Virus record (IMG/VR): IMGVR_UViG_3300043567_000437
Location: 1 to 25,964 of that record
DNA: 25,964 nt
Strand: one strand, 5' to 3'
Source: a virus
Lineage: Duplodnaviria; Caudoviricetes
The position numbers were made by a program, and so were the translations under genes. Below are positions 1 to 25,964 of this stretch, in pieces. The notes under the pieces were generated by a model that was given only the letters and a program-made list of their open reading frames with translations, did no database searches and was not told the origin of the DNA. Position 1 is the first letter of the stretch. The number at the start of each line of letters is the position of its first letter.

Positions 1-9
1 TGGCTCGAC

Positions 10-534
10 ATGGAAGGCGGAGAGACGCGGTACGCGCCGGAGGAGCGGGAACTACCTTGTTTCCAAATCGGACTGTGGACTGGGTTCAACATGACCGAGT
101 GGGAGACGCTCGAAACTATCCAAGTTTCGGACAAACTTACGGCAGAGAAGTACGCGGAACTGCACTACCCCGGAGTCGAGTGGTACATCCGTCCCGCGCC
201 AGTGGACACAGCGGACGAGGAGCCGTCCGAGTGGTTCCCGTACATCACGACCATCCGCTACAGCAGCGGCCACGGCGACCGCGACGAGGCGTTCCGGACG
301 AAGGCCGAAGCCATTCGATACGCCGAGTCGATTCTTCCGACCATCCCGAAGTCGTGCCACATTACCGTCGAGCGCGTCGAGGAGAACAGCGACGAGCGCG
401 AGGAGGTTTGGTACGGCGGAGACGAGTCAGGAAGATGCCATGAGGATTGCGGATGCCCGCACTGCGGGCGCGACTGCGAACCCGGAGAGTCCCAGTGCGG
501 AGACTCCGACTGCCCCCGTCACGACAACGCCTAA
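10..534 (+). CDS. Hypothetical phage protein with Cys-rich C-terminus (may be 5'-truncated; alternative ATG at 91)
   Basis: Frame is open from the window start. Acidic protein ending in CHEDCGCPHCGRDCEPGESQCGDSDCPRH. Followed closely by the GGAG RBS of the next gene. Confidence 0.65.
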   Translation: MEGGETRYAPEERELPCFQIGLWTGFNMTEWETLETIQVSDKLTAEKYAELHYPGVEWYIRPAPVDTADEEPSEWFPYITTIRYSSGHGDRDEAFRTKAEAIRYAESILPTIPKSCHITVERVEENSDEREEVWYGGDESGRCHEDCGCPHCGRDCEPGESQCGDSDCPRHDNA

Positions 535-548
535 CTGGAGAACCTGCC

Positions 549-827
549 ATGCTGAACATCGACCGACTACTCTTCGGATCCCGAATCACCAAGACCGTAA
601 AGGAGTGGCTTGCCACCCCCGGCATCTGCGGCGGGAACCCGTTCACGCCCGTCATGCTTGCCAACGAGATCGACTCACTCGCGGCGGGCGAACTGCGCCG
701 ATGCGCGTTCGAGTTGGCGAAGGCCGACCCGGACGACGAGGCCGGGTTCGTCCGTGCGGTGGACGCATACGACCAAGCCGAAGCCATGTTCCTCGACATT
801 CACGAGCGGACGGAGGTGACCCTGTGA
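549..827 (+). CDS. Hypothetical protein (92 aa)
   Basis: ATG at 549 preceded by ACTGGAGAAC. Its stop overlaps the next start (GTGA at 824-827). Confidence 0.7.
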   Translation: MLNIDRLLFGSRITKTVKEWLATPGICGGNPFTPVMLANEIDSLAAGELRRCAFELAKADPDDEAGFVRAVDAYDQAEAMFLDIHERTEVTL

Positions 828-1126
828 GCCGCGACCACTGGAAGCAGAAGCCCGTGATTCTTTCCAAGCGCGCCCCGCTTGCCACCCGGCAACTGGCGCA
901 CACGGTAGCCAAACTGTTCTCGCACGATGCGTACTCCCGTCAGGCGTTGCAAGTGTCCGGCAGTCTCGCCGTGAACCTCGCGGCCCGCGGGCGCAGCCTC
1001 CGGCAACTGGCAAAGGCGACCGGGTTGAGTCCGGCGTACCTCTCGCTCGTCGCCAACGGACAGCAGCGGATCAGCCTTGCCGCGCTGCATCTCCTGCTGT
1101 CCCAGTGCGAGGGGGTGGAGCGATGA
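824..1126 (+). CDS. XRE/Cro-like helix-turn-helix DNA-binding protein (100 aa)
   Basis: GTG start coupled to the upstream stop, with GGAGG upstream. C-terminal RGRSLRQLAKATGLSPAYLSLVANGQQRIS is a typical HTH_3 pattern. Confidence 0.8.
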   Translation: MSRDHWKQKPVILSKRAPLATRQLAHTVAKLFSHDAYSRQALQVSGSLAVNLAARGRSLRQLAKATGLSPAYLSLVANGQQRISLAALHLLLSQCEGVER

Positions 1127-1917
1127 ACCCATACAAAGTCGAACCACCGTTCTACGTTTCTTTTAGCGGAGGACGTACTAGCGGCTACCTGCTTCGCCAT
1201 GTGCTTGACGCATGGGGAGGATCCATGCCGACTGGTGGTCATGTGTTGTTCGCCAACACTGGCAAAGAACATGACGCAACATATCGGTTCGTTGAACGCA
1301 TCGGCAGAGATTGGTGTCCGGTGACATGGATCGAATGGGTTCCGGGAGGATACGAAGTCAAGACACCGGAGACGGCGGACAGGACTGGAGTCCCGTTCGC
1401 GAGACTTATCGAGAAGCGGAACTATCTTCCGAATCCGATTGCGCGTTTCTGCACCAGTGACCTCAAGGTGATTCCGATGCGGAAGTTCATGCAGTCGCAA
1501 GGGCATGATGACTTTACGACGATCATCGGCCTCCGTGCAGACGAGCCGCGCCGTGTTTCCAAACTACGATCTGATACTACGAGAGACATATCCATGCCTC
1601 TTGCTGATGCAAGTGTCACTCGCGATGACATCATCGCATGGTGGAAGTCACAGTCGTTCGATCTTCAACTTCCAAACGACGATCCTGCATTCGGAAATTG
1701 CGATCTGTGTTTTCTGAAGGGAACAGCAAGAATCGAGCGAGTGATTCGTTCCGAGCCGAATCGCGCTGAATGGTGGGCTGCGCAGGAGGACGCAATATCT
1801 GCGCGGTTTAGGAAAGATCGTCCTACTTACCGCCAGTTGCTGACGCAGATCACGGTTCAGGGCGAACTGTTTCAGAATCTCGACGACACGACAATCCCAT
1901 GCGACTGCACGGAGTAA
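1123..1917 (+). CDS. Lambda NinC-like PP-loop protein (PAPS reductase/adenine nucleotide alpha hydrolase fold)
   Basis: ATGA overlap. Motifs VSFSGGRTS, FANTGKEH, FCTSDLK, IGLRADEPRR, WWKSQSFDL, GNCDLCFLK and terminal CDC match my recollection of the lambda NinC family. Confidence 0.85.
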   Translation: MNPYKVEPPFYVSFSGGRTSGYLLRHVLDAWGGSMPTGGHVLFANTGKEHDATYRFVERIGRDWCPVTWIEWVPGGYEVKTPETADRTGVPFARLIEKRNYLPNPIARFCTSDLKVIPMRKFMQSQGHDDFTTIIGLRADEPRRVSKLRSDTTRDISMPLADASVTRDDIIAWWKSQSFDLQLPNDDPAFGNCDLCFLKGTARIERVIRSEPNRAEWWAAQEDAISARFRKDRPTYRQLLTQITVQGELFQNLDDTTIPCDCTE

Positions 1918-1960
1918 AACCATGAATCTGTTTTTTCAAGTACGACGTTATTTGAGGAAA

Positions 1961-2281
1961 GTGGAAGTTATCCTTCCGTTCCTGCTCGTCTCGTCGGCCA
2001 GTGCCGACATGATGCTGCGCCTCTCCGACTCCGTGCTGCTGTGGAACGGGGGCGTGGCGTGGAACAACGGGAACGGGTGGTACGGGCAGGGGTGGGATCA
2101 CTTCCCCGGCGTGAACCCACCGTGGAACCCCATCGTCGCGGACGCGCCGCCGCAGCAGCCGCCGACAGTCGTGCAGGTCACGCCGCAGCCGATGCAGCGG
2201 TGCGCTCCGGTGCCTCCTGCACCTGTTGAAATGAGCCTCGGATGCAACGGCGAGGCGATCCCGGTGCAGATCCGGTGGTAA
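1961..2281 (+). CDS. Small putative secreted protein, Trp/Gly/Asn-rich then Pro/Gln-rich (alternative ATG at 1922)
   Basis: GAGGAAA precedes GTG at 1961. N-terminus EVILPFLLVSSASA|D resembles a signal peptide with an A-x-A site. A terminator-like hairpin follows. Confidence 0.6.
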   Translation: MEVILPFLLVSSASADMMLRLSDSVLLWNGGVAWNNGNGWYGQGWDHFPGVNPPWNPIVADAPPQQPPTVVQVTPQPMQRCAPVPPAPVEMSLGCNGEAIPVQIRW

Positions 2282-2313
2282 AATCACGGTAGGCCTTGGC
2301 AGAGGCTCCAGTA

Positions 2314-2347
2314 GCAGACCCCACCCGCAAGGGTGGGGCTGTTGTTT
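2314..2347 (+). terminator. Intrinsic terminator-like hairpin
   Basis: CCCCACCC-GCAA-GGGTGGGG (2319-2338), a perfect 8-bp stem with GNRA loop, followed by CTGTTGTTT, just downstream of the + strand gene block. Confidence 0.7.
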
Positions 2348-2405
2348 CCGGGGTGGAGCGATTCCGCTACAGATGTCGAAATGTGTAGCAGTTATGTACC
2401 ATGAT

Positions 2406-2536
2406 GCTGCCGTGATGTCGGTTCGATTCCGACTTGGGCAGCGCACAAGGCCGCAAGGTACGCCCGCTGCACCACCACCAATGGGGTAATGGGAACCTCC
2501 GGACGGGACAGGGCGCACCGAGGTGCGTTGCTGTCC
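2406..2536 (+). ncRNA. Candidate small structured RNA with a tRNA T-arm-like hairpin
   Basis: GCTGCC..GTCGG-TTCGATT-CCGAC..GGCAGC (2406-2442), GCC-GCAA-GGT hairpin, ACCACCACCA, and GGACAG-GGCGCAC-CGAG-GTGCGTT-G-CTGTCC (2506-2536). No D-arm or anticodon arm. Confidence 0.35.
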
Positions 2537-2542
2537 ACCTGC

Positions 2543-2965
2543 CTACACCCGGCGGAACCGGGCGATCGGTATGTGCAGCACTGGCTCCATGTCCTCCGGG
2601 TCATCCCGGTCGGCGCGGCCTCCCTGCGCCCGTCCTGCCGTCTCCAGTGCGTCCGTCGCGTCGATGACCCCGGAGCCGTCCGTCCACCGGACGAGCAACC
2701 TGCCGGGAACCCCGCGCCGTGCGGCCTCGTCCCGCAGCGTCTCCATCTTCCGGATGCCGATCAGGTAGGTCGGGTACGAGTAGGAGGCGCACCGTCTGCA
2801 CTTGACCTCGACGATGGCGACCATTCGCTGCCCGTGCCACAGGGTGTAGTCCCATGCGGCGAGTTCGTCGGTGCAGCGGGGAACCACCCCGAGCGCGTGG
2901 CAGTACCCGAGGATGGCATCCCACTGGCGGACGCGATCGTCCGGCCTCTCGTACCGCGGCCTCAT
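2543..2965 (-). CDS. PD-(D/E)XK-family nuclease
   Basis: WDY...IVEVKCR catalytic-type motif. C-terminal GGRxDRxDPxDxEPV pattern common in phage nucleases. ATGA coupling with upstream gene. Confidence 0.75.
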   Translation of the reverse strand: MRPRYERPDDRVRQWDAILGYCHALGVVPRCTDELAAWDYTLWHGQRMVAIVEVKCRRCASYSYPTYLIGIRKMETLRDEAARRGVPGRLLVRWTDGSGVIDATDALETAGRAQGGRADRDDPEDMEPVLHIPIARFRRV

Positions 2966-3381
2966 GCCCGTCGAACCTCGATCACGACCTCTTTCTCGGC
3001 GTTGGTGGAGACGCGCTCGGTGCGGAAGGTGATCGACTGCACCACCCGGTCATCGTCCCATACCCCTGCGTCCGTCAGCCCGTCGATGTACGCCTTGGTC
3101 TTGCCGCCGATGTTGTCGGGATCCGGGAGGCGACCCCGACCGCGCCATGTGACGGTCAGGGTCGCCCCCTTCATCCGCTCCCATGATGCGGACTTCCGCA
3201 TCTCCACCGTCGCAAGCGTTGCCGCAACGTAGCGGTCGTGTTGCGCGGCTCGGTGGCGAACGCGCCAGTGGCAGCGTTGGTTCGCCCCCGGCATCATCGG
3301 CGGCGGGAGCCGGATGGACAGGCAGTCAGCAGTTCCGTCGTCTCGGGTGCGTACAGCCAGTCCATCACTTGGTTCGCGCAT
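2962..3381 (-). CDS. rusA: RusA-family Holliday junction resolvase
   Basis: LPPP..N..HW N-terminal motif and PDPDNIGGKTKAYIDGLTDAGVWDDD catalytic motif. GAGGAGG RBS upstream of ATG 3381. Confidence 0.85.
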   Translation of the reverse strand: MREPSDGLAVRTRDDGTADCLSIRLPPPMMPGANQRCHWRVRHRAAQHDRYVAATLATVEMRKSASWERMKGATLTVTWRGRGRLPDPDNIGGKTKAYIDGLTDAGVWDDDRVVQSITFRTERVSTNAEKEVVIEVRRA

Positions 3382-3680
3382 CTCTCGGCCTCCTCTTCCT
3401 TCATGCCCATGCGGTCGTCCACGACCGCGACCGACCGGGAACGCTTCCCGTTCGATAACGTGACCGTCGTGCGGCGGCGGTCGTAGGTGTCGTCCAGTTC
3501 CGCGAGTCGCTTGCGACCCCATGCGTCCGTCCGCATGATGCAGTGCGCGACCGCGGAGGCGTACAGGTCGATGGAGTTGTCGTCCACACCCGGCAGCGCG
3601 TCAAAGGTGGCGGTGCCTTCGAGGACGATGTTCCCGTCAGCGAACCAGAGTATTTCGACGATCCATGTCGGTGATGTCAA
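3294..3680 (-). CDS. Hypothetical protein (128 aa)
   Basis: TTG start with AAGGAG RBS, globular composition, fits the operon. Overlaps the rusA start. Confidence 0.6.
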   Translation of the reverse strand: MTSPTWIVEILWFADGNIVLEGTATFDALPGVDDNSIDLYASAVAHCIMRTDAWGRKRLAELDDTYDRRRTTVTLSNGKRSRSVAVVDDRMGMKEEEAERCANQVMDWLYAPETTELLTACPSGSRRR

Positions 3681-3951
3681 TGTCGATCTCCTTTCTTCCT
3701 TGGCATGGGGATCGGCCTTCGAGGGCGTCCTCCCTGAATGCGGTGAACCTAGATAGCAACCTCGCCGCCCGCCTCTGCTGCATCCCGCGCCCGGTGTTCG
3801 CCGCCTGATTCAGTGCGATCAGGCACAGCGTCAGCACCTCGTCGAGAGCGGCGGCGACCTGATGCGACCGCGCCTCCCTGCGCTCGGATGCGATGCGGAG
3901 GTTGTTGGCTAGGTCATACGACCGTTCCGTCTCTGCCTTGCTCGGTTTCAT
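3637..3951 (-). CDS. Hypothetical helical protein (104 aa)
   Basis: ORF fills the operon gap and overlaps neighbours on the same strand. Confidence 0.6.
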   Translation of the reverse strand: MKPSKAETERSYDLANNLRIASERREARSHQVAAALDEVLTLCLIALNQAANTGRGMQQRRAARLLSRFTAFREDALEGRSPCQGRKEIDIDITDMDRRNTLVR

Positions 3952-4117
3952 CCTTGACCCCGTTTCTCTCCGATGCGATGGCCGTGCAGATCATGCGCTC
4001 GACCATCTCCTTGATGGAGCAGTCATCCCGCTGCGCGCGATGCGCGACGAGATCCCACAGCGGCTTCCCGATCCAGACCGTCTTCTCCTGCCTGTGCCAG
4101 TTGTCGCCCACGCTCAC
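3914..4117 (-). CDS. Ribbon-helix-helix-like small DNA-binding protein (67 aa)
   Basis: GTG 4117 coupled to the TGA of the upstream gene. KTVWIGKPLWDLVAHRAQRDDCSIKEMVERMI fits the RHH strand-helix-helix pattern. Confidence 0.6.
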   Translation of the reverse strand: MSVGDNWHRQEKTVWIGKPLWDLVAHRAQRDDCSIKEMVERMICTAIASERNGVKDETEQGRDGTVV

Positions 4118-4483
4118 CCCCTCGCCCTGTAGTCGAGGGCAGATTTCAAGGCATCGTTCTCGATGACGAGCGCGACGTTCCTCGACGCGAGGAGGGACAT
4201 TTCGTTCTCTCGTTCGCGGCGATCCATCAGCAGGGCGTCGATCGTTCGCGCCGCCTCGCCAGCAGTCGCGCTTCCTGCATCCGCTTCGATTCGCAACTTC
4301 CTCAACAGTTCGTCCATCATCGAGTACCTCCGCATATGTTCTCCGTAGCCACACGTTCCCGACCGTCGAGGTGGAGCATCCGACCTCGCGGGCGACATCG
4401 ACGTACCGCATCCCGTCCCGGACGAGCGACCGGATGCGAAGCACCTTCGCGATCCCGATAGGCCGTCGAGCGTTCCGCCTCAC
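3914..4483 (-). CDS. HTH DNA-binding protein whose frame runs on into the RHH gene (189 aa if fully translated)
   Basis: GTG 4483 coupled to upstream TGA with GGAGG RBS. IRSLVRDGMRYVDVAREVGCSTSTVGNV is an HTH pattern. No in-frame stop until 3914. Confidence 0.6.
   Translation of the reverse strand: MRRNARRPIGIAKVLRIRSLVRDGMRYVDVAREVGCSTSTVGNVWLRRTYAEVLDDGRTVEEVANRSGCRKRDCWRGGANDRRPADGSPRTRERNVPPRVEERRARHRERCLEICPRLQGEGVSVGDNWHRQEKTVWIGKPLWDLVAHRAQRDDCSIKEMVERMICTAIASERNGVKDETEQGRDGTVV
4114..4320 (-). CDS. Small coiled-coil hypothetical protein (68 aa)
   Basis: GGAGG RBS 6 nt before ATG 4320. MDELLRKLR...EAARTID... resembles the neighbouring paralogs. Stop coupled to the next gene. Confidence 0.65.
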   Translation of the reverse strand: MMDELLRKLRIEADAGSATAGEAARTIDALLMDRRERENEMSLLASRNVALVIENDALKSALDYRARG

Positions 4484-4755
4484 GCCTCGCCTCCGATATC
4501 TCGCGCCTCGTACTCCTGCAACAAGAGAGTGAGCCTGTTGTATCGGCTCTTCAGTTCGTGCAGTTCCCAGTGCGCCTTCTCCGACTTCTTCCGCAGGTCG
4601 TGCGCCTCCTGCTCCTTTGTCATGGCGCGGCTCAAGGCAACGTCGCGCTCGACGGTCAGCGCGTGGATGACGTTCGCCGCCTCCTCGCGCTCGTCGTTCG
4701 CCATGTCGCCCATCGCATCCCATCGGACGCGCAGCCTGTCAACGATGTCGCTCAC
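4480..4755 (-). CDS. Coiled-coil hypothetical protein (DIVxRLR/EAA family)
   Basis: GTG 4755 overlaps the upstream TGA; AGGAGG RBS; heptad-rich sequence. Confidence 0.7.
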   Translation of the reverse strand: MSDIVDRLRVRWDAMGDMANDEREEAANVIHALTVERDVALSRAMTKEQEAHDLRKKSEKAHWELHELKSRYNRLTLLLQEYEARDIGGEA

Positions 4756-5165
4756 TTGCCGTCCTCCTGCGGGAAGCAATCCCAACCGTGATTCTTCGCA
4801 ATATCAAACGCATCAAGCGGCACATCGCGGGAAACCCGTCCGCAATACATCCGCCTCGCCTCGTCGCGCTCGGCGGTGAGGGTTGCGTTCTCCTGCCGCA
4901 GTCGCTTGTTTTCCTGCCATGCCTTTTCGAGCATCGAAACTGCCTCGGTCGGAGTCATCTCTACGATCACTTCTCCTTCGCACCCCATCAACGTAACGGG
5001 GCAGGAAGCATCAATCGTCTTTGGTTTCTTCTTGCTCACTTGCCGTCCTCCTTCAAGTATTCCCACCCTCGCTGCTTGATCTCCTGCGACAGTTCCGCCC
5101 ACGAACACCGCTCCTTTACCCACAGCAGAATCTCCCGCCTCGCCTCGTCGCGCTCGGCGGTGAGG
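4750..5165. repeat. Paired direct repeats with 284-bp period
   Basis: 19-bp GCTCACTTGCCGTCCTCCT at 4750-4768 and 5034-5052. 31-bp CCGCCTCGCCTCGTCGCGCTCGGCGGTGAGG at 4851-4881 and 5135-5165. Confidence 0.9.
4752..5039 (-). CDS. Hypothetical protein, TAERDEARR...GW family
   Basis: GTG 5039 overlaps the upstream TGA; AAGGAGG RBS; paralogous to 5036-5284. Confidence 0.7.
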   Translation of the reverse strand: MSKKKPKTIDASCPVTLMGCEGEVIVEMTPTEAVSMLEKAWQENKRLRQENATLTAERDEARRMYCGRVSRDVPLDAFDIAKNHGWDCFPQEDGK

Positions 5166-5284
5166 TCGATGTTCGCTCGCTCAAGCCGCTCGATCTCGTC
5201 CGCCGCCTCGTCCATGATGGACGGGGCAAGGCACTCGCGATTCTTGCGTATGCGGTTCACGATGTCTCGGTCATGCGTTTCCAC
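5036..5284 (-). CDS. Hypothetical protein, TAERDEARR...GW family
   Basis: AAGGAG RBS. Shares LTAERDEARR and GW....EDGK with 4752-5039, and DIVxRxR..EAA with 4480-4755. Confidence 0.7.
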   Translation of the reverse strand: METHDRDIVNRIRKNRECLAPSIMDEAADEIERLERANIDLTAERDEARREILLWVKERCSWAELSQEIKQRGWEYLKEDGK

Positions 5285-5621
5285 TGGTCGCTCCTTTCTT
5301 TCCGAACCTGCGTTCCCGGTACAGGCGGATAGCCTCCGCGTTCCCGGCCTTGCAGCGATTGCACCTGCACCCGTACTGGTATCCCGTGTAGGGCTTGAGT
5401 TTCGGGAAGTTGCACCGCTTCGGGCTGTCCTTCTTCAGCCGCTGCCGACCGAATTCGAGCGTCCGGTAGCACCGCTCCTTGTGCGCGTCGAGGCACACGA
5501 TGCACTTGCACCCGTGCTTGTACGCATACGAGGTGGAGTATCCGGAGACGCAGCACCTCACGGAGTGCTTGCGCTGCCGCCGTCGCTTCGGCTTCGGCTT
5601 TGGCTTCTGTTCCTCTGTCAC
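5271..5621 (-). CDS. Basic protein with two YxxGCxCxxC putative Zn-binding repeats
   Basis: YKHGCKCIVC and YQYGCRCNRC; Lys/Arg-rich N-terminus; GAGGTAGG RBS. Confidence 0.75.
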   Translation of the reverse strand: MTEEQKPKPKPKRRRQRKHSVRCCVSGYSTSYAYKHGCKCIVCLDAHKERCYRTLEFGRQRLKKDSPKRCNFPKLKPYTGYQYGCRCNRCKAGNAEAIRLYRERRFGKKGATSGNA

Positions 5622-5634
5622 TGCCTACCTCGAT

Positions 5635-6435
5635 TCAGAACGGGAGTTCGCTGTCGGATCCGCCGTCAACGTCATGCGGCTGGGCGGTGCGCAACTGCAC
5701 GATGCGCGGCAGGCCGTTCGCGGCCTTGCTCGGCTCGGTGATAGCCCACACGGTCGAACCCTTCGCAGCCATCGCCGCGGCGTGCAGCGCCTCGTCCCAC
5801 ACCATCCAGTTCTCCCCGTTCGCGTCCTTGATCTTGACGTAGGGGGACTGGTTCTTCCCGGCGCGTCCCGTATCGACGTACTTCACGGCGATCTCGACCC
5901 ACTCGCCGTCCGCGACGGCGACCGGAGCCTGCTGCGGTTGCGCGCGCGGTGCCGGGACGGGAGCCGGGGACGGCCTCTCCTGCGATCCTCGCGCCTCCTG
6001 CGGGCGGAACGTGTCCCGGCGCGGCTCGGTGCGCTGCGTCCGGTCGTTCTCGCCGTCGTCGTCCTCGTCACCGACGATGCCGCAGATGGCGGCAAGCGCG
6101 TAGCGGCGCAGGTAGGTGATCGCGCTGCCCATCTGCTGCACGGTGGACTTGTCCGGCAGCGGGAACATCGCCGTGTCCTCGATGCACTGGCCGGACGAGT
6201 GGATCAGCGAGGTGGTGACGAGAACCATCCCGTGATCCATGCTCACCGTCTGCACGGTGGCGATGCCCTGCCTCGCAAGCGGGACGCGCACGGCGTTCAG
6301 GATGCTGCCGAGCGTGGCGTAGCGGTTCTTGAAGTGGGGGTTGACGCGATCGAGTTCCGCGTTGCGGATTTCGAGGTTTGCCTTGGCGAGAGCCGCGGCC
6401 AGTTCTCCGACGGTTTCGGTGCGCTTCATGGTCAT
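5635..6435 (-). CDS. erf: ERF-family ssDNA annealing protein with extra C-terminal domain and SSB-like acidic tail (start 6435 or 6429)
   Basis: ELAAALAKA..NPHFKNRYATL..QQMGSAITYLRRYALAAICGIVGDEDDDG is the ERF signature. Ends GGSDSELPF. Confidence 0.9.
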   Translation of the reverse strand: MTMKRTETVGELAAALAKANLEIRNAELDRVNPHFKNRYATLGSILNAVRVPLARQGIATVQTVSMDHGMVLVTTSLIHSSGQCIEDTAMFPLPDKSTVQQMGSAITYLRRYALAAICGIVGDEDDDGENDRTQRTEPRRDTFRPQEARGSQERPSPAPVPAPRAQPQQAPVAVADGEWVEIAVKYVDTGRAGKNQSPYVKIKDANGENWMVWDEALHAAAMAAKGSTVWAITEPSKAANGLPRIVQLRTAQPHDVDGGSDSELPF

Positions 6436-7250
6436 TCTCCAGTAGGTGCCATCATGTCGTTCGTCGCCCAGTTGGGCATGTAGATTTCGGTCACAACGTC
6501 CGGCCATCCGGTTCCCGGCTCTTCGAGGAACTTGCGGTACTGGTCAATGAGTCCGGGCAGGCGCGCTGTCGCCACGTCGAGGTGGTCGGCGTTCAGCGCG
6601 GCGCAGAGGCATGCGTGGGGCGGTGTCTTCTCGACCACGATCAGGATGACGGACGTGACTTCCTTGCCCGCTCGGCGCATGAGTTCACGGTAGAACGAGA
6701 ACTGCGTCCAGTAGCCGAAGTTGTATGCGGCGCGCGAGAACTCCTGCGGGGACGCGAGTCCGCTGTGGGTCTTGATGTCGATGATGACCCCGAACTCCTC
6801 GATCCACCCGTCGATGCGCGCCTTGCACGGGATGCCCTCCCACTCGCCGCGCAGGGTGATCTCGGTGTCGGTTCCGCACTTCTCGACGAGCATCCGCGCC
6901 GACTCGTGCGACATGATGCCGCCGCGCATCTCCTCGACGAGAGTCGCCTCGTCGCGGGTCAGGATCGTGCGACCGTCCGCGAGTCCCTGAAACTTCTCCC
7001 ACTCCTCCTTCCCGGCCTTCGTGCGGCGGTCGATGTCCGGCGCGACGACGAAGTCGAGTTCGTAGGCGGCGGGCGTGAGGACGAGCGAGTGCAGCGCGCG
7101 ACCGACCCGGAATGCCGGGGTGTCCGTGCGGTTCTCGCGCTCCGCAAGCAGGTGCAGAGGCGTGGACTTGTCGAGCGTCTTGAGCGCGGACGCGCTCATC
7201 CGGTTCCAGCCGTGGTACTCGGCTTCGGGAATGCCCTTGAGCAGTTCCAT
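6432..7250 (-). CDS. RecE/exonuclease VIII-like PD-(D/E)XK exonuclease (DUF3799-type)
   Basis: EYH..MSASALK, AFRVGRALHSLVL, DRRTKAGKE, CKARID, IIDIKT, GYWTQ..FY motifs; adjacent to erf. Confidence 0.9.
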   Translation of the reverse strand: MELLKGIPEAEYHGWNRMSASALKTLDKSTPLHLLAERENRTDTPAFRVGRALHSLVLTPAAYELDFVVAPDIDRRTKAGKEEWEKFQGLADGRTILTRDEATLVEEMRGGIMSHESARMLVEKCGTDTEITLRGEWEGIPCKARIDGWIEEFGVIIDIKTHSGLASPQEFSRAAYNFGYWTQFSFYRELMRRAGKEVTSVILIVVEKTPPHACLCAALNADHLDVATARLPGLIDQYRKFLEEPGTGWPDVVTEIYMPNWATNDMMAPTGE

Positions 7251-7302
7251 TTGGCAGTTCTCCAGTATGCGAGACGCGGCACGACGCCGCGCTTCGGTCA
7301 GT

Positions 7303-7330
7303 ATGGTACATACGCTACCGACCGCGTCAA
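7303..7330 (-). promoter_or_regulatory. Sigma70-like promoter for the recombination operon
   Basis: On the - strand TTGACG (7330-7325), 16 bp, TACCAT (7308-7303), with an AT-rich tract upstream and a CGCGGC/GCCGCG leader hairpin at 7275-7291. Confidence 0.55.
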
Positions 7331-7360
7331 GGGCAGGAAAGAAAATCCGGCAAGAATTTC

Positions 7361-7627
7361 TTACGGTTCCTGACGGCGGTATCCGAGCCGCCACAGAACC
7401 CTGCTCATCTCGCGACTGGCCTCGGTGACCTTCTCCTCCGTCCAGTTCGGCTCGATGCAGTGCAGCAGTTCGTGGCAGATGGTGTCGAGCAGATCCTCGT
7501 CGCCCTGCCATGTTCCGATGCGGATGCGCCGCCCCTCGGCCTTGCCCGGATCGACCATGTCGCCGTAGTCGCGCAGTTGCGGCACGAACTTCAACTGCCA
7601 CCACTTGCCGTTCAACTTGACGCGCAT
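7361..7627 (-). CDS. Small zincin-like (HExxH) metallopeptidase-domain protein (88 aa)
   Basis: G...IRI...LDTICHELLH....WTEE: HExxH with downstream Glu. Confidence 0.75.
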   Translation of the reverse strand: MRVKLNGKWWQLKFVPQLRDYGDMVDPGKAEGRRIRIGTWQGDEDLLDTICHELLHCIEPNWTEEKVTEASREMSRVLWRLGYRRQEP

Positions 7628-7629
7628 GG

Positions 7630-8526
7630 TCAGTGGATGGGGAAGAAGTCCGGCTTCAGTTTGTAGGACGTTCGCCCGTGCGCGCTGTACTTGTGCAGCG
7701 AGAGGCGCATCCAGACGGCTCCGATGATCTCCGGGGTACGACCCTGCTCGACGTGGAACCCGCCGTAGCCGTCCCCGAACTCGTCCTTGTACGTCCCGAC
7801 CCGGACGTGGTACTGCACGTCATGCTCGACGCGCATCCCGCTCTTGTCGGCAACGAGGCGTTCACGGGCAAGCGGCATGACCCACTGCTTGTGGACGTGT
7901 CCCTGCACGACCACGTCAGCGTCCGGAATTACCGCCGCCTGACGGCGCACCTTCAGTGTGTCGAAGGACATCAGTGCCGCGCCGCCGCTGCCGTGGAAGT
8001 ACTTCAGGTTGAGCGCGTAGTAATGCGTGTTCACCGCGACGACGAACTTCACCCAACCACCGTAGCCACCGGGGTTTACCTTGTGCTTCGAGAGCATCGT
8101 CATTCTCTCGCACAGGCGCTCGGTCAGATCGGTTTCGTTGTTCTTGAGGACGCTGGCCTCGTGGTTGCCGCGCCCGATGACTATGCAGTGGGATGAATAT
8201 GGCGCGTAGAACTCGGCGGCGTGGTTCACGATGGAGTCGAAGTAGTCCGGCGCGAGAGCGTGTTCCTCGCGCACTCCCTTGCGACTTCGCCTCGGATCCG
8301 CCCGCCCTTCCATAGCACAGAACAGGTCGCCTACGTCGATCCACCCCGCGCCACGCTTGACACATTCGTCAAGGTGCTTTCGCTCCAAGTCGTGGTCTGC
8401 GTGAGGGTTATCGTGGTGCCTGTCGCCCGACAGTAGGAACCACCATTGGTCGGTGACGCTGCTTGCCACGATTTTGACGTGGTGGATATTGCGGGCTGCT
8501 GCCGTCACCGTCCAAGGCAGTTCCAT
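7630..8526 (-). CDS. Calcineurin-like metallophosphoesterase
   Basis: Ordered motifs GDRH, GDLF, GNHE, HG, GHVH. Start is uncertain. Confidence 0.88.
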   Translation of the reverse strand: MELPWTVTAAARNIHHVKIVASSVTDQWWFLLSGDRHHDNPHADHDLERKHLDECVKRGAGWIDVGDLFCAMEGRADPRRSRKGVREEHALAPDYFDSIVNHAAEFYAPYSSHCIVIGRGNHEASVLKNNETDLTERLCERMTMLSKHKVNPGGYGGWVKFVVAVNTHYYALNLKYFHGSGGAALMSFDTLKVRRQAAVIPDADVVVQGHVHKQWVMPLARERLVADKSGMRVEHDVQYHVRVGTYKDEFGDGYGGFHVEQGRTPEIIGAVWMRLSLHKYSAHGRTSYKLKPDFFPIH

Positions 8527-8552
8527 GCCGTCACGGTACGGCCACAGGATTG

Positions 8553-8593
8553 CCAAACGAACAGCCCCCGCGGCACGAAGCCTGCGGGGGCTG
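8553..8593 (-). terminator. Intrinsic terminator-like hairpin
   Basis: On the - strand CAGCCCCCGC-AGGCTTCGTGCC-GCGGGGGCTG followed by TTCGTTT; perfect 10-bp outer stem. Confidence 0.65.
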
Positions 8594-8675
8594 CTTCCGG
8601 GGGCTGTCAAAGCCCGTGCAGGACGCATGACTCCGCTACACGCGGGGCATCTCGTCAGAGAATCCTGCCGGGCGG
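8553..8675 (-). ncRNA. Candidate ~120-nt structured sRNA or attenuating leader
   Basis: Bounded by promoter 8680-8707 and terminator 8553-8593. Closing stem GCCCG-GCAGGA/TCCTGC-A-CGGGC encloses TCTC-TGAC-GAGA and CCGC-GTGTA-GCGG hairpins. Confidence 0.45.
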
Positions 8676-8679
8676 CATC

Positions 8680-8707
8680 AATCTAGTCGGTTTTGGGGCG
8701 GAGTCAA
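8680..8707 (-). promoter_or_regulatory. Sigma70-like promoter (leftward)
   Basis: TTGACT (8707-8702), 16 bp, TAGATT (8685-8680). Confidence 0.6.
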
Positions 8708-8730
8708 GAAACTCCGCCCCAATTCCGACT
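8685..8730. repeat. Long inverted repeat (operator or cruciform candidate)
   Basis: AGTCGG-TT-TTGGGGCGGAGT-CAAGAA-ACTCCGCCCCAA-TT-CCGACT: perfect 12-bp core plus 6-bp outer arms. Confidence 0.9.
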
Positions 8731-8736
8731 TTGCGC

Positions 8737-8766
8737 TTGCACCGTACCGGGATGGAGCAGTACTAT
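8737..8766 (+). promoter_or_regulatory. Sigma70-like promoter (rightward)
   Basis: TTGCAC (8737-8742), 18 bp, TACTAT (8761-8766). Confidence 0.5.
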
Positions 8767-8771
8767 GCGGG

Positions 8772-9215
8772 CTGCGAAACCAAAGCGCGCTCACAGTCTA
8801 GCGCGTCAGACCTGCGGGTCAAGACTGTCGGAAGATTTCCACGCCGCGGTAGGTGGAAAGTGGTTCAAGACGTGCGATCTGACCCTAGCGCACGCCGTCG
8901 AGAGACGCGCTCGTCCTGAAGCGGAGCGGCTGGTGCCACCCAGCGAAATGGTGAAACATTCAGGCAAGGGAAACCTCGCACGGCTCCGGTCGGGCTGATC
9001 TCCCGTGACTCCATCGCATGGGGTCATGGTGTTCCTTCACTCACCCGTCGGGCTGCAAAGCAGCCTGACGCCCTGCGCGTCGCAACCCACGGCGGGACAG
9101 ACCTTTGGACTCCGCCAATATGGGTGCGGTGGGTATGTCGAACTACCCCTGCGAACATCCGCCGCGCAGCGCAGCCGTAGGCGAAGCGAAGCGGAGCGGC
9201 GGAGCGAAGGACTTC
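8772..9215 (+). ncRNA. Candidate large structured non-coding RNA or RNA-primed origin region
   Basis: No credible ORF. More than ten consecutive hairpins, GNRA loops, G-U pairs favouring the + strand, and loop-to-distal complementarities. Confidence 0.5.
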
Positions 9216-9217
9216 GC

Positions 9218-12200
9218 CTAGCGCACTGCCGCCCCGCCCTGCCTTGCGCGCTCGATCTCGCGTCTTCGGCGCTCGATGCGCTCCATGAGCCTGTCTCGCG
9301 GTGACTGCGGCTCCTTGGTGGTGGATGACTTCTCGCGCTCCGGCTTCGGCATGAAGTCCCGGACGAACTGGTACAGGCCGTACATCGGGAATCCGGCGAA
9401 CTGCGAGGCCGCGAGGAGCGCAGCGACGACGCGCTCCGGGATCGGCTTCGGGCCAGTCGCCTCTCGGATCACCTGCTCGACCGGACGAACTGCGATAGGG
9501 GTGAACGGGGCGCGCCGGAACTCGATCGCGCTCGTGACCCACCCGAGGACGATGCCTAGGTAGCCGAGCGTGGAGGACATTGCCTCGTTCAGAACGCCGA
9601 CGGGCAGTCGCTTCGCTGCCTCCATCGCCTCCTTCTCCTCCTCGTCGCTCGGCCCGTCCCCGCCGAACAGCCCGGCGACGAGCGAGACGAGGTATCCGGT
9701 GGTCGCAAGCGATGCCGCGCCGATGATGGTGCTTGCCGCCATGTTCGCGCCGATCGCGAGTCCAGTCTCCAGACGCCTGTCGCCGGAGATGAACGCGCGC
9801 CGGATCTGGTTGCGCGCCTTGACCGGGTCGCTGCTGAACGGGAAGAAGATCCGCCAGCCGGAAGCGCCCTTGACGCGGTTGTATGCCGACAGCAGGCTGT
9901 CGTCGAACTCGTCGCTTGCGTTTTGCGTGCGGCGGAAGTCACGCTCGGCGCGGAGCGCGGCCTCGCGCAGCGCGTCCTGCCCGGTCAGGATGCCCTCGTC
10001 CTCGATCTCCGCGAGACGAGCCTCGACAGCGGCAAGCATGATCTGCTCGTCCATGTAGCGGAGCATGTCCACCACGGACGCAATCATCATGTTCGCGCCG
10101 TTGCTTGCGTCCTTGAACCGACCCGCCGCATCCGTCAACTGCGCGGCGGCGAGGTTCTGGCCTGCCGCGCGGAAAGAGTCGATCATCGAGTTCCACGCCG
10201 TGGAGATGCGGACACGGTCGGCATCGGACAGTGAACCGCTGATGATCGACCGCATGTGCATCTGGTGCCGACGGCTGAAGTACCCGTTGAGCGAGTGAAT
10301 CTCCTCGACGCGGGCATCCCACGCAAGCGGGTTGCGCAGGCGAGACGCTGCACGGGCGACTCCCTTCGACCAGTAGCCGAGCGGGATCTCGCTTGCGAGA
10401 CGCATCTGACCGCCGACGAGAACCTTTGCAAGCGTGCGCGGACGCAGCGCGAGGACTGCCCCGGTCACGTTGTTGGTCAACTTGTCGATGATCGTCGGGT
10501 TGCTGCGCGCTGTGGCTCCGACGCCGTTCGAGAACACGGCGAGAACCATCTCCGCCGTTCCGTTGCCGAACTGCCTGTCGATCCCGGCCACCACGGCAGG
10601 ATCAGTAAGCACGGTCGCAGCATCGCGATAGGGCTGCGCCATGTGGATCATGTCGAGCGCGACCTGAACGTGCCGCTCCCATGTCTGGAACGCATCCCGG
10701 TAGATCAGCGGCTCCGTTCCCCCGGTTCGAGCCTGCGCGAACCCGACGTTCGTCAGCGCGCCGCGCACGAGGTTTCCGGCGGTGGCGTTCAGGTTGCTTG
10801 CGTCGCCCTTCTGCTTCGAGAGACGGACGCGAGGCCAGTAGTTCTGCACCACCGGAGGCTGGTCGCCCTCGACCGCGAACACGGCGTCCATTACGCGGTC
10901 GCGGATCTGCGTTTCGAGGACGGTCTTCATCGCGTCCACGATCCCACGTTCCTGCGCGGACAGGCCGGAACGGATTGCCTCGATGTCCTGACGGCTCGGG
11001 TAGAACGTCTTGGTCGTCTCCGCGCCAGCGAAGGTGATTCCCTGCCCGGCGGTGCCGGGCGTGTCCGGGAACAGCGCAAGCGTCTCGTCGTCCATCGCCG
11101 CGACGGACAGGATCGTCCCGACCGGGAGCGTCACGTCCTGACCGCCCATCCGAACAGTCCGCAGGTTGGCGGAAGCCTCACCGAGCAGCCCGTTCTTCAG
11201 CGCGTAGTCGTCGATGCTCGTGTAGCCAGCCGCCTGAAGCGCGGGAACGATCTGCCGGAGGATCGAGGCGTGTTCGAGCGATGCCTCTCCCTTGCCAGCC
11301 TGCGCGGAGACGAGCAGGTTGTTCAGCACCCCGGCGTCCGATCCCTCCAGTTCCAGCATCATCGTGTAGATGTCGCTGTTTGCGCGTCCGACCCGGCGGT
11401 AGAACGGGATCGTCGCGGCCTTGTCGGCGCGATCTGCTTCCGCAAGCGTCGGGCGACCGGACATGTTGTTCAGCATGTCCTGACGCAGCGCGTCATAGCG
11501 CGCGATTCGAGCCGCACGCTGCGCGAGGTACTGCTGCCTGTCAAGGGAGTGCAGCAACCCAGCCTGTTCGACAAGAGCCGCAGCATCGACCACCGCGGAG
11601 TACATGTCCACGGCATTCACCAGCACCGGGGTCGCTCCGCGCTGCGCCTGCACGGCAGCACGAAGCCGCTGACCGCTCGTCGTCTTCAGTCCGGCCTCTG
11701 CCTGCGCGAGAAGCGCCTCAACGCGCGTTCTCGTCGTGTAGGTCATGCCGCGCCTGCCGAGCCTCTTGCGAAGCGCCTTGATCTCCTTGATGGTGTCGGC
11801 AACCTCCGCGTCCGCGGCCTGCTTGACGGCATCCACTGCGATCCGGTTGGCCTGCGCCAGAGTCTTTGCGTTTGCTATCTTGATAGCAAGCACGCCGCGC
11901 TGCGCGACTGGCAGCATCTTCGCCGCGTCGGCAGCGATCCGGCGCACGGCGTCTGCCACCTGCTCCTTCTGGTCGGCGCGCATCCGCGACATCTCGCGCA
12001 ACTCGAACAACTGCCGCTGGAGCGTGTCCTCGCGCTGCGCCATCCGCTTCAGAACCTGCCGACGACCCTCCATCACGCCTTGCACGCGACCCTTCGCGAG
12101 TCCCATGCCGTAGGCGAAGTTGATCGCGCGCTGCGCAGCCGCAGCGTCCTGCTTGATCTGCCGACGAGCCTCGCGAAGAGCAGGCACGGCGGTGTTCAGC

Positions 12201-15200
12201 CGCTCCTCCACGATGGCAAGCCGCTCCGACAGTTTGCGAACGACACGGCGCTCCTGCTTCTGCCCGGCCACCTGCCCGGATACCAAGCCCTCGCGACGAC
12301 CGATGGCATAAGCGAAGTCGATGGCGCGCTGCGCCGTCTCCTCCGCGTCAGCAAGGCGCTGCTCAAGGTTCTCGCCGCGCCGCAGCGACCCGAGTTCCTG
12401 CTTCAGCGACTCGACGGACGCCTTGGCGGAGTCGAGACGGGTCTGCAACTTGGCGATCTGCGCGTCAGCAGCGGCCATGTCCTCCTTCGCCGCCTCGCGC
12501 TCCAGTTCCACGCGCATCTTGGCGCGTGTCGCCTGCAACGTCTTCTGCTCCGCGACGCGCTCCGCAGTCAGAAGGCGGCGTTCGAGGATACGAACCTCGC
12601 GGATGGCGTTGGTGCGCTGCGCCGCGGTGACGTTCTGCACGTCGCGGATCTGGCGCTGAAGCACGGCGATCTGTTCGCGCAGGCTGGCCGCTTCGGCATC
12701 GCCTTCGCGGGAGAACGAGATGAGCGGCGTCGTAACGTCGAAACGCTTTGACAGCGGGATGACGTTGCCCTGCTCGTCGCGGGTGACTGGGTTGGCAGAT
12801 TTGATTTGGCTTGGAAAAAATACGACCTTGATGTCGTCAGGAGTTGCTGACCCGTCATAGGTATTTAGAAGCAATACGGAGTCATGCCCGCTTGCTTTCG
12901 CGTTTTCAATTATGGATGCGTAACTTTCCTCGCGATATGCCTCGCCCTTGAAATCGTAAGTGAATGGATTCTCCATTTTCAAATACGCATTTACCAAGGC
13001 TTCCGGCGGAATACTTCCAGCCGCGCTTTCTTCCACCAGCGCATACCATTTTGGTAGCCAAGTGTTATCAATGAAATCAAACAGCGCATCATGTTCTTCT
13101 TGCGGCATCTTGAAGTCAAGTACATCATTCCTGACATAAAGACCAGTATCCGCAAGCAACTCAAAATAATCGTAGTTAGTCAACGCCGAATATCCGGCGT
13201 TTTCAGGAACAAACGCATCGTTTCCTCTTGCAAGTTCGTATGCAAACGATCCTGCCCATTCGCGATATTTGTCGCGATACTGTTGCGGTGTTTTGTCCAA
13301 CAATTCTTTAGCAAGTGCCTTGAACTTGTCGGCGTATTCACGACCGGATAGTGGATTTAGTTCTCCCTTACTCGCATAGTACTTTGCTGTTTCTTTAGAT
13401 CCAAAAAAGAATCCCATACGCGCGCTTGGCGCTCCTGTATTTGTTCCAAGCAATTCAGGAGCAAATGCGCCGCCTTCAAGTTTTCCGGATGCAACACCGT
13501 GAACTCCACGAACCGTATAACCCGCGGTTCGCGCCGCCTCGTCAACCATGCGCTGCGCCGTCGCCATGTCGCCGCGCTCGACCGCCGCAAGGTAGTCGGA
13601 GTCGGAGGCGCGGGACATGCTGATGCCGGGCGCGGAGGTGGGGCGCTCGTTGAAGACGGACTTTGCTTGGTTAGAATCGAATGCAACATATGTGGTGCTT
13701 TCGATGCTTTCTCCGTTGATTACCAAGTCCTCATCGAAAATTGCACCGTCATAACCGCGATTCTTCAAGAACGCGACGAACCGTCTGCCAAGTTCGTCAT
13801 CGAACAATCGCCATCCGCTGCTGTTCTTTGCAGCGATCCACAAGTCTCGGTCGGCACCAAACGCATCAATGGTGTCTGCAAATTCAAGCACCAAATTTCT
13901 CGTGACAGTCGCAGGATTTTGCATCGCCAAATATGACGGGATAATGCTGTTCCCGTACTGCGAAGCAAACTGCGGATTGTTGCTGAAAAAGATGCCAGTA
14001 CGCTCGACTTCAACTGGCCCGAAAGTGGTTTCGTTTACTGATTGCGACGTTGGAGCAAAGGCATCAAATTGAGCATTTGTCCCGTGGTACACAACCAGCG
14101 GTCGTCCCTGATCGTCCACGACCTTGCTGTCACCGAACCACTCGCGCCACTCGGGAGTAAATGACGACAGCGGGCGCGGTTCGCGCGCCATCGACACTCC
14201 GGCGGGCTGCGGCTGCGGTGCCTGCGGAGCGGCGGGCTGCGCCTGTTCTGCCTCCGGCTGCGATGCTTGCTCGATTTCCGCAGGGATATCGACGCTCATG
14301 TCCTCCATCCACAGCAGCGTCCGGCCAAGCGGTGACAGTGTCGCGTCCGGCTTCACGCCAGCGGCCTTCTCGACGGCAGCGGCACGGGCAACGGCGTCGA
14401 TCACCGACATCGCGCCCGCGACCTCGCGACCCATCAGACCGCGGCGGGCTGCGAAACGAACGAGAGGAGACAGGACGCCGCGTCCACCGACACGGGCAGC
14501 GGTCGGGCCGAACGCATTTGCCTCGCCCTCCTGCTCAAGACGTGCCGCGCCGATGCGACTGACGGCGGCAGGAACCTCAACGTCCACGCCCTCGATCCCG
14601 GCAGCGGCGACCGCTGCCTGAATGCGGGCAAAGGCGTCGGCACGACCCTTGGCAGCGGACTCCGCCTGTCCTTCCGCGTACTGCGCGCCCGCGGCGTAGA
14701 TCGGGGCAAGGCCGACCTGCTGCGAGTACGCCTGCGCGATCTCCGGACGGAACATCTGGATGTCGTGGAACACCTCTTCATACGCCTTGGCGCGCACGCT
14801 CGACATGTTGGCGTCGGCGTTGAGGTAGATCGTCCCGCGAGTCTCCAGCGTGTGGAAGCCGGGGCTGTTGAACTTCTTGCTCGACGGCCTGAACCACACG
14901 ACCTTGATGCCAAGAGCCTCCATCTCGCGCTGGATACGACCGCCAGTCTTCGGAGCCTTGACAGGCTTGATGTCCACGCCGACGCTTCTGCCGAGGTTGG
15001 ACAGAACCTCGTCGCTCTGGCGCTGCATGACATCCATCGGCATGTCGGACAACTTCTCCGACACCGCCGCGTATGTCGCGTTGGCGATCATGTGGTCGTT
15101 CGTCAGCATCCGCAGTTCCGCGTCCGTCTCCTCGACCTGACGGCGGATGTCGTCCACCGCCTCGGTCGGGTCGATGGACTGGCCGGGCGACAGTTCGAGT

Positions 15201-17020
15201 CCGACCGCAACGTCGGCGTCCGCACGGGCGGACTGCAACGCCCGCGTGGCCTCGTTGACGAGAGCCTGCGCATCCGTGACCGCCTGCTGCCGCTGCGCCG
15301 GGGTGACGATCTTGCGACCACGGCGGGCAACGCGCGGAACGCCAGCCTGCTCCTGCGCAAGTTGCATCTCGGCAAGCGCATCGCGCGCTGCCTGATAGTC
15401 GGCCTCCGCCCTGTCGAGCGCGGCCTGCGCCTCCGCGATCACTGCCTGCTGCGCCTCGCGGTTCTGCGCTCCGGCCTCGAACGTCCGCTGCGACTCCAGC
15501 GCGGGCGCGAGTGCAGCGTCGAGATCCTGACGGTGGGCAAGCAGCGACTCGACCTTGGCTCGGATCTGCGCACGCCTATCAGACAGTTCCCGCAGGAAGA
15601 TGCCGCGCTCCTCCTGATTCATTCCGTTCAGGTTGTTCAGCGCGACAGCAACCTCGGCCTGCTGCGTGTCGTCCAGTTCCTCCGTCCAGTTCGTCCGAGC
15701 CTTCATGGCGTCGGAGTGCAGTTGACGCAGGCGGATCTCCGCGTCCGTCTCCGGGCGGAATGCGTCCTGCCTGTTCTTGATGGCACGACCAGCGACTGCC
15801 CCGGTCACGCCGACGCCGCCGCCGATGCCTCCGGCGACACTGCCGATGAAGGCGCTGTACAGGCCGTCGGACAGATCCTTGGACAGCGGAGCCTCGGTGA
15901 ACGGGGCTTCGAGGATCGCTGCTCCAAGTTCTTCGGCACCTTCCTCGGCGGCAGACGTGGCGACAAGCCTCGCCGCATCACCGAAGAACCCGTTCCGGAA
16001 CCGCATCGTCCCCTGCGACACGCGCGCAAACGCCTCCGCGCCAGCCTGCCCGGCCTTGCTTGCCATCGCCTTCTGCACGATGGGCGCACCGCGCTCCGAC
16101 AGCGCGCCAAGCGCAGACCGCCCGACCTTGCTGCTGACCATCTTCGCGCCGATCGTCCCGATGGCACGCCCGGCAACTCCTGCGCCGATGACTTCCGTCC
16201 CGGTCTGGATCATGGCCGACGCCGTCGCGCGGCGCTGCATCTCGTCCACGCTGTACTGCGACAGTTCCTTGCCGTCCAGTGCCTCCTGCGCACGCTTGGC
16301 GTCGATCTCGTCGAGGTACGCCAACTGCCCGCCAGTCCATGCCGACAGCGGGAGGGTCGCCTGCGACGCAATGTTGGCCGCGACCACTGGAAGCCCGGCA
16401 CCGCCAGTGGCGATCGCCCCGGCGACCCCGGCGAACTGCGGCAGCGTCTGGCCGATGGCACGGGCAACGTCGCCCGTTACGCCCTGCTGCTGACCAGCCG
16501 CCATGCCCTCGGCAGCACCGCGGGCGGCGATCTGCTCCGTCCGCAGGTCGTCAACGGTCAGCCCCGAGCCGGACGGCTCCAGAGCCTGCGATGCCAGACG
16601 ACCCATGACGGGAGCAATCGGGCGCGCATAGGGCGCGGCAACGGCGAACCACGGGTCGAGAACCGACTCGAAGAACTTGGCCCGCAGGCCGGGAGTGGCG
16701 ATTGCCTGCGCAGCCTGCGCCATAGTCTGGCGGAGTCCGCGCTCGACTTCCCTCGGTTCCGCCTGAATCGAAGGGAACCGCAGCGCCTCCGGAAGCATCG
16801 GAAGCACTTCCGGGATCACCAACTCGTTCTGATAGTCCGCCGCCGCGATCCGCTGAAGATCCTGCTCCCCCGCCGCCGCGCCCGGAGCAGCACCCGGCTG
16901 CGCCGATGCCGCCGCCTTGGCAATCCTTTCAAACGGATCTGAAACCGCGCCGCCCGTGTCAAGACCAGCGGAAGAGGCGGCGTTCTTGATACGGTCAAAC
17001 GCGGAGTCGAAGGTTGACAT
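9218..17020 (-). CDS. 2600-aa large polyvalent virion/ejection-type protein with a degenerate zincin-like domain and two ART-PolyVal-like ADP-ribosyltransferase domains
   Basis: Last and largest of the ejection-like genes. Ala/Gly-rich hydrophobic N-terminus, TIYLNAD..AYEEVFH, WFGDSKVVD..GRPLVVYHGT..GIFFS..GYDG..YVAFDSNQAKS, and a second copy VHG..GFFF..GHDS..VVFFPSQIKSA. Long coiled coils and a hydrophobic C-terminus. Confidence 0.85.
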   Translation of the reverse strand: MSTFDSAFDRIKNAASSAGLDTGGAVSDPFERIAKAAASAQPGAAPGAAAGEQDLQRIAAADYQNELVIPEVLPMLPEALRFPSIQAEPREVERGLRQTMAQAAQAIATPGLRAKFFESVLDPWFAVAAPYARPIAPVMGRLASQALEPSGSGLTVDDLRTEQIAARGAAEGMAAGQQQGVTGDVARAIGQTLPQFAGVAGAIATGGAGLPVVAANIASQATLPLSAWTGGQLAYLDEIDAKRAQEALDGKELSQYSVDEMQRRATASAMIQTGTEVIGAGVAGRAIGTIGAKMVSSKVGRSALGALSERGAPIVQKAMASKAGQAGAEAFARVSQGTMRFRNGFFGDAARLVATSAAEEGAEELGAAILEAPFTEAPLSKDLSDGLYSAFIGSVAGGIGGGVGVTGAVAGRAIKNRQDAFRPETDAEIRLRQLHSDAMKARTNWTEELDDTQQAEVAVALNNLNGMNQEERGIFLRELSDRRAQIRAKVESLLAHRQDLDAALAPALESQRTFEAGAQNREAQQAVIAEAQAALDRAEADYQAARDALAEMQLAQEQAGVPRVARRGRKIVTPAQRQQAVTDAQALVNEATRALQSARADADVAVGLELSPGQSIDPTEAVDDIRRQVEETDAELRMLTNDHMIANATYAAVSEKLSDMPMDVMQRQSDEVLSNLGRSVGVDIKPVKAPKTGGRIQREMEALGIKVVWFRPSSKKFNSPGFHTLETRGTIYLNADANMSSVRAKAYEEVFHDIQMFRPEIAQAYSQQVGLAPIYAAGAQYAEGQAESAAKGRADAFARIQAAVAAAGIEGVDVEVPAAVSRIGAARLEQEGEANAFGPTAARVGGRGVLSPLVRFAARRGLMGREVAGAMSVIDAVARAAAVEKAAGVKPDATLSPLGRTLLWMEDMSVDIPAEIEQASQPEAEQAQPAAPQAPQPQPAGVSMAREPRPLSSFTPEWREWFGDSKVVDDQGRPLVVYHGTNAQFDAFAPTSQSVNETTFGPVEVERTGIFFSNNPQFASQYGNSIIPSYLAMQNPATVTRNLVLEFADTIDAFGADRDLWIAAKNSSGWRLFDDELGRRFVAFLKNRGYDGAIFDEDLVINGESIESTTYVAFDSNQAKSVFNERPTSAPGISMSRASDSDYLAAVERGDMATAQRMVDEAARTAGYTVRGVHGVASGKLEGGAFAPELLGTNTGAPSARMGFFFGSKETAKYYASKGELNPLSGREYADKFKALAKELLDKTPQQYRDKYREWAGSFAYELARGNDAFVPENAGYSALTNYDYFELLADTGLYVRNDVLDFKMPQEEHDALFDFIDNTWLPKWYALVEESAAGSIPPEALVNAYLKMENPFTYDFKGEAYREESYASIIENAKASGHDSVLLLNTYDGSATPDDIKVVFFPSQIKSANPVTRDEQGNVIPLSKRFDVTTPLISFSREGDAEAASLREQIAVLQRQIRDVQNVTAAQRTNAIREVRILERRLLTAERVAEQKTLQATRAKMRVELEREAAKEDMAAADAQIAKLQTRLDSAKASVESLKQELGSLRRGENLEQRLADAEETAQRAIDFAYAIGRREGLVSGQVAGQKQERRVVRKLSERLAIVEERLNTAVPALREARRQIKQDAAAAQRAINFAYGMGLAKGRVQGVMEGRRQVLKRMAQREDTLQRQLFELREMSRMRADQKEQVADAVRRIAADAAKMLPVAQRGVLAIKIANAKTLAQANRIAVDAVKQAADAEVADTIKEIKALRKRLGRRGMTYTTRTRVEALLAQAEAGLKTTSGQRLRAAVQAQRGATPVLVNAVDMYSAVVDAAALVEQAGLLHSLDRQQYLAQRAARIARYDALRQDMLNNMSGRPTLAEADRADKAATIPFYRRVGRANSDIYTMMLELEGSDAGVLNNLLVSAQAGKGEASLEHASILRQIVPALQAAGYTSIDDYALKNGLLGEASANLRTVRMGGQDVTLPVGTILSVAAMDDETLALFPDTPGTAGQGITFAGAETTKTFYPSRQDIEAIRSGLSAQERGIVDAMKTVLETQIRDRVMDAVFAVEGDQPPVVQNYWPRVRLSKQKGDASNLNATAGNLVRGALTNVGFAQARTGGTEPLIYRDAFQTWERHVQVALDMIHMAQPYRDAATVLTDPAVVAGIDRQFGNGTAEMVLAVFSNGVGATARSNPTIIDKLTNNVTGAVLALRPRTLAKVLVGGQMRLASEIPLGYWSKGVARAASRLRNPLAWDARVEEIHSLNGYFSRRHQMHMRSIISGSLSDADRVRISTAWNSMIDSFRAAGQNLAAAQLTDAAGRFKDASNGANMMIASVVDMLRYMDEQIMLAAVEARLAEIEDEGILTGQDALREAALRAERDFRRTQNASDEFDDSLLSAYNRVKGASGWRIFFPFSSDPVKARNQIRRAFISGDRRLETGLAIGANMAASTIIGAASLATTGYLVSLVAGLFGGDGPSDEEEKEAMEAAKRLPVGVLNEAMSSTLGYLGIVLGWVTSAIEFRRAPFTPIAVRPVEQVIREATGPKPIPERVVAALLAASQFAGFPMYGLYQFVRDFMPKPEREKSSTTKEPQSPRDRLMERIERRRREIERARQGGAAVR

Positions 17021-17023
17021 TGG

Positions 17024-18556
17024 TTATCGGTTTCGGAGTTGTGCCGCGATTCGGTAGATGATCCCGAGGCGCGCCCGGTCGGTTGGGTTGGTCGAAGCGG
17101 CCAACTGTTCGGCAGTATCCGCGAGGAACGACATGGGATCCACACCCTCCGGAATCTGAATCCCGGCGTCCTGCAACTGCATCCGCAACTGGGCAGGCAT
17201 GGTGCCTGCGGCGGCAGGGGCGCCAGCACCCCGCGCAGGGGCGCTAGGAGCGCCCGTAGAGCCTTCGGTTCCCTCACGGAGCAGACGGGCCTCCTCTTCG
17301 CTCACGGTCGCCTGTGCGCCCGCCCTGCGGCCTTCCTGCATCGTCCGCTCGCCCATCGCCTGCTCACGCTGCAACTTGGCCTGCTCAAGATCCTGCTGGT
17401 ACTGCTCCTGCGCCTGACCGCGGCGCATCTCCGACACCCCGCCGCGGATGCCCGCCTGCGAGTACGGGGACATCTGGCCGATCTGATCCTGCGGCTGGAT
17501 CTGGAACCGGGGGGCGCGCGCAAGCCGACTTGCCAGAGTCTGGCTGACAATGTCGATGTCGGCTGCGTTGTACGGCATCGTCCACCCGATGTTGCGGGTC
17601 AGGCGCTGCGCCTCCTGCAACAGCAGGGGAATCCGCTGCTGCGGGGCAATGCCCATGATGCTGTCGTACCCGACCTGCTGAATCGCCATGTCGGCAAGGT
17701 CATCAAGCGCGCCGGGGTTCGACTGGCTGAAGTAGTAGGACGGGAAACTCGCCATCCGCTTGATCCCGGCAGCGGGCGGGGCAAGCAGTGCGAAGCGGTT
17801 GGTGTTCATTTGCCACCGCTTGATCTCCTGCACCCGCTGCGCCCGGATCTCCTCCGGGATCGATTCGTTCTCCACGAAGCCGCGCTGCATGAGCGCGTAC
17901 TGCTCGTTGGTCTGGACGGCCCAGTTGTCCGCAAGTGACTGCGACACCTCAAGTTGCGTCCTGTCGGCCATCTGCCGCATCTCCGCGATCGCCTCGCGGT
18001 CGCCTGCGGTGGCACGGTCGTAGAACCGCTGGATGGTCGAGTACGTCCCCATCGGGTCGCGCTCAAGACCGATCGACGCGAACTCGCTCAAGCCGGGGGC
18101 ATAAGCCTCCAGTTCCTTCGCCATCTGCGCGACGGGAGCCTGAAGCCGCTTCGCGTCGCGGGTGCGGCGCATCTGCTGCGCCATCGAGATTCGGCCCTCC
18201 GCGCGCTGCTGCATCGCGGCGAACCACTGCTCGTTCGTCATCCGGATCGCCTGACGCTGCCCGTTCTTGTCGGTGAACAGCGCGGCGGGCGTACCGTCCG
18301 GAAGGGTGCCGAAGTCCATCGCCTCCAGACCCGTGTAGTAGCCGTTCGAGAGCGCCTGATCAACGGCCTCGTAGGAGCCGTAGGGCGCGATCTCCTTGCT
18401 TCCTCGCGGATCCATCGCCGCCTTGCGAAGCATCTCGTCGTCGTCGAGGACATCGACCTGCTTCTCCTCGACGGGACGCTGGAACCCCTCGTTCAGCGTG
18501 AGCGGAGGCTGCTGGCTGAAGTCGGTCGGCTCCGGCATGTTCGGCATTGCGCTCAT
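17024..18556 (-). CDS. Putative internal virion/DNA ejection protein (510 aa)
   Basis: Helical Gln/Ala/Met-rich ORF between the hub gene cluster and the giant protein; ATGA coupling. Function inferred from position only. Confidence 0.65.
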   Translation of the reverse strand: MSAMPNMPEPTDFSQQPPLTLNEGFQRPVEEKQVDVLDDDEMLRKAAMDPRGSKEIAPYGSYEAVDQALSNGYYTGLEAMDFGTLPDGTPAALFTDKNGQRQAIRMTNEQWFAAMQQRAEGRISMAQQMRRTRDAKRLQAPVAQMAKELEAYAPGLSEFASIGLERDPMGTYSTIQRFYDRATAGDREAIAEMRQMADRTQLEVSQSLADNWAVQTNEQYALMQRGFVENESIPEEIRAQRVQEIKRWQMNTNRFALLAPPAAGIKRMASFPSYYFSQSNPGALDDLADMAIQQVGYDSIMGIAPQQRIPLLLQEAQRLTRNIGWTMPYNAADIDIVSQTLASRLARAPRFQIQPQDQIGQMSPYSQAGIRGGVSEMRRGQAQEQYQQDLEQAKLQREQAMGERTMQEGRRAGAQATVSEEEARLLREGTEGSTGAPSAPARGAGAPAAAGTMPAQLRMQLQDAGIQIPEGVDPMSFLADTAEQLAASTNPTDRARLGIIYRIAAQLRNR

Positions 18557-19083
18557 CGCTGAATCCCCAGCATCAGGTTGCGGACGCGACCGGACGCGCT
18601 CGGCGGCGCCTCCTGCTGCATGATCGACGGGAACATCCCGACGTTGAAGTCGTAGGGTTCCTTCTGCTTCACGGGCTGCGAGATGCCTGCCGCGATGTCG
18701 GTCATCTTGACGTTGCCAAGACCCTCGGACATCACCGACGCGCGGGACGCCTGACCCTGCGCGATCTCCTCCGCGGTCGCTTCCTTCGACAGCGTGGACA
18801 GCCGCTCCTGCTCACGACCGAACTCCGCACGCGCCTCCGCGGCAGGACGCGCGAGGGCGACCTGAAGACCGGGAGTCGCGGCAGTGATGGCCGCGCCGAA
18901 CGAACTGTACGGGTTGTTCGGGTTGTAGTTCTGCAAGCCTCCGGCAAGTCCCATCAGGAAACTGCCGCCGACGCGCCCGGCGCCGGACAGGAAGTTGTCC
19001 CACCCGGACGCCTCCTTCGGCTGAACCTGCGGAAGCGTCTGCATCGCGGAACGAAGACCGACGTTTGCCATGAAACTGCTCAT
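18553..19083 (-). CDS. Putative internal virion protein (176 aa)
   Basis: Gly/Ala-rich amphipathic segments; TAATG coupling. Confidence 0.65.
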   Translation of the reverse strand: MSSFMANVGLRSAMQTLPQVQPKEASGWDNFLSGAGRVGGSFLMGLAGGLQNYNPNNPYSSFGAAITAATPGLQVALARPAAEARAEFGREQERLSTLSKEATAEEIAQGQASRASVMSEGLGNVKMTDIAAGISQPVKQKEPYDFNVGMFPSIMQQEAPPSASGRVRNLMLGIQR

Positions 19084-19892
19084 TACCGCTGTCCTCCGAA
19101 TGCCTGACCGAACGGCGAAAGAGCCTGACCGACGCCGCCACCGATTCCCTCGGCAATCGCGCCGATGCCTGCACCGAGCAGCGCGCCGCCGAGCGCGTTG
19201 CCGGAGGCCATGTCCATCATGGCCTTCTGCGTCGCCGCCGAGTAGCGATTCTCGATCGGGCGCGTCATCAGGCCGATGTTCTGCTGCATCTGCGCCGCAC
19301 GAGCAGCCTGCGCCGCAGCCGTGTACTGCTGGTACTGGCCGCTCTGGTACTGCGCGCTGCCGAGTCCGGCACTGAACAGGCTCTGCGCGGCCTGCTGTTC
19401 CATTCCGGCAAGGGCAGACGCCTGCGCCATCTGCGCGGACGCGAGGGTCTGCGCGTACTGCTCCTGCACCGCACCTGCCTGAAGTGCGCCCTGCGCGGCG
19501 ACGGCGTTCACCGCAGCCTGCCCGAACGTGGTGTTGGAAAGCCCGGTCAGCATCCCGCTCAACTGCTGGCGCGCGACGGCGAGATCCGTCTGCTGCTTCA
19601 GCAGGCCAAGCGTGGCATCTCGTCCGGACTCAAGCGTCTTGTACGCCTCCTTGCCAGCGGCAGCGAACGCGGCGCGGGACTGCGCCATCACGTCGCCGTA
19701 CTGCTTGACGGCGCTGTTGTACGCCTGCGAGTACACGGCGGCGTTCGTCGTCCGCTCCTTTAGGAAGTTGTCGATGATCTTCCCGTACTCGACGTTCGCG
19801 TACCGACGCGCTCCGGCGTAACCCTTCTCCATCTGCTTGATCGCAGCGGTGTAGTCGGTTTCGCCTCCGAACAGGTTGCTGAACAGGCCCAT
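19083..19892 (-). CDS. Putative DNA ejection/pilot protein (P22 gp7-like composition)
   Basis: Starts MGLFSNLFGG, Ala/Gln-rich body, Gly-rich hydrophobic C-terminus; TGATG coupling directly after the hub gene. Confidence 0.7.
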   Translation of the reverse strand: MGLFSNLFGGETDYTAAIKQMEKGYAGARRYANVEYGKIIDNFLKERTTNAAVYSQAYNSAVKQYGDVMAQSRAAFAAAGKEAYKTLESGRDATLGLLKQQTDLAVARQQLSGMLTGLSNTTFGQAAVNAVAAQGALQAGAVQEQYAQTLASAQMAQASALAGMEQQAAQSLFSAGLGSAQYQSGQYQQYTAAAQAARAAQMQQNIGLMTRPIENRYSAATQKAMMDMASGNALGGALLGAGIGAIAEGIGGGVGQALSPFGQAFGGQR

Positions 19893-22051
19893 CAGTAGGT
19901 TCCCTTCACGTTCTTGGTGTGGCCGTAAGGCTCGACCAGCACGGCCATGCGCTCGATAGCCCAAGGTACGCCAAGGCTTTCGATTCGCACATACGCCGCC
20001 TGATCGCGGATCCGGCACCGGAAAGCGTCGTTCCTGCCGGGAAGCAGCGTCCCGAGCGGGTTCTGGTTGGTGTTGTCGTAGGTCGCGCTGCTGACCGTGT
20101 AGCGCGGGGACGTGATGTCCGAAGGAAGGGCGAACCCGGCAGACTTCTGCGCCGACGCATAGACGTAGGTTCCGCCGGGAGTGTCAGCCGACGTGCCGGG
20201 AAGCGTCTCGTCGCGGGACATCATGGTCGCATTCGGGTCGGTCGTGTGCTGGATTTTCCAGTCCGTCGAGGCACCAGCCACGTTGTAGACCCGATTGATC
20301 TGCTTGAAGTAGGTACGCCCGGTCGGGTCGGTGATCAGGGTGTCGGAGGTCAGGTACGTCCCGGCGATCTCCGTCTCGTAGAACAGGTCAAGCGCCTTGT
20401 CCGTCGCCGTAGACCACGAGGTGTTGTAGACGCCACAGTCGTAGGTGGTCGTGAACGTCGGATTCCCGGTCGCAGGCTGGTTCCCAGCGTCCACCAGAAC
20501 CTCCGGGAAGTCGGGATCCTCGGTCACGGTCACGGAGGTGATGTTCTCTCCGATCGCCTCCTCGGCTGTCTGACCGGACAGGATCGATGCAAACGGGCCG
20601 GACAGACGCTCAACAGGAGTGTTGAACGCAGACTCCTCGATCGGCTCGTCCATCGTCAGTTCGATGCGAACGTCCTTCATCATCACCTGCCCGAGCGTCG
20701 GCTGAAGCACGGGGCCGAACGTCAGGCTGCTCGTGATCTTCTGCGCCGCCGCCTCCGTGTTGTCCACGGTGAAGTCGCTGATCACCTTGTAGCCGACCGC
20801 CGCCTGACCGTCCACGCCGGAGACGAGGTCGCGGTCGAACCAACCGATGTAGCCGTCCTCGCTGCCGAAGGCAAGGATGGGAGCGCGGGAGTCACCGAAC
20901 GGAAAGTCTCCGCAGCACGTCGGGGCATGGAACGCAGGCCACCCGGTCTGGATCGGCCAGAAGGCGTCCGTCGCCTGACTGTAGAGCAGGTGGACGCTGC
21001 TTGCCGGGAGGTCGGTGCGCGACATCATGCAGTAGACGTTCTGCGCCTCCGCGTCGTAGCCAAGCACGCAGTTCAGGGCGTCGAACTTCTGCTGCTGGAA
21101 GAAGGTGTCGAGGCGACCGCTCGTGATGCGACCGCTCTTCGTCACCTGAAAGTCGTTCGGCTGGACGCGGTACAGACCGTCCTGCGCCATCATGTAGATC
21201 GTCTGCGCGTCTGAAGCGCACCACGCACGCTCGGACACGATGCCGACCGAACGCGACAGTTCGATCAGCCGCGCGTCCGTCACCACCGGGTCGGCAGTGA
21301 GGTATGTCATCGTGTGCCGTCCAGCGAACAACAGGCCGCTCTCGCCAACAGGGACGAGCGCGACGATCGGCTCACCGGGAACGCCGAATCGAGTCGAGGA
21401 CACGCCATTAACAGCGTCATGTATGTTGCCAGCACTCGGATGCCAGTCGTCCGGGTCGTTGATATGGCACAGGAACCAGTTGTTCGGAGCGGACTTCAGT
21501 CCGGACATGGCAAGACGACCGCCGAATCGGACAAGCAACGTCGCTCGATCTGCACCGCTGCCGATGTAGTTGTACGGGCCGTTTGCGTGCGTCCAATCCA
21601 AGACTGCCGGAGTCGCAGAAGTGATGTCAACCTTCCGATAGAACTCGCCGTCCGCAAAGTAGCAGTACTGCCCGAACACAGCCGCGCCAATATGGCCCGA
21701 CGACTTCATGGCGTTGATGCCAGCACCGCGTGTGCATAGTGTCGCAGTGCCACCGTTGTCGATGACGTAGACCTCTCCGCCAGCAACAACGATGCACCTC
21801 TGGGTCAGCGTGCTGCTGACGTATGCATCCGCGCGCAGGATCACCTGCACCTCGCGGATCGCAGCCGTCGGGCTGGTGTTGAACTGGTACGCCCCGAGAA
21901 GCGGCCTGCGCTGCCCGAGCCGCAACTTCCCCTTGTAGGCGTCGTAGGGGATCACGTTCATCGCCTGCGCGGTGAAGCCCGGAGGCAGCGCGGAATACGA
22001 GGAATCCACGCTGACGCCGCGATACGGGAGTGTGACCGGGGAGTATGGCAT
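19892..22051 (-). CDS. Tail tubular protein B / P22 gp10-like head-tail hub (beta-propeller-type)
   Basis: P..GV..S....PPGF...AMNV N-terminus, beta-rich body (GRLAMSG, DPDDW, GEPIVAL, VGIVS, DGLY), and C-terminal YVRIES..PWAIERM. Confidence 0.75.
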   Translation of the reverse strand: MPYSPVTLPYRGVSVDSSYSALPPGFTAQAMNVIPYDAYKGKLRLGQRRPLLGAYQFNTSPTAAIREVQVILRADAYVSSTLTQRCIVVAGGEVYVIDNGGTATLCTRGAGINAMKSSGHIGAAVFGQYCYFADGEFYRKVDITSATPAVLDWTHANGPYNYIGSGADRATLLVRFGGRLAMSGLKSAPNNWFLCHINDPDDWHPSAGNIHDAVNGVSSTRFGVPGEPIVALVPVGESGLLFAGRHTMTYLTADPVVTDARLIELSRSVGIVSERAWCASDAQTIYMMAQDGLYRVQPNDFQVTKSGRITSGRLDTFFQQQKFDALNCVLGYDAEAQNVYCMMSRTDLPASSVHLLYSQATDAFWPIQTGWPAFHAPTCCGDFPFGDSRAPILAFGSEDGYIGWFDRDLVSGVDGQAAVGYKVISDFTVDNTEAAAQKITSSLTFGPVLQPTLGQVMMKDVRIELTMDEPIEESAFNTPVERLSGPFASILSGQTAEEAIGENITSVTVTEDPDFPEVLVDAGNQPATGNPTFTTTYDCGVYNTSWSTATDKALDLFYETEIAGTYLTSDTLITDPTGRTYFKQINRVYNVAGASTDWKIQHTTDPNATMMSRDETLPGTSADTPGGTYVYASAQKSAGFALPSDITSPRYTVSSATYDNTNQNPLGTLLPGRNDAFRCRIRDQAAYVRIESLGVPWAIERMAVLVEPYGHTKNVKGTY

Positions 22052-23154
22052 CAGGAACGAATGCCGATGAACAGGGTGTTGGTCTGTCCGGACAGCCGAA
22101 GCAGAAGACCGTTGTATGTTCCGCTGGTCGAGTAGACGTGCTGCGCGTTGGTAGCGAATGTTCCAGCGATTGACTGGTACGAAATAGCCGCAGGAAAGCC
22201 AACACTAAATCCCGTAGTAGACGTGGTAATTGCGCCGCTTCCGATCAGTTCGCTGGTAAGCGACCCGGTGAACACGGCAAGGACGAGCGCGCCAGCCTGC
22301 GTGTTGTCGAACCTGTTCAGGTAGTTTGTCTTCGTCTCATCTGCCATCGAGCCATAGGCCAGCAGGGTCTTGACCTGCGCCGCGGTCAGTTCGATCGGAG
22401 CCGCGGAACTTCCGGTGTTGTTGCCGATAAGTCGCGCAGTTGCAATGTTCGCAAGGGCGGACAGCGGAACGTCAGTGTTGGCATCGAACGCTCCGGAAGC
22501 AAGCGTCCCGAATCCGAGCGCAGTTCCGGCGCGGCGAAGGACATGGCCGTCGGTTCCTGCGGCAATGTCGGCAGGAGCGCCAGTCGAGTTCGCGGAGCGA
22601 CCGATGACGGTCAGCGCGGTCGATTGACGCAACTTCGCGTCGGTGACACCGTCGCTCGTTCCGGTCGCGCTCTTGATCTTTGCTGTCTCGACGGCGTCGT
22701 TGGCAAGTTCCGTGACCGTGATGCTCCCCGCATACTGGCTTACCGCCACCCACGTCGTCCACGCGCTGCCGTCGTAGCCGCGCGCGAACGCCTTCTGCGT
22801 CTTGGTCGAGACGAGCAACTGCGCGATCGTGCCGCCTGACAACTTGGTGACGTGCAGGACGCCGGGGCCGTCGGTCAACGCCGTCCATCCGGCAGGAACA
22901 TTCGACGTGACCGTCGTGGCGATCGCATACCGACCCTGCACGCTGTACCCGGCTGCGTTGATGTCCGTGCCGGACACGGCAACCTGCGGGTAGGTGCTGG
23001 AGACGTAGCCGAGCGAAGTCCACGCGGTCGTCGCGTCACCGATCTTGACGTTCCCGGTGTCGGTTTCAAAGCCGATCTCACCGGACTCAAGAGTCGGGTT
23101 GGAACTCGTCCAGTTGGACGCGGTGCCGCGACGGATCTGCAACTTGATCGCCAT
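22051..23154 (-). CDS. Tail fibre protein with Mtd_N-like N-terminal domain and knob-like domain
   Basis: IKLQIRRGTASNWTSSNPTLESGEIGFETDTGNVKIGD.TTAWTSLGY; DIN...GRY...P...GVLHV...Q.....R......WTTW knob pattern; fibre repeats ITVTELANDAVETAKI/VTDAKL. Confidence 0.85.
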   Translation of the reverse strand: MAIKLQIRRGTASNWTSSNPTLESGEIGFETDTGNVKIGDATTAWTSLGYVSSTYPQVAVSGTDINAAGYSVQGRYAIATTVTSNVPAGWTALTDGPGVLHVTKLSGGTIAQLLVSTKTQKAFARGYDGSAWTTWVAVSQYAGSITVTELANDAVETAKIKSATGTSDGVTDAKLRQSTALTVIGRSANSTGAPADIAAGTDGHVLRRAGTALGFGTLASGAFDANTDVPLSALANIATARLIGNNTGSSAAPIELTAAQVKTLLAYGSMADETKTNYLNRFDNTQAGALVLAVFTGSLTSELIGSGAITTSTTGFSVGFPAAISYQSIAGTFATNAQHVYSTSGTYNGLLLRLSGQTNTLFIGIRS

Positions 23155-23384
23155 TACTTGTCCTCTTCCACGAACGAAGGCGGCACGCAGTACCAGCCTT
23201 CAGGGATGCGAACCTCGTTGTCGCCCAACTGCCAGCCGTCAGCCGTCTTGACGTACACCTTGCCCCGCACCTGCGGCCCCATCCTGATCGGGCTGCTCTC
23301 GCTTACCAGCACCGTGCGCGTGCAGCCAGTCGCGAATGCGAGAGCCACCGCGACGAAGCACAGAAGGATCAGCAGGAGCGTCAA
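23154..23384 (-). CDS. Lipoprotein, o-spanin (Rz1)-like candidate
   Basis: TTG start, hydrophobic stretch LLLILLCFVAVALAFATG|C with lipobox; stop coupled to the tail fibre start. Confidence 0.6.
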   Translation of the reverse strand: MTLLLILLCFVAVALAFATGCTRTVLVSESSPIRMGPQVRGKVYVKTADGWQLGDNEVRIPEGWYCVPPSFVEEDK

Positions 23385-23463
23385 CCCCCGAACCTCGTCT
23401 GGGAAGAACGGAGTGCGCCCACTGCAGCAGCGACATGACGATGGCTCTGACGAGGTCATACAC
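23239..23463 (-). CDS. Small protein overlapping the lipoprotein gene, i-spanin (Rz)-like candidate
   Basis: Starts directly after the holin stop; amphipathic N-terminus; overlaps the lipoprotein in another frame. Confidence 0.45.
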   Translation of the reverse strand: MYDLVRAIVMSLLQWAHSVLPRRGSGVDAPADPSVLRRGGSRIRDWLHAHGAGKREQPDQDGAAGAGQGVRQDG

Positions 23464-23464
23464 G

Positions 23465-23662
23465 TCACTCGGCCTTCTTGTTGTCCTTGGCGAAGATCAG
23501 CCCGACGCCAGCAATGCACGCAGCGGCCAGCGAACCCCAGTCCGGGACGGTCAGCGGGTCGTTGTCGGTCAGGGAGGTGAGAACAGCGCCGATCGCGACG
23601 AGGATCGCCGCAATGCCAGCGCCAGTGGTCTTCCAAGACGAGTTCTTGAGGATGTCGCTCAT
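23465..23662 (-). CDS. Holin-like two-TM protein (65 aa)
   Basis: SWKTTGAGIAAILVAIGAVL and WGSLAAACIAGVGLIFAKD, with basic C-tail; ATGA coupling. Confidence 0.7.
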   Translation of the reverse strand: MSDILKNSSWKTTGAGIAAILVAIGAVLTSLTDNDPLTVPDWGSLAAACIAGVGLIFAKDNKKAE

Positions 23663-23865
23663 CGGTCGTGCCTTTCCAGTTTCTCCTCGATCTTGTCGAG
23701 GCGCTTGCTGATGCTGTCCTGATTCGTCACGACCTGCATCAGCAGGCGGTCGTGATTGAGGTACGCGGGAAGGAGCATTCCGACGAGCGTGAGGGCAATC
23801 GCGCAGAGCGCGATCCAATTCGCCGTGGACAGGCTCACCTTGATGTTCGTCTTTTCGATTGTCAT
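23659..23865 (-). CDS. Small membrane protein with one TM and C-terminal coiled coil (lysis-cassette associated)
   Basis: WIALCAIALTLVGMLLPAYL followed by ISKRLDKIEEKLE. Confidence 0.7.
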   Translation of the reverse strand: MTIEKTNIKVSLSTANWIALCAIALTLVGMLLPAYLNHDRLLMQVVTNQDSISKRLDKIEEKLERHDR

Positions 23866-23869
23866 GGCT

Positions 23870-24172
23870 TTAGATGAACACGCGATACGGGATCGTCGGG
23901 ATCGGCTCAAACGTCGGCAACTCGTCCTCCTGCGCCTTCGTCAACTCGAAAGACACGCGGATGTTTGCGTGGTAGCGGTTGTCGCCGGGGCGCACGATCA
24001 CGCCTTCCTCGTCCACCTGCGCCGGGATCGGCCCGATGCGGTCGAGCGTGACACCCGTGACCGGAAGCACCATGACCTCGCCGTCCTCGTCGGTGCGTTC
24101 CTCGGCAAGCCCTGCGGCGATCAGGCCATCGTCAAGGTCGGATTCGGTGGTTGAGCGAAGTAGGTAGTCCAT
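23870..24172 (-). CDS. Small acidic tail/fibre-associated protein (100 aa)
   Basis: MDYLLR..LDRIGPI..YHANIRV..P.IPYRVF pattern, directly downstream of the fibre-like gene. Confidence 0.7.
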   Translation of the reverse strand: MDYLLRSTTESDLDDGLIAAGLAEERTDEDGEVMVLPVTGVTLDRIGPIPAQVDEEGVIVRPGDNRYHANIRVSFELTKAQEDELPTFEPIPTIPYRVFI

Positions 24173-24173
24173 G

Positions 24174-25964
24174 TCAGGTGGTGAGGGCTTGCATTTGCGA
24201 TTCCGGAAGCACAGTCGGCCAGTACTTGAACTGCGAAACCCAGACTGATCCGAAATCAGTAGCAGCAGTCTCTGTAGTGTTGTTGAACTTCAGCGATCCG
24301 ATTGTTGCAAGGGTTCCCGCTGCCGCCGTATTGACAAGCGCAGATCCTCCGGCAATCACCCAAGTCATCCTCGCGACAGATGGCTCTAGGCTTGTCGCAA
24401 ACTTGATCTTTCCGCTTGGACGTAGGTGATTTGAAGCGGTGATGATGACTGATCCAGCATTGTCAAACGCCGTTCCGAAGATTCGCGGCCCAACGGTTGA
24501 ACTGATATTCATTCGCAGGAATCCCCATCCGCGACCAGAAGGCGACTTCTCAAACTGCGCGAAGTACGGGAATGTATTCAGGTCGCGTGGGCCTCCGTCG
24601 ATCTGCATCATCACCGTTCCGCCGCTTTGATTGAAGTTCAGCGACGAGATGTCGGTCATCGTCATGGCGTCTTGTCCCCTGCTCCCCGTGCTTGCCCCGG
24701 TCGGGATGTACGAGGATGCGCCGGAGCCGCCTTCTACTTGGAATCCGTAGCAGTAGATCCCATCCGCCGCGTTTCCTGTTCCTGTGTACTGCGCCCCAAA
24801 TTGACCAAGCGTTGCACCGGATGGCACTCCAACGAATGCCCACCCATATGCGGTGCTAGCCGTGACATTCACGACCATCTCGCATCGCCACCATCCATTC
24901 GGGAACGGTGTTGCTTTTGCGCTGACGTAGCCAGCGCCGAAATTATTATCAGTTGCTCCGGTTGAAAGGTTAAATCGCACGGCAGCACGACCACTAGCAA
25001 GATCGGAAAGAAATAGATGCGTGTACGTTCTTGCCTTTGCCCAAATCGACACCGTAACTTGAGTGTTCGTCCCTGCGGTAATAGTTCGATAGTAACCGTG
25101 GAATGTTCCACCTACTGTCGCGTAAATCTGTAGCGCGGAGTTTGCAATTCCCGTTGGGTTGCTATCGCTTCCAGCCGTCACGACTGCCATGCCAGAATTG
25201 CTATAACCAGTAAGGCTATTTGATTCAAGCATGTAATTGATCGCGCTTCCCTCAATCAGCAGTCCGCGAGGCTGGGGCGGCGTAGTGGACGGGTCGTAGT
25301 CGAAGCGGGGGTCATGCCGCTCAGCGGTCGTGCTGGTGTTTTCTAGGTATGGAGCAGGAACGACTCCGTTCCATAGATTGAGTCGCGGATTCGCAAACTT
25401 GACCTCTGCCGTGGAGTTGCTAGACATACCAACGCCGAAATACGCGCCAGTAGTTCCAGACGTAGGGCTATCAAACACGAACGACAGAGTGCATGGGCCA
25501 AACACATTTCCGGCCGTGTACAGCCCCGAGTCCACATAGTACGCGCTGTTGGTGAAACTACCCGTAATCAGCAGGTTCGATGGCGTGAGTCCGGTGTCCC
25601 CGACCGTCAGGATGTCAACCGATGCAATCACTCTGCGCCCAGCACCAGTAAATCCTGATGATCGCGCAATGCCGATTCTCTGGCTGCTTGCAGTCATCGT
25701 CACCGAGCCATCACCGTGGAAGGTGGCAGATCCCGTTGAGAATGCGTATGTCCAGCCGGAGGAAGTCAGCGATGGAGTCGCGCCGCTCAAGCCGCCGAAT
25801 GCGGTGTTGAAGTAGAGATTCTGTCCAGCATACTGCACCAACCCCTGCGAGTTGATGAAGGTGGCGTTGGTCGTGCGCGTGAACGTCAGGCGCGGGTCGA
25901 GGACGCCCGTGGTGAAGTCCAGCGAGAGCGTGGAGCCGTCGCCGCCCTCCACCGGGAGCGTGCG
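24174..25964 (-). CDS. Virion fibre/head-spike protein with carbohydrate-binding-like beta domains (5'-truncated by the window)
   Basis: Frame open to the window end. LSLDF..LTFTR...ATFINSQG, PRFDYDP..RGLLIEG..IN, NGWWRC, GFQVE.G..ASSYIPT motifs; Ser/Thr/Gly-rich. Confidence 0.8.
   Translation of the reverse strand, partial: RTLPVEGGDGSTLSLDFTTGVLDPRLTFTRTTNATFINSQGLVQYAGQNLYFNTAFGGLSGATPSLTSSGWTYAFSTGSATFHGDGSVTMTASSQRIGIARSSGFTGAGRRVIASVDILTVGDTGLTPSNLLITGSFTNSAYYVDSGLYTAGNVFGPCTLSFVFDSPTSGTTGAYFGVGMSSNSTAEVKFANPRLNLWNGVVPAPYLENTSTTAERHDPRFDYDPSTTPPQPRGLLIEGSAINYMLESNSLTGYSNSGMAVVTAGSDSNPTGIANSALQIYATVGGTFHGYYRTITAGTNTQVTVSIWAKARTYTHLFLSDLASGRAAVRFNLSTGATDNNFGAGYVSAKATPFPNGWWRCEMVVNVTASTAYGWAFVGVPSGATLGQFGAQYTGTGNAADGIYCYGFQVEGGSGASSYIPTGASTGSRGQDAMTMTDISSLNFNQSGGTVMMQIDGGPRDLNTFPYFAQFEKSPSGRGWGFLRMNISSTVGPRIFGTAFDNAGSVIITASNHLRPSGKIKFATSLEPSVARMTWVIAGGSALVNTAAAGTLATIGSLKFNNTTETAATDFGSVWVSQFKYWPTVLPESQMQALTT

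Follow-up and report, generated by a model that had tools for sequence, protein, structure and literature searches.

The lambda O-P and SPP1 G38P-G39P genes are initiator-loader modules. The ornate RNAs GOLLD, ROOL, OLE and raiA are long and pseudoknot-rich and have their own promoters. Many small tailed phages lack a recognisable replication initiator. RNA-primed origins have precedents in ColE1 (PMC5043065, PMC4412123, PMC5935869, PMC8683028) and in mycobacteriophage prophages (PMC7157519). In ColE1, the RNA contains a run of rG that pairs with a run of dC in the template (PMC4412123), and the trigger that makes the persistent hybrid form is described as still speculative in a review (PMC5043065). 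In cluster A mycobacteriophage prophages, RNA-based origins alternate with the Rep genes of sister phages (PMC7157519). Among plasmids, ARRPOF, GEBRO and PAGEV are replication-linked structured motifs, 223-349 nt in length, and ARRPOF lies in a region that is sufficient for Rep-independent replication (PMC5737381).

The whole stretch of DNA analysed in this study (the window, 25,964 nt) is a 62%-complete virus record of a tailed phage. Its genes include ERF, PD-(D/E)XK, RusA-like and tail-fibre genes and one encoding a 2600-aa protein with an ART-PolyVal domain, and lake-water metagenome runs contain DNA near-identical to it. A non-coding element lies between a phosphoesterase-like gene and this giant gene. 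On comparative grounds, we consider it probable that the element works as an RNA-primed or R-loop replication origin, ColE1-like but unrelated to ColE1. Its RNA is a concrete candidate for the missing initiator of small tailed phages. The features of the locus are as follows.

7630-8628, minus strand: left neighbour, a phosphoesterase-like gene (a homolog matches phrog_7339), divergent and outside the element
8685-8788, minus strand: predicted counter-transcript (~100 nt), its end placed at the inverted repeat 8685-8730 (from promoter and terminator-like site)
8737-8766, plus strand: sigma70-like promoter TTGCAC-18-TACTAT (from sequence), with a predicted start near 8773-8774
8774-9059, plus strand: conserved structured core, type I, ~285 nt (from alignment and covariation; predicted 5' end)
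8785-8828, plus strand: exchangeable 5' module of P1, P2 and pseudoknot PK1 (8793-8799/8822-8828), from covariation
8795-8822, minus strand: putative antisense promoter TTGACC-16-TAGACT inside P1/PK1/P2 (from scan and conservation)
8829-8859, plus strand: P3 hairpin with the 3-bp pseudoknot PK2 (8829-8831/8844-8846), changing from CGG/CCG to CGC/GCG and TGC/GCA
8871-8894, plus strand: P4 with a near-invariant GACCCTA loop (100% paired, 5 of 6 pairs with two-sided changes)
8896-8964, plus strand: P5 (mostly GAAA loops), P6, P7 and pseudoknot PK3 (8915-8920/8959-8964), from covariation
8950-9045, plus strand: 3' domain of P8, P10, P11 and P12 (9005-9027), common to RNA types II and III
8986-8997, plus strand: R1, first copy of a co-varying 12-nt direct repeat (from mutual information), proposed guide
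9044-9055, plus strand: R2, second copy, standing where conservation ends (from mutual information), proposed DNA target and hybrid start
9081-9128, plus strand: tail module A, swappable nested stems
9164-9205, plus strand: group of six GCGNAGC mini-hairpins in the non-template strand, a proposed single-strand loading signal for helicase/primase
9218-17020, minus strand: right neighbour, the 2600-aa ART-PolyVal protein (from gene call and domain), convergent and probably virion-borne

The element is like ColE1 in having no recognisable replicon-encoded initiator protein, a predicted promoter-led folded RNA and a predicted antisense promoter in the 5' portion. Two further traits of ColE1, a single-strand signal downstream on the displaced strand and an RNA segment that pairs with template DNA, may have counterparts in the GCGNAGC cluster and in R1/R2. 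However, it has no sequence or Rfam similarity to RNA I or RNA II. The phage RNA is ~285 nt against ~550 nt in ColE1, has three pseudoknots, and in place of the rG/dC tracts it has a 12-nt repeat that varies. The predicted counter-transcript overlaps it by ~15 nt, whereas RNA I complements all of the first 100 nt at the primer's 5' end. The element also resides on tailed phages, often together with a phage loader. As in the mycobacteriophage prophages, a non-coding RNA region takes the place of a replication gene of sister phages, a Rep gene there and a likely initiator gene here. On the other hand, the window RNA has no blastn match in the phage collection, and no partition genes occur among the scanned neighbour families, hence no adjacent parABS; ParB-like genes were found in one genome (G016) only, away from the RNA. 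The window RNA swaps with O-like initiators of lytic modules beside a loader, and has a defined pseudoknotted fold and a putative guide repeat. Its module position, upstream of a G39P-like loader, is that of the initiator in lambda O-P and SPP1 G38P-G39P, but a non-coding element stands there instead of an initiator gene. ARRPOF, GEBRO and PAGEV are likewise structured and replication-linked; the present RNA differs from them in being phage-borne, in having no Rfam match and in its observed exclusion with initiators. It shares with GOLLD, ROOL, OLE and raiA a pseudoknot-rich fold and an own promoter, but has no Rfam match, is tied to a replication slot and is shorter than GOLLD, ROOL and OLE.

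Homologs were collected beside the phosphoesterase gene and by motif scans. The scan matches judged real were 75 of 77 and 85 of 86 in viral sequences, one of two in genomes and 25 of 120 in metagenomes. The homologs represent 113 distinct contexts in 31 clusters at 90%, detected by profile HMMs rather than a calibrated covariance model, by which more distant members may be missed. In the covariation set of 42 distinct homologs, 45 of the 78 pairs showed two-sided changes and 91.7% of cells paired. None of 500 shuffles reached this level, and slid controls paired at 36-45%. The folding energy of the window was unremarkable (z -1.44, with 10 of 100 shuffles equally good), and the mean z over 21 of the 42 homologs was -0.47 for the sense and -0.27 for the antisense strand. 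Therefore, the single-sequence fold was not taken as evidence and covariation was used instead. The novel, promoter-led and pseudoknotted phage RNA postulated in the initial annotation is supported by covariation and by the absence of an Rfam match, and not by folding energy.

The annotation also saw no credible ORF in the stretch. A called gene overlaps the core in just 2 of 89 loci, on which ground the protein-coding reading was rejected; stop-free frames numbered 8 on the plus and 13 on the minus strand, of 126 each. Rfam covariance models gave no match to the window at the gathering score (seven chance-level matches, E 2.4-8.7) and none to six homolog loci at E 1, which agrees with the claim that the family is not a recognised one. 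When the window element or one of its homologs was compared with phage and plasmid collections by blastn, no real match was obtained. No plasmid record covers more than 12% of a homolog, and the downstream motif region gave only short weak plasmid matches. A search for tRNA and tmRNA found none, the region 8600-9300 contains no DnaA box or AT-rich stretch, and strand skew at four-fold sites, which is confounded by gene class, gave no origin signal. No account of the RNA family was found in the literature; its motif strings are absent from six supplements of PMC10690425, of which three further supplements may contain it. The element is a real, uncatalogued structured element, predicted to be a triple-knotted RNA.

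The stems, loop complements and promoter hexamers listed at the outset are all present at their positions. In a register-free test, the AGG-GAAA-CCT hairpin at 8967-8976 received no support (1.33 vs 1.32), and two of the three loop pairings proposed as pseudoknots stood. The own run of PK1 was 6.45 bp against 4.16 bp in cross comparisons (max 5.23), and that of PK3 was 6.64 against 4.29 (max 5.27). The third, TCTGACCC (8878-8885) with 8816-8824, was indistinguishable from its control (3.97 vs 3.98). A new pseudoknot, the 3-bp PK2, was found instead within P3: two of its three pairs show two-sided changes and 95% pair, and the register-free test did not separate it from the null. Two new long-range helices, P8 (8950-8954/9041-9045) and P10 (8969-8975/9028-9035), close the 3' domain. 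As P10 differs from one subfamily to another, its pairing in this register is only 65%. The GACCCTA loop of P4 may pair alternatively with GGGTC at 9021-9025; this GACCC/GGGTC pairing is near-invariant, with a single compensatory case (L490). Two UGNRA-like motifs lie at 8947-8956 and 9053-9059 and may be T-loops.

The RNA is shorter than the ~440 nt first suggested, since conservation stops near 9059 and 9060-9217 is a swappable, modular tail. An 11-bp stem at 9046-9070 had been counted into the RNA, as had the nested stems at 9081-9128; the former is exact in 1 of 105 downstream regions and the latter module occurs in just 17 of the 105. The 3' tail is probably a separate module that acts at the DNA level. 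RNA types II (L453:1800-2310, L478:1890-2310) and III (L454:900-1330) share nothing with type I beyond their 3' domain and the repeat R1/R2, type III having been assigned via its shared 3' motifs alone. Both swap at the same slot among near-identical phages.

The position of the sense promoter is conserved: the best -10-like hexamer stands at the same distance from the RNA in 38 of the 42 homologs, and at least 7 of 12 promoter positions match in 32. The score of the window promoter was only 7 of 12, and the promoter scan did not list it. These data bear on the reading that the structure acts as single-stranded DNA, as an ssi/sso-like origin, rather than as RNA. The tail resembles a DNA signal, and covariation cannot tell single-stranded DNA from RNA (PMC5737381). 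However, a conserved promoter that keeps its distance, 19 of the 42 P5 hairpins with GAAA loops and frequent one-sided G-U changes on the plus strand speak for RNA, and we regard a DNA structure as very unlikely.

The antisense promoter is conserved as well. Its minus-strand -10 (TAnnnT, three invariant columns) is present in all 42 homologs, and a -35 with at least 4 of 6 matches lies 16-17 nt away in 36 of them, against a background of 8%. A terminator-like site follows 80-104 nt past this promoter in 27 of the 42 homologs (40 having at least 120 nt of flank). No such site was called in the window itself, where the inverted-repeat hairpin at 8685-8730 has a z of -5.9 when folded as DNA. The predicted counter-transcript would overlap just ~15 nt of the sense RNA and cross the sense promoter.

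The reading as a replication origin gains its main support from the gene slot. Whole records of 24 phages of several virion types were scanned against PHROG with 126 cluster representatives together with 300 small or gap ORFs. The gap scans covered ORFs up to 1200 aa, called genes from 85 aa and uncalled ORFs from 110 aa; around two dozen cluster and gap representatives, mostly matching previously scanned proteins, were left out. Fifteen records carry the RNA (13 type I and two the longer type II), and no initiator, primase, helicase or polymerase was recognisable by these scans in any of the 15. All nine records without the RNA encode replication proteins: three DUF1376, one HTH initiator, four PolA with primase, and one initiator with primase-helicase. 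The gap scan recovered an initiator missed by the gene caller (in G031), which served as a positive control. Matches to phrog_864 ('DNA primase') in RNA carriers were rejected, as they fall on methyltransferase genes. In six-frame family searches of 45 records, DUF1376 was found in three, HTH_36 above the cut-off in one and PolA in eight, and none of these in the 31 RNA carriers; two RNA carriers gave weak HTH matches below the cut-off.

The replacement can be followed gene by gene. In the group of the window, the order in G004 is exonuclease, small gene, phosphoesterase, RNA and giant protein, and in G029 and G030 a DUF1376 gene stands at the RNA position in the same orientation. In a second group, the RNA precedes a 150-aa loader gene in G009, DUF1376 precedes that gene in G032, and an HTH_36 protein matching 'replication initiation protein' precedes it in G031. 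Slots anchored on the loader (the best 80 of 132 loci) contain the RNA in 63 (46 type I, 4 type II, 13 type III) and DUF1376 in 14, three are too short, and none holds both. With the C-terminal part of the giant protein as anchor, 17 loci, of which one is identical to the window, contain 14 RNAs and three DUF1376 genes, never both. As the loci share ancestry, the slot and exclusion counts are not independent, and the loader alignment was built from RNA-adjacent proteins. The nearest relatives of the window by the giant protein (84%) carry the DUF1376 protein instead of the RNA. In two neighbour-anchored trees, the grouping of all protein carriers in one clade was rejected (p-AU 0.0004 and 7.5e-44), and at least four and at least two label changes between RNA and protein are required. 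Therefore, the swap between RNA and protein happened repeatedly.

DUF1376 is likely the replication initiator because of its PHROG label ('primosomal protein'), its winged-helix fold, with middling matches only (Z 5.6 or less), and its position. Its relatives are named replication protein or replisome organizer, and the part of PMC5795418 that concerns it only lists DUF1376 for a phage in which a putative helicase loader is present as well. Since the RNA occupies the likely initiator-gene position of sister phages, it likely starts phage DNA copying itself. The mention of a replication primer RNA in the initial annotation has thereby gained strong comparative support. Its other suggestion was a stand-alone ornate RNA, a scaffold of the GOLLD/ROOL kind or a host modulator, sitting in an exchangeable slot of phages that replicate by recombination or with an unrecognised protein. 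The elaborate pseudoknotted fold with its own promoter, the ERF/RecT, exonuclease and RusA genes of the inspected phages and the many ORFs without a family are in favour of this. However, the initiator carriers have recombination genes too. A stand-alone RNA leaves unexplained the exclusion with initiator genes (15/0/0/9) and the repeated initiator swaps, as well as the identity-covarying repeat and the alternation of mini-hairpins and loader described below; we judge it unlikely.

The DUF1376 and HTH_36 initiator genes are preceded by a conserved leader of ~110 nt, in which two loops are complementary and co-vary in a kissing-loop-like manner (L364:5684-5773, L435:1833-1945, L365:10803-10894; also L002:4808-4895, L005:4736-4824). 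This leader has no Rfam match and is likely an autoregulatory, separate new motif. In L002 and L005, the structured leader of the initiator gene is retained ahead of the RNA and replaces the 5' module 8785-8828. Some loci (L067:5174-5755, L055:5186-5749, L092:5185-5748, L454:173-853, L467:1259-1855) have HNH-like genes, of three kinds, located after the initiator leader and before the RNA; that of L067 matches a PHROG HNH family and the others were judged by eye. Such genes may cause the RNA cassette to home into initiator alleles. These genes, and an internal repeat that looks like a guide or template, could suggest that the RNA serves a mobile nuclease (OMEGA/HEARO-like) as guide or cargo, or a reverse transcriptase as template. 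However, no HNH-like gene adjoins the window element, the three types occur in some loci only, and, unlike OMEGA and HEARO RNAs, the phage RNA has no constantly adjacent nuclease gene. As to retrons and DRT systems, a reverse transcriptase (PF00078) was found in 0 of 45 records, with the control positive in 3 of 14 genomes. The probability of a nuclease or reverse-transcriptase RNA is therefore regarded as minimal.

The direct repeat is the second line of evidence for an origin RNA. The top mutual-information pair, 8989/9047, reflects identity and not complementarity, and the repeat occurs in all three RNA types. Over the 38 distinct 10-nt pairs of R1 and R2, identity accounts for 273 positions; of the others, 83 differ in the direction that an RNA-DNA wobble permits, 7 in the reverse direction and 17 by transversion. 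Pairable positions average 9.37 of 10 against 6.95 for shuffled partners (max 7.76). At the four variable positions, the counts are 88 identical, 13 wobble, 5 reverse and 6 transversion. Hairpin P11 accounts in part for the wobble bias of R1 (G in place of A). On the same strand, no complement of R2 was found at a consistent position. The repeat is variable and without an rG/dC tract, and it fits RNA-template pairing as predicted from sequence. The simplest partner of R1 is likely the template DNA strand, by analogy with ColE1. Natural variation points to the co-varying 12-nt repeat as the putative hybrid-nucleating step.

The same data apply to an RNA initiator that has no R1 DNA guide and recruits host replication proteins or the loader, with R1 and R2 as partners in a folding switch. 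Downstream of R2, 27 of 89 rows contain R3, a complement of the conserved half of R1 (10% expected by chance), which could compete for R1 by RNA-RNA pairing. The invariant GACCCTA loop with its possible GGGTC alternative would also suit a switch. However, the identity of R1 and R2 is independent of R3 (3.08 of 4 in its absence, against 1.5 for shuffled partners, max 2.21), and R2 has no in-strand complement at a consistent place. A switch without a DNA guide has, in our estimation, a small chance of being correct.

Downstream of the core, at least two GCGNAGC motifs occur on the sense strand in 41 of 105 regions and on the antisense strand in 1 of 105. Such motifs may resemble primosome assembly sites. 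Motifs of the GCGNAGC type form very stable DNA mini-hairpins, and related ones are described at phage priming sites (PMC13037366). At least two mini-hairpins are present in 27 of 37 loci lacking the loader gene against 10 of 62 bearing it; in the largest RNA cluster, the counts are 7 of 7 against 1 of 15. The alternation has exceptions on both sides, with at most one mini-hairpin in 10 of the 37 loader-less loci and loader plus mini-hairpins together in 10 of the 62. The best fold match of the N-domain of the 150-aa loader is SPP1 G39P (1no1; Z 7.0, rmsd 2.7, 61 aligned), followed by DnaD (Z 6.5), both middling and below Z 8. Foldseek on the PDB gave nothing at E 0.001, and no Pfam or PHROG family matched. 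The DUF1376 proteins differ in a similar way: those of loader-less phages are ~280 aa with an extra C-terminal region (L364:4840-5676, L360:3213-4070) and those beside the loader are 175-190 aa, which mirrors the tail-or-loader alternative of the RNA.

The arrangement of the neighbours also concerns a possible role as cis-regulatory leader of the downstream gene, suggested by a same-strand gene following the RNA in many loci. The giant gene at 9218 is convergent, so the RNA leads no gene in the window, and the next gene is convergent throughout the group of the window. Moreover, the loader gene varies in position relative to the RNA (downstream, upstream-divergent or convergent), and where it is downstream it has its own promoter-like site. 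A leader function therefore has practically no likelihood.

For the preferred origin reading, we propose the following scheme. Host RNA polymerase would transcribe the element, and the folded RNA would present R1, with helix P8 placing it beside R2. R1 could then capture the template DNA strand at R2 and create a persistent RNA-DNA hybrid, which would prime leading-strand synthesis by host enzymes or just keep the origin open. By ColE1 analogy, these enzymes may be RNase H and polymerase I. The displaced plus strand would load the host helicase via the GCGNAGC cluster in the window or via the G39P-like loader in relatives. The antisense counter-transcript might damp firing, more likely through promoter interference than through extensive pairing. 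In its full form, in which a variable internal guide targets the template strand of its own element and the RNA is a drop-in replacement of lambda-O-like proteins, the proposal is a tentative one, with slightly less than an even chance in our view. Held just as tentatively is its extension to a cassette that is spread across unrelated tailed phages and paired with either a mini-hairpin site or a phage helicase loader. If this is true, the R-loop start would be programmable by rewriting R1 and R2 together. A further suggestion of the origin reading is an origin function for some ornate phage RNAs, and the element could yield a protein-free replicon for hosts lacking genetic tools.

In GTDB, one of two pattern matches was real, on a 3-kb contig of a planctomycete MAG (Isosphaeraceae). 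Neither the RNA element (one 28-nt chance match) nor the loader was found in 400 other genomes of its phylum. Three RNA-labelled runs gave scattered short contigs only, inside and outside the element, and are uninformative on expression. One phage group has a further conserved non-coding stretch upstream of the replication slot (L369:7340-7460, L435:1500-1600), beyond the small gene following the phosphoesterase. In the window, a PAPS-reductase-like gene (1105-1917) lies in a low-G+C island, and similar genes recur beside the RNA slot in relatives. Within the 2600-aa gene, near the ART-PolyVal region, the G+C content of 12850-13950 falls to 46-55% from ~65%, and this stretch is probably a recently exchanged domain.
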